In this document: positions 1-64,000 of the stretch, piece by piece | How positions within the stretch are numbered: the stretch's first letter is position 1 | Layout of the letters: every line of letters begins with the position of its first letter | Assembly: GCA_036140295.1 (NCBI GenBank) | Contig: JAYZYL010000001.1 | Location: forward strand, 14,163 to 78,162 | Origin: Pseudomonadota bacterium | GTDB taxonomy: Bacteria; Pseudomonadota; Gammaproteobacteria; GCA-002705445; GCA-002716945 | Reading direction: 5' to 3' | Length of the DNA: 64,000 bases | The notes under the pieces: model-generated | Told to the model about the DNA's origin: nothing | Seen by the model: only the letters and a program-made list of their open reading frames with translations | The model's database searches: none | Position numbers and translations under genes: made by a program

Positions 1-787
1 TATCTGGATTCTTACTGATGATATTAATTATTAGGTCTTTAATAATTTGATCATCAATTTCTCCTAATAAAAATTTAATTTTTTCTCCATCCAACTCATT
101 TTCGCAGTAGGCCACACATTGTTCTAAAAGACTTAATCCGTCTCTAATACTACCTTTTGCTGTTGCTGAAATTAAATTAATAGACTCATTGTCAGACTTA
201 ATCCCCTCTTTTTCTAATATTTTTTTAATATGGGATTCAATTGTACCTACATCTACTGTAGATAATTTAAAATGTAAACATCTAGATAAAACAGTTTCAG
301 GAAGTTTTTCAGGCTCTGTTGTTGCAAGTAAAAATTTTACATGCGCTGGTGGTTCCTCTATGGTTTTAAGTAAAGCATTAAAGCTCTTATTTGATAACAT
401 ATGAACTTCATCAATTAAGTAAACCTTAAACCTTGATGAGGTAGGAGAATATTGAACATTTTCCATTAATGTTTGTGTGTCCTCAACCTTTGTCCTTGAT
501 GCAGCATCAATTTCAATTAAGTCTAAATGTGTTCCATTATCTATTTGAGTACATGAACTACATTCTCCGCACGGTTTAACCAATATTCCTTTTTCACATA
601 AAAGAGACTTTGCAAAAATTCTAGCAATAGTTGTTTTTCCTACTCCCCGTGTTCCTGAAAACAAATAGGAGTTATGAATTTTTTCAAGTGTAATAGAATT
701 TGACAAAGTTTTAACAACAAAATCCTGTCCAACTACTTCATCAAAAAATTTTGGTCTATATTTTAACGCTAGGACATCATTATTCAT
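1..787 (-). CDS. dnaX: DNA polymerase III subunit gamma/tau, N-terminal part (runs off window start)
   Basis: Not in ORF track. Hand translation from ATG at 787: MNNDVLALKYRPKFFDEVVGQD..., Walker A GTRGVGKTT, Zn motif PCGECSSC, IEIDAAS, DEVHML. Confidence 0.95.
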   Translation of the reverse strand, partial: MNNDVLALKYRPKFFDEVVGQDFVVKTLSNSITLEKIHNSYLFSGTRGVGKTTIARIFAKSLLCEKGILVKPCGECSSCTQIDNGTHLDLIEIDAASRTKVEDTQTLMENVQYSPTSSRFKVYLIDEVHMLSNKSFNALLKTIEEPPAHVKFLLATTEPEKLPETVLSRCLHFKLSTVDVGTIESHIKKILEKEGIKSDNESINLISATAKGSIRDGLSLLEQCVAYCENELDGEKIKFLLGEIDDQIIKDLIINIISKNPD

Positions 788-823
788 CTTAGTATTTTAT
801 ATCAATGTGATTTTTTTATTAAC

Positions 824-1531
824 CTAATTAATCTCTAAATTTCCTGTTTTAACAAAAATAAGCGCTCCTTCTTCTTTTGTAAATGGTGTGTGCTGACTTA
901 AGTGTGGACTACGTATCCATGAGCCTTTAGGGTAGACTCCATATTCATCATAAAATATGCCTTCCAAAACTAAAATTTCTTCTCCTCCCCAATGCTTGTG
1001 TGAGCTGAATTCTGTATTTGACTCCCATTTTACAAGCGCAGTGTGTTCAGTTCCAAATTCATGAAGCGGCATAACAAATAATCCAGGAACCAATCCTGCT
1101 TGCCATCTTAAATTATTTGTATCTTTCTTTATGTTTTTTGTGTCATTTAATTGGAATTGACGTAATTTCACAAATATAGTGCATCCATCTTCAGTATATG
1201 GATTATGAGTTGATCCTCGTGGATTTCGAATATAGGTTCCCTTGGGATATTTTCCAAATTCATCAGCAAATATACCATCAAGCACTAGCAGTTCCTCGCC
1301 ACCATCATGAGTATGTTCTTCAAAATAACTATTTGGGGCAAAACGAACTATGGAAGTAGCTTTTGCGTTTTCTCCACAATCATTCCTTTCAAGGTATATC
1401 CTTTCTACTCCCTTACAAGGTGACTTATTCCATGCTCCTTTTGTGCTATCAATTACAACTCTTTGGTTATAGTCTTGATTTATCTCTGTAAAATCTTCCT
1501 CAAAAATATTTTTTAAGTCTTTGTCTCCCAT
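824..1531 (-). CDS. ChrR-like cupin protein (tandem Cupin_7 domains)
   Basis: Two repeats of H-x-H-x-GGEE-(I/L)-LVL-x-G-x-F-x-DE-x-G-x-YP-x-G-(T/S)-(Y/W)-IR-x-P-x4-H-x-P. Confidence 0.85.
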   Translation of the reverse strand: MGDKDLKNIFEEDFTEINQDYNQRVVIDSTKGAWNKSPCKGVERIYLERNDCGENAKATSIVRFAPNSYFEEHTHDGGEELLVLDGIFADEFGKYPKGTYIRNPRGSTHNPYTEDGCTIFVKLRQFQLNDTKNIKKDTNNLRWQAGLVPGLFVMPLHEFGTEHTALVKWESNTEFSSHKHWGGEEILVLEGIFYDEYGVYPKGSWIRSPHLSQHTPFTKEEGALIFVKTGNLEIN

Positions 1532-1607
1532 TTAATTCTATGTTAACACGAAGCAATTAGGATTTGAGTTTTTCGTTAATCTTTTGAATCTTTGTTAGAA
1601 TATAGGT

Positions 1608-2189
1608 ATGGCTCTAGCTGCAATTATTGTTTTTATTGTATTTGTATTAATTGGAAGAATTGTCTTTCATTATAAATTAACTGGCACATCTGGTATAAAA
1701 TTTAATTTAAAATCTCTCTCCTCTTGTTCATTTTCTGCCTACTCAATCTTAGTGTCGGTAGGATGGTGGGGAATAGTATTGCTTTCAATCCTTGAGTTTT
1801 TCGATAAATTTCATCCTCAATTTAATTTTGGTATAACTGGAATAATAATTGGCTTTGCTTTTGTTTTATCAGGAATATTTATTGCTAATGTATCGCAATA
1901 CCAAATGGGTAAGTCATGGCGATATATTGGATCCAAAAGTGATGATGCAGAATTAATCACTCATGGATTATTTAAATATTGCAGAAACCCTATTTACCTT
2001 GGTGGCTTGATTTTTTTTGATGGAATACTTATTCTACTTCCACATTATCTTACGCTGATATGTGTCATATCGATTTATATTGGAATAGAAATCCTTATTA
2101 GGTATGAAGAAGAGCCTCATTTAAGGAAGATTCATGGAAGAATATATGAAGAATATTGCAATAAGGTTCGTCGCTTTATGTTTTATTGA
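1608..2189 (+). CDS. Isoprenylcysteine carboxylmethyltransferase / phospholipid methyltransferase family membrane protein
   Basis: Multiple TM segments; C-terminal LITHGLFKYCRNPIYLG...YEEEPHL...YEEY motif typical of the ICMT/PEMT family. Confidence 0.8.
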   Translation: MALAAIIVFIVFVLIGRIVFHYKLTGTSGIKFNLKSLSSCSFSAYSILVSVGWWGIVLLSILEFFDKFHPQFNFGITGIIIGFAFVLSGIFIANVSQYQMGKSWRYIGSKSDDAELITHGLFKYCRNPIYLGGLIFFDGILILLPHYLTLICVISIYIGIEILIRYEEEPHLRKIHGRIYEEYCNKVRRFMFY

Positions 2190-2201
2190 TGATAGCACTA
2201 T

Positions 2202-2624
2202 TTACCTACCTTCTAAAAAATTCAAAAAGGTTTTAGTGACAAGAAATGGTCTTCTGTAGTTTTTAAGAAATTGCTCTTTTAAATTCTTTGCTAAGGGCAT
2301 TGGATTGGTAGCTGCGTTATCATGAATTACTATTCCTTTATTAGTTTCTAAAAAAGAGAAGCCTTTATAATCCGATAAGCCATCAACTTTAATTACAAAA
2401 CTCCTTCGGCCACTATAAAGTAGATAGACTTTGAAAGCTGAGATAATTGATGTAGATTCAATTTGCCAATCGTCTTCAGAAATTTCATTTATTTTTAATT
2501 TTATTAATTCTTTCTTAAGGTCCTTTTTTTCTAAATTAGGTGATGAAAATAAATTTACTAAAGTGTTAATAAATGGAACTAGAAGATCAACAGACAGTCT
2601 AACTTTTTCGGAAGCTGTAGTCAT
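2202..2624 (-). CDS. Hypothetical protein (140 aa)
   Basis: ORF fills the gap directly after tRNA-Ser; extended -10 (TGATATAAT) 6 nt before the ATG; family not recognised. Confidence 0.7.
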   Translation of the reverse strand: MTTASEKVRLSVDLLVPFINTLVNLFSSPNLEKKDLKKELIKLKINEISEDDWQIESTSIISAFKVYLLYSGRRSFVIKVDGLSDYKGFSFLETNKGIVIHDNAATNPMPLAKNLKEQFLKNYRRPFLVTKTFLNFLEGR

Positions 2625-2639
2625 CCATAGATTATATCA

Positions 2640-2726
2640 CGGAGAGAGTGGGATTCGAACCCACGGTACCTTTAACAGCACACACACTTTCCAAGCGTGC
2701 TCCTTAAACCACTCGGACACCTCTCC
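2640..2726 (-). tRNA. tRNA-Ser(GGA), CCA not encoded
   Basis: Reverse complement GGAGAGGTGTCCGAGTGGTTTAAGGAGCACGC-TTGGAAA-GTGTG...GGTTCGAATCCCACTCTCTCCG; long variable arm; anticodon GGA. Confidence 0.95.
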
Positions 2727-2736
2727 AAATCTTATT

Positions 2737-3960
2737 TTAATGCTTCATTTTAGCTTGCATATTAAATAAATAAAGCCCAACTATGAAAAATAGAGAGAGG
2801 CTTAATATGCCAATTCTTGTACTGTCAAAGGCATAGGACATAAATCCAACAACAAGAGGGCCGATAAGTGCAGCAAACTTCCCTAACATGTTATACACTC
2901 CAAAAAATTCTGAACTTCTCTCATTAGGAACAATTTTAGCGTAATAGGACCTGCTTAAAGATTGTATCCCTCCTTGTACTAATCCAATAAGTACTGCAAT
3001 AAAGTAAAACTCATAAATTGAAGTTAGATTATAGGAAATAAGTGTTACTAATAAATAAACAACTAAACAAATTTGAATTCCTATCTCGGTTGTATATTTA
3101 TTTGCAAGGTAACCAATAAAGAGAGTAGCTGGAAAACCTACGAATTGTATAACAAGAAGTGCAATTAATAAATCAGCTGACCCAAATCCAATGGTCATGC
3201 CATAATTAACAGCCATTCTAATAATTGTATCGACACCATCAATATATATCCAATAAGAAAGCAGAAAAATTAGTAATCTCTTGTTTGAAATAATATGGTT
3301 GTAGGTATCACGTAAATTATATTGTTTTCTAGGGGAATTAGTTTCAGTAACAGGTTTATCTTTCCAGTATAAAATTAAGGGAATCATAAATAATAACCAC
3401 CAAAAAGATGCAAAGATGAAAACAATTTTTTTCTCAGACACTAAAGAATATGAAGATTGGTCATAGTAATAAAGAAATGATAGAGATAATACGAAGGCAA
3501 TCCCACCTCCTAAATAGCCTAAGGCATAACCTGCCGCTGATATAGAGTCATATTTTCTAGTGTTACCAAAATTTAATATCATGGAATCATAAAAAACATT
3601 CGATAACATAAAACCAAATAAGGACAGGCTAAAGAAAAATGATGCAAGTAACCAATGATCCTTTCCCACAGCTGATAGAAAAAAAGTTGATAGTATGCCA
3701 ATAAGTGCAAACGTAATCAGAAATTTCTTTTTTGCTCTTTTCCTGTCTGCTAATAATCCTATTAAAGGGGCAAGGATAATAAGTAATAAACTGGCTGAGG
3801 AATTAGAAATTCCTAAAATTAAAGTTCTTTCTGTGTCTGGGATGGTTGATGCAAAGTTTTCAGCAAAAATAATTGGATAAAACCCTGCCAATACAATTGT
3901 TGCATAAGCAGAATTTGCCCAATCATAAAGAGCCCAACTAAAAAGTTTTTTATCTTTCAC
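2737..3960 (-). CDS. MFS transporter, UMF1/Atg22-like family
   Basis: SWALYDWANSAYAT N-terminal motif, about 12 TM segments, GGIQSLSRS, EFFGVYN; GTG start. Confidence 0.85.
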   Translation of the reverse strand: MKDKKLFSWALYDWANSAYATIVLAGFYPIIFAENFASTIPDTERTLILGISNSSASLLLIILAPLIGLLADRKRAKKKFLITFALIGILSTFFLSAVGKDHWLLASFFFSLSLFGFMLSNVFYDSMILNFGNTRKYDSISAAGYALGYLGGGIAFVLSLSFLYYYDQSSYSLVSEKKIVFIFASFWWLLFMIPLILYWKDKPVTETNSPRKQYNLRDTYNHIISNKRLLIFLLSYWIYIDGVDTIIRMAVNYGMTIGFGSADLLIALLVIQFVGFPATLFIGYLANKYTTEIGIQICLVVYLLVTLISYNLTSIYEFYFIAVLIGLVQGGIQSLSRSYYAKIVPNERSSEFFGVYNMLGKFAALIGPLVVGFMSYAFDSTRIGILSLSLFFIVGLYLFNMQAKMKH

Positions 3961-3975
3961 AACACTTCAAGTTCA

Positions 3976-4062
3976 CGGAGGGACAGGGATTCGAACCCTG
4001 GAAGGTCGTTAAACCTTGCTGGTTTTCAAGACCAGTGCATTCAACCGCTCTGCCATCCCTCC
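3976..4062 (-). tRNA. tRNA-Ser(TGA), CCA not encoded
   Basis: Reverse complement GGAGGGATGGCAGAGCGGTTGAATGCACTGGT-CTTGAAA-ACCAG...GGTTCGAATCCCTGTCCCTCCG; anticodon TGA; directly downstream of serS. Confidence 0.95.
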
Positions 4063-4095
4063 AGTCAAGCCATTATAGTTTAAACCAAATAAATA

Positions 4096-5352
4096 TCATA
4101 ATTTGATAGTTTTGAATCCTGTAAATTTGTGCAAGACTTCAGGAATTGTAATGATATTGTTTTCAAAATTATTTTCAACTAATGCAGCAAGTGTTCTCCC
4201 TACTGCCAATCCTGATCCATTTAGAGTGTGTACAAATTCCTTCTTTTTTGAACTATTCTCTTTGTATTTAATATTTAATCTGCGTGATTGAAAATCTCTA
4301 AAATTACTACAAGATGATATTTCTCTGTATTTATTCTGTCCTGGCATCCATGCCTCCAAATCATATGTTTTAGAGGCAGAAAATCCTAAGTCACCTGTAG
4401 ACAAATTGACTCTTCTATATGGGATCTCTAACATTTCTAAGACTGATTCGCTATGCAGGGTTAATTCTTCAAGTACCTTCATTGATTCAGTTGGTTTTAC
4501 TAACTGAACAAGTTCTACTTTTTCAAATTGATGATGTCTAATAATACCTTTTGTATCTTTCCCGTAAGATCCTGCCTCTGATCTAAAACATGGTGAATGT
4601 GCTACTAGTTTTAATGGCAGTTCGGATTCAGACAAAATTTTATCTCTGTAAAGACTAGTCAATGGTACTTCAGCTGTTGGAATTAGAAAAAGGTTTTCAT
4701 TTTCAATTTTGAATAAATCAGCAGCAAATTTTGGTAATTGACCCGTTCCTAACAGACTATCATCATTAACAAGATAAGGAATGTTATATTCATGATAATC
4801 ATATTTCTCGGTATGGGTTGTAAGCATAAAGTTAATTAAAGATCTATGTAGTTTAGCGATCTCATCTCTCATAACTACGAATCGTGATCTAGAAATTGAG
4901 GCTGCAGATTCAAAATCTAAAAAATTGTTTTTTTTAAGAATTTCAGAGTGGTCAGACTTTGCTTCAGAAGGTGTACCCCATTCTTTAATAATAACATTAT
5001 CATTTTCATCTTTTCCAAGTGGGACATCGTCATCAGGAAAATTTGGTATAGTTAATAGATAATCATCTAATTTTTTTTGTAATTCAGTTAAAGAGTTCTT
5101 ATTCTTATCAATTTTAGACTCTATTTCTTTAGATTTATTTTTTAAGCTCTCTCTTTCAGTCTCAGTTTTAGTCTCCTTAAAGTTATCGGTTAGAATATTC
5201 TTCTCAGCCGCTAAAGTTTCTTTTGTTGTAATAAGTTCTTTTCTGGATAAAGATAATTCTTTTATTATACTTAGATCAAGTTTAAAACCTCTTGAATTTA
5301 ATTTTTCTATAGTTGAATCACTATTATTTAGTATTACATCTATATCTAGCAT
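4096..5352 (-). CDS. serS: Seryl-tRNA synthetase
   Basis: LIPTAEVPL, FRSEAGSYGKDTKGIIRHHQFEKVE, YREISSCSN, HTLNGSGLAVGR. Confidence 0.98.
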   Translation of the reverse strand: MLDIDVILNNSDSTIEKLNSRGFKLDLSIIKELSLSRKELITTKETLAAEKNILTDNFKETKTETERESLKNKSKEIESKIDKNKNSLTELQKKLDDYLLTIPNFPDDDVPLGKDENDNVIIKEWGTPSEAKSDHSEILKKNNFLDFESAASISRSRFVVMRDEIAKLHRSLINFMLTTHTEKYDYHEYNIPYLVNDDSLLGTGQLPKFAADLFKIENENLFLIPTAEVPLTSLYRDKILSESELPLKLVAHSPCFRSEAGSYGKDTKGIIRHHQFEKVELVQLVKPTESMKVLEELTLHSESVLEMLEIPYRRVNLSTGDLGFSASKTYDLEAWMPGQNKYREISSCSNFRDFQSRRLNIKYKENSSKKKEFVHTLNGSGLAVGRTLAALVENNFENNIITIPEVLHKFTGFKTIKL

Positions 5353-5383
5353 AATGTATTATTTCTATATATTTATAATTATA

Positions 5384-7630
5384 TTAATTTTTATCTATTA
5401 GAATTTCCCTATTTCCATTAGATTGAGGTGCCGATAAGATACCTTTGGCTTCCATGGACTCAATTAAGTTAGCAGCTCGATTATATCCCACTTTAAGCTT
5501 TCTTTGTAAGAATGAAATTGATGTTTTTTTATTTTCTTGAACTATACGAACAGCTTCGTTGTATAGATCATCATCACTAGAATCAATGTCAATTGGATTT
5601 AGTTGCTCTTCATCAACTGATAATAAAGATTCAATATAAGAAGCTTCTCCATTTCTTTTCAAAAACTTAACAACATCTTTAACTTCTTGGTCACTCACAT
5701 AAGCTCCATGAATGCGTTCTATTATTCTTGTTCCAGGTCCAATAAATAACATGTCTCCGTCACCTAATAATTGCTCCGCCCCCATACTATCTATGATGGT
5801 TCGTGAATCAATATGAGACGATACTTGTAAGGCAATTCGAGTTGGTATATTCGCCTTTATCAGCCCTGTTACTACATCAACTGATGGTCTTTGAGTTGCC
5901 AAAATTAGGTGGATTCCTGCAGCTCTTGCTTTCTGAGCTAATCTTATAATAAATTCTTCTGCTTTTTTTCCAACAGCGAACATCATATCAGCGTATTCAT
6001 CAATGACAACTACAATATAGGGAAGTTTTTCATGGTAGTTCTTTATTCCATCTCCATTTATGCCTATTTCTAATTTTTTACCAAGATGTTTATTTTCACT
6101 TATGGTTTTGTTGTAGCTTTGTATGTTTCGTACACCTAATTCGCTCATCATCCTATATCTTTTTTCCATTTGTTGAACGCACCAGCGTAAACCATTTGCG
6201 GCTTGTTTCATATCTGTAATAACTGGGTTTAGCAAGTGTGGGATACCTTCATAAACACTTAACTCCAGCAGTTTAGGGTCAACTAAAAGCATTTTTAAAT
6301 CTGTTGGATTTGATTTATATAAAAGGCTTATGATCATAGAGTGGACTGCAACTGATTTGCCTGAACCGGTTGTTCCTGCAACTAATAAGTGAGGGAGTTT
6401 GTGTAAATCAGTACAGACAGAATTACCCTGAATATCTTTTCCTAATGCAATCGTCAATGGCGATTTAGATTTTTCATAATCTTTTGAAATAATAATATCC
6501 TTCAACGAAACAATTTCTCTAACATCATTTGGGATTTCAATTCCAATAGAGGATGTCCCAGGTATATTATCAACAACTCTAAGACTATTTACAGACATGG
6601 TACGAGCTAGGTCCTTTGATAATGCAACTATCTGGCTTACTTTAATCCCTTTTGCGGGAATGATTTCAAATAAAGTAACTACAGGTCCAGGTCTTACAGA
6701 TTTTACAACAACATCAATACTAAAATCTTTTAGATTAGATTCAAGCAATCTTGACATATTATGCAGTGATTCATCATCATATTTTACTTTTTCAGACTCA
6801 TGTTGTACTAAAAATTCTAACAGGGGAAGATCAGTGCTTGGTTCATCTACAAATAAATCTTGCTGTTTTTCTTTAAATTCTCTTTTGCTAACATGTTTCT
6901 CCTCTGTTGGGAGTTCTACCATAGTCTCAGAGGTTTTTCGTATCAAAGGGTTTTTGTTTAATTTTTTCTCTTCATTTATTTTTTCAATATAAAGATAAAT
7001 TTTCTCTAATGTAGTATTTAAAACAAATTTTATTTTTAAAAAATAGTACTGCATATATTTAATAATATTTGATGATATTTTATTAATTGAAAGATCAAAA
7101 TATTTTATAAGAGAAAATAATAAAAGTGCAATTGAAAGCATAAGAGTTCCAATTCTCCCAACATATAGTCCTATATGGTGATTAAAATAAACTCCAACAA
7201 AACCACCAAAAAATTCTTTATTTTCAGATAAATTTTCAGGAGTAAAAAAGTTAAGCAATATGCATGATGATATGACTATTAGTAAAAAATAAATTACTGT
7301 TGTTAATTTAGCAGGAGAGGTTCCTGACAATTTATCTTTATCCAACATTTTCATTAAAACTGTAGCTATAAGGAAAATAGGAAGAAGAAATGCAAAATAA
7401 CCAACAAATTCAAAAAAGAAGAATGATATGTACGCTCCAACTATCCCTATATAATTATTAACTGTAGAGGCGATGCCTGAATTAAAGAAGTTTGGATCGC
7501 TAGGATCATGACTATAAATTGATACAAAAAAAAGCAGAGAGAGGACTAACACAAAGAAACTTGAGATTTCTTTTTTTAATGAGGTAAGTTTATTTGGTAT
7601 AAACTTTTTGTTTTTTCTAGCTTGAGCCAA
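5384..7630 (-). CDS. ftsK: DNA translocase FtsK
   Basis: N-terminal 4TM domain, Walker A GTTGSGKS, LILATQRPSVDV, C-terminal gamma domain (SISFLQRKLKVGYNRAA). Confidence 0.97.
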   Translation of the reverse strand: MAQARKNKKFIPNKLTSLKKEISSFFVLVLSLLFFVSIYSHDPSDPNFFNSGIASTVNNYIGIVGAYISFFFFEFVGYFAFLLPIFLIATVLMKMLDKDKLSGTSPAKLTTVIYFLLIVISSCILLNFFTPENLSENKEFFGGFVGVYFNHHIGLYVGRIGTLMLSIALLLFSLIKYFDLSINKISSNIIKYMQYYFLKIKFVLNTTLEKIYLYIEKINEEKKLNKNPLIRKTSETMVELPTEEKHVSKREFKEKQQDLFVDEPSTDLPLLEFLVQHESEKVKYDDESLHNMSRLLESNLKDFSIDVVVKSVRPGPVVTLFEIIPAKGIKVSQIVALSKDLARTMSVNSLRVVDNIPGTSSIGIEIPNDVREIVSLKDIIISKDYEKSKSPLTIALGKDIQGNSVCTDLHKLPHLLVAGTTGSGKSVAVHSMIISLLYKSNPTDLKMLLVDPKLLELSVYEGIPHLLNPVITDMKQAANGLRWCVQQMEKRYRMMSELGVRNIQSYNKTISENKHLGKKLEIGINGDGIKNYHEKLPYIVVVIDEYADMMFAVGKKAEEFIIRLAQKARAAGIHLILATQRPSVDVVTGLIKANIPTRIALQVSSHIDSRTIIDSMGAEQLLGDGDMLFIGPGTRIIERIHGAYVSDQEVKDVVKFLKRNGEASYIESLLSVDEEQLNPIDIDSSDDDLYNEAVRIVQENKKTSISFLQRKLKVGYNRAANLIESMEAKGILSAPQSNGNREILIDKN

Positions 7631-7714
7631 TTAACCCTCGTTTTCTAATATATTAGTACATTAATAGTTAATTTTCTATGTCGAAATGCTTAAATTACCT
7701 CAAATTTGCTATAA

Positions 7715-8710
<996 letters not shown>

Positions 8711-8712
8711 AT

Positions 8713-8883
8713 TTATATACTGTGTCCCCAAAAAGCAGAAAGCAATATTACTATCAATATAATAGATAATACCAACATAGCTGCTCTTAAAATATTTCTT
8801 ATAAAGTAATTTTCATAACTAATTCTAGAATAGAAGAAATATATTAATACAATGATTGCAAGTAATACTAAAATTATACGCAT
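8713..8883 (-). CDS. Small two-TM membrane protein (56 aa), unknown function
   Basis: Below ORF-track cutoff. MRIILVLLAIIVLIYFFYSRISYENYFIRNILRAAMLVLSIILIVILLSAFWGHSI; its ATG overlaps the thrC stop (TAATG) and it fills the gap up to trxB. Confidence 0.65.
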   Translation of the reverse strand: MRIILVLLAIIVLIYFFYSRISYENYFIRNILRAAMLVLSIILIVILLSAFWGHSI

Positions 8884-10277
8884 TATATATTTTCCATGAT
8901 AAATTTCTTTACAAGCTCTGTGTCATTCTTAAGAACAACTAATTTTTCATCTAAATTAAATAACTCCTTAACTTTCTGTGGAATAAATTTCTCATCTTTA
9001 GTAATGGAACTAACTGTTTCTTTAAATTTTGCAGGATGGGCAGTTGACAAAGTTACATGTATACAATTATTAGATTTATTTTTTCTTGAGGCAGCAAGTC
9101 CAACAGCAGTATGAGGGTCAATTAAAATATTTTTATCACTATATAGTGAAGAAATTATTGATTTGACTTCATTCTGTGATATTGAATAAGCCTTAAAGGA
9201 TTTTTTAATTTCATTAATTATTTCTCTGCTGAGAGTGTATGATTTCTTTTTATTCAATTCTTCCATAAGTTTTTTTATATAATTTGGATTTTTTGTAATA
9301 TCATAAATTAATCTCTCAAAATTACTTGAAATTTGGATGTCTATGCTTGGAGAAGATGTAGTAATTACTTCTTTTAATTTATGCTCTCCGTCATTTAAAG
9401 TTCTCATCAAAATATCATTTTCATTTGTTGCAATGATTAAATCTTTAATTTTTAATCCCATTTTGGAAGAAATAAATCCAGCAAATATGTCGCCAAAATT
9501 CCCAGTTGGTACAGAAAAAATAATATCTTTACCGCGAGGTAATCGACTGGCCGAATAAAAATAATAAACTATTTGACACATTATCCTTGCCCAATTAATT
9601 GAATTTACAGCTGTTAGCTTCTTTGATTTTTTAAATTCGTTATCTGCAAAAATACTCTTTATAATTTTCTGACAGTCATCAAAATTTCCCTCTATGGCAA
9701 TATTAAAAACATTTTCTGAAGAAACAGTTGTCATGAATTTTCTCTGTATATCAGTAATTTTCTTATGTGGATGTAATATAAAAATATTTATTGATTTAAT
9801 ATTTGAAAAACCTTCAATGGCTGCTGCTCCTGTATCACCAGAAGTTGCGCCCAATATGTTAATTGTCAAATTATCTTTGGAAAGATAATAATTCATAAGT
9901 TGTGCAATAAATTGCATTGCAATATCTTTAAAGGCATAAGTTGGACCATGATGGAGCTCTAATAAATATTCTTTTTCATTTATTTTAGTGATTGGAGTTA
10001 TTTCTTCTGTATCAAAACTTTTGTATGCAGATTTAATAATTAATCGCAAATCATCTACACTAATTGTATTGTCTAAAAATGGTAAAAGAACATCGTAGGC
10101 AATATCTAAATAACTTTTATCTGAAAATGATGCAATTGTTGATTGTTTTAGTGTTGGCCAATCTTCTGGGATATATAGTCCTCCGTCAGGAGCTAAACCC
10201 TCAAAAATTACGTCATGGAATTCTAGTTTTTCCTGGTGACCTCTAGTACTAACATATTTTAAAAATTCATTATCCAT
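8883..10277 (-). CDS. thrC: Threonine synthase
   Basis: YVSTRG, GLAPDGGLY, PLP lysine in HGPTYAFKD, ATSGDTG, VPTGNFGD. Confidence 0.97.
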   Translation of the reverse strand: MDNEFLKYVSTRGHQEKLEFHDVIFEGLAPDGGLYIPEDWPTLKQSTIASFSDKSYLDIAYDVLLPFLDNTISVDDLRLIIKSAYKSFDTEEITPITKINEKEYLLELHHGPTYAFKDIAMQFIAQLMNYYLSKDNLTINILGATSGDTGAAAIEGFSNIKSINIFILHPHKKITDIQRKFMTTVSSENVFNIAIEGNFDDCQKIIKSIFADNEFKKSKKLTAVNSINWARIMCQIVYYFYSASRLPRGKDIIFSVPTGNFGDIFAGFISSKMGLKIKDLIIATNENDILMRTLNDGEHKLKEVITTSSPSIDIQISSNFERLIYDITKNPNYIKKLMEELNKKKSYTLSREIINEIKKSFKAYSISQNEVKSIISSLYSDKNILIDPHTAVGLAASRKNKSNNCIHVTLSTAHPAKFKETVSSITKDEKFIPQKVKELFNLDEKLVVLKNDTELVKKFIMENI

Positions 10278-11568
10278 GCAACTTTAAAACTCTTATGCTA
10301 TTGATTTTTTCTTTAACATTTTTCAAACTTCTAATTTTTTCAATAGCTTTGTTAATAGATGAACCTAAAACTGAATTAGTTATCATTACAATGGGTATTA
10401 ATGAATCAGATGCTTCTGTTTCATGTTGAGTTACAGCCTCAATACTAATATTTTCCTTTGCAAGAATATTTGTTATCTCTGCCATAACACCTGGAACATC
10501 TTCAGCGTGAATACGAAGATAAAAAGGAGTTTCTATTTCATCAATTTTTTTTATCTTTTTATTTTGTGTCCCTATTGATTCACTTATTTTTTGATTTGTT
10601 CTGTCAGTACCTTGATGAAAATTAATTGCTTCGACTAAATTTGCAACAACTGCTGATGCTGTTGCATCTCCTCCAGCTCCATGCCCATAGAGCATTGAAG
10701 AACCAAACCTTTCCCCTTTTATTAGGACCGCATTCATTACATCATGTACTTGCGATAAGATATTCTCCTTCGGTACAAGCATTGGATGGACCCTACTTTC
10801 AACTGAGTTATTGGATTCTTTTGTTATCCCTATATGTTTTATTGAATAACCAAGTTCATTAGCAAATTTTATATCCATTGGCGAAATATCTCTAATTCCT
10901 TCAATGTAAGTTTCCTTATGTGGTAATGGGATTTTATATATTAATGAAGATAGAATTGCAATTTTATGTGCTGCATCATTGCCTCCAACATCAAATGATG
11001 GATCTGCTTCTGCATAACCCAATGTTTGTGCTTCAGTAAGAGCTGTTTCAAAATCTAATTTTTTTGTAGACATTTGATCAAGTATGTAATTACATGTTCC
11101 GTTAATAATTCCAAAAACAGAAAATATCTTTTCGTTGGACATATTTTCAGTCAAAGTTTTTACAATTGGTATGGCACCAGCAACTGATGCTTCAAATCCA
11201 AAAAAAGTTTTAGACTCTTTTGCTAATTTAAAGATTTCATCACCATGCTGAGCTATTAGCGCTTTATTTGCCGTAATAACATGTTTTCCATTCTTAATAG
11301 ACTGAGTTATTATCTCGTATGCAGCTGTTGTTCCTCCAATCAGTTCGATAATGATTGAGATATCAGGGTTCTTTACCAAATCCATAGCATCTTTAGTGGT
11401 AACCACATCTAAATTGCTAAGATTTTTAGATTCAACTTCAAGATCAGCAACATGTGATACTTTAAAATCAATGCATGTGTTGGATCTAATTTTATTTTTG
11501 AATTTAACTATATGATCTAAAGAACTTTGACCAACGGTACCAAGACCACATATACCAATATTAATCAT
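10270..11568 (-). CDS. hom: Homoserine dehydrogenase with ACT domain
   Basis: GLGTVG, TANKAL, FEASVAGAIP, GIINGTCNYIL, LGYAEADP, C-terminal ACT domain. Confidence 0.97.
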   Translation of the reverse strand: MINIGICGLGTVGQSSLDHIVKFKNKIRSNTCIDFKVSHVADLEVESKNLSNLDVVTTKDAMDLVKNPDISIIIELIGGTTAAYEIITQSIKNGKHVITANKALIAQHGDEIFKLAKESKTFFGFEASVAGAIPIVKTLTENMSNEKIFSVFGIINGTCNYILDQMSTKKLDFETALTEAQTLGYAEADPSFDVGGNDAAHKIAILSSLIYKIPLPHKETYIEGIRDISPMDIKFANELGYSIKHIGITKESNNSVESRVHPMLVPKENILSQVHDVMNAVLIKGERFGSSMLYGHGAGGDATASAVVANLVEAINFHQGTDRTNQKISESIGTQNKKIKKIDEIETPFYLRIHAEDVPGVMAEITNILAKENISIEAVTQHETEASDSLIPIVMITNSVLGSSINKAIEKIRSLKNVKEKINSIRVLKLHG

Positions 11569-11628
11569 ATAAATTCCAGTTATAAAAGATTATATATTAG
11601 CATTATTTAATCTATAATTCCTATTAAT

Positions 11629-11994
11629 ATGGAATTAACTCAAGAGCCAAAAGATTCAAAAAATTTTATAAAGAATTATGAAAATAGTGTTATTTATATA
11701 GGAGAATCCTCTTATAAATATGATATTATTTTGTCGCCTAAGAACATTAGAGAATGGGAGATAGATCAAATTGAAAATCTTTCATTAAAAGATTTTTCAG
11801 GAATTCTTGGTCTAGATCCTGAAATTATAATAATTGGAACTGGAGACAAGATGATTGTTCCGAAAAGAGAAATTATAAACAATATTTATGGCCAAGGCAT
11901 TGGCCTAGAATATATGAAAACTGATTCAGCTTGCAAAACTTTTAACATATTACTTTCAGAAGAACGTAAAGTTGTTGCTGCACTACATATATAA
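11629..11994 (+). CDS. Mth938-like domain protein (DUF498)
   Basis: PEIIIIGTG, GIGLEYMKTDSACKTFNILLSEERKVVAAL. Confidence 0.9.
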   Translation: MELTQEPKDSKNFIKNYENSVIYIGESSYKYDIILSPKNIREWEIDQIENLSLKDFSGILGLDPEIIIIGTGDKMIVPKREIINNIYGQGIGLEYMKTDSACKTFNILLSEERKVVAALHI

Positions 11995-12540
11995 TTTAAA
12001 TAGAAAAAAAATAATTAGAACTAGAACTGTTAACTGAAAAAAGTATCTATTTAAATAAAAATTAATATTTTCTCTATATTTATTACTAAGAAAAGCTACC
12101 AAATAAAATCTTAAGCCCCTTCCAATTGTTGAAACAATGATAAACATAAGGAGATTAACAGACATAAATCCAGCTGTGATTGTAAAAACTTTATATGGTA
12201 TAGGAGTAAAACCTGACAAAAATAATATTAAAATACCATATTCTAAAAAGATAACTTTAGCTGCATCAAAATTACTAACATAACCATAATCAACAATATA
12301 TACATAAAGTTCATTAAAAAATAAATTACCTAAATAATAACCAACTATCCCCCCAAGAACAGATGCTAAAGTTGTTATAGCCGCTAAATACAGCCAGTTA
12401 AACTTTTTTGAAAGAACCATAGGAATTAGTAATAAATCTGGTGGAATTGGAAAAAAAATTGATTCAATAAAACTAACAAAACCAAGTATGTATTTTGAGT
12501 TTAATGATTGGAAAAGGTTTATTATTTTTTTAAAGTTCAT
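11983..12540 (-). CDS. yqaA: YqaA/DedA (VTT domain) membrane protein
   Basis: SFIESIFFPIPPDLLLIPM, GFTPIPYKVFTITAG, GRGLRF; follows pcm as in other gammaproteobacteria. Confidence 0.88.
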   Translation of the reverse strand: MNFKKIINLFQSLNSKYILGFVSFIESIFFPIPPDLLLIPMVLSKKFNWLYLAAITTLASVLGGIVGYYLGNLFFNELYVYIVDYGYVSNFDAAKVIFLEYGILILFLSGFTPIPYKVFTITAGFMSVNLLMFIIVSTIGRGLRFYLVAFLSNKYRENINFYLNRYFFQLTVLVLIIFFLFKLYM

Positions 12541-12549
12541 ATTAAGATT

Positions 12550-13221
12550 TTATTCTACAATTCCCTCAATCATTGGGACAAATACAACGTCATCAATTAT
12601 TTTTTTTAGAATACCATTTTTTGTATTTTTTATTCTTAATAAATTTTGTTTTCCTTTATCATCCAATGGAAGAATCATTCGTCCATTTTCTTTTAACTGT
12701 TTAATAAGATCTTTTGGTATTTCTGTTGGCGCTGCTGTCATCAAAATTGCATCGTAAGGAGAGTTTTTGATTGATCCTTTAAACCCATCTCCAAAGAGAC
12801 ATTTTATATTTTTAAATCCCATTTTTTTAAGAAGTGTGCTTGTACGAGTATATAAGGGTTTTATTCTTTCAATTGTTATAACCTCTTTAAAAATTGATGC
12901 CAAAATTGCTGTTTGATACCCTGATCCTGTTCCTATCTCTAAAACATTTTCCATATTATCATTTTCTATAATTAATTGAGTCATTTTTCCTACTATGTAC
13001 GGTTGTGAAATTGTTTGATTATATCCTATGGGTAAAGCTGTGTTCTCGTATGCCCTATCCTTGAGCGCTGTTTCTATAAATAAATGTCTTGGCATATTCT
13101 TAATCATTTCTAATACAATTTTATTATTAATTCCTTGTTTTCTTAAATGTTCAATAAGCTTTATGCGTACATCTAAAGATGTAAGTCCACTTCCAAGAAT
13201 TTTTTTATTAGATTTTGTCAT
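12550..13221 (-). CDS. pcm: Protein-L-isoaspartate O-methyltransferase
   Basis: PRHLF, AYENTALPIGYNQTISQP, VLEIGTGSGYQTA. Confidence 0.97.
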   Translation of the reverse strand: MTKSNKKILGSGLTSLDVRIKLIEHLRKQGINNKIVLEMIKNMPRHLFIETALKDRAYENTALPIGYNQTISQPYIVGKMTQLIIENDNMENVLEIGTGSGYQTAILASIFKEVITIERIKPLYTRTSTLLKKMGFKNIKCLFGDGFKGSIKNSPYDAILMTAAPTEIPKDLIKQLKENGRMILPLDDKGKQNLLRIKNTKNGILKKIIDDVVFVPMIEGIVE

Positions 13222-13951
13222 GGTTTTTCTTAAGCTTTATTAAGGCAGTATTGTCACACATATCAGTGGATAATGGAGTAATTGAAATATAGCCATTCCG
13301 TATTGCTAAAAAATCTGATGTATTTTTCATAGGAATACTCTTTCCTACAGGACCAATAGAGAAAAAAGTCTTTCTTCCTTTCTGATTTTTTTTTGCTCGC
13401 CCAGAGACCATTCTTTTCCCGAGACATGTAAATCTGACCCCTTTGATTTTTTCAAATGGTATATCAGGTATATTCACATTAAATATATTTTTCATTCTGT
13501 ATAACTTTCTAAAGAAAACTTCTAGCACTAAATCAATTTTCATTTCAATGTCAGAAATATATTTTGGTTTTTTTGAAGTAATGGAAATAGCGATAGGAGC
13601 ATATTTGCAAAACCTTCCTTCAATAGCGGCTGCTACTGTTCCAGAATAAATAACATCATCACCTAAGTTTGAACCAAAATTAACGCCTGAAACAACAATA
13701 TCTGGCATTTTTTTAAAAATACCTCTTGTGACAATATGTACTGAGTCAGCTGATGTTCCATCTATTATGTAGTGTGATGAATCAATCTTTTTAATTTCTA
13801 CGCTAGAATGAACAGATAATGAACTACTGCAAGCACTAACATCATTTTTTGGGACCGCTACAATTACAGACCCAAACTTTTTCAGACATTTTTTGATAAT
13901 GGGTAAACTTTTTGCTGTTTTTCCATCATCATTTGATAGTAAAATTTTCAT
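13208..13951 (-). CDS. surE: 5'/3'-nucleotidase SurE
   Basis: ILLSNDDG, GVNFGSNLGDDVIYSGTVAAA, GYISITPL. Confidence 0.95.
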   Translation of the reverse strand: MKILLSNDDGKTAKSLPIIKKCLKKFGSVIVAVPKNDVSACSSSLSVHSSVEIKKIDSSHYIIDGTSADSVHIVTRGIFKKMPDIVVSGVNFGSNLGDDVIYSGTVAAAIEGRFCKYAPIAISITSKKPKYISDIEMKIDLVLEVFFRKLYRMKNIFNVNIPDIPFEKIKGVRFTCLGKRMVSGRAKKNQKGRKTFFSIGPVGKSIPMKNTSDFLAIRNGYISITPLSTDMCDNTALIKLKKNHDKI

Positions 13952-14020
13952 TAATTAGTCGTATATGATATTTAAACTACATTATACTCAATAATATAAT
14001 AATTAGTATGAGAAAGTGAA

Positions 14021-14527
14021 ATGGATGAAAAGGATAAAAAGCTTAGTGAATTTAAAAAATTACTTGATGAATCAGGAATCAATATTGATGAAGTATTAAG
14101 CCAAAAAGGTCTGATTAAAAATTCAATTTTAAAAAAAGAATTTAAGCCTGTTTATTTAAATGAAGAAGAATTACAACAAGAATTACCAGATATAATAACA
14201 GGGTATAAAAATCAAGGTGTTCAACAAAATATACTAGAAAAATTAATGAAAACTAAACGAAATTATAATTTTAAAGAAGGAGAGATTGATTTGCATGGAG
14301 AGACTGTTCAGACAGCTCAAATGAAAATTAATAATCATATAGAGAAGTGTTATAAAATGAATATAAATTATCTTCTGATAATCACTGGGAAAGGATCTTC
14401 TGAAACACTATCTCCTCTAAAAAAATTAGTATTTATTATGTTAAAAAAGTTTTTAATCGTAGAGGCTGTATGCTACGCAAAAAACCATGGGGGTTCTGGT
14501 GCTTTTTATGTACAAATAAAGAATTAA
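14021..14527 (+). CDS. Smr/MutS2-domain protein
   Basis: IDLHG, IITGKG, GGSGAFYV. Confidence 0.88.
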   Translation: MDEKDKKLSEFKKLLDESGINIDEVLSQKGLIKNSILKKEFKPVYLNEEELQQELPDIITGYKNQGVQQNILEKLMKTKRNYNFKEGEIDLHGETVQTAQMKINNHIEKCYKMNINYLLIITGKGSSETLSPLKKLVFIMLKKFLIVEAVCYAKNHGGSGAFYVQIKN

Positions 14528-15255
14528 GTATAATTTACCTCCTTCATTAAATCATTGACTCCCTTCTTTGTTAGCTCTTTAAATTTTCCTAATTTTAGAT
14601 TTCCCAAGCAGACGGAAGAATATTTTATTCTTTTTAATTTTTTTACCATATGTCCTAACCCTTTAAAAATTCTTCTTACCTCACGATATCTTCCTCTATT
14701 AAGAGTCACTTCATAAGAACTTTTATAATTTCCTTTAAGTTTTTTTATATTTAGGAAATTTCCTATTTCATTTTCTCCAATTTTTACTCCTCTTTTCATT
14801 TTCGATAATTCACTTTTATTAAGTTCTGAAGAAATTGTTACATGGTATTTTCTTAAATTATTATATGAAGGGTGCATTAATCTATGCGCAAGTTCACCGT
14901 TATTAGTAAATAATAATAATCCTGATGTGTTCATATCTAACCTTCCTATATTAATCAACTTTGAATCTACTTTTGGTAAATTTTTAAAAACTGTTTTTCT
15001 TTTATGTGTATCTTTATGTGTTACTATCTCTCCTACCAACTTGTTATATAAAATAACTCTAATATTTTTATTAAATAATTTTCTATCGATTATATATAAT
15101 TTTCCATTTACAGAAACAGAGTCATTTTCCTTAATTTTTGAACCTAGAATAGCTATTTGATTATTAATTTTAATTTTCTTTTGGAGTATAAGCTTTTCAC
15201 ACTCCCTTCTTGAGGAAATTCCAAGCATTGATAAAATTTTCTGTACCCTATACAT
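14524..15255 (-). CDS. rluB: rRNA pseudouridine synthase, RluB/RsuA family
   Basis: S4 domain (RVQKIL...SRRECE), IGRLDMNTSGLLLFTNNGELAHRLMHPS; near scpAB. Confidence 0.88.
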   Translation of the reverse strand: MYRVQKILSMLGISSRRECEKLILQKKIKINNQIAILGSKIKENDSVSVNGKLYIIDRKLFNKNIRVILYNKLVGEIVTHKDTHKRKTVFKNLPKVDSKLINIGRLDMNTSGLLLFTNNGELAHRLMHPSYNNLRKYHVTISSELNKSELSKMKRGVKIGENEIGNFLNIKKLKGNYKSSYEVTLNRGRYREVRRIFKGLGHMVKKLKRIKYSSVCLGNLKLGKFKELTKKGVNDLMKEVNYT

Positions 15256-15303
15256 TAAAAAACTCTTTATTATATTACTTTTATTAACATATAATTAGAT
15301 AAA

Positions 15304-15804
15304 ATGAAAAAATTAAATGTTGTATTAGTGACTATTTCTGACTCAAGAACAGTTGAGACAGATAAATCTGGTAAAGTTCTAAGAGAATTGATAGAGAAGT
15401 CTGGACACAAAGTCCTAGAGAAATTAATTGTGCCTGATGATATATATCAAATTAGATCCATTGTCTCTAAATATATATCACAAAATAATATTGATGTTGT
15501 AATAACTAGTGGTGGAACAGGAATTACTGGAAGGGATGGAACTCCTGAGGCAATAAAGCCTCTTTTAGATAAGGAAATTGATGGGTTTGGAGAATTATTT
15601 AGATCTTTATCTTTTAAAAAAATTAAGACATCTTCGTTACAGAGCAGAGCATTAGCTGGTGTTGCAAATTCAACTTTTGTATTTGTTCTTCCAGGATCGA
15701 CTGATGCATGTAAAACAGCTTGGAAAAATATAATGGAACATCAGCTAAACAGCAATACTAAACCATGTAATTTAGTTATGCTCATTCCGCGCTTAAAAGA
15801 ATAA
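15304..15804 (+). CDS. moaB: Molybdenum cofactor biosynthesis protein B
   Basis: TISDSR, D-KSG, TSGGTGITGRDGTPEA, LQSRALAG, PCNLV. Confidence 0.93.
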   Translation: MKKLNVVLVTISDSRTVETDKSGKVLRELIEKSGHKVLEKLIVPDDIYQIRSIVSKYISQNNIDVVITSGGTGITGRDGTPEAIKPLLDKEIDGFGELFRSLSFKKIKTSSLQSRALAGVANSTFVFVLPGSTDACKTAWKNIMEHQLNSNTKPCNLVMLIPRLKE

Positions 15805-16332
15805 TTAAATAGGTTCAATATCTTTACTAATTGGCAGTTCACTCAAAGATTTTAAATTAAAATAATCCAAAAATTTTTTAGTTGTGGCTAGTAATTCTGG
15901 TTTCCCTGGGGTTTCTTTGTGGCCTACAATTTTAATCCATTCCCTTTCTAATAAACTTCTTATAATATTTGGATTTACAGTAACTCCTCTTATATTCTCA
16001 ATGTCACCTCTCGTAACGGGTTGTTTGTACGCAATAATCACCAATGTTTCAAGAAAAGCTTTAGAATATCTATTGCTGGGTGCCTTATTTAATTTTTGAA
16101 GCCATTCGTCAAAACCTGTTTTAATTTGTATTCTATAACCACTTGCAACCATTACAATTTCAAATACTCTTTTATTATAATCATTATTTAAATTATCTAT
16201 TATTTCTTTTACTTTATTTTTAGATGGTTTAGATTTCTCAAACAAGTTGGCAAGTTCTTGAAGACTCATTGGTTCATGAGAAGCAAAAAGAGCAGCTTCA
16301 ATAATCTGTTTTGTTAAGTTTGGATCGCTCAT
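15805..16332 (-). CDS. scpB: SMC-Scp complex subunit ScpB
   Basis: IIEAALFAS, LETLVIIAYKQPVTRGDIENIRGV, GKPEL-x-TT-x2-FLDYF. Confidence 0.96.
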   Translation of the reverse strand: MSDPNLTKQIIEAALFASHEPMSLQELANLFEKSKPSKNKVKEIIDNLNNDYNKRVFEIVMVASGYRIQIKTGFDEWLQKLNKAPSNRYSKAFLETLVIIAYKQPVTRGDIENIRGVTVNPNIIRSLLEREWIKIVGHKETPGKPELLATTKKFLDYFNLKSLSELPISKDIEPI

Positions 16333-17120
16333 TGTTTCTTTAATTGTAAGTAAATAGTTGAATAATTTTCATTCTGCAATATATCTATAAGATTCTCTTT
16401 CACCAATTCCAGTATTGCTAGAAAAGTTACAACGACTCCCATTCTTCCTTCATTAACATTAAAAAATTCTATAAAATTTATAGTTTCATTACTTTGTAAA
16501 TCATTTAAAATATTTGACATTCTTTCACGTACAGACAGTGGCTCTGACTGAATATCATGAGAAGCCAAAATATCTGCTCTTCTGAGAACATCTTTAAAAA
16601 CTTCTTCTAACTGCGCAATTTCTATGGTTGGCTCAGTCTCTTTCTTTTGAAAATGAACTATTATGCCTGACGCAAGAAATGTATCCCTATCCACTCTCGC
16701 TATTGAATCAACTTCAGAACTTAATTCCTTATATTTCTGATATTCTAATAGTCGTTTAACTAAATTTGCGCGGGGATCTTCTTCGTCTTCATCTTCATTA
16801 TCAATTGGAAGTAACATTCTTGATTTTATTTCAGCAAGTGTGGAGGCCATAACAAGATAATCAGATGCCAATTCAAATTTCATTGACTCCATTAAATTGA
16901 TGTATTCAACATATTGTTCAGTTATTGGCAAAATTGGAATATCTACTATATCTATATTTTGTTTTTTTATTAAATATAACAGTAAATCTAATGGACCTTC
17001 AAATTCTTCTAAAATAACCCTCAGTGCTTCGGGTGGAATAAACAAATCTTCTGGAATATCAGTAATTTGTTTACCCTTAACAATTGCCTCAATAGTTTTC
17101 TCGTTATTTATCATGCTCAT
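16329..17120 (-). CDS. scpA: Segregation and condensation protein ScpA
   Basis: FEGPLDLLLYLIKKQNIDI, YLVMASTLAEIKSRMLLP, VVVTFLAILEL. Confidence 0.96.
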   Translation of the reverse strand: MSMINNEKTIEAIVKGKQITDIPEDLFIPPEALRVILEEFEGPLDLLLYLIKKQNIDIVDIPILPITEQYVEYINLMESMKFELASDYLVMASTLAEIKSRMLLPIDNEDEDEEDPRANLVKRLLEYQKYKELSSEVDSIARVDRDTFLASGIIVHFQKKETEPTIEIAQLEEVFKDVLRRADILASHDIQSEPLSVRERMSNILNDLQSNETINFIEFFNVNEGRMGVVVTFLAILELVKENLIDILQNENYSTIYLQLKKQ

Positions 17121-18127
17121 TGTTTTTTATGGACTACCCCAATAATTTCTTTTATTTCTATAATTGACTTCCCTGTAATATCCTTAGCTCTTTTGGCTCC
17201 ATCACGAAGTGTTTTATCCAAATATTCTTTATCACTCAACAGTTTTTTTGTTTCAGATGCAATTGGCTCAACAATTTTGATAATACAATTTGCTAGCTCC
17301 TTTTTAAAAGCCGAGATATCTTGTGATGCAAATTTTTCCACAACATTTTCCTTTTCAGTCTCGGAACAAGCAGAGAAAATATTAATTAAATTCTCTATTT
17401 CTGGTCTTTTCTTTGCCCCCTCAATAGAGGTTGGCATTTTTAATGAGTCTGTTTTGGCTTTCATGACTTTTTTTAAAACCTCATCATTTGTGTCTGTCAT
17501 CATTATTCTTGAATATCCCGAAGGATCAGATTTGCTCATTTTTTTCTTTCCATCACGGAGACTCATAATCCTTGGTGCTGCTTTGTTAATAAGTGATTCG
17601 GGGACAGTAAAATAGCTTTTTTTATAATCAGTATTAAATTTTTGAGCTATATCTCTCGCTAATTCTAAATGTTGTTTTTGGTCGTCACCAACTGGAACGT
17701 GTGTTGCTTTGTATAACAATATATCTGCTGCCATTAAAATTGGATACGTATATAAGCCGACTGTTGCTGCCTCTTTATCTTTTCCTGCCTTATCTTTAAA
17801 TTGAGTCATCCTGTTTAACCAACCAATCTTTGCTGTACAACCTAAAATCCAGGCAAGTTGGGCATGTTCAGATACTTGCGATTGATTAAAGATTATATTT
17901 TTTTTTGGGTCTATCCCACTTGCAATAAAAATTGCTAAGACTTCCCGTGTTCTTATTGGCAATAGCTGTGGGTCTTGCCAAACAGTAATGGCATGCAAGT
18001 CAACTATAGAAAAAATACAATTATTTGTATTTTGTAGATTAGCAAATTGTTTTAAGGCTCCTAAATAATTTCCTAGATGAATTTCACCTGAAGGCTGAAC
18101 ACCCGAAAAAACTATCTTTTTATCCAT
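17117..18127 (-). CDS. trpS: Tryptophanyl-tRNA synthetase (alphaproteobacterial-like sequence)
   Basis: HLGNY (HIGH) and KMSKS motifs; YPILMAADIL, VPVGDDQKQHLEL. Confidence 0.97.
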   Translation of the reverse strand: MDKKIVFSGVQPSGEIHLGNYLGALKQFANLQNTNNCIFSIVDLHAITVWQDPQLLPIRTREVLAIFIASGIDPKKNIIFNQSQVSEHAQLAWILGCTAKIGWLNRMTQFKDKAGKDKEAATVGLYTYPILMAADILLYKATHVPVGDDQKQHLELARDIAQKFNTDYKKSYFTVPESLINKAAPRIMSLRDGKKKMSKSDPSGYSRIMMTDTNDEVLKKVMKAKTDSLKMPTSIEGAKKRPEIENLINIFSACSETEKENVVEKFASQDISAFKKELANCIIKIVEPIASETKKLLSDKEYLDKTLRDGAKRAKDITGKSIIEIKEIIGVVHKKQ

Positions 18128-18157
18128 CTAACCTTCCTTACAGATCTATTAATTTTA

Positions 18158-18166
18158 ATTCTAACA
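18158..18166 (-). promoter_or_regulatory. Extended -10 (TGTTAGAAT) for trpS-scpA-scpB
   Basis: TGn-TAGAAT about 30 nt upstream of the trpS ATG, followed by SD AAGGAAGGT. Confidence 0.5.
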
Positions 18167-18181
18167 CAAACAATAAAAACA

Positions 18182-18201
18182 CTCTTTATATATGTAAAGA
18201 G
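18182..18201. repeat. 7-bp inverted repeat CTCTTTA-N6-TAAAGAG (possible weak minus-strand terminator or operator)
   Basis: Perfect stem; on the minus strand it is followed by TGTTTTTATTGTTTG; overlaps the expected -35 of bolA. Confidence 0.4.
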
Positions 18202-18226
18202 GTAGCTTTTTTAATATAATAGCAGG

Positions 18227-18493
18227 ATGACAGAAAAGAGGATAAAATTAATTAGAGAAAAATTAGGTTCATTAGCCCCTCTGAAGGTTGACATAAAAGA
18301 TCAAGGTCATCTTCATGTTGGTCATGCTGGAGCTAAGTCAGGAGGTCATTTTGATGTTTTTATTGTCTCAGCTAAATTTAACGGGAAAAATTTGGTGGAA
18401 AGACACAAAATGATATATGAGTGTTTGGACGTCCTGATGAAAACTGAAATTCATGCATTGTCTATTAAGGCTTTAAGTTCCGATGAGATCTAG
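18227..18493 (+). CDS. bolA: BolA family protein
   Basis: HLHVGHAGAKSGGHF, RHKMIY, EIHALSI. Confidence 0.93.
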   Translation: MTEKRIKLIREKLGSLAPLKVDIKDQGHLHVGHAGAKSGGHFDVFIVSAKFNGKNLVERHKMIYECLDVLMKTEIHALSIKALSSDEI

Positions 18494-18949
18494 TTTTTTA
18501 CAGTAGACTAATGCATCTTCTTTCCCATCTTTCGTTTTGTAATAGTTAGGTCTTATCCCTATTTTTTTAAATTCATATTTATTATACAAATGTTTTGCCG
18601 CTTCATTAGTTTTTCTTGTTTCTAAAAAAATTGCCTGGGAACCAAGTAATTTTGATTTAGATAAAGCTAAATCAAGTAATTGAGAACCAATTCCTTTTTC
18701 TCTTTGCCTATTTTCAACTGTTAAATTTAGTATGTGACTTTCTGGAAATGATATCTTAGAAATCAAATATCCAAGTACTTCCCCGTTTTGAGCTGCTACA
18801 TAACAGTCATATTTATTTTCAAGACACCCATACAAAATTTTATTAGACCACGGATAATCATATGATTTGTTTTCAATTTGAATAACTTGGGAAAGGTCAT
18901 CAAATCCCATTGGTCGAATATGTATTGATTTAAAGGCTTTAGCAATCAT
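18473..18949 (-). CDS. rimI: Ribosomal protein S18 alanine N-acetyltransferase
   Basis: YPWS, ESHILNLTV, GIGSQLL, FLETRKTN, GIRPNYY, EDAL. Confidence 0.93.
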   Translation of the reverse strand: MIAKAFKSIHIRPMGFDDLSQVIQIENKSYDYPWSNKILYGCLENKYDCYVAAQNGEVLGYLISKISFPESHILNLTVENRQREKGIGSQLLDLALSKSKLLGSQAIFLETRKTNEAAKHLYNKYEFKKIGIRPNYYKTKDGKEDALVYCKKLDLIGT

Positions 18950-19580
18950 ATTCTTCTAGGATAGATTTTAAATATATTAAATCTTCCCATACTTTTCTTT
19001 TCTCCACAGGATTTCTGAGCAAATAAGCTGGGTGATAAAAAACAATGATTGGAATATTTTTTGATTCTAAAAAAAAGGTTCTTTTCCTAAGTTCTGCCAT
19101 AGAACTTTCGTTCTTTATTACTCTATCAGCTGCAACTTTACCTAAAAGAACTATGACTTTTGGGTTAATTAATTCAATTTGTTTCTCTAAATAATCTGCA
19201 CAGAAATTTACTTCTTCCGAAGAAGGGTTCCGGTTGTTTGGAGGTCTACACTTGACTGTATTCGCAATGTATACATCTCTTCTCTCGAGATTAATTGCAG
19301 CAAGAATTTCTGTTAGAAGTTTCCCTGCTCTTCCAACAAATGGTTTTCCCTCTTTATCTTCATCTCTACCAGGAGCCTCTCCAATAAATAAGATTTTAGC
19401 TGATTCACTTCCATCGCCAAAAACAGTTTTGTTACGCGTTTTATGTAATTCACATTTAGTGCAGTTTGAGACAACAATTTGTAAGGACTTTAATTCAGAA
19501 TCTGAAGGGCTTTTATAGTTTTGCTTATACCAAAAAGCCTCAACACCCATTTCATTTAGGTATTGATTAAATTTATTCAT
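18939..19580 (-). CDS. Uracil-DNA glycosylase, family 4 (4Fe-4S)
   Basis: CTKCEL, GEAPG-x2-ED-x2-GKPFVGRAG, VKCRPP-x-NR, YHPAYLLR. Confidence 0.93.
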   Translation of the reverse strand: MNKFNQYLNEMGVEAFWYKQNYKSPSDSELKSLQIVVSNCTKCELHKTRNKTVFGDGSESAKILFIGEAPGRDEDKEGKPFVGRAGKLLTEILAAINLERRDVYIANTVKCRPPNNRNPSSEEVNFCADYLEKQIELINPKVIVLLGKVAADRVIKNESSMAELRKRTFFLESKNIPIIVFYHPAYLLRNPVEKRKVWEDLIYLKSILEEYDC

Positions 19581-21119
19581 TTATACTCCCCTTTTTTTAT
19601 TTAATGCCAAATCTGGGTTTTGTTGAAGTTTGTTTAGCGCATTTATGAAAGCCAGTATTGATGCTTTAACAATATCAGTATCTGCTCCATGCCCATTAAC
19701 TACATTATTATTTTTTGAAACTCTCACTGTTACTTCTCCAAGCGCATCTGTTCCAGAAGTTATATTGTTGACAGAATAAAGCAATAACTTACATTTACTC
19801 TTTACAATATCTTCAATTGCATTATAGGCAGCATCTACAGCTCCGTCACCTGTACAGCTTGACTCCATATCTTTTCCATCAACTTTTAACTTAACCAAGG
19901 CAGCTGGTTTTTTCCCACTCTCTGTTACTACATTCATATAAGTAAATTTAATATAATTATTTGTAACCTCCTGATTGTTTGAAAGCCTAATTATATCTTC
20001 ATCAAAAATATCATGTTTTTTGTCAGCTAATTCTTTAAATCTAAAGAATATTTCATCTACTTTTTTGTCATCTACTTTAATATTTAATTCATCCAATTTT
20101 TGCCTAAATGCATTTCGCCCTGAGTGTTTGCCAAGTACTAGAGAATTACTAATTAAACCAACATCTTCTGCCCTCATAATTTCATATGTTTCTCTTGATT
20201 TAATAATCCCGTCTTGATGTATACCTGATTCGTGAGCAAATGCATTTTTTCCAACAATAGCTTTATTTGGTTGCACAGGGAAACCTGTAATGCTAGAAAC
20301 CAATCTTGAACATTTCATAATTTTTTTAGTTTTTATGGATGTGTCACATTGAAAAATATCTTGTCGAGTACGAACAGTCATTGCAATTTCTTCTAGTGCA
20401 GCATTTCCTGCCCTTTCCCCTAATCCATTAATTGTGCATTCAACCTGACGCGCACCATTTAAAACAGCCGACAAAGAGTTTCCAACAGCTAATCCTAAAT
20501 CATTATGGCAATGTACTGAAAATATTGCTTTATCAGAATTTTTTACATTCTCTATAATATTTTTAATTAACGCACCAAATTGATGAGGTAAATTATATCC
20601 AACTGTATCTGGTATATTGATAGTTCTTGCTCCAGCATCAATAGCTGCTTCTATTACTGAACATAAAAAACTTAAATCTGAACGCCCTGCATCTTCTGGT
20701 GAAAATTCGACATCATCTGTAAATGTTTTTGCTAGGTTTATTGCTTTAATTGCACATTTTTTAACTTCATCTGGGGACATTCTTAATTTTTTTTCCATAT
20801 GAATTGGAGATGTAGCAATAAATGTATGAATTCTCTTCTTCTTTGCACCTTTAAGTGCATCAGATGCAGCAATAATATCTTTTTCTAATGATCTTGCAAG
20901 GGCACATACAGTAGATTTTGTAATAGATTTCGAGATTTCCCTTACAGCATTAAAGTCGCCTCTGCTTGCTATTGGAAATCCTGCCTCTATAATATCAACA
21001 TTAAGTTCTTCAAGAGCTGAAGCTATTTGGACTTTTTCATCAATATCCATTGACGCCCCGGGGCTCTGTTCCCCATCTCTCAAAGTAGTATCAAAAATGA
21101 TTAATTTTTTGTTCTTCAT
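19581..21119 (-). CDS. leuA: 2-isopropylmalate synthase
   Basis: DTTLRDGEQ, HCHNDLG, GLGERAGN, HESGIHQDG, C-terminal regulatory domain GDGAVDA. Confidence 0.97.
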   Translation of the reverse strand: MKNKKLIIFDTTLRDGEQSPGASMDIDEKVQIASALEELNVDIIEAGFPIASRGDFNAVREISKSITKSTVCALARSLEKDIIAASDALKGAKKKRIHTFIATSPIHMEKKLRMSPDEVKKCAIKAINLAKTFTDDVEFSPEDAGRSDLSFLCSVIEAAIDAGARTINIPDTVGYNLPHQFGALIKNIIENVKNSDKAIFSVHCHNDLGLAVGNSLSAVLNGARQVECTINGLGERAGNAALEEIAMTVRTRQDIFQCDTSIKTKKIMKCSRLVSSITGFPVQPNKAIVGKNAFAHESGIHQDGIIKSRETYEIMRAEDVGLISNSLVLGKHSGRNAFRQKLDELNIKVDDKKVDEIFFRFKELADKKHDIFDEDIIRLSNNQEVTNNYIKFTYMNVVTESGKKPAALVKLKVDGKDMESSCTGDGAVDAAYNAIEDIVKSKCKLLLYSVNNITSGTDALGEVTVRVSKNNNVVNGHGADTDIVKASILAFINALNKLQQNPDLALNKKRGV

Positions 21120-21164
21120 GATTATTAAATTGTAAATTGATAAGTCTTCTGAAGTTATATTGAA

Positions 21165-21224
21165 CTACTTCAGCAGATTGCTTTGCAGGAAATGCAGTAA
21201 CTGTTTTGATATGTTAATTAACAT
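21165..21224 (-). CDS. Candidate leu leader peptide (19 aa, MLINISKQLLHFLQSNLLK)
   Basis: Hand-read uORF ending 45 nt before leuA; 6 of 19 codons are Leu, four of them CTG; a hairpin covers its stop codon. Confidence 0.55.
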   Translation of the reverse strand: MLINISKQLLHFLQSNLLK

Positions 21225-21231
21225 AATACAA

Positions 21232-21259
21232 ACTCTATATTAAAAAAATTTTTTTGCAA
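21232..21259 (-). promoter_or_regulatory. Sigma70-like promoter TTGCAA-N16-TAGAGT for the leader/leuA
   Basis: -35 at 21254-21259, -10 at 21232-21237; the uORF ATG is 7 nt after the -10. Confidence 0.5.
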
Positions 21260-21262
21260 GTA

Positions 21263-23049
<1,787 letters not shown>

Positions 23050-23556
23050 TCACCTTCTTGTCTCCAAGCTTTCTGTTCCTCTACTAATTCCTAAAGCACC
23101 TGACCTTACCATTTCAATAATTTTGATATTTCCTAATGAATTGATAAATGCTAAAATCTTTTCTGCAACACCAGTGAGTTCAATTGTATAGGTTGTATCA
23201 GTCACGTCAATTATACGAGCTCTAAATATATCAGTTAGCCTCTTTAATTCATCTCTTTGTTTTTTATTGCACTTCAATTTCATTAATAACATCTCTCTTT
23301 CTATGTGAGTCTCTTCGGTTAAATCTTTCACATTAACCACATCAACCAGTTTATCTAATTGCCTCATAAGCTTTTGAATCTTTTGCTCATTACAAAATGT
23401 TACCAATGTCATGCGAGAAATTGATTCATCCTTTGTTGGAGCAACATTCAAACAATGTATATTGTAACCTCGTGCTGAAAATAGTCCAGCAATCCTTGAC
23501 AAGGAACCAAATTCATTTTCAACTAGTAAAGAAATTATGTGTCTTTTCTCTTCCAT
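23050..23556 (-). CDS. ilvH: Acetolactate synthase small subunit
   Basis: LVENEFGSLSRIAGLFSARGYNI, EMVRSG. Confidence 0.95.
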   Translation of the reverse strand: MEEKRHIISLLVENEFGSLSRIAGLFSARGYNIHCLNVAPTKDESISRMTLVTFCNEQKIQKLMRQLDKLVDVVNVKDLTEETHIEREMLLMKLKCNKKQRDELKRLTDIFRARIIDVTDTTYTIELTGVAEKILAFINSLGNIKIIEMVRSGALGISRGTESLETRR

Positions 23557-23558
23557 AG

Positions 23559-25286
23559 TTAAGCCAACTCAGTATCACTGCTTGTAGGAGAAAGGTGCAT
23601 CTCATGATGTCCTTTACCACTTTGTATCATTGGATAAACATTTTCAGTTTGATCCGTAATAACATCAATAAAAACTAATCTATCTTTCATGTTTAATGCC
23701 TTTTTCATCATTGGTTCCAAGTCTGACGGATTTTCAATAGTTATCCCTACATGCCCAAAACTATCTGCTAGTTTAGCAAAATCTGGCAGAGCATCCATAT
23801 AAGACATTGCATATCTTCCTTCATAAAAAAATTCTTGCCACTGACGAACCATTCCCATATACCTATTATTTAGATTAACTATTTTTATTGGTAATCTATA
23901 TTGGAGACAAGTAGAAAGTTCTTGTATGCACATAATTATACTAGCTTCACCTGTCACGCAAACAACATTTGATTTTGGATATGCAAACTGAACTCCCATA
24001 GCAGCAGGTAAGCCAAAACCCATTGTTCCTAATCCCCCAGAATTAATCCATCGATTTGGTTTATCAAATTTATAATATTGTGCTGCCCACATTTGGTGCT
24101 GACCAACATCAGATGTAATAAATGCATCGCCCTTTGTTAATTCATATAATTTTTCAATGACCAATTGTGGTTTTATAATCTTATTAGACTTCTTGTAATC
24201 TAAACACTTTTTTTGTCTCCATTTATTAATTTGATTCCACCATTTTTTAATTTTTTTAACTTTTATATTCTTCTTGTATAAATCGATTGCTTTATTTAAA
24301 TCATTTAAAATTTTAGAAGTCTCACCTATAAGTGACAAATCTACCTCTATTATTTTTGAAATTGAAGAAGGGTCAATGTCAATATGAATTATTTTTGCAG
24401 ATGGACAGAATTTAGAGGTATCGCCAGTTACTCTATCGTCAAATCTTGCCCCAATAGCAAGCAGGAGGTCACATTCATGCATTGCCATATTTGCTTCATA
24501 AGTTCCATGCATCCCTAACATACCCAAAAAGTTGTCATGAGAACCTGGGTATCCTCCAAGTCCCATCAAAGTATTTGTAATTGGATATCCAAGTTTTTTG
24601 ACAAGTGTTCTTAGTTGGTTGTGTGCTTTACCTAAAATCACTCCCCCTCCCGTATAAATCATAGGTTTGTTGGCATTACAAATTAATTCAGCAGCTTTAT
24701 CTATCCTTTCTTTGTTTTCTCTTACTACAGGTTTATAGGATCTTAATTTGATTTTTTTTGGGTATTCAAAAGGAATTTTTATTTTTGGGTCTGTTAAGTC
24801 TTTTGGCACATCAATAAGAACAGGGCCCGGCCTTCCAGTTGTTGCAATCATAAATGCTTTTTTAAAAATGCTTGGGATAGATTCTCTTGTATCGATCAGG
24901 AAATTATGTTTTGTAATTGGCCTCGTAATACCAGTTGCATCAGCTTCTTGAAAAGCATCACTGCCTACGTAACCTCTTGAAACTTGTCCTGAAATAATAA
25001 TCATTGGTATTGAATCCATATGTGCTGTGGCCAGTCCGGTCACACAGTTAGTTATACCAGGACCAGAAGTTACAAGAACAACTCCAGGTCTTCCGCAAGC
25101 CCTTGCATAGCCATCTGCAGCATGTGTAGCTCCCTGCTCATGCCTAACTAAAACATGCTTTATTCCTTTGCTTTCAAACAATGCATCATAAATATGTAAA
25201 ACAGCTCCACCGGGATAGCCAAAAATAAATTCTACACCTTCTTTTTTGAGACATTCTATGATTATTTCTGATCCGCTCAATTTCAC
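23559..25286 (-). CDS. ilvI: Acetolactate synthase large subunit
   Basis: FGYPGG, RHEQGA, TSGPG, DVGQHQMW, SGGLGTMGFGLP, GMVRQWQ; GTG start with GGAG SD. Confidence 0.95.
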   Translation of the reverse strand: MKLSGSEIIIECLKKEGVEFIFGYPGGAVLHIYDALFESKGIKHVLVRHEQGATHAADGYARACGRPGVVLVTSGPGITNCVTGLATAHMDSIPMIIISGQVSRGYVGSDAFQEADATGITRPITKHNFLIDTRESIPSIFKKAFMIATTGRPGPVLIDVPKDLTDPKIKIPFEYPKKIKLRSYKPVVRENKERIDKAAELICNANKPMIYTGGGVILGKAHNQLRTLVKKLGYPITNTLMGLGGYPGSHDNFLGMLGMHGTYEANMAMHECDLLLAIGARFDDRVTGDTSKFCPSAKIIHIDIDPSSISKIIEVDLSLIGETSKILNDLNKAIDLYKKNIKVKKIKKWWNQINKWRQKKCLDYKKSNKIIKPQLVIEKLYELTKGDAFITSDVGQHQMWAAQYYKFDKPNRWINSGGLGTMGFGLPAAMGVQFAYPKSNVVCVTGEASIIMCIQELSTCLQYRLPIKIVNLNNRYMGMVRQWQEFFYEGRYAMSYMDALPDFAKLADSFGHVGITIENPSDLEPMMKKALNMKDRLVFIDVITDQTENVYPMIQSGKGHHEMHLSPTSSDTELA

Positions 25287-25371
25287 AATGTAACTCCAAT
25301 TATTTCAAATACATGATACATCTTTTTTATCTGTTGATCACCCGATATCTAGTGTTTTAGGTACTTTCTGC

Positions 25372-25998
25372 CTATGCACTACTGAAGGATAGAAATCGAA
25401 AAATAATATTATGGATGGTCTTAAAAGTCTCAAGAAAGATTAATTGTAAAAAAATTTTATTCCCCTTCTCATGTTCATAATTCATATAAACTTCTGGAGA
25501 AATGAAATCAATATTTTTGTTAGGTAATAATTTTTTAAAAATTAGTTTCGATCTAAAGATATGATAACTATTAGTTACTATAAGTAAATTCTCTAAACTA
25601 TCATATTTTTTTATAGATAGTGATTTTGCTTCATCATAAGTACTTTTATTATCTTCTCCAAAGATGTTAATTGCTGATTTTGGAACTTTATTTCTAATTA
25701 AAATTTTTGAATAAAATTCATAAGTCATTAACTTTTTTTCTTGTTTTAGATAATCATATGTCATGGCCTTTTCCTTGCTAACCAAAATCAGTTTAGAAAA
25801 ACCATTTTGAAATAGCTTCCCACCTAATTCTGCCCTGATTGGATTGCCAGATAAAATTACAATTGCGTCATATTTTTTTAATGTTATTTTCTCCCCTGGG
25901 TTTGCAATATGAAATAAGAGGTATGCAAGCAAAATAAATACCAAAATTGATAAAACCCCTATTATGGCTAATATATTTTTGATTTTAAATTTTACCAA
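25372..25998 (-). CDS. YdcF/DUF218 (ElyC/SanA-like) membrane-anchored protein
   Basis: N-terminal TM, DAIVILSG, STYDEA, LIVTNSYHIFRS. Confidence 0.82.
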   Translation of the reverse strand: MVKFKIKNILAIIGVLSILVFILLAYLLFHIANPGEKITLKKYDAIVILSGNPIRAELGGKLFQNGFSKLILVSKEKAMTYDYLKQEKKLMTYEFYSKILIRNKVPKSAINIFGEDNKSTYDEAKSLSIKKYDSLENLLIVTNSYHIFRSKLIFKKLLPNKNIDFISPEVYMNYEHEKGNKIFLQLIFLETFKTIHNIIFRFLSFSSA

Positions 25999-26003
25999 AC
26001 TGT

Positions 26004-26234
26004 CTAGGCTTTTTTTAATAGGAAATAGAATTTATTATCTTTTTGACTACTCTCTAATAGTTCATTGCCTGTTTGTTTAGCAAATGATTCAAAATCATTC
26101 ACTGCTCCTGGGTCCGTTGAAATGACATGTAAAACTTGTCCGGGTTCCATCGAATTAATTTCTTTCTTTGCTTTAATAATTGGTAAAGGGCAATTTAAAC
26201 CACTTGTATCTAGCTCTTTATCATAGTTACTCAT
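26004..26234 (-). CDS. tusA: TusA/SirA family sulfurtransferase
   Basis: LDTSGLNCPLPI (CPxP), STDPGA-x2-DF. Confidence 0.9.
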   Translation of the reverse strand: MSNYDKELDTSGLNCPLPIIKAKKEINSMEPGQVLHVISTDPGAVNDFESFAKQTGNELLESSQKDNKFYFLLKKA

Positions 26235-26324
26235 TTCAACCTCACTAAGTTATAATCAGATAATAGATTTATGATCTATATTAATACATTTAAAAGTTTT
26301 AATATAGTTATCTAGGGTATTTAT

Positions 26325-27752
26325 ATGAGGGCTTTATTTCCTATATTTTTAATTCTTCTTATTCCTATGTCTAAGACATCTTTAGGTCAAGAACTTGCTA
26401 CTCCTGAGTTAGGTGACCCTTATGCCAGTATTTTATCTCTTGATGAAGAAAAAATAATTGGGTTTTCTGCCTACAAGGGAATGCAAAGATATAATTATAT
26501 AGTTAATGATCCTCTTGCCTCATCATATATTAAGTATCTCGGAAATCTCATAACTCGACAAACTCTTGATGAGAGAAGGAACTATAATTTTTTTCTAGTA
26601 AAATCTGCAACAATTAATGCGTTTGCCCTACCTGGTGGTTATGTTGGATTAAATACAGGTCTTGTTGCTCTAACTAAAAATGAAGCTCAGCTTGTTGGAG
26701 TCATGGCCCATGAAGTAGCACATGTAAAATTAAGACATTCAGCTGAAATGCTTGCGAATTCTGCACGGACATCACTACCTGCCTTCATAGGTATAGTAAT
26801 AGGTATCCTTTCTGGAAATCCACAAGGTGGATTAGCTGCAATGCAATCAGGTTTAGGGATATCTGCACAAATGAGTATAAATTTAATTAGATCAAATGAA
26901 ATTGAAGCTGATGAATTTGCTATTAGTCTACTCAGAAAAACTAACTTTGATGTATCCGAAATGGCTAACTTCTTTGAATTAATGCAATCATCTACATCAA
27001 CCCTTAATCCTCAATTAGCCTATTTTTATACACACCCTCTGTATGAAAATAGAATTGCACGAATAAGGTCAAGAGCAAATAAAACTAGTTCATTTAAAAC
27101 AATTACTAATGATTACGGGTACGTGAAGAATATTCTAGAAGTATTTATGTCTAGAAACGTTGACGTAGATATTAAATCAATAAAGCAAAAAGATTCTTAT
27201 GGTTTGCATAAATTAGCACTCCTATATAAGAGAAAATCTCAATTTAAAACTGCAATTAGCTTTATAAAGGGCCCATATGAAAAAAATCCAGAAAATATTT
27301 ATATATCTGTCCTTTATGCACAACTTTTAGAAAGGAATAAGCAGCATCAAGAATCTATAAAAGTTTTACAAAATCTCATGGACATTTATCCCTTTAATTC
27401 ATCTATTCCTTTTTATCTAGGAGAAACATTAATTGAAAATAATTTAAGACTCAATGATGCATTGGAAATGCTAAAAAAAGTTGAGGGTTCCTATAAATAC
27501 AATCCAAACTACTTCAGGCTGATGTCAAAAGCTTTCGTACGTCAGGGAGATGTTTTTAATTCAAAAATATACCTTTCTGACTACTATGTTCTAATAGATA
27601 ATTTGAACCTAGCTGTCCAAGTCCTTGATGATGGAATTCAATCAAGAGGTCTTAGAGGTGATCAAATTGATAGTCTCAAAAAAAAGAAGCAAGAGATTAT
27701 ATGTAAATACCAAAGACCTCTTGAACCATTGTTTGGGGAAAAAACCTGTTAA
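26325..27752 (+). CDS. bepA: M48 family periplasmic metalloprotease with TPR repeats (BepA/YfgC)
   Basis: Signal peptide, INAFALPGGY, HEVAH, E-x-EAD, THP, C-terminal TPRs; divergent from tusA as in other gammaproteobacteria. Confidence 0.88.
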   Translation: MRALFPIFLILLIPMSKTSLGQELATPELGDPYASILSLDEEKIIGFSAYKGMQRYNYIVNDPLASSYIKYLGNLITRQTLDERRNYNFFLVKSATINAFALPGGYVGLNTGLVALTKNEAQLVGVMAHEVAHVKLRHSAEMLANSARTSLPAFIGIVIGILSGNPQGGLAAMQSGLGISAQMSINLIRSNEIEADEFAISLLRKTNFDVSEMANFFELMQSSTSTLNPQLAYFYTHPLYENRIARIRSRANKTSSFKTITNDYGYVKNILEVFMSRNVDVDIKSIKQKDSYGLHKLALLYKRKSQFKTAISFIKGPYEKNPENIYISVLYAQLLERNKQHQESIKVLQNLMDIYPFNSSIPFYLGETLIENNLRLNDALEMLKKVEGSYKYNPNYFRLMSKAFVRQGDVFNSKIYLSDYYVLIDNLNLAVQVLDDGIQSRGLRGDQIDSLKKKKQEIICKYQRPLEPLFGEKTC

Positions 27753-27811
27753 TTAAAGTAGTTTTTTTATCCTTTAGACGGTAATATAATAAACCAATCT
27801 AGATAAGTATT

Positions 27812-28147
27812 ATGAGAAATTTCATCTATTTATTCTTTTTTATTTTTTTAGGAGCCAGTTTTGTGGTTAAAGCAGATTCAATTGCTGATGGGAAACAATT
27901 AGCGTTTGACAGGAAAAAGGGCAACTGTCTTGCCTGCCACCAAATAGAAGATGGGGAATTACCTGGAAATGCTGGTCCTCCTTTATTGGCTATGAAAGCA
28001 AGGTTTCCTAAAAAAGAGAAGCTTTTTAATAAGATATGGGATCCAACGAAAACAAACCCTAATTCCTTTATGCCTCCTTTTGGTAAGCATGGACTTTTGA
28101 CAAAAAGTGAAATTAATTTAATAATTGAATATCTCTATACATTATGA
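27812..28147 (+). CDS. soxX: Sulfur oxidation c-type cytochrome SoxX
   Basis: Signal peptide, RKKGNCLACH, GNAGPPL, IWDPT-x2-NP-x2-FMPPFG. Confidence 0.93.
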   Translation: MRNFIYLFFFIFLGASFVVKADSIADGKQLAFDRKKGNCLACHQIEDGELPGNAGPPLLAMKARFPKKEKLFNKIWDPTKTNPNSFMPPFGKHGLLTKSEINLIIEYLYTL

Positions 28148-28154
28148 GGTATAT

Positions 28155-28622
28155 ATGATGGACAGAAGAAAATTTTTATATAAAACATTGCTTACAACAG
28201 CAGTTTTGGGTTCAGCGACTGGAATTTTGCTGGCACCTAAACGAGTATATGCAGCATGGCCAAAAGCTGCCTTTGATGAAAAAGATTTGGCAGGCGCATT
28301 AAAAAGTGTTTACGGTGACTCTACTTTATTTGAGTCCACCAAAGTAAAACTGAAAGCTCCTGATATAGCTGAAAATGGGGCCATAGTCCCGATTAATGTA
28401 AAAACAAATTTAAAAAATGTAGAATCTATTATGATTTTTGTTGAAAATAATCCTCAGCCACTTTCAAGTGGCTATAGGTTGACCGCAAAAGCAGAACCAA
28501 AAATTGGGACAAGATTAAAAATGGGTAAAACTTCAAGAGTCATTGCTGCGGTAAAAAGTGATGGGAAAATTTATAGCGCATCAAAAGAAGTTAAAGTAAC
28601 AATTGGTGGTTGCGGCGGATAA
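28155..28622 (+). CDS. soxY: Thiosulfate oxidation carrier protein SoxY
   Basis: Tat signal (DRRKFL), APDIAENGAIVP, C-terminal VKVTIGGCGG; start moved to ATG after GAGG SD. Confidence 0.97.
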   Translation: MMDRRKFLYKTLLTTAVLGSATGILLAPKRVYAAWPKAAFDEKDLAGALKSVYGDSTLFESTKVKLKAPDIAENGAIVPINVKTNLKNVESIMIFVENNPQPLSSGYRLTAKAEPKIGTRLKMGKTSRVIAAVKSDGKIYSASKEVKVTIGGCGG

Positions 28623-28635
28623 AGGAGATATAAAA

Positions 28636-28944
28636 ATGAGTACAATTAAAATTAGAGCAAAAGAAAATAATGGTTCTGTAACGGTAAAGGCTCTTATAAA
28701 ACACCCAATGGAAACTGGTCAGAGAAAAAATAATAAAACTGGAGAATTTATTCCTCCTCACTATATACAAGAAGTTATTGCAAAAAGTAATGGAGAAAAA
28801 GTTATAACTATTTTTTGGGGTCCAGCAGTTTCAAAAAATCCATATTTAACTTTTAATTATGCTGGTAATAAAGGAGATAAATTAGAAATTTCTTGGGTTG
28901 ATAATAAGGGTAATCAAGATTCAAATAATACAACCATTAAATGA
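28636..28944 (+). CDS. soxZ: Thiosulfate oxidation carrier complex protein SoxZ
   Basis: IKHPMETGQRK, AVSKNPY, WVDNKG; start moved to ATG after AAGGAG SD. Confidence 0.96.
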   Translation: MSTIKIRAKENNGSVTVKALIKHPMETGQRKNNKTGEFIPPHYIQEVIAKSNGEKVITIFWGPAVSKNPYLTFNYAGNKGDKLEISWVDNKGNQDSNNTTIK

Positions 28945-29804
28945 GACAGGAAAGGATTAACATTGGAATTTTAAAATTTATTCTAGTCACATTAGTTTCT
29001 TTTTTATTATTTATAAGCCCTCCGGTTTTGTCATCACCTGAAGAAGATTTAAAAGAAATAAGAAATCACTTTAGCGATGTTTTTCCTAACACTCCTTTTA
29101 AAGAATTTAATAATGGTGTTTATTCTATTCATGCGCCATCTAGAGAACAATGGGAGTCTATTGAAGAATTCCCCCCATATGAAATTAATATAGATAATGG
29201 GGAAAAACTTTTTAATACACCATTTAAAAATGGAAATAGTTATGCTTCATGTTTTGAAAATGATGGTATAGGTATACGTCAAAATTTTCCATATTTTGAT
29301 GAAGATCTTGGAAAAGTAATTACATTAGAACTTGCGATTAATCAATGCAGAAAAAATAATGGTGAAAAACCTCTAAAATATTATAAGGGAGGCGATATGG
29401 GAGATATCTCGGCTTACATGGCATATACCTCTCGTGGGAAAACTATTGAATTAGAAATTCCTAATGATTTAAATGCGCTTGATGCATACGAAGAAGGGAA
29501 AAAACTTTACTTTAGCAAAAAGGGGCAATTAAATTTTTCTTGTGCAGACTGTCATATATGGCATACAGGTGTCAAACTGAGAGCTGATATCACAAGTCCT
29601 GCAATAGGGCATGTTACACATTTTCCTGTGTATAGAACAAATGTGGGAAGAATGGTAACTCTGCATGAAAGGTTTGCACAGTGCTTAAATAGAATTCGTG
29701 CAAAACCATATAAGGCGCAAAGTGAGGAATACAAAAATCTTGAATATTTTATGACGTATATAAGCACTGGGTTAGAAATTAACGGACCTGGCACAAGAAA
29801 ATAA
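28941..29804 (+). CDS. soxA: Sulfur oxidation c-type cytochrome SoxA (monoheme form)
   Basis: N-terminal heme site degenerate (YASCF), heme motif CADCH, HFPVYR, active-site R-F-x-x-C (ERFAQC), EYKNLEYF. Confidence 0.95.
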   Translation: MRQERINIGILKFILVTLVSFLLFISPPVLSSPEEDLKEIRNHFSDVFPNTPFKEFNNGVYSIHAPSREQWESIEEFPPYEINIDNGEKLFNTPFKNGNSYASCFENDGIGIRQNFPYFDEDLGKVITLELAINQCRKNNGEKPLKYYKGGDMGDISAYMAYTSRGKTIELEIPNDLNALDAYEEGKKLYFSKKGQLNFSCADCHIWHTGVKLRADITSPAIGHVTHFPVYRTNVGRMVTLHERFAQCLNRIRAKPYKAQSEEYKNLEYFMTYISTGLEINGPGTRK

Positions 29805-29841
29805 GTATCCTCTACAGAAGAAAATGAGTATAATGTTTAAT

Positions 29842-30354
29842 ATGAAGGATAGAATAAGTGGAAGAATAATTCTCCTGTCAGCACTTATTAGTTTAGTAAT
29901 TTCGTCATGCGCCTCTGTAAATTCAATGTTTTCAAGTGAAGATGATGGAGCCGAAATTAAAGAACTAGGCGTTAATGAAAGATTACAAATTTCTATACCT
30001 ATTCCAGACGATTCAAAATATTCAAGAGATAAGAGTGTAATTTTTGGGGAAGGAGAACGCTTCACTGGTGTATTATATTTAATCCATGATATGGAAGTAG
30101 AAGAAGCTGTAAACTTTTATAGAAAGGCCATGATAGCTGATGGTTGGACTGAAATAGCGATTGTAAGAAGTAATTTTATATTAGTTAATTTTGATAAAGA
30201 AGATCGATTTGCAACAATAAAAGTTTCAGGTAGTACCTTTGGTGACTCTCAATCAGAAATAACAATTGGGCCTAAAACTACCACAACTATCAATCGAAGT
30301 TTAAATATTAATCCTGGAGATGATTCAGAACCGTTTGAAATAGAAACACAGTAG
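29842..30354 (+). CDS. Hypothetical lipoprotein
   Basis: Lipobox ISSC after a hydrophobic stretch; start inferred at MKDR (TATAAT 7 nt upstream); ORF track starts at 29824. Confidence 0.75.
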   Translation: MKDRISGRIILLSALISLVISSCASVNSMFSSEDDGAEIKELGVNERLQISIPIPDDSKYSRDKSVIFGEGERFTGVLYLIHDMEVEEAVNFYRKAMIADGWTEIAIVRSNFILVNFDKEDRFATIKVSGSTFGDSQSEITIGPKTTTTINRSLNINPGDDSEPFEIETQ

Positions 30355-30371
30355 AAATTTTTATCTCCTAA

Positions 30372-31244
30372 CTAACGAATAACTTCTAACACAGTATCCA
30401 TAACTTCTTCAAGATACAAATCTCTAAACATATGTCCACTACCATCTATTTGAATCAATTCAATATTTTCCTTGTCTAATTTTGTAACTTTGCTGAATGT
30501 AAGATTTGCAATATTATCCTCTGATGCGGTAAAGATATATATAGGTATATCAATTTTATGAAGGGCGCCTATTAAATTTATTTTATTTTGGTAATAGCTC
30601 AAAAAAGTTTTATCATGTACAACAGAATCTTTACAATGAAAAAAGTTAATTTTGGTATAAACTTCTTTTCCCTCACTCATTCTGTTTGACATTTTTAATA
30701 ATTCTGTTTCCAGATCAATATTATGTCTATTTTTAAAGAGTTTAATATGGTCGTTTTTATTTTTAGAAGGAGGAGCCAATAAAAATAAATTTTCTGATCT
30801 TAATTCATTATTTGAAGAATAATACTGAGCTATATTCAATGCGCCACGTGAATGACCTAATAGATAGATATTTTGATATTTATTTTTAATTAAAAATTTG
30901 TGCCACTTATATATTTCCTGCAGAGAAGTTTTCTCGTCATGATTATGTTTTTGATCGCATTCAAAAAAACTATTCTCTCTTTCCTTTATTCCATAACTTA
31001 AATTAATAGACAATGAATCAATATTATTTTCATATAATAGTGTTTTTAAATTTTCAATAATTTCCATTTTTTGATGACCTAAAATACCGTGAACAAGTAG
31101 AACAACATTTTTTTTAGAATTATTCTCTGCAATAGTTAATAATCCATTTAATTTGTGTCCAGACTCATTAATCTGAACTTGTTTTGTTTCTGAAAAAGAA
31201 ATTGACGAAAAAATAAGTAATAAAAAGAATATCTTGGTTCTCAT
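30372..31244 (-). CDS. Secreted alpha/beta-fold hydrolase
   Basis: Signal peptide, LLVHG, nucleophile elbow GHSRG, putative Asp (ASED) and His (GHMF). Confidence 0.8.
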   Translation of the reverse strand: MRTKIFFLLLIFSSISFSETKQVQINESGHKLNGLLTIAENNSKKNVVLLVHGILGHQKMEIIENLKTLLYENNIDSLSINLSYGIKERENSFFECDQKHNHDEKTSLQEIYKWHKFLIKNKYQNIYLLGHSRGALNIAQYYSSNNELRSENLFLLAPPSKNKNDHIKLFKNRHNIDLETELLKMSNRMSEGKEVYTKINFFHCKDSVVHDKTFLSYYQNKINLIGALHKIDIPIYIFTASEDNIANLTFSKVTKLDKENIELIQIDGSGHMFRDLYLEEVMDTVLEVIR

Positions 31245-31258
31245 TTTGTTTCCTCAGA

Positions 31259-31331
31259 TAGGGCGTACAGGATTCGAACCTGTGACAAATGGCTTAAAAG
31301 GCCACTGCTCTACCAACTGAGCTAACGCCCC
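31259..31331 (-). tRNA. tRNA-Lys(TTT), CCA not encoded
   Basis: Reverse complement GGGGCGTTAGCTCAGTTGGTAGAGCAGTGGC-CTTTTAA-GCCAT...GGTTCGAATCCTGTACGCCCTA. Confidence 0.95.
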
Positions 31332-31332
31332 A

Positions 31333-32532
31333 TTATATTTTTTCAAGAGTTCTATACCTATTTGGTATAAGTTTTAAATCAGCCATACTTGACCTAAAAT
31401 GGTCTATAAATGTGTGGTCTTCGTACACTGCGCTATAATACTCTATTTTCATGGTAATTGCTGCACCTATAATAATAGAAATTAATGCTAAAAATGATCC
31501 TAGTGCTAATGTAGAGACTCCTGAAACTCCTTGCCCAATCGTGCATCCAAGCGATAGGACCCCTCCTATACCAATGAGTACACCCCCTATGATATGTCTG
31601 ATAAAATCACGCTTTGTAACAAACCATTCTAATCGAAAATTATTTGAAATAATGGCATACGTAAAAGATCCAAGTATCGTGGCAATTAACGCAGTAACCC
31701 CAAAAGTTAAATAAAATAAATTAGCCCCATTTCCAAAAAAAATTAAGGCTTCCCCCATTGGATTAATGAATGTAAGGGATTGTACTCCTACGCCAGGAAG
31801 TGGTTCATCCATAAATTCAATTGTCTCGATCCACTCTTTTCCAAACTGTCCTCCAGTTAGAAACCAAGCAAGAACTACAACTATTCCAACTGTAAGACCA
31901 GATAAAAAGTTATCACTATTTCTAAAAAAATCACCAGATCTTATAATAAATATTAGAATCATTAAAGAAATGATTGATCCTAATAAAAAATGAAATAGGC
32001 CCCTACTCTCATTCATTAAAAAAATTGAAAAAATTGAACTCAATGATTGATCCTGAATACCCACTTTTGCTAAATCAGGACTAATAGGACTCATCCAGCT
32101 ATGGAATACTAATCCATAAAAATCTGTTCTTGTCATCAAATATGCCATCATCCCCGCGACAATTAATACTACAAAAGATTTTAAATTTCCCCCACCAAAA
32201 CGTATTAGAGTTTTGTTTCCACAGCCACTGGTCAAGGTCATTCCAATACCAAACATCAAACCACCCAAAATATATCGAGGCCAAAAGAAAACAGAGTTTC
32301 TATATGGGATTCTACTTTCATCCAAATTAATAAATTCAATAAACTCTAATATCGAAACACCTAGAACAGCAATAGCAGTTGCTAACATCCATGCTTTAAA
32401 TCTATTCAAATCACCTATGTTCACCCAATCAGATATTGCTCCCATAGTGCAGAAGTTTGTTTTATGAACAATAAAACCAAGGATAAAACCCAAGATACCG
32501 ATATAGATTAATAGTTTTGATGTAATTTCCAT
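31333..32532 (-). CDS. YeeE/YedE family sulfur-compound transporter (TsuA/SoxT-like)
   Basis: Polytopic membrane protein with the family Cys motifs FCTMGA, SGCG and LGCTIGQG. Confidence 0.9.
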   Translation of the reverse strand: MEITSKLLIYIGILGFILGFIVHKTNFCTMGAISDWVNIGDLNRFKAWMLATAIAVLGVSILEFIEFINLDESRIPYRNSVFFWPRYILGGLMFGIGMTLTSGCGNKTLIRFGGGNLKSFVVLIVAGMMAYLMTRTDFYGLVFHSWMSPISPDLAKVGIQDQSLSSIFSIFLMNESRGLFHFLLGSIISLMILIFIIRSGDFFRNSDNFLSGLTVGIVVVLAWFLTGGQFGKEWIETIEFMDEPLPGVGVQSLTFINPMGEALIFFGNGANLFYLTFGVTALIATILGSFTYAIISNNFRLEWFVTKRDFIRHIIGGVLIGIGGVLSLGCTIGQGVSGVSTLALGSFLALISIIIGAAITMKIEYYSAVYEDHTFIDHFRSSMADLKLIPNRYRTLEKI

Positions 32533-32570
32533 TTCTATGATTATTATATTAGCATACGTTAATATAAACT

Positions 32571-33263
32571 TTATAATTTTTCAATTTTTTTATACTGCGT
32601 TGGATCCTCAATATTAGCGTCTAAAAAACCTTGTTTTCTAAACCTGCATGCATCACAAACTCCGCAAGCCTGACCTTTTTTGTTTGGTGAATAGCATGAT
32701 AGGGTTTTTGAGTAATCAATATTTAATTTTTTGCCTTTTTTAATAATTTCAACTTTAGACATATTAATTAAGGGGGTATGTAATTTTATTTTTTCCCCCT
32801 CTACTCCTGTTTTTGTTCCCAAATTAATCATTTCTTCAAAAGCTCTGATATATTCTGGTCGACAATCTGGATAACCAGAATAATCAATTTGGTTAACTCC
32901 TAAGAAAATATTATAGATTTGAAGAATTTCTGCAAAAGAGGATGCTATTGATAAAAAGATAGTATTTCTTGCAGGAACATATGTTATTGGGATTCCATCG
33001 GTAGGTGTATTTGGTACCAAGATTTTTTTATCTGTTAAAGCTGATCCACCAATAACAGACAAATCAAAATCAAATATCTTAGAATCAATATCAGGATAAT
33101 CTTCTAAAAAAGATTTGCTTGCTTCAATTTCATGCAAATGTCTTTGATGATAATTAATGGTGAGAGTTGTACAATGAAACCCTTCAGATCTTGCTATCAT
33201 CAATGCAGTTGCAGAATCAAGACCCCCGGAAAATAAAACAAGTGCTTTTTTATTATTTTCCAC
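32571..33263 (-). CDS. queC: 7-cyano-7-deazaguanine synthase
   Basis: SGGLDS, TYVPARNTIFL, GYPDCRPE, CGVCDACRFR. Confidence 0.97.
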   Translation of the reverse strand: MENNKKALVLFSGGLDSATALMIARSEGFHCTTLTINYHQRHLHEIEASKSFLEDYPDIDSKIFDFDLSVIGGSALTDKKILVPNTPTDGIPITYVPARNTIFLSIASSFAEILQIYNIFLGVNQIDYSGYPDCRPEYIRAFEEMINLGTKTGVEGEKIKLHTPLINMSKVEIIKKGKKLNIDYSKTLSCYSPNKKGQACGVCDACRFRKQGFLDANIEDPTQYKKIEKL

Positions 33264-33900
33264 GTTTTTCTCCCCATATAAACTTGTGAAGTTGGATTTG
33301 TAATCGTACAGGAAGAGAATCTTTCAAGATCTTTTCAGCTAAAACCTCTGTATTCATTTTTTCATAACAAGGGGAAAACAGAATTTCACATCTATTAAAT
33401 AATTTATATTTTTTAATATATTCTTTTGACCACTCGTAGTCAGTTTGATTACAAATTACAAATTTTATTTGATCATTAGGTTTAAGAAAGTCAAAATTCT
33501 TAATTAGATTCTTCTTGCTTTCTCCAGAACCAGGTGTTTTTACATCTAAAACTATAATAACTCTTTTATCAATTAAACTTATATCTAAAGCATTACTAGT
33601 TTCAATTGACACAGAAAAAGAATTATCACATAAAGTTTTTAAAAAACTGATCACATTAGTTTGGGACAATGGCTCTCCACCTGTTACCATGATTTCTCTA
33701 CAGTTAAATGAATTGATTTCATTAAAAATTTTTTTAAAATCCATTTTACTTCCCTCATGAAAAGCATATTCTGTATCACAATAAGTACATCTTAATGGAC
33801 ATCCAGTGAGTCTAATGAAAGTAGTCGGTTTCCCTGAGTATAAACCCTCTCCTTGAATAGAATAAAAAATTTCATTTATTATTAAATTGTCTGTACTCAT
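33253..33900 (-). CDS. queE: 7-carboxy-7-deazaguanine synthase (radical SAM)
   Basis: EIFYSIQGEG, GCPLRCTYCDT, TGGEPL, QLHK. Confidence 0.96.
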   Translation of the reverse strand: MSTDNLIINEIFYSIQGEGLYSGKPTTFIRLTGCPLRCTYCDTEYAFHEGSKMDFKKIFNEINSFNCREIMVTGGEPLSQTNVISFLKTLCDNSFSVSIETSNALDISLIDKRVIIVLDVKTPGSGESKKNLIKNFDFLKPNDQIKFVICNQTDYEWSKEYIKKYKLFNRCEILFSPCYEKMNTEVLAEKILKDSLPVRLQIQLHKFIWGEKRGK

Positions 33901-34394
33901 ATGCTGGATATAGTTTCAGGGTTTTCTTTTAAAATTATTCCATGGCATATTGCAACAGCTAATGCATCAGAGGCATCTAGTTCCAAATTTCTTCTTATTT
34001 TTAGAATCCTTTTAACTTTTTTTTGTAATTCAGTTTTATCTGAAGCTCCATTTCCAGTAATAATTAATTTAACTTTTCTGGGACTATATTCATATATTTC
34101 ACAACTACGAACACTGCAAGCAGCCAAAGCTGCTCCTCTTGCTTGACCAAGTTTAATTGCCGTTGCAGCATTTACACTAAAAAAAACTGATTCTATTGCA
34201 ACTTGTTCGGGCTTATATTGCTTTATTACCTTTTCAACTGTTGTGTTTATTGAAGCTAATTTATGTGAATATTTATTTTTTATTCCTGTCTTTAATGCTT
34301 CATGGTAAATATATTTGATGATTGAATCATCTACGTCAATTATGCCTATTCCTGTTATATTTGTTCCTGGATCAATACCTAATATTCGCAACAT
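33897..34394 (-). CDS. ruvC: Crossover junction endodeoxyribonuclease RuvC
   Basis: ILGIDPG, AIESVF, LGQARG, EYSPRKVK, DASDALAVA. Confidence 0.96.
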   Translation of the reverse strand: MLRILGIDPGTNITGIGIIDVDDSIIKYIYHEALKTGIKNKYSHKLASINTTVEKVIKQYKPEQVAIESVFFSVNAATAIKLGQARGAALAACSVRSCEIYEYSPRKVKLIITGNGASDKTELQKKVKRILKIRRNLELDASDALAVAICHGIILKENPETISSI

Positions 34395-34402
34395 ATTTTC
34401 AC

Positions 34403-35116
34403 TTATTTAAGATTTGCATTCATATATATATTTTGTACATCATCAATATCTTCTAGAGCTAAAAAAAGATTATTAATCTTCACTTGCTGTTCTTTATCTA
34501 CTGAAACTGTTAAAACAGGATCCATTATTATTTCTTCATCTTCAACTGAAATAGACTTTTGTTCAAAATATTTCTTTGTGTCAAATAAATTATTTGGATT
34601 TGTAAATAATATACAATCTTCATTAATTATTTCAAAATCAATCAAGCTGATATTTTCCATGTGTGATAATAACTCATCCTCAGAGATATCCAATACTTTT
34701 ATAATTCCAGTTTTCTTAAAGAGGTGTGAGACAGAGCCATTTGTACCGAGACTTCCACCATGTTTTGTTAATGTATGCCTTAATTCAGAAACTGTTCTGT
34801 TTTTATTATCAGTAAGACATTCCATAATAACTGCAATTCCATTTGGCCCATAACCCTCATATGTGATTTCCTCAATTTGATCATTATTTTGACCAGAAGC
34901 TTTTTTTATTGCTCTTGCAACAGTGTCTTTTGGAACATTTGATGCATTTGCCTTAGAAACTGCAAGTCTAAGTTTAGAATTGTTTGATACATCAGCTCCT
35001 CCAAGTTTTGCTGCGACAGTGATTTCTCTAATTACTTTCGTAAAAACTTTACCCCTTTTACTGTCTTGAGCTTTTTTACGATGCTGTATATTTGCCCACT
35101 TGCTATGTCCTGCCAT
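34403..35116 (-). CDS. yebC: YebC/PmpR family protein
   Basis: MAGHSKWANIQHRK, YEGYGP, TDNKNRT. Confidence 0.97.
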   Translation of the reverse strand: MAGHSKWANIQHRKKAQDSKRGKVFTKVIREITVAAKLGGADVSNNSKLRLAVSKANASNVPKDTVARAIKKASGQNNDQIEEITYEGYGPNGIAVIMECLTDNKNRTVSELRHTLTKHGGSLGTNGSVSHLFKKTGIIKVLDISEDELLSHMENISLIDFEIINEDCILFTNPNNLFDTKKYFEQKSISVEDEEIIMDPVLTVSVDKEQQVKINNLFLALEDIDDVQNIYMNANLK

Positions 35117-35122
35117 AATTTA

Positions 35123-36106
35123 TTAAGATGCTTTGTTGATTGTATAATTATCTTTAAAATTAACCATCCTCTCAATCGGTAGTTTTGCATTTTCAATTAT
35201 TTGTTCATCTAGTTTAATTTCATTAGTTGGATTGTTAAAAACATTTAAAAGTTTATTTAATGTATTCATATTCATCCATGGGCATCTTCCACAACTCTTA
35301 CATGTTGCTCCATCTCCTTCTGTTGGGGCTTCAAAAAATATCTTCTCGGGAGAAAATTTTTTCATCTGGTAGAGAATTCCTTTTTCAGTTGCAACAATAA
35401 TATATTTTTTTCTACTCTTTTTTGAAAACTCTATGAGTTTGGTAGTAGAGCCGACTACATCTGCAAGTTGAATAATACTTCTTGGTGACTCAGGGTGGAC
35501 CAAAATATCACAATCTGGATATTTATTTTTTAATTTAATTAAGGATTTAGTTTTATATTCTTCATGTACAACACACGAACCATCCCAAAGTATCATATCT
35601 GCTCCTGTTTGGTCAATAATGTATTGCCCTAGATATTTGTCAGGTGCCCAAATTATTTTCTTTCCCATAGACGTTAAGTATTCTATTAAACTTACAGCCA
35701 TGCTCGAAGTTACAACCCAATCAGAGATGGCTTTAACTTGTGCGCTTGTATTTGCATAAACAACACGCTCATGATCAGGGTATCTCTCACAAAAGTTTCT
35801 AAAATTATCAGATGGGCAACTTGTATCTAATGAGCATGTTGCATCCATATCAATCATTAAAATTCTTTTCTCTGAGTTTAAGATCTTTGCAGTTTCTCCC
35901 ATAAATCGAACACCCGCAACAATTAAGGTTGATTGAGTTTGTTTCGAACCAAATTTTGCCATTTGTAGACTGTCGCTAACGAAACCACCAGTATCTTCAG
36001 CTAGCCTTTGAATTATCTCATCAACATAATAATGTGCAATTATCTTTGCATTATTCTCATTAAGTAATCTTTTTAATTTTTTTAAAATATCTTTATAAGT
36101 TTTCAT
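35123..36106 (-). CDS. nadA: Quinolinate synthase
   Basis: IIAHYY, GVRFMGETAKIL, TCSLD, YANTSA, VHPES, CPWM. Confidence 0.96.
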   Translation of the reverse strand: MKTYKDILKKLKRLLNENNAKIIAHYYVDEIIQRLAEDTGGFVSDSLQMAKFGSKQTQSTLIVAGVRFMGETAKILNSEKRILMIDMDATCSLDTSCPSDNFRNFCERYPDHERVVYANTSAQVKAISDWVVTSSMAVSLIEYLTSMGKKIIWAPDKYLGQYIIDQTGADMILWDGSCVVHEEYKTKSLIKLKNKYPDCDILVHPESPRSIIQLADVVGSTTKLIEFSKKSRKKYIIVATEKGILYQMKKFSPEKIFFEAPTEGDGATCKSCGRCPWMNMNTLNKLLNVFNNPTNEIKLDEQIIENAKLPIERMVNFKDNYTINKAS

Positions 36107-36152
36107 TTTTCTACTCTATTAATATTGTCTTATATGATAGCAATTCAATCAA

Positions 36153-37919
36153 TTATTTATTTTTGAGTACTGTTAATGCAAGCTCTTTTAATTGTTCTTT
36201 AGTTATATCTGAGGGAGCTTCGGTAAGTGGGCATGAAGTTGATTGAGTTTTTGGGAAAGCTATTACATCTCTTATTGACTTTAGTCCTAAAAGGATCATA
36301 ACTATTCTATCAATTCCAAAGGCAATCCCTCCATGTGGTGGGCATCCAAATTCAAGCGCATCTAAGAAAAATCCAAATTTATTTTTTATCTCAACCTCAG
36401 AAATCTCTAATGCCTTAAATACTTTTGATTGCAGTTCTTTTGAATGTATTCGTATTGATCCTCCTCCAATTTCATTACCATTTAAGACAAGATCATAGGC
36501 CCTTGACTCCAAGGATGTTAAGTCATCTTTATCTATCTCTTTAGGATTCATAGGTGACGTAAAGGGATGATGGACTGACATTAATCTTTGAGTTTGAATG
36601 TCTTTTTCAAACAATGGATAGCCCACAATCCAAACAAATTCCCATGTATCACTGAGCAAATTCATATCAGTCCCTAGCTGTTCTATTAATGCTGACATTG
36701 AATCATTTACAATTTTCTGGTCATCTGCTGAAAAAAATATTAGATCATTACTTTGTGCTTCTGTTTTTTCAAGAATTTTTTTAACGACATTATTTCCTAT
36801 AAATTTCTTAATTGGGGAAACAATTCCTCGATCAATATCAGTAGTGTCCTCACATTTGATGTATGCTAATCCTTTTGCTCCAAATTCCTTTACTAAATCT
36901 GTATAAGTATCAATATCCTTTCTACTTAATGAACAACCATTAGGAATTCTTAAAGCAACAATTTTTGAATCAGCATTATTCAAATGGTCAGAAAATACTT
37001 TAAACTCAACATTTTTAACTAATTCTTTTATATCGCAAAGAACCAAAGGGTTTCTTAAATCTGGTTTATCACAACCATACCTCTCCATTGCTTCAGAAAA
37101 TTTCATTCGCTTAAATTCTAGATTGGTAGTTTTATGAAATAAGTCATTAAAAATATCACTAAAAAGTTCTTCACATAGTTTTATGACATCTTCTTCATTG
37201 ACAAAAGACATCTCCACATCTAGCTGTGTAAATTCTGGCTGTCTATCTGCTCTCAAATCTTCATCTCGAAAGCATTTTGCAATTTGAAAATATTTGTTTA
37301 AGCCTCCAATCATAAGGGTCTGTTTAAATAATTGTGGAGATTGAGGTAATGCAAAAAACTTATTTCTATGAACTCTACTTGGAACTAAATAGTCTCTAGC
37401 TCCCTCTGGAGTTGTTTTTGTCAGTATTGGGGTTTCAACATCAACAAAATCTTTTTTGTAAAAAAACTTTCTGATACATTCAATTAATTTTGATCTAAAT
37501 CTTAGGTTTTTTTGCATGAAATCGCTTCTAATATCTAAATAACGATATTGTAGCCTCTGTTCCTCATTTATATTTTCATCATTTATTTTAATTGGAGGTG
37601 TTTTAGCCTTATTTAAAATTTCAAGTTCTGATATATTTATTTCAAATTTACCTGTCTCTAATTCATTGTTTATCTTTTCCTTGGGTCTAGTCGAAATTGT
37701 GCCTTTAACTTCTAAAACAAATTCATTTCTTATTGATTCAGCAATTTTAAAGACTGATTTATTATCTGGATGAAATACAAGCTGAACTATACCAGTATAG
37801 TCTCTTAAATCTACAAAAATCACTCCTCCGTGGTCTCTGCGTGTAGCAACCCATCCTCTCATGGTCACTTCTTTATCTAGAAGTGCTTCCTTTATATCTG
37901 AACATGTATATTTTTTCAT
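36153..37919 (-). CDS. aspS: Aspartyl-tRNA synthetase
   Basis: RRDHGGVIF, PEGARDY, LPQSPQLFKQ, FRDEDLRADRQPEFTQ, PPHGG, FPKT. Confidence 0.98.
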   Translation of the reverse strand: MKKYTCSDIKEALLDKEVTMRGWVATRRDHGGVIFVDLRDYTGIVQLVFHPDNKSVFKIAESIRNEFVLEVKGTISTRPKEKINNELETGKFEINISELEILNKAKTPPIKINDENINEEQRLQYRYLDIRSDFMQKNLRFRSKLIECIRKFFYKKDFVDVETPILTKTTPEGARDYLVPSRVHRNKFFALPQSPQLFKQTLMIGGLNKYFQIAKCFRDEDLRADRQPEFTQLDVEMSFVNEEDVIKLCEELFSDIFNDLFHKTTNLEFKRMKFSEAMERYGCDKPDLRNPLVLCDIKELVKNVEFKVFSDHLNNADSKIVALRIPNGCSLSRKDIDTYTDLVKEFGAKGLAYIKCEDTTDIDRGIVSPIKKFIGNNVVKKILEKTEAQSNDLIFFSADDQKIVNDSMSALIEQLGTDMNLLSDTWEFVWIVGYPLFEKDIQTQRLMSVHHPFTSPMNPKEIDKDDLTSLESRAYDLVLNGNEIGGGSIRIHSKELQSKVFKALEISEVEIKNKFGFFLDALEFGCPPHGGIAFGIDRIVMILLGLKSIRDVIAFPKTQSTSCPLTEAPSDITKEQLKELALTVLKNK

Positions 37920-37923
37920 TTAA

Positions 37924-38187
37924 TTATTTTAAAGACTTCGCTTGTTCTTTATTTGCTTTAGTTTGATCTTTACCAACTGACCTTTCCTTCTTTTTGTTAT
38001 TCTTAAAGTCTGTTGCATACCAACCTGAACCCTTTAATCTAAATCCTGACGAAGATACCAATTTTTCCACGTTAGTAGTTTTGCCGCATGTCTGACAAGC
38101 CATTTTCTCTAACTTTCCATCAGAAATTTTTTGAAATATTTCAAAAATTGAACCACAAACTTGACATTTATACTCATAAATAGGCAT
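37924..38187 (-). CDS. FmdB family zinc-ribbon protein
   Basis: MPIYEYKCQVCG...CQTCG...GFRLKGSGWYATDF. Confidence 0.92.
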   Translation of the reverse strand: MPIYEYKCQVCGSIFEIFQKISDGKLEKMACQTCGKTTNVEKLVSSSGFRLKGSGWYATDFKNNKKKERSVGKDQTKANKEQAKSLK

Positions 38188-38261
38188 AACTAAAATTAAT
38201 TATAGCTTGATACTTATCATCATTATATAGAAAATTGGCGTTTTATCTCTTATAAATTTAG

Positions 38262-38270
38262 TGCTATAAT
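38262..38270 (+). promoter_or_regulatory. Extended -10 (TGCTATAAT) for the cytochrome c pair
   Basis: Perfect TGnTATAAT 17 nt upstream of the ATG at 38288. Confidence 0.55.
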
Positions 38271-38287
38271 GCTGACTAATTTATTAT

Positions 38288-38608
38288 ATGAAATTTATAA
38301 AATCAATTCAGTTTCTAGCAATCTTAATAATTTTTTGTGCCACAGAAGTATTTGCTGATAACAATATTCTTGCTGGCAAACAAAAGTCTGAAACATGTCT
38401 AGGGTGTCATGCAGTACCTGGATATAATAACGTTTACCCCACCTATAAAGTTCCAAAATTAGGTGGTCAACATTCAGATTATATAAAATCTGCATTGAAG
38501 TCTTATCAGAAATTAGAAAGAGGTCATAATACAATGCATGCAAATGCAAAAGGTTTAACTGATGAAGATATTGATCAAATAGCTAAATATTTTGAGTCTA
38601 TACAATGA
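38288..38608 (+). CDS. Monoheme class I cytochrome c (c4/c553-like)
   Basis: Signal peptide, CLGCH, PKLGGQ, distal Met in TMHANA. Confidence 0.9.
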   Translation: MKFIKSIQFLAILIIFCATEVFADNNILAGKQKSETCLGCHAVPGYNNVYPTYKVPKLGGQHSDYIKSALKSYQKLERGHNTMHANAKGLTDEDIDQIAKYFESIQ

Positions 38609-38937
38609 TAAAAAATTACTTAAAAATATTTGGTTGCTTTTTTGTTTTATTTTCTACTTCAATTTATGCTGATGGTAATTATAATCTTGGAAAAGAAAAA
38701 TCTCAAACCTGTGTTGCTTGCCATGGAATAGATGGAAATTCAGATAATAAGCTTTACCCTCGTTTGGCTGGTCAATACCAAAATTACTTAATATATTCTC
38801 TTCGTTCATATAAAAATGGTACAAGGAAAAATGCTATTATGAATGGTTTTGCAGCAACATTATCCGATAAAGACATCAAGGATATATCTAAATATTTTTC
38901 TGAACAAAAAGGCCTGAAGGTGCTTCCTTCAAATTAA
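38605..38937 (+). CDS. Monoheme class I cytochrome c (c4/c553-like)
   Basis: Signal peptide, CVACHG, PRLAGQ, distal Met in IMNGFA; 4-nt overlap with the upstream cytochrome gene. Confidence 0.9.
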   Translation: MIKNYLKIFGCFFVLFSTSIYADGNYNLGKEKSQTCVACHGIDGNSDNKLYPRLAGQYQNYLIYSLRSYKNGTRKNAIMNGFAATLSDKDIKDISKYFSEQKGLKVLPSN

Positions 38938-41900
38938 GTACTCCTTCTATTCTCAATAAATTTATATAAAGCAGGAATAAGATATAGGGTTATTAAAGCA
39001 GATAAAGTTATCCCGCCAAAAACAACTACAGCCATTGAGTACCTACTTTCAGCTCCAGCCCCACTACTTAAAATTAAAGGTATTGCTCCAAACATTGTGG
39101 AGATAGTTGTCATTAAAACGGGCCTAAGCCTTATCATTGAAGATTTATATATAGCCTCTTCAATTGTTTCTCCTTGTTCTCTCAGTTTATTTGCAAACTC
39201 AACAACTAAAATTCCATTTTTAGCAATAAGTGCAATTAACATAAGGAAACCTATTTGGCTATAGACATTTAATGATGCTCCTATTACAAAAAGTGTGTAT
39301 AGTCCTGCAGTAATGGCAATTGGGACAGTTAATATAATTGTAAGAGGATTTATGAAGCTTTCAAATTGTGCTGCAAGCACTAAATACACTACTAAAATTG
39401 CAAACAAAATTGTTAACTCTAGTTTATTTCCTGATTCAAAATACTCTTTTGATGAACCAGTAAATGATAATTTTGCATTAGCTGGTAAAACATTCTTTGA
39501 AAGGTTAGTTATGTCTTGAAGAGCATTACCTAATGGATAACCAGGTATTAAAGAAGCTGACAGAACTGTTGAGGGCATTCTGTTAATTCTCTTTAGTTCT
39601 TTACTTGCTGATGTTTCCTCGTATGAAACAAAATTTGATAAAGGTATTAATTTTTCATGCTTAGGTGATTTAAGAAAAATAGCATTAAAGTTGTCAGGGG
39701 TCATCCTAAAACTTCTATCTGCCTGTAAAATTACATTGTAAGTTAAGCCTCTTTCTGAAAAAGTAGTCACCCTATTTGATGCAAAAAGCGTTTCAATTGT
39801 TGTTGTAAGTTGTTTTGAAGATATACCAAGATCTGATGCTTTCTCTCTGTCAATTTTAAGATTTAATCTAGGATTATTGACTTTGTAATCAATATTTGGC
39901 GCACGAAGATTTAATTTAGTTGTTTCATTTAATAAAATATTCCCCCATTCACCTACATTTCTATAATTGTCAGCGCTTATTACCACTTGGACTGATGATC
40001 TAAAAGGGCTTTGTCCAAGACTTGGGGGGTTTATTGTAAAAATGCGTGCCCCTGGAATTGAAAGTAATTTTGGAAATATTTCTTTTACAATTTCTTTTTG
40101 ATGCCTATCTCTGTCATCCCATGGTTCAAGAGAAGCAAATAAGAAGGCAGAGTTTACAGAACCTGGTTCTCCAGAAAATCCAGGCGCAACAATTGAGAAT
40201 AGTGTATTGATTTCATTTTTCTCAATATATGGTTGTAATTTACTTTCAACTTCCTTAACGATTTTATCTGTGTACTCTAATGTTGATCCTTCAGGTCCTT
40301 GTACAGAAATTATAAATATTCCTCTATCTTCTGTAGGTGCTAACTCCTTAGGAATAAATTGATACAAGATAAATGAAATAAAAATAACTAAAGTTGAGAA
40401 TATATATATTTTTTTAACATTTTCTTGTGAGAATTTAAGAGTCATCCCATAAAATTCTTTAAACTTTTTTAATAGCTCTGGTTCATTTTGATCTCTATAA
40501 TTAGGTTTCATAATTTTTGAACACAGCATAGGAGTAAGTGTGAGAGCAATTAAACTTGAAATAACTACAGCAAATGATAAAACAACGCCGAACTCAATAA
40601 ATAATCTACCAGTTTTCCCTCCCATAAAAGATAGAGGCAGGAAAACACTAACTAGAACCACTGTAGTTGCGATAACTACAAAAGTTATTTGTTTTGCTCC
40701 ATCAATAGATGCTCTGTAAGGTTCTTCTCCACCTTCTATCCTTCTTTTGATATTTTCTAAAACAACAATTGAATCATCCACAATAAGCCCAATTGCAAGT
40801 ACAAGAGCAAGAAATGTTAATACATTTAAGGAATAACCAAAAAAATATATTATAGAAAATGTTGAAATTATTGATACTGGTATTGTAAGTGTAGGAATAA
40901 TTGTTGCGGCAGGAGAATAAAGAAAATAATAAATAACCGCTATTACCATTAACATTGCAATTAACAATGCTCTTCTAACTTCAGAAATAGATTCATTAAC
41001 GAATGTTGATTGATCATACCCTATAGTCATTTCAATATTTTCAGGTAAAGTTGGCTCTATCTCTGATAACTCCTCTTTCACTGCTTTAGCCACTTCAAGT
41101 ACATTGGATTTTGTTTGTCGTACAATCCCCAGCCCAATTGCATTTTTCTTATTAGCTCTTAAAAAACCTCTGTCGCTTTCAGGACCTATTTCTATAGATG
41201 AAATATCTTCTAAATTAACTCTTTTGTTCTCATATTCTTTTATTACAATTTTTTTAAACATATCTAGGTTCTCCAATTTTGAATTTACCTGGACATTCAT
41301 TTCTCTTTCAATTGATTCAATTCTTCCTGCTGGACGTTCAATATTCTCTTTATTAATAGCTGATAAAATTTCTTCTGTGGTAACATTTCTAGCCGCCATT
41401 TCATTAGGATTTAACCAAACTCTCATCGCATATTTACGCTCTCCTCCAATTCGCACCGAAGCAACACCCGGCAAGATTGAAAGTCGATCAATTATGTTCC
41501 TCTCTAAGTAATCATTAAGCTCAATACTATCTAGTTGATTACTCGTAAAACCTATCCACATTACAGCTTGTCGTGCATCAGAATCTGATTTTGCTACTGT
41601 AGGGTTATCTGCTTCTTGAGGCAATTTGGAAGCTATTCTTGCAACTTTATCTCTAACGTCATTAGTTGCGTCATCCATATTTCTGCCAAGATTAAATTCT
41701 ACCCTTATCGATGAAACCTCATCTTTGCTGGTAGAAGAAATTTCTCTTATATCAGATATTCCAGATAATGAATCTTCTATGATTTGTGTTACATCCCTCT
41801 CCATAATTTCTGAAGAGGCTCCACGATAAACAGTGGTTACAGAAACTACAGGATTGTCTATATCTGGATATTCTCTTATTGTTAATTTTTCATAGGATGC

Positions 41901-41978
41901 TAAACCAATTAAGATTAAAAATAAACTTATAACTACAGATAATACTGGTCTTCTAATGGAAAGTTCAGAAATATGCAT
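38934..41978 (-). CDS. RND efflux transporter permease subunit (AcrB/AcrD/AcrF family)
   Basis: 1014 aa; RRPV, proton-relay residues in VDDSIVVLENI, AKNGIL and RLRPVLMTT. Confidence 0.95.
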   Translation of the reverse strand: MHISELSIRRPVLSVVISLFLILIGLASYEKLTIREYPDIDNPVVSVTTVYRGASSEIMERDVTQIIEDSLSGISDIREISSTSKDEVSSIRVEFNLGRNMDDATNDVRDKVARIASKLPQEADNPTVAKSDSDARQAVMWIGFTSNQLDSIELNDYLERNIIDRLSILPGVASVRIGGERKYAMRVWLNPNEMAARNVTTEEILSAINKENIERPAGRIESIEREMNVQVNSKLENLDMFKKIVIKEYENKRVNLEDISSIEIGPESDRGFLRANKKNAIGLGIVRQTKSNVLEVAKAVKEELSEIEPTLPENIEMTIGYDQSTFVNESISEVRRALLIAMLMVIAVIYYFLYSPAATIIPTLTIPVSIISTFSIIYFFGYSLNVLTFLALVLAIGLIVDDSIVVLENIKRRIEGGEEPYRASIDGAKQITFVVIATTVVLVSVFLPLSFMGGKTGRLFIEFGVVLSFAVVISSLIALTLTPMLCSKIMKPNYRDQNEPELLKKFKEFYGMTLKFSQENVKKIYIFSTLVIFISFILYQFIPKELAPTEDRGIFIISVQGPEGSTLEYTDKIVKEVESKLQPYIEKNEINTLFSIVAPGFSGEPGSVNSAFLFASLEPWDDRDRHQKEIVKEIFPKLLSIPGARIFTINPPSLGQSPFRSSVQVVISADNYRNVGEWGNILLNETTKLNLRAPNIDYKVNNPRLNLKIDREKASDLGISSKQLTTTIETLFASNRVTTFSERGLTYNVILQADRSFRMTPDNFNAIFLKSPKHEKLIPLSNFVSYEETSASKELKRINRMPSTVLSASLIPGYPLGNALQDITNLSKNVLPANAKLSFTGSSKEYFESGNKLELTILFAILVVYLVLAAQFESFINPLTIILTVPIAITAGLYTLFVIGASLNVYSQIGFLMLIALIAKNGILVVEFANKLREQGETIEEAIYKSSMIRLRPVLMTTISTMFGAIPLILSSGAGAESRYSMAVVVFGGITLSALITLYLIPALYKFIENRRST

Positions 41979-41981
41979 TTT

Positions 41982-42896
41982 TTAATTTAGTGTTTTTATT
42001 TTAGATCCATCTTTAAGTTTTTCATGACCAAGGACTATAACTTTATCATTAACGTTTAATCCATTCATGATTTCAATCATCTTGTTCATTCTTAAGCCAA
42101 CAGATACTTCTTTTATTTTAGCGTTTTCTTTGTCAACTATATACACATAGTGTTTCTTGTTAATACTTAATAAAGCTTCCTCAGGAATTAAGAGTGCATC
42201 AGGTTTTTCCTGAAGAGTTATTTTTACTTTCATAAATAATCCTGGTCGTAATTCATTATTTTTATTGTCCAAAATTGCATATACTCTTATTGTTCTTGAT
42301 TGGTCATCAATCCTTGTATCAATATGCTTTATATTTCCAAAAAAAATTTTTCCCTTAAAAATATCTGAAGTTGCTTGAAAAGGTAGATCTTTTTTCAAAA
42401 AAGCTAAGTTTGTTTCAGGAAGGTCAAATTTAATTTTCATTTTTGAAAAGTCATCAAGAGTAGTTAATAATCTTCCTTTTGAAACCTGCTCTCCAATATT
42501 TACATTGCTAAGTCCAATTTTTCCCTTAAAGGGTGCATGTATTTCAATCCTGCCAACACTATCAGAAGAAAGGATTGAAAAAATTTTTTCTCCTTTTTTT
42601 ATTTCATCTCCTTCAATAAAATTTATTTTTTCAATAACCCCATTCACTTTTGCAGTAATTTCTGCTGAACGAAGGGCTTCAATGGTTGAAATTGTTTGAT
42701 AAATTTTCTTGGCAGTACCCAAAGTGATATGGCTGACCTTGACTGATGTGATTCTAGTTTTAGTTGCAAATTCAGAAAATTTAGCAATTTTTACATATAA
42801 TGAAAATCCACCATAAAATAAACCAATTAATAAGATAATGATTAATAGGTGAAATGTCTGAAGGTTTGATGCAAGATTCTTAACCTTATTCAACAT
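41982..42896 (-). CDS. RND periplasmic adaptor (MFP) lacking the alpha-helical hairpin
   Basis: N-terminal TM anchor; lipoyl halves (G-x-I-x-K-I...G-x2-IKKG and IHAPFKG) joined by only about 10 aa; beta-barrel (LRPGLF) and membrane-proximal domains present. Confidence 0.9.
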   Translation of the reverse strand: MLNKVKNLASNLQTFHLLIIILLIGLFYGGFSLYVKIAKFSEFATKTRITSVKVSHITLGTAKKIYQTISTIEALRSAEITAKVNGVIEKINFIEGDEIKKGEKIFSILSSDSVGRIEIHAPFKGKIGLSNVNIGEQVSKGRLLTTLDDFSKMKIKFDLPETNLAFLKKDLPFQATSDIFKGKIFFGNIKHIDTRIDDQSRTIRVYAILDNKNNELRPGLFMKVKITLQEKPDALLIPEEALLSINKKHYVYIVDKENAKIKEVSVGLRMNKMIEIMNGLNVNDKVIVLGHEKLKDGSKIKTLN

Positions 42897-42899
42897 ATT

Positions 42900-43628
42900 T
42901 TATTCCTTCCAGATTAATGAAGCCATTCTTCCTGTAATATTGTCTCTTCTAAATGAATAATATAAGTTTGCACTATCAAAGGTGCATGTTTTGTCTTCAA
43001 ATACATTATTAATTCTTTCATCTTTTAAAATAATTTTTGCAGACATTGCTAAATCTAATGTCCAATGTGTTCCATCAATCTTTTTAAATATTTTGGTAGA
43101 TATTTTTTTTACTTTTGCATAAACATCCTCTCTTACAGGATAATTGCTTGAACTTATAGAGGGTCCAATCCATACGCACAAATCTTCTGGTTTTACTTTA
43201 AACTTTTTAATAAATTTTTGTATTAAGTCCTTGTCTAAACCTCGCCACCCAACATGAAGTACCCCAACTTTTCTCCCCAATTTATCGCACATCATTATGG
43301 GTAAACAATCTGCAGATAAAACACTACAAACAACACCCGGTTGATCGGTATATGATCCGTCACACATAATATTTTTTTTAGGAGCATTTAAATATTGGAT
43401 ATTAGTTCCATGAATTTGTTTCATCCAAGATGGTTCAGATGGAAGATTTAAAGTTCTCCGTATTTCTTCTCTGTTCTTCATAACAGCAGATTTAGAATCA
43501 CCTACATCTAAACTCATATTGGCAGAATTATATATATTTTTACTAGAACCACCTATCCTTGTTGTAATAAAAGCTTTTACATTCTCAGGGGCATTCCATT
43601 CAATTTTCTTTGTCTCGATCTTTGCCAT
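42900..43628 (-). CDS. pgeF: Purine nucleoside phosphorylase / peptidoglycan editing factor PgeF (YfiH)
   Basis: QIHGT, SADCLP, HVGWRG, YSFRR-x3-TGRMASLIW; follows rluD. Confidence 0.92.
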   Translation of the reverse strand: MAKIETKKIEWNAPENVKAFITTRIGGSSKNIYNSANMSLDVGDSKSAVMKNREEIRRTLNLPSEPSWMKQIHGTNIQYLNAPKKNIMCDGSYTDQPGVVCSVLSADCLPIMMCDKLGRKVGVLHVGWRGLDKDLIQKFIKKFKVKPEDLCVWIGPSISSSNYPVREDVYAKVKKISTKIFKKIDGTHWTLDLAMSAKIILKDERINNVFEDKTCTFDSANLYYSFRRDNITGRMASLIWKE

Positions 43629-43630
43629 AA

Positions 43631-44566
43631 TTATTCACTTAGTAAAGCTTTAATGGTAACAAAAGTTTCTGGAGTTTCAGAATTAATTATCAACTTTTTT
43701 TTAGTTTTTGGGTGATTAAAGCTTAAATTCTTTGCATGTAGAGCATGTGCGTCATATGTATTTAAGAAATTTAACAAATTTTTGTTGTGATTAAAAATAT
43801 TACATTTAAACCCATACAGCTTATCACCTATAATTGGGTGTCCAATATGAGAGAGGTGCACTCTGATTTGATGGGTTCTCCCTGTAATTAATTCAATGTC
43901 TAAAAAAGAAGATTTATATAATTTTTCTAAAACTTTAACCTTTGTGATAGAATCCTTCCCTGATGGAGAAATAGACATTTTTAATCTATTAATTCTATTT
44001 CTTCCTATTTTTTTATTGATAGTTTGGTTTTTGATTATTTCTCCAGTTACTAATGCTATATATTTTTTGGTAATTAGTTTATTTCTCATTTGATCAATAA
44101 GAGCATTATGTGAAATTAAATTTCTTGCTATTATAATCAAACCCGATGTTCCTTTATCAAGCCTATGTATTATCCCAGCTCTTGGAACATTTTTTAAATC
44201 AGGATAATGAAAAAGTAATGCATTCTGTAAAGTTCCCATGTAATGACCTGGGGCAATGTGTGTCACCATATTTGGCCTCTTATCAACTATTAAAAGATCA
44301 TCATCTTTATGAATAATATTAATGTCTATATTTTGTGGTTTAATATCTAATTCTTCGGTTTCTGAAATTTTAATTTCAACAATAGATTTAACAGATATCT
44401 TGTCTTTGGGGGAACACTTTTTACCATTTAATGTTATATTTTCATTTTTTATCCAATTCTTAATTCTAGATCTTGAATATTCAGGAAGTTGATTTGAGAT
44501 CAATTGATCAATCCTCTTTTCCTTGTCTGGCTCAACTTCAATTTTATAAAAAGAAATATTTTTCAT
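43631..44566 (-). CDS. rluD: 23S rRNA pseudouridine synthase RluD
   Basis: S4 domain, RAGIIHRLDKGTSGL, TGRTHQIRVH, PIIGD, ALHA. Confidence 0.94.
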   Translation of the reverse strand: MKNISFYKIEVEPDKEKRIDQLISNQLPEYSRSRIKNWIKNENITLNGKKCSPKDKISVKSIVEIKISETEELDIKPQNIDINIIHKDDDLLIVDKRPNMVTHIAPGHYMGTLQNALLFHYPDLKNVPRAGIIHRLDKGTSGLIIIARNLISHNALIDQMRNKLITKKYIALVTGEIIKNQTINKKIGRNRINRLKMSISPSGKDSITKVKVLEKLYKSSFLDIELITGRTHQIRVHLSHIGHPIIGDKLYGFKCNIFNHNKNLLNFLNTYDAHALHAKNLSFNHPKTKKKLIINSETPETFVTIKALLSE

Positions 44567-44596
44567 GTTATAATTAAATTTTATTATAATGAAAAA

Positions 44597-45478
44597 ATGA
44601 AATTTAAGACACTCTTCATATCTATTTCAATGATGTTTATCATGAATAGTTGTGCATATTTTTCAGAATTTACCAAGGAAGTTGATGAAACAAAAGAAAT
44701 GGGGCCAGCTCAAATATATAGTGAAGGAAAATCCTTTCTTGATGCACAAGACTTTCCAGCTGCAATAAAGTATTTTGAAATATTAGAATCTAGATATCCT
44801 TTTGGAGTTTATGCAACTCAAGCTATGCTTGATTTAGCATATGCACATTATGAATTTAATCAAAAAGATGAAGCTATAGTGCAATGCAATAGATTTATCA
44901 GACTAAATCCAAATCATCCGAATGTAGATTATGCTTATTATTTAAAAGGGCTCTCAAATTTTGAAAAAACTGTTAATATCTTTACTCGATTTTTTGGACA
45001 AGATTCCTCTAGATATGACATTACTTCACTTAGGGATTCTTTTGATGATTTTTCTTTAATAGTTAATCGATTTCCTAATAGTAAATACGTTAAAGACTCA
45101 AGGAATCGTCTTTTGTATTTAAAAAATAAAATGGCTTCTAATGAACTATATATTGCAAAGTATTATAGGAAAAGACAAGCTCATGTTGCTGCTATTAAAA
45201 GAGTTAAGTATATGTTAGAAAACTTTGGAGGAACCCCAAGTACTGAAGAAGGGCTTGTTCTTTTGATTGATAGTTATAATGATTTAGGAATTTATGATCT
45301 AGCCTATGATAGTAGTAGAGTTTTAGTTAAAAACTATCCGAATTATATTATTTTGCAATCTAATACAGCAGAACCAATTAAAGTCCGAAAGAAGAAAACT
45401 ATCGTTCTTGAGGTAAATCAAGATTTCCCAATAAAGGATGATAAAAGTTGGTATGAATATATTCCTTTTTTTAATTAA
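44597..45478 (+). CDS. bamD: Outer membrane protein assembly factor BamD
   Basis: Lipobox MNSC, RYPFG, RFIRLNPNHPNVDYAYYLKGL; divergent from rluD; start moved to 44597. Confidence 0.95.
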   Translation: MKFKTLFISISMMFIMNSCAYFSEFTKEVDETKEMGPAQIYSEGKSFLDAQDFPAAIKYFEILESRYPFGVYATQAMLDLAYAHYEFNQKDEAIVQCNRFIRLNPNHPNVDYAYYLKGLSNFEKTVNIFTRFFGQDSSRYDITSLRDSFDDFSLIVNRFPNSKYVKDSRNRLLYLKNKMASNELYIAKYYRKRQAHVAAIKRVKYMLENFGGTPSTEEGLVLLIDSYNDLGIYDLAYDSSRVLVKNYPNYIILQSNTAEPIKVRKKKTIVLEVNQDFPIKDDKSWYEYIPFFN

Positions 45479-45483
45479 TTGGT

Positions 45484-46251
45484 TTATTTTTTCTGCTTAT
45501 CAATAATGCAAACCGGTATTGGGTTCATCTTATGTAAACTTTTTTCTCTAATTTTTAGGTATCTATCTCTATGTTTACTACCTTCATTAGTCATTGCTTC
45601 TTCAAGTTCTTCATATGACAATCCCAATTGATCTTTATCTGTTCTTGCATCATCCCACAACCCATCAGTTGGTTCAGCATTAATTACTTCATTAATAATT
45701 TTTAACTCTTTAGCTAATTCTCTAACTTCTGTTTTCGTTAGATCTGCAATGGGTGAAATATCTACCCCTCCATCACCATATTTTGTAAAAAAACCAACAC
45801 CAAAATCCTCTACTTTATTTCCAGTTCCAACAACTAGGCTGTTGGTTGACGCTGCAATTTGATATAAGGTGATCATACGAAGTCGAGATTTAGAATTTGC
45901 AAAACCTAAATTACTATTAAAGGATTTTTTCTTAACCACTTTAGAAAATGATTCAAAAGCATTTGTTAGATCAATCTCACAAATCTCTACATTTTTAAAT
46001 TTATCTGATAACCAATTACAATGTTTGATGCTGTTGGGAGGATTACCCGAGACAATGGGTAATCTTACACCAAAAGTTTTTAAACCAGTTAGCGCACATA
46101 AGGTGCTTGTTAAAGAAGAATCTATACCCCCTGAAATTCCAACAACAAGGCTATTGCATTTACTAGCTTCGTCTATATCTTTTGAAGATATTTTTAATAT
46201 ATAATCACTAATCCATTTAGTTATAAAGTCAATTTTTTCTCTATTATCCAT
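45484..46251 (-). CDS. nadE: NH3-dependent NAD+ synthetase (no glutaminase domain)
   Basis: GISGGIDS, RLRM, TGNKVE, KYGDGGVDISPIADL, PTDGLW; start probably MDNREK at 46251 (track gives 46263). Confidence 0.95.
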   Translation of the reverse strand: MDNREKIDFITKWISDYILKISSKDIDEASKCNSLVVGISGGIDSSLTSTLCALTGLKTFGVRLPIVSGNPPNSIKHCNWLSDKFKNVEICEIDLTNAFESFSKVVKKKSFNSNLGFANSKSRLRMITLYQIAASTNSLVVGTGNKVEDFGVGFFTKYGDGGVDISPIADLTKTEVRELAKELKIINEVINAEPTDGLWDDARTDKDQLGLSYEELEEAMTNEGSKHRDRYLKIREKSLHKMNPIPVCIIDKQKK

Positions 46252-46366
46252 ATGTACCAACAAACCAACTGATAATCTATAATGATACTTAGTATCATAG
46301 TTATTTATTATGTTTCAATAATTTTAATATCGTATATAATATTTAAATTATCCAAAGTAAGACACA

Positions 46367-46573
46367 ATGCGTATATTAGTAATAATAGCAATAGTAGTAA
46401 TACTTTACATAATTATAAAATCTTTAATAGGAAAAAACACGAAATTAAGTCAAAAAACAAAAAAAAATATATCATACTGTCAAGACTGTGATACATATAT
46501 GCCTCATGAAGAAATGTGTAAGACAAAAAATATTCATTTGAATGAATGCGAAAACTACAAAAGGAATTCATAA
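46367..46573 (+). CDS. PP0621-family-like small protein
   Basis: N-terminal TM, basic linker, C-x2-C-x-T-Y-M-P motif plus further Cys/His; located near bamD-nadE, the usual context of this family. Confidence 0.7.
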   Translation: MRILVIIAIVVILYIIIKSLIGKNTKLSQKTKKNISYCQDCDTYMPHEEMCKTKNIHLNECENYKRNS

Positions 46574-46651
46574 ATGTCTAGAATACCTTTATTAATAACA
46601 CTACTAATTATAATGTCGATAGGGGTTCTTCTAACACTTCTATTTAGATAA
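46574..46651 (+). CDS. 25-aa single-TM micropeptide (MSRIPLLITLLIIMSIGVLLTLLFR)
   Basis: Hand-read; ATG directly after the upstream TAA, AAGGA SD 8 nt upstream, stop 4 nt before coaE. Confidence 0.5.
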   Translation: MSRIPLLITLLIIMSIGVLLTLLFR

Positions 46652-46655
46652 TATT

Positions 46656-47243
46656 ATGCAGCTTATCATCATATCTGGTTTAATAGGGTCAGGAAAATCA
46701 ACTGTTTCAAAGTTACTAGAAAAAAAAGGCTTTTACTATTTAGGTGCAGATGAAATAGCTAAAAAAATATTATTAGGAAATAATAAAGTAAAAAAAATGT
46801 TAATAGATTATTTCGGTAATAGTATATTATTTAAAAAAAATATATCTATAAAAAAATTGCGTACTAAACTTATTAAAGATCAAAGTAATAAAAAAATTAT
46901 AGACGATATCATACATCCACATTTTTTCTCTGAAATTAACCTTTCACTAAAAAAACTAAATAATAAAAATGTTGTAGTAGAACTTCCTTTATTAGAAACC
47001 TGTAAGAAAATTTTGAGGAAGTACAAGATAATTGTAGTAGATTGCTCATTAAAGAAAAGGCTTTCAAGAATCTTGAAAAAAAAGAAAATAACTAAGTCGG
47101 AGTTCACTAATATTAATAAAATGCAGAAAAGTAGAAAATTTTATATCAATAATGCTAATTATGTGCTTCCTAATAATGATACAATGAATGTTCTTAATAA
47201 AAGATTTGAGAAATTATATACAAATAAACTTAGGAAGAAATAA
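46656..47243 (+). CDS. coaE: Dephospho-CoA kinase
   Basis: SGLIGSGKSTV, ADEIA, IIHP, VELPLL; precedes zapD. Confidence 0.9.
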   Translation: MQLIIISGLIGSGKSTVSKLLEKKGFYYLGADEIAKKILLGNNKVKKMLIDYFGNSILFKKNISIKKLRTKLIKDQSNKKIIDDIIHPHFFSEINLSLKKLNNKNVVVELPLLETCKKILRKYKIIVVDCSLKKRLSRILKKKKITKSEFTNINKMQKSRKFYINNANYVLPNNDTMNVLNKRFEKLYTNKLRKK

Positions 47244-48011
47244 GTGTCAACTCAATCAGACAATCAAGTTACGGTCTATGAAGAACCGGTACATGAGAGA
47301 ATTAGAAAATTCTTACGAATTGAAACATTATTTAATAGAATTAATTATCTTAAAACTAAAGAAACACATTATGAAAATTATTTTGCCGCTGTTTCTTTGG
47401 CAGAATTATATGAATTATTATTAAGGATGGATATAAAAGCGGAATTAATACGTGACCTTGAAACCCAAAATAGTTCCTTAAAAAGATTTAAAGACCAACC
47501 TGATGCTGATTCAAAAAAACTTAATTCAATGCTTGAGAAACAAGAAAATCATTTAAATCATTTATATTCTAAGGATTCATCCTACTTAGACCATCTTAAA
47601 CAAGATGAACTCTTTAAAACTCTTGTCAAATATTCAAGAAGCTCTACACACCCTTCTTCGCTTACGTATTGGCTATCACGTGATGATCTATCCAGAGAAA
47701 ATCAAATAAATTTATGGTTGGAACCTATAAACTTTATAAATAAATCAATTACGTTTCTTCTTACAACTATCAGAAAATCAGCCACTGCTGTTGATAAATT
47801 AGCAAAAGATGGTTTTTATACAGATAAATTTGATAGTCAAAAAAACCTTCTTTTGATCCGTGTTACATTAACGTCAGACCATTTCTATTTCCCATCAATT
47901 AGTGTTGGGAAACAACGTATTACTATAAGGTTTATGATAAAAGATGACAAAAATAAATTTATTGCACATAAGTATGATGTCCCCTTCATTTTATCTACCT
48001 GTATAATGTGA
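47244..48011 (+). CDS. zapD: Cell division protein ZapD
   Basis: YEEPVHERIRKFLRIE, DIKAELI-x-DLE, LIRV, FPSISVGK-x-R-x2-IRF; GTG start after coaE. Confidence 0.9.
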   Translation: MSTQSDNQVTVYEEPVHERIRKFLRIETLFNRINYLKTKETHYENYFAAVSLAELYELLLRMDIKAELIRDLETQNSSLKRFKDQPDADSKKLNSMLEKQENHLNHLYSKDSSYLDHLKQDELFKTLVKYSRSSTHPSSLTYWLSRDDLSRENQINLWLEPINFINKSITFLLTTIRKSATAVDKLAKDGFYTDKFDSQKNLLLIRVTLTSDHFYFPSISVGKQRITIRFMIKDDKNKFIAHKYDVPFILSTCIM

Positions 48012-48013
48012 GA

Positions 48014-48928
48014 CTACCAAAAATTTCTTATCCCAGAGACTCCGTACCCTTCATTCTTTTTTGATAATTCAATATCCTCTTTAGAAACTCCTCCCAAGGC
48101 AAAAGTAGGCATATTTGCATATGAAGATAGTACTCTAAACTTTTCCCATCCTAAACATTTTTGATTTAAATTTTTGGAACCTTTAATGGGGGAAATAAGT
48201 ATATAGTCAAAGTTAAGTAAATTTGCTTTTTTTATTTCATCGGCATTATGACAAGAACAAGAATAATACTTAAAATCAATTGGTAATCTTTTAGCTGACG
48301 ATAAAAATTTGCTTTTATAGTGAACTCCATCATAATGTGGAAAAAATATTTTTTCATGAGGGTGATCAATAATAAATTTGACATTATTTTCCTTACAAGA
48401 TTTAAAAACCTTGATTATAGTTTCAGAGTTATTATTATAATATGTGTCCTTATCTCTAAATCTTACTAATAAATCTTTTTCTTTGTTGATAAGCTCAATA
48501 GATTCATTTAATGTTTCATCATTGGGTCTAGAAATTGATAAAAATCTTGGTAAATTTAATAATTTTATTATCCTGTAAGTTGATGCCAAACATTCTATGT
48601 TTTTAAAATTGTCTTTTTCACAATATGATATTTCTTGCTTATTGGAACTTATGGTTCCTTCATATGTAATAATCTTAAATATATGCAGACAAACTTTAAA
48701 TTCTTTATACTCATGAATGATTTTATTTATAAAATTAATCTTCCTGGGAAAAATACTTAATTCTTCCATAAATTCACGCTGTAAAGCTTCAGCAGGTTTT
48801 TCATTTTTTTCAATTTTTCCGCCAGGAAATTCAAAAAAATTCTTATATGGTTCCTTTTTTCTCTTCAAAAAAAGATATCCATTATCATTTGATATAATTC
48901 CAATAGAACAGTTGATTATATCTTTCAT
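48014..48928 (-). CDS. mutT: NUDIX hydrolase (MutT) fused to a thiamine-phosphate-synthase-like domain
   Basis: EFPGGKIE-x2-E-x6-LQREFMEE Nudix box; C-terminal SCH-x3-E, D-Y-x3-SP, GW, P-x-FALGG. Confidence 0.85.
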   Translation of the reverse strand: MKDIINCSIGIISNDNGYLFLKRKKEPYKNFFEFPGGKIEKNEKPAEALQREFMEELSIFPRKINFINKIIHEYKEFKVCLHIFKIITYEGTISSNKQEISYCEKDNFKNIECLASTYRIIKLLNLPRFLSISRPNDETLNESIELINKEKDLLVRFRDKDTYYNNNSETIIKVFKSCKENNVKFIIDHPHEKIFFPHYDGVHYKSKFLSSAKRLPIDFKYYSCSCHNADEIKKANLLNFDYILISPIKGSKNLNQKCLGWEKFRVLSSYANMPTFALGGVSKEDIELSKKNEGYGVSGIRNFW

Positions 48929-48929
48929 T

Positions 48930-50105
48930 TTAGCTTGTATAAGCTGAATTTAGACGTACATATTCTTTGCTCAGATCAGATGTAATGAGATCATAAGATC
49001 CCTTTCCTGAGCAAAGATCTAAAAATATTTCAATATTTTTATTTTGCATTGATTTCTTAAGTGAAGAAGAGTTGTAATTTGCTGCAGGAGTCCCATTTTT
49101 AAACAGGGTATACCCATTTAGCTTTAATATAATTTTTTCAATGCTGTAGGATGTATGATAAATTGACCCTAATTTTACTAATATTCTTCCCCAATTTGGA
49201 TCTGAGCCATGTATAGCGGTTTTAATTAATTGGGAATTAGCAATTGCTGTTGCAATAATCTTTGCTTCCTTACTATTTTTTGCATTCATAACGTTTATGT
49301 AGATGCTTTTTGTTGATCCTTCCCCATCACTAATAATTTTTTTAGATAAATCTTGAGTAACTTTAAGAATATTTTTTTCTAGCTGCTTGTATGCTTGTTT
49401 ATTCCTATTAAAATCAATTCCATCAATTTCTCCAGATGCAATCAAAACAACACTATCATTTGTAGACATATCGCCATCAACTGAAATCCTATTAAAAGAT
49501 CTATCTGAAATACTTTTTAATAGTTTTGATAATAAGTTTTGTTTAATCTGAACATTAATTTCTATGAAAGAAAGCATAGTTGCCATATTAGGCTCTATCA
49601 TTCCGGCCCCTTTGCATATTGCAATAATTCTTATTGTTTTCGTTCCTATCTTAAAGGTTTTTTTAATAATTTTTTCAGATTTATCTGTAGTCATTATTGC
49701 TCTAGCAGCATCAGACCAAGATGAATTGAATTTGAAGATTTTCTTTTCAATACAGTTTAAAATCTTATTTATCGGTAATTGTTCCCCTACCACACCAGTC
49801 GAAAAAACCAAAACTTCACTTTCTTTGCAATTAAATTTCTTTGAAATTTTTTGACAGCATTTTTTTGCATTTTTCATTCCCAAGGACCCAGTGCAAGCAT
49901 TAGCATTTCCTGAATTAATGAGTAAGTATTTTGTTTTGCTATTTTTTATATGTTTCTTTGAGAGTTGAACTGGAGCTGCTGCAAATTTATTTTTTGTCGT
50001 GACAAGTGAAATGTTAGATTTTTCAGATAATTTCATGCATACAGCATCTTTTTTACTTTTCTTTATTCCTATTTTAAATGATTCAATTAATGTGCAAGAT
50101 TTCAT
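48930..50105 (-). CDS. argJ: Bifunctional glutamate N-acetyltransferase / amino-acid acetyltransferase ArgJ
   Basis: NSGNANACTG, STGVVG, KGAGMIEPNMATML, DGDMSTND, DGEG, DPNWGR. Confidence 0.96.
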   Translation of the reverse strand: MKSCTLIESFKIGIKKSKKDAVCMKLSEKSNISLVTTKNKFAAAPVQLSKKHIKNSKTKYLLINSGNANACTGSLGMKNAKKCCQKISKKFNCKESEVLVFSTGVVGEQLPINKILNCIEKKIFKFNSSWSDAARAIMTTDKSEKIIKKTFKIGTKTIRIIAICKGAGMIEPNMATMLSFIEINVQIKQNLLSKLLKSISDRSFNRISVDGDMSTNDSVVLIASGEIDGIDFNRNKQAYKQLEKNILKVTQDLSKKIISDGEGSTKSIYINVMNAKNSKEAKIIATAIANSQLIKTAIHGSDPNWGRILVKLGSIYHTSYSIEKIILKLNGYTLFKNGTPAANYNSSSLKKSMQNKNIEIFLDLCSGKGSYDLITSDLSKEYVRLNSAYTS

Positions 50106-50107
50106 TT

Positions 50108-52732
50108 TTACAATTTACCACAACATTGTTTAAATTTCTTGTTTGTAACTGGACATTTTTTATTTCTTGGTACAGGACCTGAGGCTGAATTTAATAAACA
50201 TTTTGGATCTTCAGATTTTTTAAATTCTACAATCTCTGGCTTATTAGAATCTTCTTGCTGTTGATTTTTAATGTTAATCCTACATAAAATTTTTATAATT
50301 TCATGATTATTAATTAGCAGCATTTCCTCAAACATTTCAAATGATTCTCTCTTATATTCATTTTTTGGATTTTTTTGTGCATAGCCTCTTAAGCCAATCC
50401 CCTGTCTTAAATAATCCATGGCGCTCAAATGTAATCTCCAATCTTCATCAATTATATTTAGAATTATATTTTTTATTAGCTCAATCCTTTCCTCAATATT
50501 CAAAACTGAAAGATTAGATTCTAATTTTTTACTTACTTCCTCTCTAATATAAGTGGTGATTTCTTCCAGTGGATTATCCTCAAATGAATCTATCATTTTT
50601 TCACAATTAGTTTCTAAATGAAATTCTTCGTTTGTGTATGAATCTATTTCCTTTGGATCCCATTGGTTTGCTGGCAAATCTTCAGGTAAAAATTTACTAA
50701 CAATATTCTCAACCTCAAACTTAAGAATATTCTGGAGTATTGTGGGTATATCTTTCGAAAGAAGTACATCATTACGTTGGTTATAAATAACTTTTCTTTG
50801 TTCATTTGCAATATCATCATATTCTAATAGGGTTTTTCTAATATCAAAGTTGTGTGCTTCTACTCTTTTTTGTGCATTTTCTATAGATCTTGCAACCCAT
50901 TTATGCTCAATAGCTTCTCCTTCTTGCATCCCAAGTTTTTTCATTATTTCGCTAACTTTTTCTGAGGCAAAAATTCTCATGAGATTATCTTCTAGTGATA
51001 GATAAAATCTTGATTTCCCTTGATCTCCTTGGCGTCCTGCACGACCCCTGAGTTGATTGTCAACTCTTCTTGATTCATGTCTTTCTGTCCCTATAATATA
51101 TAGACCACCTAATTCTTTGACCTTTTTATGATTTTTATCCCATTCATTTTTTAGTTCTTCAAAATTTTTGGGGTTAAGTTTATCAGAATTAAATAAATAA
51201 TTGCCTCCTAAAACAATATCAGTTCCTCTTCCAGCCATATTAGTAGCTATTGTTATTGTATTTAACTTTCCAGCTTGAGCAATTATTTCTGCTTCCTTTT
51301 GATGATATTTTGCATTTAATACAGAATGTGTCAAATTCTTTGCTTTTAATAATTTTGATAGGTACTCAGAGGATTCAATTGAAGTTGTACCAACAAGTAT
51401 AGGTTGTCCTAATTTATTAATTTTTATAATTTCATCTACAATCGCATTAAATTTCTCTTTCGCTGATATAAAAACCAAATCAACTTCATCTTTTCTAATC
51501 ATTTTCTCATGAGTAGGGATAACCACAACTTCTAATCCATAAATTTGTTGAAATTCAACAGCCTCAGTATCTGCCGTTCCAGTCATGCCTGATATTTTCT
51601 TAAATAATCTGAAATAATTTTGAAAAGTGATTGATGCAAATGTTTGACTTTCGTTTTGAATTTTAACTTTTTCTTTTGCCTCAATTGATTGATGTAAACC
51701 CTCAGACCATCTCCTTCCCGGCATTTTTCTTCCTGAAAATTCATCTATAATTATTATTTGATTATCTTCCACAACATAATCAATATCCTTCTTGTAGATA
51801 AGATTTGCCTTAAGTGCTGAATCAACATAATGATGTAACTGGATGTTTTTGGGATCATAAAGGCTTCCTTTGCTTTTTATTAATTTGTTTTCTAATAAAA
51901 GTTTTTCAACTTCACTATGTCCATCTTCAGTTAGTGATGCATTTTTTTGTTTCTCATCAATTTTATACAAAGATTCTTTTTTACTATTATTTATTAATAG
52001 GTTTATTATTTTATTAATTTGAATATAAAGGGCACCGCTTTCAGATGCAGAACCCGAAATAACTAATGGTGTCCTTGCTTCATCAATTAATACAGAATCA
52101 ACTTCATCAATAATTGCATAAGACATATCGCCTTGTACTTTATCTTTATTGCTATAAACCATGTTATCTCTTAAATAATCAAAACCAAATTCATTATTTG
52201 TTCCATATACAATATCTCTTGAATACATTTCTTTTTTCTCAGAGGGCTCTAGAGTTCCTGAAATTGTACCAACGGACAATCCAAGAAAGGTAAAAATTTT
52301 TTCCATCCAAATTGCATCACGTTGAGCAAGATAGTCGTTCACAGTCACAATAAACACTGATTTAGTTGTTAGAGCATTTAGATATGCTGGTAATGTAGCA
52401 ACTAATGTTTTTCCTTCTCCTGTTTTCATTTCAGCTATTTTTCCTTCATGCAAAGCAATTCCGCCAAGTAGCTGCTCATCAAAATGTCTTAAGCCAAGAG
52501 AACGTCTAGAGGCCTCGCGAACAATTGCAAAGGCTTCAGGTAATAAATTATCAAGATTATTTGAAGATTTATACAGATTCCTTAATCTATCCGTTTCCCC
52601 TGGAAAATCATTGTCATTTAGGGAACTATACTTCTTTTCTAGTCCATTTATTGTTTCTACCAAAGGTTGGTATTTTTTAAGTAATCTACTATTACTCGTT
52701 CCAAGTAAACTTTTTAATATTTGTGGTATCAT
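50108..52732 (-). CDS. secA: Preprotein translocase subunit SecA
   Basis: EMKTGEGKT, DEVDSVLIDEARTPL, TNMAGRGTDI, RGRAGRQGD; atypical C-terminal Cys motif. Confidence 0.98.
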   Translation of the reverse strand: MIPQILKSLLGTSNSRLLKKYQPLVETINGLEKKYSSLNDNDFPGETDRLRNLYKSSNNLDNLLPEAFAIVREASRRSLGLRHFDEQLLGGIALHEGKIAEMKTGEGKTLVATLPAYLNALTTKSVFIVTVNDYLAQRDAIWMEKIFTFLGLSVGTISGTLEPSEKKEMYSRDIVYGTNNEFGFDYLRDNMVYSNKDKVQGDMSYAIIDEVDSVLIDEARTPLVISGSASESGALYIQINKIINLLINNSKKESLYKIDEKQKNASLTEDGHSEVEKLLLENKLIKSKGSLYDPKNIQLHHYVDSALKANLIYKKDIDYVVEDNQIIIIDEFSGRKMPGRRWSEGLHQSIEAKEKVKIQNESQTFASITFQNYFRLFKKISGMTGTADTEAVEFQQIYGLEVVVIPTHEKMIRKDEVDLVFISAKEKFNAIVDEIIKINKLGQPILVGTTSIESSEYLSKLLKAKNLTHSVLNAKYHQKEAEIIAQAGKLNTITIATNMAGRGTDIVLGGNYLFNSDKLNPKNFEELKNEWDKNHKKVKELGGLYIIGTERHESRRVDNQLRGRAGRQGDQGKSRFYLSLEDNLMRIFASEKVSEIMKKLGMQEGEAIEHKWVARSIENAQKRVEAHNFDIRKTLLEYDDIANEQRKVIYNQRNDVLLSKDIPTILQNILKFEVENIVSKFLPEDLPANQWDPKEIDSYTNEEFHLETNCEKMIDSFEDNPLEEITTYIREEVSKKLESNLSVLNIEERIELIKNIILNIIDEDWRLHLSAMDYLRQGIGLRGYAQKNPKNEYKRESFEMFEEMLLINNHEIIKILCRINIKNQQQEDSNKPEIVEFKKSEDPKCLLNSASGPVPRNKKCPVTNKKFKQCCGKL

Positions 52733-52810
52733 TTAAGTATTGATATAAACATATTTTAACATAATCAAAAACCTATAGGTTGGTCAATAATATAACAATT
52801 TTGAGTTTTT

Positions 52811-53080
52811 ATGAAAAAAATTTCATCATTTTTACCTGATAATGTAATTAATAAAAATTTGCTAATAACCAAGTTGAATGAGTTTGTGGCTATCAATTTT
52901 CCTAATATGTCTGTTGACAATATTAAAGTTGTCAATATAAAAGATGGTACCGTTATAATTGGATGCAAAAATAGTTCTCTAGCTACAATTCTTAAGTTTG
53001 AAAAAAATAAATATTTGGAAGTTTTAAAAAATAATAAATTTTTAGAAATTACTGATCTAAAAATAATTGTGGACAGTTAG
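52811..53080 (+). CDS. DUF721 / DciA family protein
   Basis: Small ORF divergent from secA and convergent on lpxC (usual position); G-x-V-x-I-x-C-x-NSS-x-A-x2-L-x-F pattern. Confidence 0.65.
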
Positions 53081-53988
53081 GTTCTTACTTCTATAGGTTT
53101 AGTATAAAAAATTGGAGCATTCTTTTCGTTTTCAATTATAAATTCTTCCCATGCCTCAGAATTATTAATTAACTCTCTTAGTAATAAATTGTTCAGGTGA
53201 TGGCCGGATTTATATGCAGAAAACGATCCTATAATACCATGTCCTAATAAATAAAGATCCCCTATCGCATCTAAAATTTTATGTTTTACAAATTCATCTT
53301 CAAATCTCAACCCCTCTTCATTAATCACTCTGTAATCATCAATTACAATTGCATTATTTACACTACCCCCGAGAGCAAGGTTATTTTTTCTTAAAATTTC
53401 AATATCTTTTGAAAAACCAAAAGTTCTAGCTCTGCTCACTTGGCTTAAATATGAAACAGTTGAAAAATCTATTTCAGATGATTGGGACGTCTCTGTAAAA
53501 GACGGATGATTAAAATCAATAGTAAATGCTACTTTAAAACCATTAAAGGGTTCAATTTTTGCCCACTTCCCATCTTGTTCTACTTTGACGGTTTTTTTTA
53601 TCCTAATAAATCGTTTTGGAGAATTTTGCTCTTGTATTCCTGCTGATTGAATCATAAAAACAAAAGGTCTTGCGCTACCATCCATGATAGGCACTTCAGG
53701 GCCATCTAATTCAACAAGTGAATTATCAATTCCTAATCCTGCCATTGCCGACAAGAGATGTTCCACGGTAGAAATTTGAATAACCTTGTTTGATAAGGTT
53801 GTTGATAGTCGGGTATCATGAACATTTTCTAGTGATGCTTTGATAGGTTCACTGTCAACATCGGTTCTTGTAAATGTTATTCCTGAATTTATTGGAGCAG
53901 GTTTAAGAGTAAGGTTTATTTTTTCACCAGTATGGAGCCCTACCCCTGTAGCCTTGATTTCTTTTGAAAGTGTACGCTGCTTTATCAT
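53077..53988 (-). CDS. lpxC: UDP-3-O-acyl-N-acetylglucosamine deacetylase
   Basis: [45 protein letters not shown]. Confidence 0.98.
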
Positions 53989-54008
53989 TTTTCTAATATG
54001 CTTATGGA

Positions 54009-54037
54009 ATTATATGTTTTTTCTCTAAATTTGTTAA
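54009..54037 (-). promoter_or_regulatory. Sigma70-like promoter TTAACA-N17-TATAAT for lpxC
   Basis: -35 at 54032-54037, -10 at 54009-54014, in the 101-bp ftsA-lpxC gap. Confidence 0.6.
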
Positions 54038-54089
54038 GAAAAACGTCATATTTATAAATATACCCCATATATAGGACAAGATTTACTAG

Positions 54090-55340
54090 TTAAAGTTCTT
54101 TCTGAAAATAGGTTGATAATCTAGCCCAAAATTTGTGCAAAAAGACTAAAATGGGATTATCGGATCTATCTATATCTGGAAAATCTTCTAACTTACTTTC
54201 TCTATACAATAATAGTCCAACAGCAGTAGAACATCTTGTTTTTCCTGTTACATTACCAATACCTTTGATATCTGCAGGGGCTCCTATCCTAGCTGGACAT
54301 GAAAACTTTTCTTCAGCATATTCATCTAACCCAGATAGTCTAGCTCCTCCTCCAGTAAAAACAATTCCTGATCTAATTTTATTTGAATATCCACTATTCT
54401 CTATTTCTTCCCCTATCCTTTCAAAAATTTCATCAATACGACACGAGATTATGTGCGTTAATCCAGTTTTTCTGATTTCGGTATCAGGTTTTTCTGAAAT
54501 TGATGGAATTAAAATCATTTTTTCTTCATCTTCAGGTTTGTTTGTCAGTGATCCGTGTTGAATTTTTATTTCTTCTGCAGCATCAGTTGATGTACGTAAT
54601 CCTATCTTTATATCATTCGTAATCATCTGGCCAGCAATAGGTATAACAGCAGTATGTTTAATTCCTCCATCAGTAAAAACTGCAACATCAGTAGTTCCTC
54701 CTCCAATGTCAACTAAACAAACTCCAAGTGAACGCTCTTCCTCTGACAAGACAGAAAAGCTAGATGCAACCGGCTCTAATACAAAATGATCAATCTCAAG
54801 TAAACTATTTTCAATACATTTAGTCAAATTCTTCTTAGCTGTTGACGAAGAAGTAATGATGTGCACATTTACCTCAAGTCTTGCACCAGCCATGCCTATT
54901 GGCTCTCTTATTCCTAGCTGCCCGTCAATCGTATAATACTGTGGTATTACATGGAGTATCTCTTGGTCACTAGGAATCTGAATATTTTGTGCATTTTGAA
55001 TTACTGTTTCTTTATCATCTTCTGTTACTTCATCATTAACAATATTTATTGCTGCATTTCCACTAAAACACTGTATATGACTTCCGGCAATTCCGGTTGT
55101 CACACTTTTAACGGCAAATCCTGAGTTTCCTCTTGCTAAACTAACAGCCCTCCTGATACTTGAAACTGTTGTTTCAATTTCTGATATAACCCCTCTTTCT
55201 AATCCATCGCAAGGACTTTCTCCCATACCAATAATTCTAAGATCTCCATCATCATCATAATCAGCAACAAGGCAGAGAATTTTTGTTGTTCCTACATCTA
55301 GCCCAACAATAATAGCCTTATTTTTATCAGAATTGCTCAT
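54090..55340 (-). CDS. ftsA: Cell division protein FtsA
   Basis: GLDVGTTKI, GVCLVDIGGGTTD, GIVFTGGG, C-terminal amphipathic helix (FWARLSTYF). Confidence 0.97.
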   Translation of the reverse strand: MSNSDKNKAIIVGLDVGTTKILCLVADYDDDGDLRIIGMGESPCDGLERGVISEIETTVSSIRRAVSLARGNSGFAVKSVTTGIAGSHIQCFSGNAAINIVNDEVTEDDKETVIQNAQNIQIPSDQEILHVIPQYYTIDGQLGIREPIGMAGARLEVNVHIITSSSTAKKNLTKCIENSLLEIDHFVLEPVASSFSVLSEEERSLGVCLVDIGGGTTDVAVFTDGGIKHTAVIPIAGQMITNDIKIGLRTSTDAAEEIKIQHGSLTNKPEDEEKMILIPSISEKPDTEIRKTGLTHIISCRIDEIFERIGEEIENSGYSNKIRSGIVFTGGGARLSGLDEYAEEKFSCPARIGAPADIKGIGNVTGKTRCSTAVGLLLYRESKLEDFPDIDRSDNPILVFLHKFWARLSTYFQKEL

Positions 55341-55369
55341 TGTATCTATATTTTATCACTATTACTTAT

Positions 55370-56029
55370 TTAATGAACAGCAAAACCAGTTGAGTATCGA
55401 AGATCAATAACTTTTATGTTTTTTTTAGCAAGAATACTAAATTGCTCATAAATACTTATAAATTCATTAAACTTTTCAGGATAATTAGAATAACGTACTA
55501 AGAGTTTATACCTATTTGTGTCAACTTGAAGCATGTCGCCAGCATGCGATATTGTCTGTACGCTTAAGCCAATTTCCTTTAGCAGATCCGAGATATCGGT
55601 ATAAAGATCATATATTTCTTTAGAGCTACTTTTACTACTCCTTATCGAAGGGAGGGTTATATCAATTTTACTCTTTACTTCAAATTTTTCACCCTTATCA
55701 TCAATATAGAATTTTTCATTCCATAGTAATAGTGGTTTATATTCAAATAATTCAATAGCTAAAATATCTGGGAATTCACGCATTATAAGTGAATTTTTGA
55801 TCCAATCATTTTGTTCAACATTTTTCTTTATTTCTATTAGATTAATAGTCATCAAATCTTTTCCAATAAATAAATTTAGATCTTTACGCAATTTATTTTC
55901 ATCAACATAAATAAATTCTCCCTTTAATTTAACTTCTTTAATTGGATAAGGTCCAATTAAATTTTTATAATTGAAGAAAAGGTAAATTATGCCTGTAATT
56001 ATTATTAAAAACTTTATCCTAGATTTCAT
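55370..56029 (-). CDS. ftsQ: Cell division protein FtsQ/DivIB
   Basis: Single TM, POTRA (WIK-x4-REFPD-x-L-x-I), C-terminal IDLRYSTGFAV; between ddl and ftsA. Confidence 0.9.
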   Translation of the reverse strand: MKSRIKFLIIITGIIYLFFNYKNLIGPYPIKEVKLKGEFIYVDENKLRKDLNLFIGKDLMTINLIEIKKNVEQNDWIKNSLIMREFPDILAIELFEYKPLLLWNEKFYIDDKGEKFEVKSKIDITLPSIRSSKSSSKEIYDLYTDISDLLKEIGLSVQTISHAGDMLQVDTNRYKLLVRYSNYPEKFNEFISIYEQFSILAKKNIKVIDLRYSTGFAVH

Positions 56030-56934
56030 GAATGGGATAATATTATTTCTAATAATTTAATAAGTTTAAGTTCATTTTTCTCTGCTGACATTGGCACAAG
56101 ACTATGGCTGGTCATACCAGGTATCGAGTTAACTTCAATAAGTTGAATAATTTTATTTTCATCAATAAAAAAATCAACTCTTCCCCACCCCTTACATCCA
56201 AGCGAAAAAAATGCTTTTTTCATCAATTTATTTATAGAAGTCAAAAGATTTTTATCAAATTCTGGAAAAGTAAAAACTGTATCTTCATCAATGTATTTTG
56301 CATTATAATCATAGAATTCTCTTTTTGTATTAATTTTTATGATGGGAAATACGTCTTCCCCTATAATTGGTGCAGTATATTCTTCTCCTGTTACTAGTTT
56401 CTCAGCAAAATAATTATTTAAATTTTTTATATTTTTAATATATTCATTATATTCAGTTTCAGACTTAATTATTTTAATTTCAACACTTGATCCTCCCTTA
56501 ACTGGCTTAACAACAAAAGGCAAACCTACATGGTTTCTTATTTTAGAATATGGTTTATTGAGTAAAATGAAGCTTGGGGTTGATAGATTATCTAAACTCC
56601 ATATTTCTTTGGTAGAAATTTTATCAAATGATATTTTTGAAGACTCAGCATCAGATCCAACATATTTAATGTTTATTTTATCAAGGTATGATTGGATAAG
56701 GCCATCCTCACCACCTTTCCCATGTATTAAATTAAAAATGATATCAATTGAATTTAGGTTAATAAAATTATTTAAAGTTTTCTCATCATCTTTGTCTAAA
56801 TCTAAGAAAAAAGTATCAAAATTATTTTTTAAAAGACATTCATAAACATTCTTTCCGCTTAATAAAGAGATTTCTCTTTCAGAAGACCAGCCTCCACACA
56901 ATATTCCAATCTTTTTATTTTTTATATTATTCAC
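56026..56934 (-). CDS. ddl: D-alanine--D-alanine ligase
   Basis: GGWSSEREISL, HGKGGEDG, GSS, FYDYNAKY, GRVDF, EVNSIPGMT. Confidence 0.96.
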   Translation of the reverse strand: MNNIKNKKIGILCGGWSSEREISLLSGKNVYECLLKNNFDTFFLDLDKDDEKTLNNFINLNSIDIIFNLIHGKGGEDGLIQSYLDKINIKYVGSDAESSKISFDKISTKEIWSLDNLSTPSFILLNKPYSKIRNHVGLPFVVKPVKGGSSVEIKIIKSETEYNEYIKNIKNLNNYFAEKLVTGEEYTAPIIGEDVFPIIKINTKREFYDYNAKYIDEDTVFTFPEFDKNLLTSINKLMKKAFFSLGCKGWGRVDFFIDENKIIQLIEVNSIPGMTSHSLVPMSAEKNELKLIKLLEIILSHS

Positions 56935-57809
56935 TTTTTATTTAGGTGCAATTTCTTTCCAAATATATGAATTTCACAGTCAAGATTAACACCATGCTCT
57001 TTTTTAATTGTCTTTTTTACAAAAAATATTAGTTTCTCTAAATCATCACAAGTACCGGTTCCATCGTTAATAAAATAGTTTGAATGTTTTTTAGATATAT
57101 ATATTCCTCCTATTTTTTTTGTTTTGAGCCCAGATTTTTCTATGAGATAACTTGCAGAAATTTTTGAGTTAGGGTTTTTAAATATACAGCCAGATGAACG
57201 TTGATTCACAGGTTGAGTTGATTTTCTAGTAATAGCATAATCTAGAATTAAGTTTTTGTTGAATTTAATTTTAGAATCAACTGAAAACTCAGCTTCAACG
57301 AAATGTGATTTTCGATTAATATGGACTTTTCGATATAAGGTTGATATTTGTTTTCGATTGAATGATTTTATAACCCCATCGTTGCCAATAACTTTAAATG
57401 TACAAATTTTGTCCCAAATTGATTCACTGAAGGCGCCGGCATTCATTGCCATTGCACCTCCAATTGTCCCAGGTATTCCATGAAGAAATTCAAATCCACT
57501 AATTTTTTCTTTATGAAGAAATTTTGCAAATTTAGAACAGGAGACTCCAGCTCCAACATTTATTTTTTTATTATTTATGTTAATTGTATCTCTATGAAAT
57601 TTTCTTAAACTAATAATAACTCCATCATATCCACCATCCCTAAATGCAATATTAGATCCATTTCCAATAATCATAAATTTACTATCTGAAATAGTTAATA
57701 AAGTATTCTTTAATTCATTAATATTTTCAGGAAAACAAATTTTTTTTGCTCTGCCTCCAAGATGAATTGTAGTGTATCTTGATAGTTTTTCGTTTCGAAG
57801 AATTTCCAT
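56931..57809 (-). CDS. murB: UDP-N-acetylenolpyruvoylglucosamine reductase
   Basis: GNGSN, GIPGTIGGAMAMNAGA, QP-x5-SGCIFKNP, KHSNYFIN. Confidence 0.95.
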   Translation of the reverse strand: MEILRNEKLSRYTTIHLGGRAKKICFPENINELKNTLLTISDSKFMIIGNGSNIAFRDGGYDGVIISLRKFHRDTININNKKINVGAGVSCSKFAKFLHKEKISGFEFLHGIPGTIGGAMAMNAGAFSESIWDKICTFKVIGNDGVIKSFNRKQISTLYRKVHINRKSHFVEAEFSVDSKIKFNKNLILDYAITRKSTQPVNQRSSGCIFKNPNSKISASYLIEKSGLKTKKIGGIYISKKHSNYFINDGTGTCDDLEKLIFFVKKTIKKEHGVNLDCEIHIFGKKLHLNKK

Positions 57810-57810
57810 A

Positions 57811-59190
57811 TTATATTAACTTTATTAATTGTGAAATATTGCCAGCCCCTTGCACTAAAACTATATCCTTTTCTATAAAAAGAGATCTAATTTTTTCTGG
57901 AATCTTTGTTAAATCTTTAACATACTCACAATTTATTCCTTCCTCTCTCAATTTTTTGAATAAATAATAAGAGGTAAATTTAGTTTTTTTCTCACCCCCA
58001 GAATATGTTTCAGTAATTATAATTTTATCTATATTTGAAAAAACTTCTATAAATTGTTTTAAACAATTCTCAGTTCTACTAAATCTATGTGGTTGGAATA
58101 TCATAAGAATTTTTCTATCTTTCCAAATTTTTCTTATAGTATTCACTGTAAAATTAATTTCAGTAGGGTGGTGACCATAATCATTTATCAAAATATGTTT
58201 TCCTAATCTTGATTTAAATTTTCTATAAATATCAAATCTTCTAGAAATCCCTTCAAATTCTTTAATTGCTTTTATCACTTTTTTTATGGGTACCTTTAAA
58301 TATAATGAAACAGAAAAAGCAGCAAGTATATTTAAAATATTATGTTCTCCATATATTTTTGTTTTTATTTTGTGTGATGTATGATTATTATTAATCAAAA
58401 AATCCATTCCGTTTTCATGATAAATAATGTTTGAAGGATAATAATCATTATTTTTATCAAGACCAAAAGTGGTTATAGCTCTATTTACTTTTTTAAAAAT
58501 TGATTTAGTATTTTTGTCACCTCCGTTTAGAAAAACTCTTCCATAAAATGGAATATTGTTAATGTATGAAACATAGGCTTCTTTAAGATTCTCAAAGTTA
58601 TTTTCAAAATTATCCAAATGTTCATTATCAATATTAGTAACTACACCTAATTGTGGGTTTAAAAATAAAAAACTTGAATCGCTTTCATCTGCTTCTGCGA
58701 TAAGATATTTTCCATAACCTAGGCGTCCATGATTATTACTTGTTTTTAATTTTCCTCCAACAATATATGTTGGGTCTAAGTTAGTTTCGGCCAATATCCA
58801 ACTTATTAAGCTTGTTGTGGTACTTTTCCCATGTGATCCAGCAATAGCAATTCCATATTTAAACCTCATTAGTTCTGCTAGCATTTTTGCTCTAGGTATT
58901 GCAGTAATATTGTTTTGTTCTGCAAATTTTAGTTCAGGGTTATTTTTATTAATTGCATTTGAATACACAACTAAATCTACATTTTTAAGGTTAGAAATAT
59001 TATGCTTGGAATATATTTTAACGCCAAGGGATTTCAATCTTTTTGTTATGGTACTTTTTACTAAATCAGAGCCAGAAACTGAACATCCTAAATTTAATAA
59101 TACTTCGGCAATTCCGTACATGCCAGATCCACCAATTCCTATAAAATGAATTTTTGTCAGATTCTTGATTTGTTCAAAAGAATTATTCAT
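57811..59190 (-). CDS. murC: UDP-N-acetylmuramate--L-alanine ligase
   Basis: IHFIGIGGSGM, GSHGKSTT, EADESD, DYGHHPTE, FQPHRFSRT; start probably MNNSF at 59190 (track gives 59202). Confidence 0.96.
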   Translation of the reverse strand: MNNSFEQIKNLTKIHFIGIGGSGMYGIAEVLLNLGCSVSGSDLVKSTITKRLKSLGVKIYSKHNISNLKNVDLVVYSNAINKNNPELKFAEQNNITAIPRAKMLAELMRFKYGIAIAGSHGKSTTTSLISWILAETNLDPTYIVGGKLKTSNNHGRLGYGKYLIAEADESDSSFLFLNPQLGVVTNIDNEHLDNFENNFENLKEAYVSYINNIPFYGRVFLNGGDKNTKSIFKKVNRAITTFGLDKNNDYYPSNIIYHENGMDFLINNNHTSHKIKTKIYGEHNILNILAAFSVSLYLKVPIKKVIKAIKEFEGISRRFDIYRKFKSRLGKHILINDYGHHPTEINFTVNTIRKIWKDRKILMIFQPHRFSRTENCLKQFIEVFSNIDKIIITETYSGGEKKTKFTSYYLFKKLREEGINCEYVKDLTKIPEKIRSLFIEKDIVLVQGAGNISQLIKLI

Positions 59191-60274
59191 TAATATTTTC
59201 AATAAGCTTGACGGATTGATCTATAATTATTTTTGCGGGGTTTCTTGGAAAAACTTTTTGAATATTTTTAGACAAAGTGTACATTCGTTTCTGATCATTA
59301 AGTATTATATTGATTGTATTCACAAAATTTTCTACAAAACTATCATTTTGTTCAATTAAAATACAAGCAGATTGATTTGCCAAATAAGATGCATTATAAA
59401 ATTGATGGTTATCTGTTGCAAAAGGGAATGGAACTAGAATAATTGCCCTGCCTATTGTAGAAATTTCAGATAAAGTTGTTGATCCAGATCTACATACAAT
59501 AAGATTCGCCCAATCATATAATTCATTAATATTTTCAGCATAATCAAAAACTGCAGCATTAATTCCATATTTTTTATATCTGCTTTCAACTTGTCGAGTA
59601 TTCTCAATCCCTGATATGTGTTTAACTGTAATATTATGTTTATAAAAATATGAAAATACAAATGGCAGTGATGTATTAAAAAATGAAGACCCTTGACTCC
59701 CTCCTAAAACTAAAATATTTAAATATGATGATTGACTTAAATATTTTTCTTCAGGTTTTTCTAAATTCAAAAATATTTCTCTTATCGGATTTCCGGAATG
59801 AACAATCTTATTATTATTTTTATTAAAGCTGTCTGGAAAGGTTTCAAAGATCTTTTTTGAAAAATAGTAATTTATTTTATTTGCAGTTCCTGCAATTGAA
59901 TTCTGTTCATGTATGACAACTGGAATTTTTAAAAAATATGAAATAATGATTCCAGGTAAACTAACGTAGCCTCCAAATCCAACAGTTAATTTTGGATTAT
60001 AGTGTTTTATTATTTTATATGCCTCAAATATAGACTTAAATAAATAGAGTATTCCTGTTAATTTTTTAGTTATTGATTTTCCACGAATCCCTGTTGAGCT
60101 AATATTTTTAATTATTATTGAATCATTTTTTATGACTCTATGTTCTATACCTTTTTCTGTTCCTAGCCAAATAATATTATAATCTTGTTTTATGAATTCT
60201 GTTGCAATCGTATATGCAGGGTAGACATGTCCTCCTGTACCACTAGCAAGGATTGCAATAAATTTTTTTTCCAT
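59183..60274 (-). CDS. murG: Lipid II GlcNAc transferase
   Basis: GTGGHVYP, GFGGYVS, HEQN, GNPIR, GGSQG, DNHQ-x2-NA. Confidence 0.96.
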   Translation of the reverse strand: MEKKFIAILASGTGGHVYPAYTIATEFIKQDYNIIWLGTEKGIEHRVIKNDSIIIKNISSTGIRGKSITKKLTGILYLFKSIFEAYKIIKHYNPKLTVGFGGYVSLPGIIISYFLKIPVVIHEQNSIAGTANKINYYFSKKIFETFPDSFNKNNNKIVHSGNPIREIFLNLEKPEEKYLSQSSYLNILVLGGSQGSSFFNTSLPFVFSYFYKHNITVKHISGIENTRQVESRYKKYGINAAVFDYAENINELYDWANLIVCRSGSTTLSEISTIGRAIILVPFPFATDNHQFYNASYLANQSACILIEQNDSFVENFVNTINIILNDQKRMYTLSKNIQKVFPRNPAKIIIDQSVKLIENINE

Positions 60275-60276
60275 TT

Positions 60277-61428
60277 TTAAAACTCCTTTTGATAAGCTTG
60301 GCTAATTTTTCTTCTATTTTCTATCTGTATTCTAATTAAAATCCCTATACAAATAAACATAACTAATATATTTGTTCCTCCATAGCTTATAAATGGAAGG
60401 CCCATACCTTTAGTAGGGAATAAGCCTGTATTTACCAACATATGTATTAAAGTTTGGATAGAAATCAAAAATCCAATTGAATAAGTTAAATAAGATGCGA
60501 ATATTAGATCATTATTTGTTGATTTTTTAGCCAGCTTAAATATTCTTGAGATGAGTAAAATAAAAGTAGCCATAACAAAAATTGTAAAAAATAAGCCTAA
60601 TTCTTCGGCAATAACTGCAAAAACAAAATCATTATATGATTCAGGAAGATAATGTAGTTTTTGTATGCTTGAACCTAAACCAAGACCAAATAATCCTCCT
60701 TTGCTAAATGCCAATGAAGATGCAATTACTTGAAAACCTCCTCCGGATGGATCTGCCCAAGGGTCCAGAAAACTCAGTATGCGTTTAAATCTATAAGGTT
60801 GGAAATAGATTATTGGAATTATTGCAATGACAACAGCTAATGTCCAGCCTGCAAATTTTTTTATGCTTATTCCAGCTACAAGAGACAAACCCAAGAAACT
60901 AGCTACTAATAAAAATGCACTTCCAAAATCTTTCTGTAATAGAATTATTAAAGCCAAAAGTACAATTGCTGCAAGAGGTTTATTAAATGTATTGTCATCA
61001 GGTTTTCTAACTATATAACTTGATACCCAAATTAGGATTAATAATCTAGAAATTTCAGAAACCTGTACAGTAAATAATCCTAAATTAATCCATCGTTTAG
61101 CTCCCTTTACTTCTATTCCTAATCCTGGAATAAAAACCAATAATGATAATATGAGTGCAAATAAAAGAATTACTTGACTATACTTATAATAAAAATCTAA
61201 CTTAATATGGGCAAGCAAGAATGCTATCGTTATTCCCATTGCAAGAAATATAGAGTGTTTAATTATGAAATAAAATGCATTATTTTCTCTTAAGTCTAAA
61301 GTGGTTGATGTCACCATGATAAAACCAATTAGAGATAGAGTTGTTACACAAATAATGAAAGTATTATCTATCCCACTACTTTTGGTAACAAGTAAAAATT
61401 TTTTTATCTTTTCACTTAGTAATATCAT
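60277..61428 (-). CDS. ftsW: Peptidoglycan polymerase FtsW
   Basis: GAKRWI, QKDFG, PYRFKR, GGGFQ, LPESYNDF, PFISYGG. Confidence 0.95.
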   Translation of the reverse strand: MILLSEKIKKFLLVTKSSGIDNTFIICVTTLSLIGFIMVTSTTLDLRENNAFYFIIKHSIFLAMGITIAFLLAHIKLDFYYKYSQVILLFALILSLLVFIPGLGIEVKGAKRWINLGLFTVQVSEISRLLILIWVSSYIVRKPDDNTFNKPLAAIVLLALIILLQKDFGSAFLLVASFLGLSLVAGISIKKFAGWTLAVVIAIIPIIYFQPYRFKRILSFLDPWADPSGGGFQVIASSLAFSKGGLFGLGLGSSIQKLHYLPESYNDFVFAVIAEELGLFFTIFVMATFILLISRIFKLAKKSTNNDLIFASYLTYSIGFLISIQTLIHMLVNTGLFPTKGMGLPFISYGGTNILVMFICIGILIRIQIENRRKISQAYQKEF

Positions 61429-62728
61429 TAACTGCTTTTATAAACTCCTCTCCTCGCTCTTCATAATTAGAAAACATATCAAAGCTTGGGCTGGCAGGTG
61501 ATAATAATACAGAGTCACCAGAAGATGAATTTTTATGAGCTACTAATACAGCATCACGTATTGATTTTACATCAATCATTGGTTTTTTTGTTATTAATTT
61601 TTTCCGTATCATTTTTTTATTTTCTCCAAGAAAAATAATAAGTTTTACACTTTCTTCTATATAAGAATTAAGCTTACTGTAATCTAGTAATTTTTCTGAC
61701 CCACCTAAAATTAATAATATATTTTTTTTAACAAATTTTATTGCTGCAATAGTAGATGATACATTTGTTGATTTTGAGTCATTATACCAAGTTACATTAT
61801 TATGCTCTTTAATAAATTGTATTCGATGTAAGGGATACTTGTAGGAAGCTAAAATTGGAAACGCATTATCCATATTAATATTTAATATTTCAGAAATTGA
61901 TAAAACAGCTAATAAATTATCAAGATTATGAATTCCCCTAAATCTGATTGATGTATTTTTGTAGGAAATCTTATTATCATCAAAGTTTAAATTATTATTA
62001 ATTTTTCCATTAATAAATATTTTCTTTAACTTATCGTCAAAGCCATATAGTTTATGGCCTTTAATGTCTAACATCTCTTTACTTAAACTAATATTACATA
62101 CAGAATGTTTACAATCTAAAAATATTTTCTTTTTAATAGATAAATAATTCTTGTAGTTTTGATGCCTTTCTAGATGGTCATCCTCAACGTTTGTGATTAA
62201 ACTAATAAAGGCTCTAATATTTTTTGTATACTCTAATTGATAACTTGAAAGTTCAAGCACCAAATACTTATAATCACAATCATTCAAAGACTTCAGTATA
62301 GGTACTCCATTGTTCCCGCATGCCAATGATTTAAGATCTAAGTGATTTAATAAATGCTCTAGCATGTCAACAACAGTTGTTTTCCCATTTGTTCCTGAAA
62401 TTGCAATAATAGGTATATTTGAATACCTGTGCCATAGCTCTATGTCAGTAATAATAGGAATAGATAATTTTCTCACTTCATTGATAATTTCATGATTTAA
62501 GCTAAGACCTGGACTAATTACTACTTCTTCAATATCATCAAGAAATTCTTTTTCAAAATTTTTAAACCTATAAAGTGATTCCGTTTTATTTCCTTCGCTC
62601 ATGCAGTTTTCTGCTAAATTATTTCTTGTATCAAAAACCTTATACTCAATATTATTTTTCTCAAAGAAATTAATACACGATTGCCCAGTTTTCCCTATAC
62701 CAATAACTAGTTTTTTCTTTGGCGACAT
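61412..62728 (-). CDS. murD: UDP-MurNAc-L-Ala--D-glutamate ligase
   Basis: SPG, SGTNGKTT, LELSSYQL, NDSKSTN, LLSPASPSFDMF-x-NYEERG. Confidence 0.96.
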   Translation of the reverse strand: MSPKKKLVIGIGKTGQSCINFFEKNNIEYKVFDTRNNLAENCMSEGNKTESLYRFKNFEKEFLDDIEEVVISPGLSLNHEIINEVRKLSIPIITDIELWHRYSNIPIIAISGTNGKTTVVDMLEHLLNHLDLKSLACGNNGVPILKSLNDCDYKYLVLELSSYQLEYTKNIRAFISLITNVEDDHLERHQNYKNYLSIKKKIFLDCKHSVCNISLSKEMLDIKGHKLYGFDDKLKKIFINGKINNNLNFDDNKISYKNTSIRFRGIHNLDNLLAVLSISEILNINMDNAFPILASYKYPLHRIQFIKEHNNVTWYNDSKSTNVSSTIAAIKFVKKNILLILGGSEKLLDYSKLNSYIEESVKLIIFLGENKKMIRKKLITKKPMIDVKSIRDAVLVAHKNSSSGDSVLLSPASPSFDMFSNYEERGEEFIKAVNDITK

Positions 62729-62731
62729 AGT

Positions 62732-63817
62732 TTATCTAATCTTCAATGAAGATAATGCGACTAATACGAGAATAAAGGTAATTATCCAAAAACGTACAAT
62801 GATTTTTGGTTCCGGCCATCCTTTTAGTTCAAAATGGTGATGTATGGGGGACATTTTAAAAACCCTTTTTCCAAAAAATTTAAATGAAATTACTTGAATT
62901 ATAACTGAGAGCACTTCTGCAACAAAGACACCGCTCATGATAGCAAATGCAATCTCTTGCCTTAATAAAATTGCCATCGTCCCTAAAATTGCTCCAAGTG
63001 ATAAAGATCCTACATCACCCATAAATATTTCTGCTGGGTACGAGTTATACCATAAAAAACCCAATCCAGATCCAACAACTGCACTTGAAAAAATTGCAAT
63101 TTCAGAAACTCCAGGCAAATATGGAATAAGGAGATAATTAGCTAGAACCATATTGCCTTCAACATATGCAAAAACTACAAAGGCTGCTGAAATTAAAATA
63201 CATGGTAATATTGCTAAACCATCAAGTCCATCGGTGAGGTTTACGGCATTACTAGAACCAATTATTATAAAAATACTCCATGGAATAAAAATCCAACCCA
63301 AATAAAAAGAAAATGTTTTGATGAATGGGAGTATTAAGGTAATTTCCAAATCATTCTCAAAATTTAAAAATATGAATAGCGTCACAAGTAAAGAGAATAT
63401 TATTTGTAAAGAAAACTTAGTACGGGCTTTTATACCGTCGCTATTGGACATAATAAACTTTTTATAATCATCATATAATCCTATAGAACCAAAAGTGATT
63501 AGAATAAATAATAGAATCCAAATATTTTGATTATTTATATCTGCCCACAGCAACGTACTAATAATAATAGAAATAATAATTATTAAACCTCCCATAGATG
63601 GAGTATTTGCTTTATCAGTAATATGTGATTTAGGTCCATCATCTCTGACACTTTGATACATATTCTTGCTTTGAAGAATTTTTATTATATAAGGGCCTAA
63701 AATTAAAGAGCTGAATAGTGCAGTTAGTGCAGTTAAAATTATTCTTAAGGTCAAATACTGAAATACATTAAATCCAGAGTAGTATTGCGAAAGATAATCA
63801 AATAAATAAAGTAACAT
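62732..63817 (-). CDS. mraY: Phospho-N-acetylmuramoyl-pentapeptide transferase
   Basis: TPSMGG, SNAVNLTDGLDGLA, FMGDVGS, PIHHHFE. Confidence 0.97.
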   Translation of the reverse strand: MLLYLFDYLSQYYSGFNVFQYLTLRIILTALTALFSSLILGPYIIKILQSKNMYQSVRDDGPKSHITDKANTPSMGGLIIIISIIISTLLWADINNQNIWILLFILITFGSIGLYDDYKKFIMSNSDGIKARTKFSLQIIFSLLVTLFIFLNFENDLEITLILPFIKTFSFYLGWIFIPWSIFIIIGSSNAVNLTDGLDGLAILPCILISAAFVVFAYVEGNMVLANYLLIPYLPGVSEIAIFSSAVVGSGLGFLWYNSYPAEIFMGDVGSLSLGAILGTMAILLRQEIAFAIMSGVFVAEVLSVIIQVISFKFFGKRVFKMSPIHHHFELKGWPEPKIIVRFWIITFILVLVALSSLKIR

Positions 63818-63829
63818 ATTTTAGTAATT

Positions 63830-64000
63830 CTAATCTTTTCTTAATGTTAATGCATCAACTATGCTTTCAAATTTCATAAAGCGAGAAGCTTTGATTAAAA
63901 TGTTAACATCTTTTGAGATAATATCTTTCACATAGCTTATTAATTCATCTTTGTTATCAAAACACAAAGCGCCTTTTCCAAACCCTTTCAAAATCAGGTT
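63830..64000 (-). CDS. murF: UDP-MurNAc-tripeptide--D-Ala-D-Ala ligase, C-terminal end (runs off window end)
   Basis: Hand translation ...DVNILIKASRFMKFESIVDAL...; usual position upstream of mraY. Confidence 0.85.
   Translation of the reverse strand, partial: NLILKGFGKGALCFDNKDELISYVKDIISKDVNILIKASRFMKFESIVDALTLRKD

Follow-up and report, generated by a model that had tools for sequence, protein, structure and literature searches.

Gene content and features of the leuA upstream region

The window, a 64,000-nucleotide stretch of DNA, is about 96% coding and belongs to a 701-kb, 77%-complete genome assembly with a GC content of 31%. On its minus strand lies leuA (19581 to 21119, with the ATG at 21119), which encodes a 512-amino-acid 2-isopropylmalate synthase (NF002087, 810 bits; TIGR00973, 707 bits). 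The upstream neighbor is pssA (21263 to 22033, minus strand), the last gene of a co-directional ilvI-ilvH-ilvC-pssA series, and genes for a family-4 uracil-DNA glycosylase and rimI follow leuA downstream in the same direction. A first-pass annotation of this DNA had singled out the 143-nt gap before leuA as one of the longest in the window; it is the fourth longest stretch free of ORFs.

Read on the minus strand, the gap holds a compact series of features. A −35-like hexamer, TTGCAA (21254 to 21259), begins 4 nt past the pssA stop codon and is followed after 16 nt by a −10-like hexamer, TAGAGT (21232 to 21237). Seven nucleotides past the −10 box is the ATG of a leader ORF (21165 to 21224) of 19 codons plus TAG, encoding MLINISKQLLHFLQSNLLK* and reading ATG TTA ATT AAC ATA TCA AAA CAG TTA CTG CAT TTC CTG CAA AGC AAT CTG CTG AAG TAG. 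Six of the 19 codons specify leucine, four of these are CTG, and the last two form a tandem CTG CTG (21171 to 21176) that is the presumed stalling site. A hairpin, CTGAAGT-11 nt-ACTTCAG (21149 to 21173), opens its 5′ arm at the second of these CTG codons (arms at 21173 to 21167 and 21155 to 21149), so that the leader stop codon TAG straddles the end of the 5′ arm and the loop. Between the leader stop and leuA is a G-poor spacer of 45 nt (21120 to 21164; 7 C and 2 G), also on the minus strand, containing a TTTAC motif (21136 to 21132) that recurs 8 to 20 nt upstream of leuA in other genera. The start region of leuA itself, AUC-AUGAAG (21114 to 21122, minus strand), offers a possible alternative pairing with the hairpin 3′ arm ACUUCAG. 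The promoter-like hexamers and their spacing, the ORF, the tandem CTG, and the 7-bp stem of the first-pass annotation were all found where it had placed them.

No Rfam covariance model matched the locus, the leuL model RF00512 included (E values up to 10; Rfam 15).

Evidence from the single sequence

Taken alone, the single sequence is unconvincing, because the hairpin, the folding, and the promoter are each weak. The hairpin by itself was marginal (P = 0.04 against dinucleotide shuffles of its 3′ half), and the whole 163-nt region folded no better than shuffles (z = −0.09). By our own count the promoter matches the consensus at 8 of 12 positions, below the scan threshold of 9, and matches of this kind to the promoter consensus occur at chance frequency in the surrounding AT-rich DNA; the −10 box draws its support only from conservation. 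The case for the element therefore rests on its conservation among relatives.

Codon usage in this genome bears out the expectation that CTG would be uncommon at such a GC content. It is the rarest Leu codon, accounting for 3.8% of Leu codons and 3.7 per 1,000 codons in 634 crude gene calls, and a count over 211,446 codon pairs gave 11 in-frame occurrences of CTG-CTG. The first-pass remark that leuA lacks a clear Shine-Dalgarno (SD) sequence was right, though about 78% of the crude gene calls lack one as well, making this the normal state of genes in this genome.

Two other candidate signals were rejected. TTTACC was considered as a second promoter or ribosome-binding motif, but neither TTTACC nor TTACC is a general motif upstream of genes here (TTACC was seen 4 times, with 8.7 expected). 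The leader ORF in the window opens with a perfect palindrome (ATGTTAATTAACAT) that could have been an operator, but relatives do not keep it.

Conservation in the family and in metagenomes

The family comprises 37 species genomes in six genera (g1 to g6), each genome being about 1 Mb. Comparisons used 23 leuA loci from g1, g2, g3, g4, and g6, with the 12 loci of g5 considered separately. In g5 no leader is present; a short gap with a TATAAT promoter is found instead. In the other five genera the promoter region is strictly organized. TTGCA is invariant at 23 of 23 loci, and the ATG lies 34 to 35 nt after its first base in every one. The −10 box reads TA[G/A/C]AGT in g1 to g4 and TATTAT in g6 with the spacing unchanged, and the distance from the −10 box to the ATG is 6 to 7 nt in all 23, even where the −10 sequence differs. 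Retention of this spacing in g6 despite a different −10 box argues for a constraint that keeps the ATG at the transcription start. From the spacing, the leader transcript is predicted to start at the ATG or 1 nt before it and would be leaderless or nearly so. No terminator lies between pssA and the leader, and it is possible that read-through from pssA makes the leader ORF internal rather than leaderless.

The ORF is present at 23 of 23 loci, typically with 19 to 24 codons and ending 21 to 50 nt before leuA. In two g2 genomes a 1-nt deletion shortens it to 12 codons and leaves a spacer of 60 nt. Leu codons cluster near the end of the ORF, 1 to 6 codons from the stop, and the leader peptides end in LL-x-L or LLL (...HLLKLSK* in g1, ...GLLKLPL* in g2, ...VLLLKLVK* in g3, ...VLLELISL* in g4, and ...GLLSL* in g6). 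Tandem CTG CTG persists in g1, in g4, and in most of g6, and synonymous Leu variants take its place in g3, g2, and L019, with leucine retained through codon series such as CTT CTA CTG, TTG CTG TTA, and TTA TTG TTA. Outside the hairpin, 32% of single-base codon differences are synonymous in the leader frame versus 22% and 20% in the other two frames, a modest signature.

The pattern extends beyond the assembled genomes. One metagenome scan with the promoter-to-ATG pattern returned 41 marine contigs, and in 41 of 41 the match led into an ORF of 12 to 24 codons and then leuA. The 3′ part of this ORF is Leu rich in 40 of them; L159 has 12 codons and a single Leu. Lineages absent from the genome set are represented among the matches, for example, those with leader peptides ending ...SLLLG* and ...CLLKLS*. 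The first-pass reading had implied that the upstream ORF and its Leu codons would be conserved in relatives, and such conservation is what both the five genera and the metagenomic contigs display.

Within this genome, the strict promoter-plus-ORF pattern matched upstream of leuA and at one unrelated site only, and leuA is the sole amino acid gene with such a promoter-plus-short-ORF unit upstream. A looser scan for upstream ORFs returned candidates most of which fall inside neighboring genes. There is no leader before leuC, which follows aroC after an 18-nt gap, and none upstream of ilvI. As far as such scans can tell, the putative sensor is specific to leuA.

Covariation in the leader hairpin

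RNAalifold applied to a MAFFT alignment of the 23 leaders predicted no pairs, as the 3′ arms of different genera do not line up in the alignment; a codon-anchored test and a swap test were used instead. In the codon-anchored test, the 5′ side was fixed on the codon alignment and offsets were counted from the second tandem Leu codon. Offsets 0 to 8 were paired with downstream sequence in 21 of 23 genomes, and six of these nine offsets (0, 2, 3, 4, 5, and 6) showed two-sided, compensatory changes such as CG/TA, GC/AT, and TA/CG. In the swap test, cognate arms gave a mean of −5.0 kcal/mol, compared to −2.6 kcal/mol for noncognate combinations. For the window, the leader's own arms gave −6.9 kcal/mol versus a median of −2.5 kcal/mol with foreign arms, and only 5% of foreign 3′ segments paired as stably as its own.

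The arms differ in sequence from lineage to lineage while remaining paired: CUGAAGU/ACUUCAG in the window, CUGAAAUUA/UAAUUUCAG in g3, UGAGCU/AGCUCA in L019, and both UUAAAACU/AGUUUUAA and UAGAACUA/UAGUUCUA in g2. Lineages of the g4 type place the hairpin differently, centering it on the tandem Leu codons (AUAGUUCU-loop-AGAACUAU). Across the family, the leader stop codon sits in the hairpin loop or in the 3′ arm. The stem covariation that the first-pass annotation had named as a check is evident in the two-sided changes and in the preference for cognate arms, and by these comparative measures the hairpin has been conserved as a structure. The first-pass observation is borne out and does not reflect chance.

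A probable leucine-sensing leader versus a conserved sequence of another kind

A conserved ORF and stem need not be a sensor. The ORF could encode a functional small hydrophobic protein, or the region could be only a conserved promoter and 5′ untranslated region in which the Leu codons are a by-product of a stem built from YUR triplets. Consistent with a protein, members of a genus share a conserved N-terminal motif (MIKSISIINH[LF][FL] is an example). Within UUR and CUR codons, transitions change no amino acid, so the persistence of Leu is partly automatic, and in L010, L112, and L159 a 1-nt deletion ends the ORF before the Leu block, removing it from the frame, yet the hairpin is still kept. 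However, the N-terminal sequence differs between genera, the element invariably adjoins leuA on its upstream side and has no other copy in the genome, the tandem is made of the least common Leu codon, and GC-rich relatives carry three to six mixed Leu codons at the same place. With this distribution, a small protein or a plain 5′ untranslated region is improbable.

The comparative tests of conservation, covariation, and codon usage were all favorable to the first-pass proposal of a Leu-sensing leader. It is likely, on these grounds, that a Leu-sensing leader ORF controls leuA, whichever step of expression is the output.

Possible outputs of the leader

Textbook leader-peptide attenuation requires an intrinsic terminator together with tight kinetic coupling. 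The first-pass annotation saw no U tract after the stem, and no terminator was found here: there is no terminator-like site between 20800 and 21600, canonical terminators are no more frequent in the surrounding 20 kb than in shuffled sequence, the family spacers of 21 to 60 nt have no consistent U tract, and the 45-nt spacer of this locus leaves no room for a terminator. Intrinsic-terminator attenuation was rejected on this basis. A family-wide antiterminator was not found either, the alternative 2:3 pairing being lineage specific only. Frameshifting, readthrough, and fusion were also rejected, as none of the alternative frames stays open consistently between the Leu codons and leuA, and leader and leuA stand in varying frame relations (0, 1, or 2). 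Direct sequestration of the leuA start by the Leu-codon segment was rejected as well. The segment covered by a Leu-stalled ribosome showed no pairing with the leuA start region (median P = 0.51; P < 0.05 in 1 of 23), which excludes both the mechanism of the mycobacterial poly-Cys leaders and that of the actinobacterial LEU element.

Rho scored above its curated cutoff in this genome and in 35 of the family's 37 genomes overall. In addition, C exceeds G in 23 of 23 leaders (16% versus 9%), the opposite of genic sense strands, in which G exceeds C, and the spacers alone contain 137 C and 61 G. Part of the bias in the leaders is due to codons for hydrophobic residues. The candidate Rho loading stretch is short (a spacer of 21 to 60 nt), includes the hairpin, and is recognized from base composition only. 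The presence of Rho together with leaders richer in C than in G favors Rho-dependent attenuation, and a tna-like form relieved by a stalled ribosome is the output we tentatively prefer, by a weak preference that falls short of calling it probable.

Under Rho-dependent attenuation, a conserved sigma-70-type promoter would start the transcript at, or 1 nt before, the leader ATG. With charged Leu-tRNA scarce, the translating ribosome would stall on CTG CTG, keep the 5′ arm of the hairpin in its mRNA channel, and stay on the leader. This parked ribosome and any queued behind it would mask the C-rich part of the leader, Rho would not load, and full-length leuA mRNA would be made. With ample leucine, the ribosome would finish and leave, and the leader of about 105 nt, richer in C than in G, would be bare. 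As the leuA start, SD-less and in some lineages also sequestered, would be engaged slowly, Rho would then load and stop transcription early in leuA. A model of this kind predicts the right sign of regulation. A ribosome that later reached the leader stop would melt a helix starting just past that stop and so open leuA, which would account for the alternative pairing of the 3′ arm with the leuA start. Rho loading needs no hairpin, and a hairpin would reduce loading; the best-conserved RNA feature is therefore unexplained by a Rho model. A role for the hairpin in RNA polymerase pausing is possible.

The same sensor could instead act on translation, as in erm/cat-like systems, with hairpin 1:2 competing with a 2:3 pairing between the 3′ arm and the leuA start (possibly with a 3:4 pairing) and the position of the ribosome setting access to the AUG. 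Several pairings point in this direction. In the window, the 3′ arm ACUUCAG pairs with AUGAAG of the leuA start better than shuffles do (P = 0.007, or P = 0.076 with other window limits), and corresponding pairings occur in five of five g6 species, each using different sequences (P = 0.003 to 0.036), with g3 marginal (P about 0.08). In the g4 type, a CUCGU/ACGAG helix links sequence just past the leader stop to leuA codons 2 and 3, and this helix is strengthened by a synonymous AAT-to-AAC change. The short spacer also counts in its favor, and in the mycobacterial poly-Cys precedent it is translation that is controlled. However, the simple version has the wrong sign, since a ribosome stalled at the Leu codons would release the 3′ arm and let it close the leuA AUG. 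Sequestering helices are available in g6, in the g4 type, and in the window, but stalling at the Leu codons would favor rather than open them, and none is available in g2. Neither g2 nor the other g1 species show pairing of the 3′ arm with the leuA start. The leuA AUG was modeled in three states (leader free, ribosome on the Leu codons, ribosome on the stop), and its accessibility showed no uniform change across 21 to 23 genomes; no convincing region 4 was found. We regard a translational output as the less likely of these two, with perhaps one chance in a few.

A third possible output for the same sensor is the stability of the mRNA. On a leaderless transcript, a ribosome halted some 50 nt from the 5′ end could shield that end, or the AU-rich spacer, from a 5′-end-dependent RNase, and more LeuA would be made under leucine limitation. 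Such an arrangement directly explains why the ORF is placed at the predicted 5′ end, and it needs no alternative RNA structure, which fits the absence of a uniform one. It leaves the conserved hairpin unexplained as well, and its precedent, the erythromycin-induced stabilization of ermC mRNA, comes from Firmicutes, in which RNase J is present. Control through stability appears unlikely.

Comparison with known leader systems

The locus shares with leuL (RF00512) and classical attenuators a short ORF before leuA with a tandem or run of rare Leu codons, and a hairpin 1:2 whose 5′ arm holds the control codons (here in 21 of 23 genomes, with compensatory changes). As in leuL, charged Leu-tRNA would presumably be read through ribosome stalling. 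Unlike leuL, the locus has no GC-rich terminator with a U tract, its 45-nt spacer is too small, and it has neither a family-wide antiterminator nor an Rfam match. Its ORF begins at the predicted transcription start and not behind an SD sequence, and its Leu codons stand within 1 to 6 codons of the stop. Kept in five of the six genera, the locus is in all probability the classical leader-peptide leucine sensor in a stripped-down form that has no terminator.

In E. coli tna, free tryptophan induces a stall at the tnaC stop codon via an arrest peptide, and a spacer of about 220 nt contains a defined rut site. The leuA leader resembles tna in having a leader ORF and no intrinsic terminator in a genome that encodes Rho, and a ribosome stalled near the leader end would likewise mask RNA that Rho needs. 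It differs in that the stall would occur at hungry Leu codons, the spacer is only 21 to 60 nt, and any rut site is suggested by base composition only.

In mycobacterial leaderless poly-Cys small ORFs (sORFs), a stalled ribosome blocks a duplex that sequesters the downstream ribosome-binding site (Canestrari et al. 2020, bioRxiv 10.1101/834739; Mol Microbiol 114:93). Like these sORFs, the leuA leader ORF comes first in its predicted transcript, carries a series of cognate codons, and lacks an intrinsic terminator; its leaderless state is predicted from spacing, and operon-level control through ribosome pausing would be common to the mycobacterial sORFs and, as proposed, the leuA leader. Unlike them, its ribosome-covered segment has no complementarity to the leuA start region, and the host is a gammaproteobacterium whose AT-rich genome has no SD sequence before most genes.

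The actinobacterial LEU element, with which the first-pass annotation had compared the locus, is a pseudoknot closed by a base stem between its Leu codon run and the SD sequence of leuA (Seliverstov et al. 2005, PMC1262725). The comparison is only a loose one. It holds for the Leu-codon leader ORF upstream of leuA, the conserved RNA structure, and the lack of a terminator. It fails for the base stem, which is absent from this family (median P = 0.51), although such a stem can form in several of the GC-rich relatives among the Gammaproteobacteria. The literature consulted, on classical proteobacterial attenuators, the LEU element, and leaderless Cys sORFs, gave no account of a leuA leader of this form.

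Related leuA leaders in GC-rich Gamma- and Betaproteobacteria

A survey of 85 leuA loci in other Gamma- and Betaproteobacteria gave 22 with an ORF that ends 40 to 200 nt upstream of the gene and contains a run of at least 3 Leu among its last nine codons. In GC-rich relatives these runs comprise 3 to 6 Leu codons of mixed types, at the same place before leuA. Gammaproteobacterial lineages typically end in ...LLLP*, with a hairpin CUGCC(C)-N4-(G)GGCAG surrounding the stop codon and a second small hairpin, NNCU-GRCG-AGNN. Betaproteobacterial lineages end in ...LLLR.AR* and have a GCGCG stem, a C-rich tract, and then a further hairpin, which at some loci (for example, in Sulfuricella) resembles a true terminator; some examples carry plain C tracts. 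Over the 50 nt past the leader stop, GC-rich relatives with Leu-run leaders contain 356 C and 229 G. Rfam gave no match in 20 GC-rich relatives.

Since GC-rich relatives have Leu-run leaders with a hairpin at the stop, the AT-rich leaderless form is probably a shortened derivative of a leuA leader shared across the class. A bolder and rather doubtful extension is that a Leu run with a single hairpin over the leader stop constitutes a self-sufficient, terminator-free attenuator that is old and widespread at leuA across Gamma- and Betaproteobacteria. It may cover the LLLP* type with its CUGCC-GNRA-GGCAG hairpin, the LLLR.AR* type, and the AT-rich leaderless form alike. If so, such an attenuator would work by ribosome position alone, through Rho masking or coupling, and not through a terminator/antiterminator pair.

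Significance

Rfam has no model for the related leuA motif of many Gamma- and Betaproteobacteria, nor for the AT-rich leaderless form. In the AT-rich form, a family of abundant, uncultured marine bacteria with genomes of about 1 Mb and 31% GC packs a promoter, a predicted leaderless mini-ORF, rare Leu codons, and one hairpin into 140 nt. If the leader senses leucine as proposed, ribosome-based amino acid sensing survives extreme genome streamlining, and the leuA leader would offer a small natural setting in which to study terminator-free switching of a gene by a stalled ribosome.

Leader ORFs upstream of leuA outside the family

Leucine-rich ORFs upstream of leuA were found in two further settings, each with its own ending and its own hairpin. 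In GC-rich Gammaproteobacteria (loci L025, L028 to L031, L036, L037, L042, L053, and L104), the ORFs terminate in ...LLLP*, and the stop codon lies inside a hairpin of the form CUGCC(C)-GNRA-like loop-(G)GGCAG. A small second hairpin, NNCU-GRCG-AGNN, follows 15 to 20 nt downstream of the first, and its stem covaries among loci (UCCU/AGGA, GUCU/AGAC, and CCCC/GGGG). At several of these loci, pairing of the Leu codons with the leuA Shine-Dalgarno (SD) sequence is also possible. An Rfam search with this leader region returned no match.

In beta lineages, the ORFs at 11 loci (L035, L045, L054, L056, L057, L060, L079, L090, L095, L100, and L108) terminate in ...GLLLR.AR* and are accompanied by a GCGCG-type stem. 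A C-rich, G-poor tract (e.g., CCCCCACCCCCCUCCCCC) lies 3′ of this stem and is followed by an additional strong hairpin, which at the Sulfuricella loci bears a U tract and resembles a true terminator.

Other candidate sites in the source genome

The leuC-leuD genes of the genome to which the window belongs (G000) are distant from leuA, on the minus strand of contig C7 (96826 to 98223 and upstream). They lie directly behind the chorismate synthase gene aroC, and the 18-nt gap between them holds no leader. Only one other site in this genome, on the minus strand of contig C8 (offset 46520 in reverse-complement numbering), matched the pattern of a promoter, an ATG 5 to 8 nt later, and a short ORF. 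Its ORF, MIYFRIRVLLKYFLKTF, does not precede an amino-acid gene and may belong to a longer gene whose start was mis-called.

Variation among leaders of the family

The first 14 nt of the window's leader ORF (21211 to 21224, minus strand) form a perfect palindrome, ATGTTAATTAACAT, which is not conserved among relatives and therefore probably reflects chance in AT-rich DNA. In two other genera of the family, g2 and g4, leader codons 9 to 12 encode a conserved peptide motif, I-N-H-[LF]-[FL] (e.g., ATT AAT CAC CTC TTT at L013), through AAUCACCUCUUU. This sequence resembles the universal 3′ end of 16S rRNA, GAUCACCUCCUU, and thereby mimics an anti-SD sequence. At g4-type loci (L133, L139, L141, L007, L008, and L150), a predicted helix, CUCGU/A(C/U)GAG, links leuA codons 2 and 3 with the sequence immediately 3′ of the leader stop, and a synonymous AAT-to-AAC change in leuA converts a G-U pair of this helix to G-C.

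In one g2 sublineage (L011, L125, L128, L009, L145, and L155), the spacer from leader stop to leuA is built of the pentamers UUUAG, UUUAC, UUAAC, and UUUAA, alternatively described as NAG/NAC triplets with UU between them. Pentamer copy number differs among these loci, giving spacers of 40, 50, and 55 nt; the repeats may be DNA prone to slippage, or they may form an array of several protein-binding sites. At three other g2 loci (L010, L112, and L159), a 1-nt deletion (TTTTTA to TTTTA) cuts the leader ORF to 12 codons (MIKSISIIDILF*), so that it stops short of the Leu block. Both the hairpin and the spacer persist at these loci, and the leaders could represent a decaying sensor or one with a different mode of working.

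Follow-up and report, generated by a model that had tools for sequence, protein, structure and literature searches.

In the order of uncultured marine Gammaproteobacteria to which this genome belongs, ftsZ has been relocated within the dcw operon, leaving the ftsA-lpxC junction for a slot between ftsL and ftsI. This relocation is ancient and order-wide, and it is associated with a conserved RNA structure. The window, i.e. the whole 64-kb stretch analysed here (contig C1:14163-78162), contains the distal part of the operon; features beyond its end are given in window-equivalent coordinates, to which 14162 is added to obtain the C1 position. The 101-bp spacer that now separates ftsA from lpxC is almost certainly the closed-up former ftsZ site, the gene having moved ~14 kb upstream within the operon. 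The best explanation, in which we have high confidence, is an ancestral relocation of the native ftsZ into the ftsL-ftsI slot; the expression model described below, which goes with it, has about even chances. The host order comprises one family, six genera and 37 species genomes of ~0.9-1.2 Mb and ~30% GC. All readable contexts, found in 23 of these 37 genomes (this one and 22 relatives) and in the six genera, display the relocated order.

In the canonical arrangement of E. coli and Pseudomonas, the dcw genes run mraZ-rsmH-ftsL-ftsI-murE-murF-mraY-murD-ftsW-murG-murC-(murB)-ddl-ftsQ-ftsA-ftsZ-lpxC. The present cluster resembles it by its gene content, its single strand, its tight packing and its mraZ-rsmH head, and shares with it rnpB upstream and lpxC-dciA-secA downstream. 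It differs in that ftsZ is located at ftsL-ftsI and not at ftsA-lpxC, thereby breaking a pair that is kept in 135 of 141 other gammaproteobacterial families. The dcw cluster has been described as among the most stable bacterial clusters, with the Chlamydiae and Planctomycetes, in which ftsA and ftsZ were lost, as the known exception (PMC8871954). No description of an ftsL-ftsZ-ftsI order was found in the literature searched, the main dcw survey being outside its scope; the novelty resides in the gene order, not in the division mode, and an earlier description is possible. The relocation bears on the reasons why the dcw order is conserved and on how a single operon sets the FtsZ:FtsA:FtsI ratios, and it offers a specific conserved RNA element that is open to testing.

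The canonical terminal junction ftsA-ftsZ-lpxC is absent from this genome, in which ftsA ends at 54090 and lpxC starts at 53988, and it is likewise absent from 20/20 relatives of the order that were checked, their ftsA-lpxC spacers measuring 63-118 bp. Such spacers are too short to leave room for an ftsZ remnant, and none was found in the 101-bp spacer by tblastn with FtsZ. The tubulin signature GGGTG[TS]G is absent from all six reading frames of the 64-kb window, and a tblastn search of the window with FtsZ returned no match better than E=1.9. The spacer contains a TTAACA-N17-TATAAT element on the lpxC strand, with 11/12 consensus matches. It is the top-scoring promoter-like site within 52700-56100, a region in which the total count of such sites is not above chance. 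We infer that it serves as the lpxC promoter. By eye, CTTAACA or TTAACA can be read in most of 20 other spacers at a comparable distance from lpxC, while TGGTAGAAT-like or TGATAGAAT-like boxes replace TTAACA in five spacers of 63-64 bp (L153, L156, L159, L161 and L166). To note, most of the 21 spacers carry TTGTC, or GGTC in some members, just past the ftsA stop codon (54060-54089 here), and a TTGTCC-N17-TATAAA element near the ftsA stop of this genome could be a second promoter.

The original prediction had described several of these features from the window, and its description of the junction stands: the 101-bp gap is real, the near-consensus promoter is found in it, and neither an FtsZ remnant in the gap nor the signature in the window is detected. 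The genes from mraY to ftsA (mraY, murD, ftsW, murG, murC, murB, ddl, ftsQ, ftsA) are contiguous as it had listed them, and lpxC, a DUF721 gene and secA, which it had placed past the gap, are all matched by HMMs. The DUF721 gene, an 89-residue ORF on the strand opposite to that of lpxC and secA, is matched by PF05258 (DciA), which we take to be the family once named DUF721. The FtsZ partners said to be intact are also present: ftsK, ftsQ and ftsW, the latter two in the contiguous dcw run, and zapD (E=8.6e-52). The identity of ftsQ rests on its Pfam POTRA_1 and FtsQ_DivIB_C domains. ZapD scores 176 bits against a curated cut-off of 213 and is thus a divergent member of its family; its gene comes after coaE, which encodes dephospho-CoA kinase. 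Residue R301 of FtsA (SCRIDE) pairs with R300 of E. coli FtsA (EPRYTE) in a phmmer alignment to 7q6d_A, which bears out the proposed equivalence. As for the amphipathic tail attributed to FtsA, the C-terminus NPILVFLHKFWARLSTYFQKEL is indeed there, and its amphipathic character is a reading by eye.

The cluster runs beyond the window, and this is where ftsZ is found (Table 1). When the entire assembly, 701 kb in 9 contigs and 77% complete, is searched with TIGR00065, a single match exceeds the cut-off, at C1:82654-83634 (-), within a full-length ftsZ; at this completeness, a second copy elsewhere in the genome is conceivable. The slot of this gene starts 4.3 kb beyond the window end, on the same contig and the same strand, which explains why it was invisible to a reader of the window. 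Its product carries both Pfam domains, PF00091 (168 bits) and PF12327 (107 bits), and its translation displays the tubulin signature MGGGTGTGAAP and the T7 loop NVDFADV. It terminates with DIPAFLRQQAD, recognisable as the conserved C-terminal FtsZ peptide, predicted to bind FtsA/ZipA; the identical peptide closes FtsZ in the four further members of the order compared at this end. As FtsZ is intact and this FtsA-binding peptide is kept, division is predicted to be of the ordinary FtsZ/FtsA-based type. ZipA (TIGR02205) has no match in this 77%-complete assembly; should a complete genome prove to be devoid of it as well, the sole known membrane tether for FtsZ would be FtsA.

The complete gene order reads mraZ-rsmH-ftsL-ftsZ-ftsI-murE-murF-mraY-murD-ftsW-murG-murC-murB-ddl-ftsQ-ftsA, followed by lpxC. 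The dcw genes are contiguous and on one strand, with mraZ-rsmH at their head, and ftsZ interrupts the canonical ftsL-ftsI adjacency, with spacers of 16 nt to ftsL and 15 nt to ftsI. On sequence grounds, the common strand and these short spacers place ftsZ inside the operon. The original prediction had envisaged a relocation under separate control: the relocation is confirmed, the separate control is not. The rnpB gene is located directly upstream of mraZ, ~150 bp from the mraZ start, which must confine the mraZ promoter to this short spacer.

Table 1. Features of the relocated ftsZ locus and of the genes discussed, in window coordinates (window-equivalent above 64000)
Feature	Position	Strand	Evidence
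ftsK	5384-7630
coaE	46656-47243
zapD	47244-48011	+	E=8.6e-52
secA	50108-52732	-	NF009538, 1164 bits
dciA (89-aa ORF)	52811-53080	+	PF05258, 26.5 bits (cut-off 24)
lpxC	53077-53988	-	TIGR00325, 389 bits
ftsA-lpxC spacer (ftsZ place in canonical clusters)	53989-54089	-	exactly 101 bp
Probable lpxC promoter, TTAACA-N17-TATAAT	54037-54009	-	11/12 consensus matches
ftsA	54090-55340	-	TIGR01174, 416 bits
mraY-murD-ftsW-murG-murC-murB-ddl-ftsQ (contiguous)	55370-63817	-	HMMs above cut-off except ftsQ
murF (only the 3' end, 63830-64000, in the window)	63830-65164	-	TIGR01143, 375 bits
murE	65161-66564	-	TIGR01085, 366 bits
ftsI	66548-68275	-	best family match E=3e-114
Conserved hairpin	68229-68264	-	folding and covariation
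ftsZ, relocated (399 aa)	68291-69490	-	TIGR00065, 408.5 bits (cut-off 295.2)
GGAGG ribosome-binding site of ftsZ	69499-69503	-	sequence
ftsL	69507-69794	-	TIGR02209, E=5.7e-7, under cut-off; position-consistent
rsmH	69760-70704	-	TIGR00006, 340 bits
mraZ	70898-71389	-	TIGR00242, 146 bits
rnpB (RNase P RNA)	71540-71875	-	RF00010, 287 bits

Two sequence elements accompany the relocated gene. The first is a GGAGG motif ahead of the ftsZ ATG, present in 31/31 loci of the order and located 8 nt upstream of the ATG in this genome. The second is a hairpin located ~30 nt past the ftsZ stop, within the first ftsI codons, with a stem of 10-13 bp in 25/25 distinct sequences. In this genome it reads ATGGCGACAAT-N14-ATTGTCGCCAT (68264 to 68229) and is followed by a U-rich stretch. 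Several pieces of evidence support its conservation as an RNA structure: RNAalifold predicts the stem unaided; in an alignment of 21 sequences, 90.5% of the cells are paired, as compared to 35-58% in controls with a slid 3' arm; compensatory changes are seen in 7 of the 11 pairs; the cells with double changes amount to 32, versus 10.7 in shuffles; none of 500 shuffles reaches the observed covariation score. One genus even possesses a wholly different stem sequence at the same location. For the ftsI 5' window, 17 members of the order have folding z-scores between -2.9 and -6.1 (median -4.5), and 19 canonical-order Gammaproteobacteria have values between +1.6 and -2.1 (median -0.2; Mann-Whitney p=3e-7), the anchor of the window being approximate for those outgroups in which the FtsI alignment starts late. 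An Rfam scan of the mraZ-ftsI region returned rnpB only, hence no known family for the hairpin. A simple terminator scan restricted to loops of 3-8 nt did not flag it, the hairpin loop being 14 nt long.

The sequence behind the stem and the beginning of ftsI vary among the members of the order. In same-genus relatives, a run of 7-8 U directly follows the stem, while the U-tract of this genome and of several genera is interrupted or offset. This region encodes a membrane helix in a genome of ~30% GC, and U-richness is expected there anyway. The ftsI ATG of this genome lies 15 nt past the ftsZ stop, at 68275, and with this start codon of its own ftsI does not require coupling to ftsZ translation here. 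Ahead of the conserved FtsI region, an in-frame ATG, GTG or TTG is available in less than half of the order's 31 loci, and several of these starts are too far downstream to be plausible. The codon matching the ftsI ATG of this genome is AGA or AAA in its three same-genus relatives (L032-L034).

In the canonical dcw order, high FtsZ levels are due to additional promoters close to the cluster's end. The native ftsZ almost certainly left the ftsA-lpxC slot for the ftsL-ftsI slot in the ancestor of the order. In the model proposed for the relocated order, ftsZ, now the fourth gene, would owe its transcription to the mraZ promoter, to which it is proximal, and the invariant strong GGAGG site would provide efficient FtsZ translation. 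The hairpin with its U-rich tail would lower the expression of ftsI and probably also that of the genes beyond. Its mode of action might be partial termination of transcription, a block of translation initiation, or both: partial termination is conceivable in view of the 7-8 U directly behind the stem in same-genus relatives, and hindered initiation in view of the position of the stem, which starts 11 nt past the ftsI ATG. The net result would be FtsZ far in excess of FtsI. As to lpxC, its transcription would start at a promoter of its own, located in the spacer, just as before the departure of ftsZ. That position, strong ribosome-binding site and attenuation together set FtsZ far above FtsI is a proposal, derived from sequence, to which we would give even chances.

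This arrangement is reminiscent of the rplL-rpoB attenuator, an intra-operon attenuator giving unequal expression. In both, a conserved U-tailed stem-loop separates a gene with an abundant product from one with a scarce product in the same operon; in the present case, however, the structure is located within the downstream coding sequence and termination is putative. It is conceivable, though rather unlikely, that the hairpin is not an attenuator at all, and would instead stabilise the 3' end of a processed mraZ-ftsZ mRNA or act purely as a brake on ftsI translation. Such roles would fit a stem lying within reach of the initiating ribosome and a U-tract that is interrupted in many members, and the fact that most relatives are devoid of a canonical ftsI start codon points to translational control. 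Conversely, the same-genus stems with their directly adjoining U run have the textbook form of an intrinsic terminator, and attenuator and non-attenuator roles are compatible with each other.

Regarding the origin of the moved gene, the FtsZ proteins of the order are monophyletic in two FtsZ trees, with an SH-aLRT support of 100. They are nested among the FtsZ of canonical-order Gammaproteobacteria (SH-aLRT 85-91), and are placed apart from those of Neisseria, Geobacter, Acidobacteriota and others in both trees. Monophyly and nesting together indicate one ancient move of the native gene, and the simplest reading is that ftsZ would have moved once, in the ancestor of the order. In a xenologous displacement, a foreign ftsZ would have entered the ftsL-ftsI slot, and the native copy behind ftsA would have been deleted afterwards. 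The FtsZ trees are poorly resolved, with a support of only 85-91 for the gammaproteobacterial nesting, and the best matches outside the order include Geobacter (50-51%), close to Halothiobacillus (53%), which would leave room for such a scenario. It is nonetheless very improbable: the FtsZ of the order group with those of canonical-order Gammaproteobacteria and not with non-proteobacterial ones; with same-class outgroups they share 49-58% identity in 11 of 12 cases (40% for L059), at least as much as with other phyla; the GC content of ftsZ, 0.40 as compared to 0.36 for ftsA, suits a conserved, highly expressed native gene.

The native relocation is documented well beyond this assembly. Using the dcw proteins of this genome as tblastn queries, the order mraZ-rsmH-ftsL-ftsZ-ftsI-murE-murF is observed in 22/22 loci of the relatives, and also in 9/9 loci of the order from a genome contig collection. 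Among their sources are a single-cell genome and a 780-kb contig, and every sufficiently complete relative carries ftsZ. The ftsA-ftsZ pair is kept in 12/12 same-class outgroups and in 71/71 more distant loci. The assembly analysed here is in 9 contigs and 77% complete, which might have raised the suspicion that the ftsA-lpxC or the ftsL-ftsZ-ftsI junction is an artefact of assembly or binning. The chance of this is negligible, since both junctions recur in independent assemblies from differing studies and methods, the single-cell genome among them, on contigs of 240-820 kb and in six genera with 60-75% protein identity. Misassembly is excluded by this agreement over 31 independent loci, and concordance across assemblies excludes it more firmly than the reads of one sample would.

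A true loss of ftsZ, with division proceeding without FtsZ while FtsA and ZapD are kept, had been put forward because no ftsZ is visible at ftsA-lpxC or elsewhere in the 64-kb window; it is refuted by the full-length, above-cut-off ftsZ on the same contig, the very outcome that the original prediction had named as reducing its claim to a relocation, and the presence of ftsZ in all sufficiently complete relatives makes it vanishingly improbable. The cluster is therefore not deprived of its ftsZ, and the unusual FtsZ-free mode of division that the original prediction had drawn from its absence is not implied, an intact copy being present in the same operon. Chlamydiae, Planctomycetes and Ca. Vesicomyosocius okutanii are walled or semi-walled bacteria that are FtsZ-less; the likeness to them lies in the in-window look, ftsA and peptidoglycan genes without an adjacent ftsZ, and the difference in the intact ftsZ of this genome. 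A walled bacterium with FtsA and ZapD but without FtsZ would be remarkable; this claim is wrong, and a false lead is averted.

Two peculiarities were met among the relatives. Genome G010 contains an extra ftsZ of 354 amino acids (within C6:7700-16700, with the same match on C2) on short contigs and without dcw context; its product falls among non-proteobacterial FtsZ in the tree, and it probably stems from contamination of the bin, for which the estimate is 5%. Two other relatives have an ftsZ broken into two overlapping frames (G017:C13:17712-18619 and G041:C3:39473-40379), the result of either a frameshift or a sequencing error.

The position of ftsZ was surveyed in one genome from each of 150 other gammaproteobacterial families, using models of ftsZ, ftsA and rsmH. 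In 141 of these families ftsA and ftsZ were both detected, and they are adjacent in all but six of them. In G106, 1.9 kb separate the two genes; in G127 and G142, they are on different contigs; G104 and G113 exhibit the order mraZ-rsmH-ftsZ-ftsL-ftsI, and G076 the order ftsZ-rsmH-ftsL-ftsI without mraZ. In the class-wide rsmH survey, no further genome carries rsmH and ftsZ on one contig at a distance of up to 6 kb. To note, ftsZ, ftsA and rsmH all escaped detection at the thresholds used in G155 (1.5 Mb in one contig, 89% complete), as did ftsZ and ftsA in G060 (0.4 Mb), while in G097 and G178, both 100% complete, ftsA was found and no ftsZ at E<=1e-60. These four genomes are candidates for a real ftsZ loss or a strong divergence.

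The three genomes with a front-placed ftsZ resemble the order in that ftsZ is parted from ftsA and located beside rsmH at the promoter-proximal end; in addition, ftsA adjoins lpxC in G104, and G076 and G113 have small genomes of 0.9-1.1 Mb. They differ from it by an ftsZ slot one or two genes away and, in the case of G104 and G113, by the lack of a hairpin at the ftsI start, where the folding z-score gives no comparable signal. The FtsZ of G104 and G113 are sisters (support 96), and neither these nor that of G076 group with the FtsZ of the order. The different slot, the placement in the FtsZ tree and the absent hairpin indicate that these moves are independent of that of the order. Thus ftsZ moved to the front of the dcw cluster at least three times in the class, G104/G113 and G076 representing two further events.

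Among genomes with ftsZ, those of 1.2 Mb or less have it front-placed in 3 of 3 cases (this one, G076 and G113), versus 1 of 139 larger ones; a hand-computed Fisher exact test that ignores kinship and involves small numbers gives ~9e-6, and the association of a front ftsZ with small genome size is suggestive. A wider interpretation, built on the three independent moves and on this size distribution, is that a front-moved ftsZ may be a repeated adaptive solution in streamlined Gammaproteobacteria, in which position, ribosome-binding site and an ftsI attenuator would replace the many internal promoters that usually lift FtsZ over its neighbours, ftsI being start-less in most members of the order and translated only by ribosomes finishing ftsZ. 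We regard it as tentative and somewhat doubtful. In the closed 1.9-Mb genome of G104, the dcw cluster itself is split: mraZ-rsmH-ftsZ-ftsL-ftsI-murE is located at 1.53 Mb, and murC-ddl-ftsQ-ftsA-lpxC-secA at 0.20 Mb, 1.3 Mb away from the first part.
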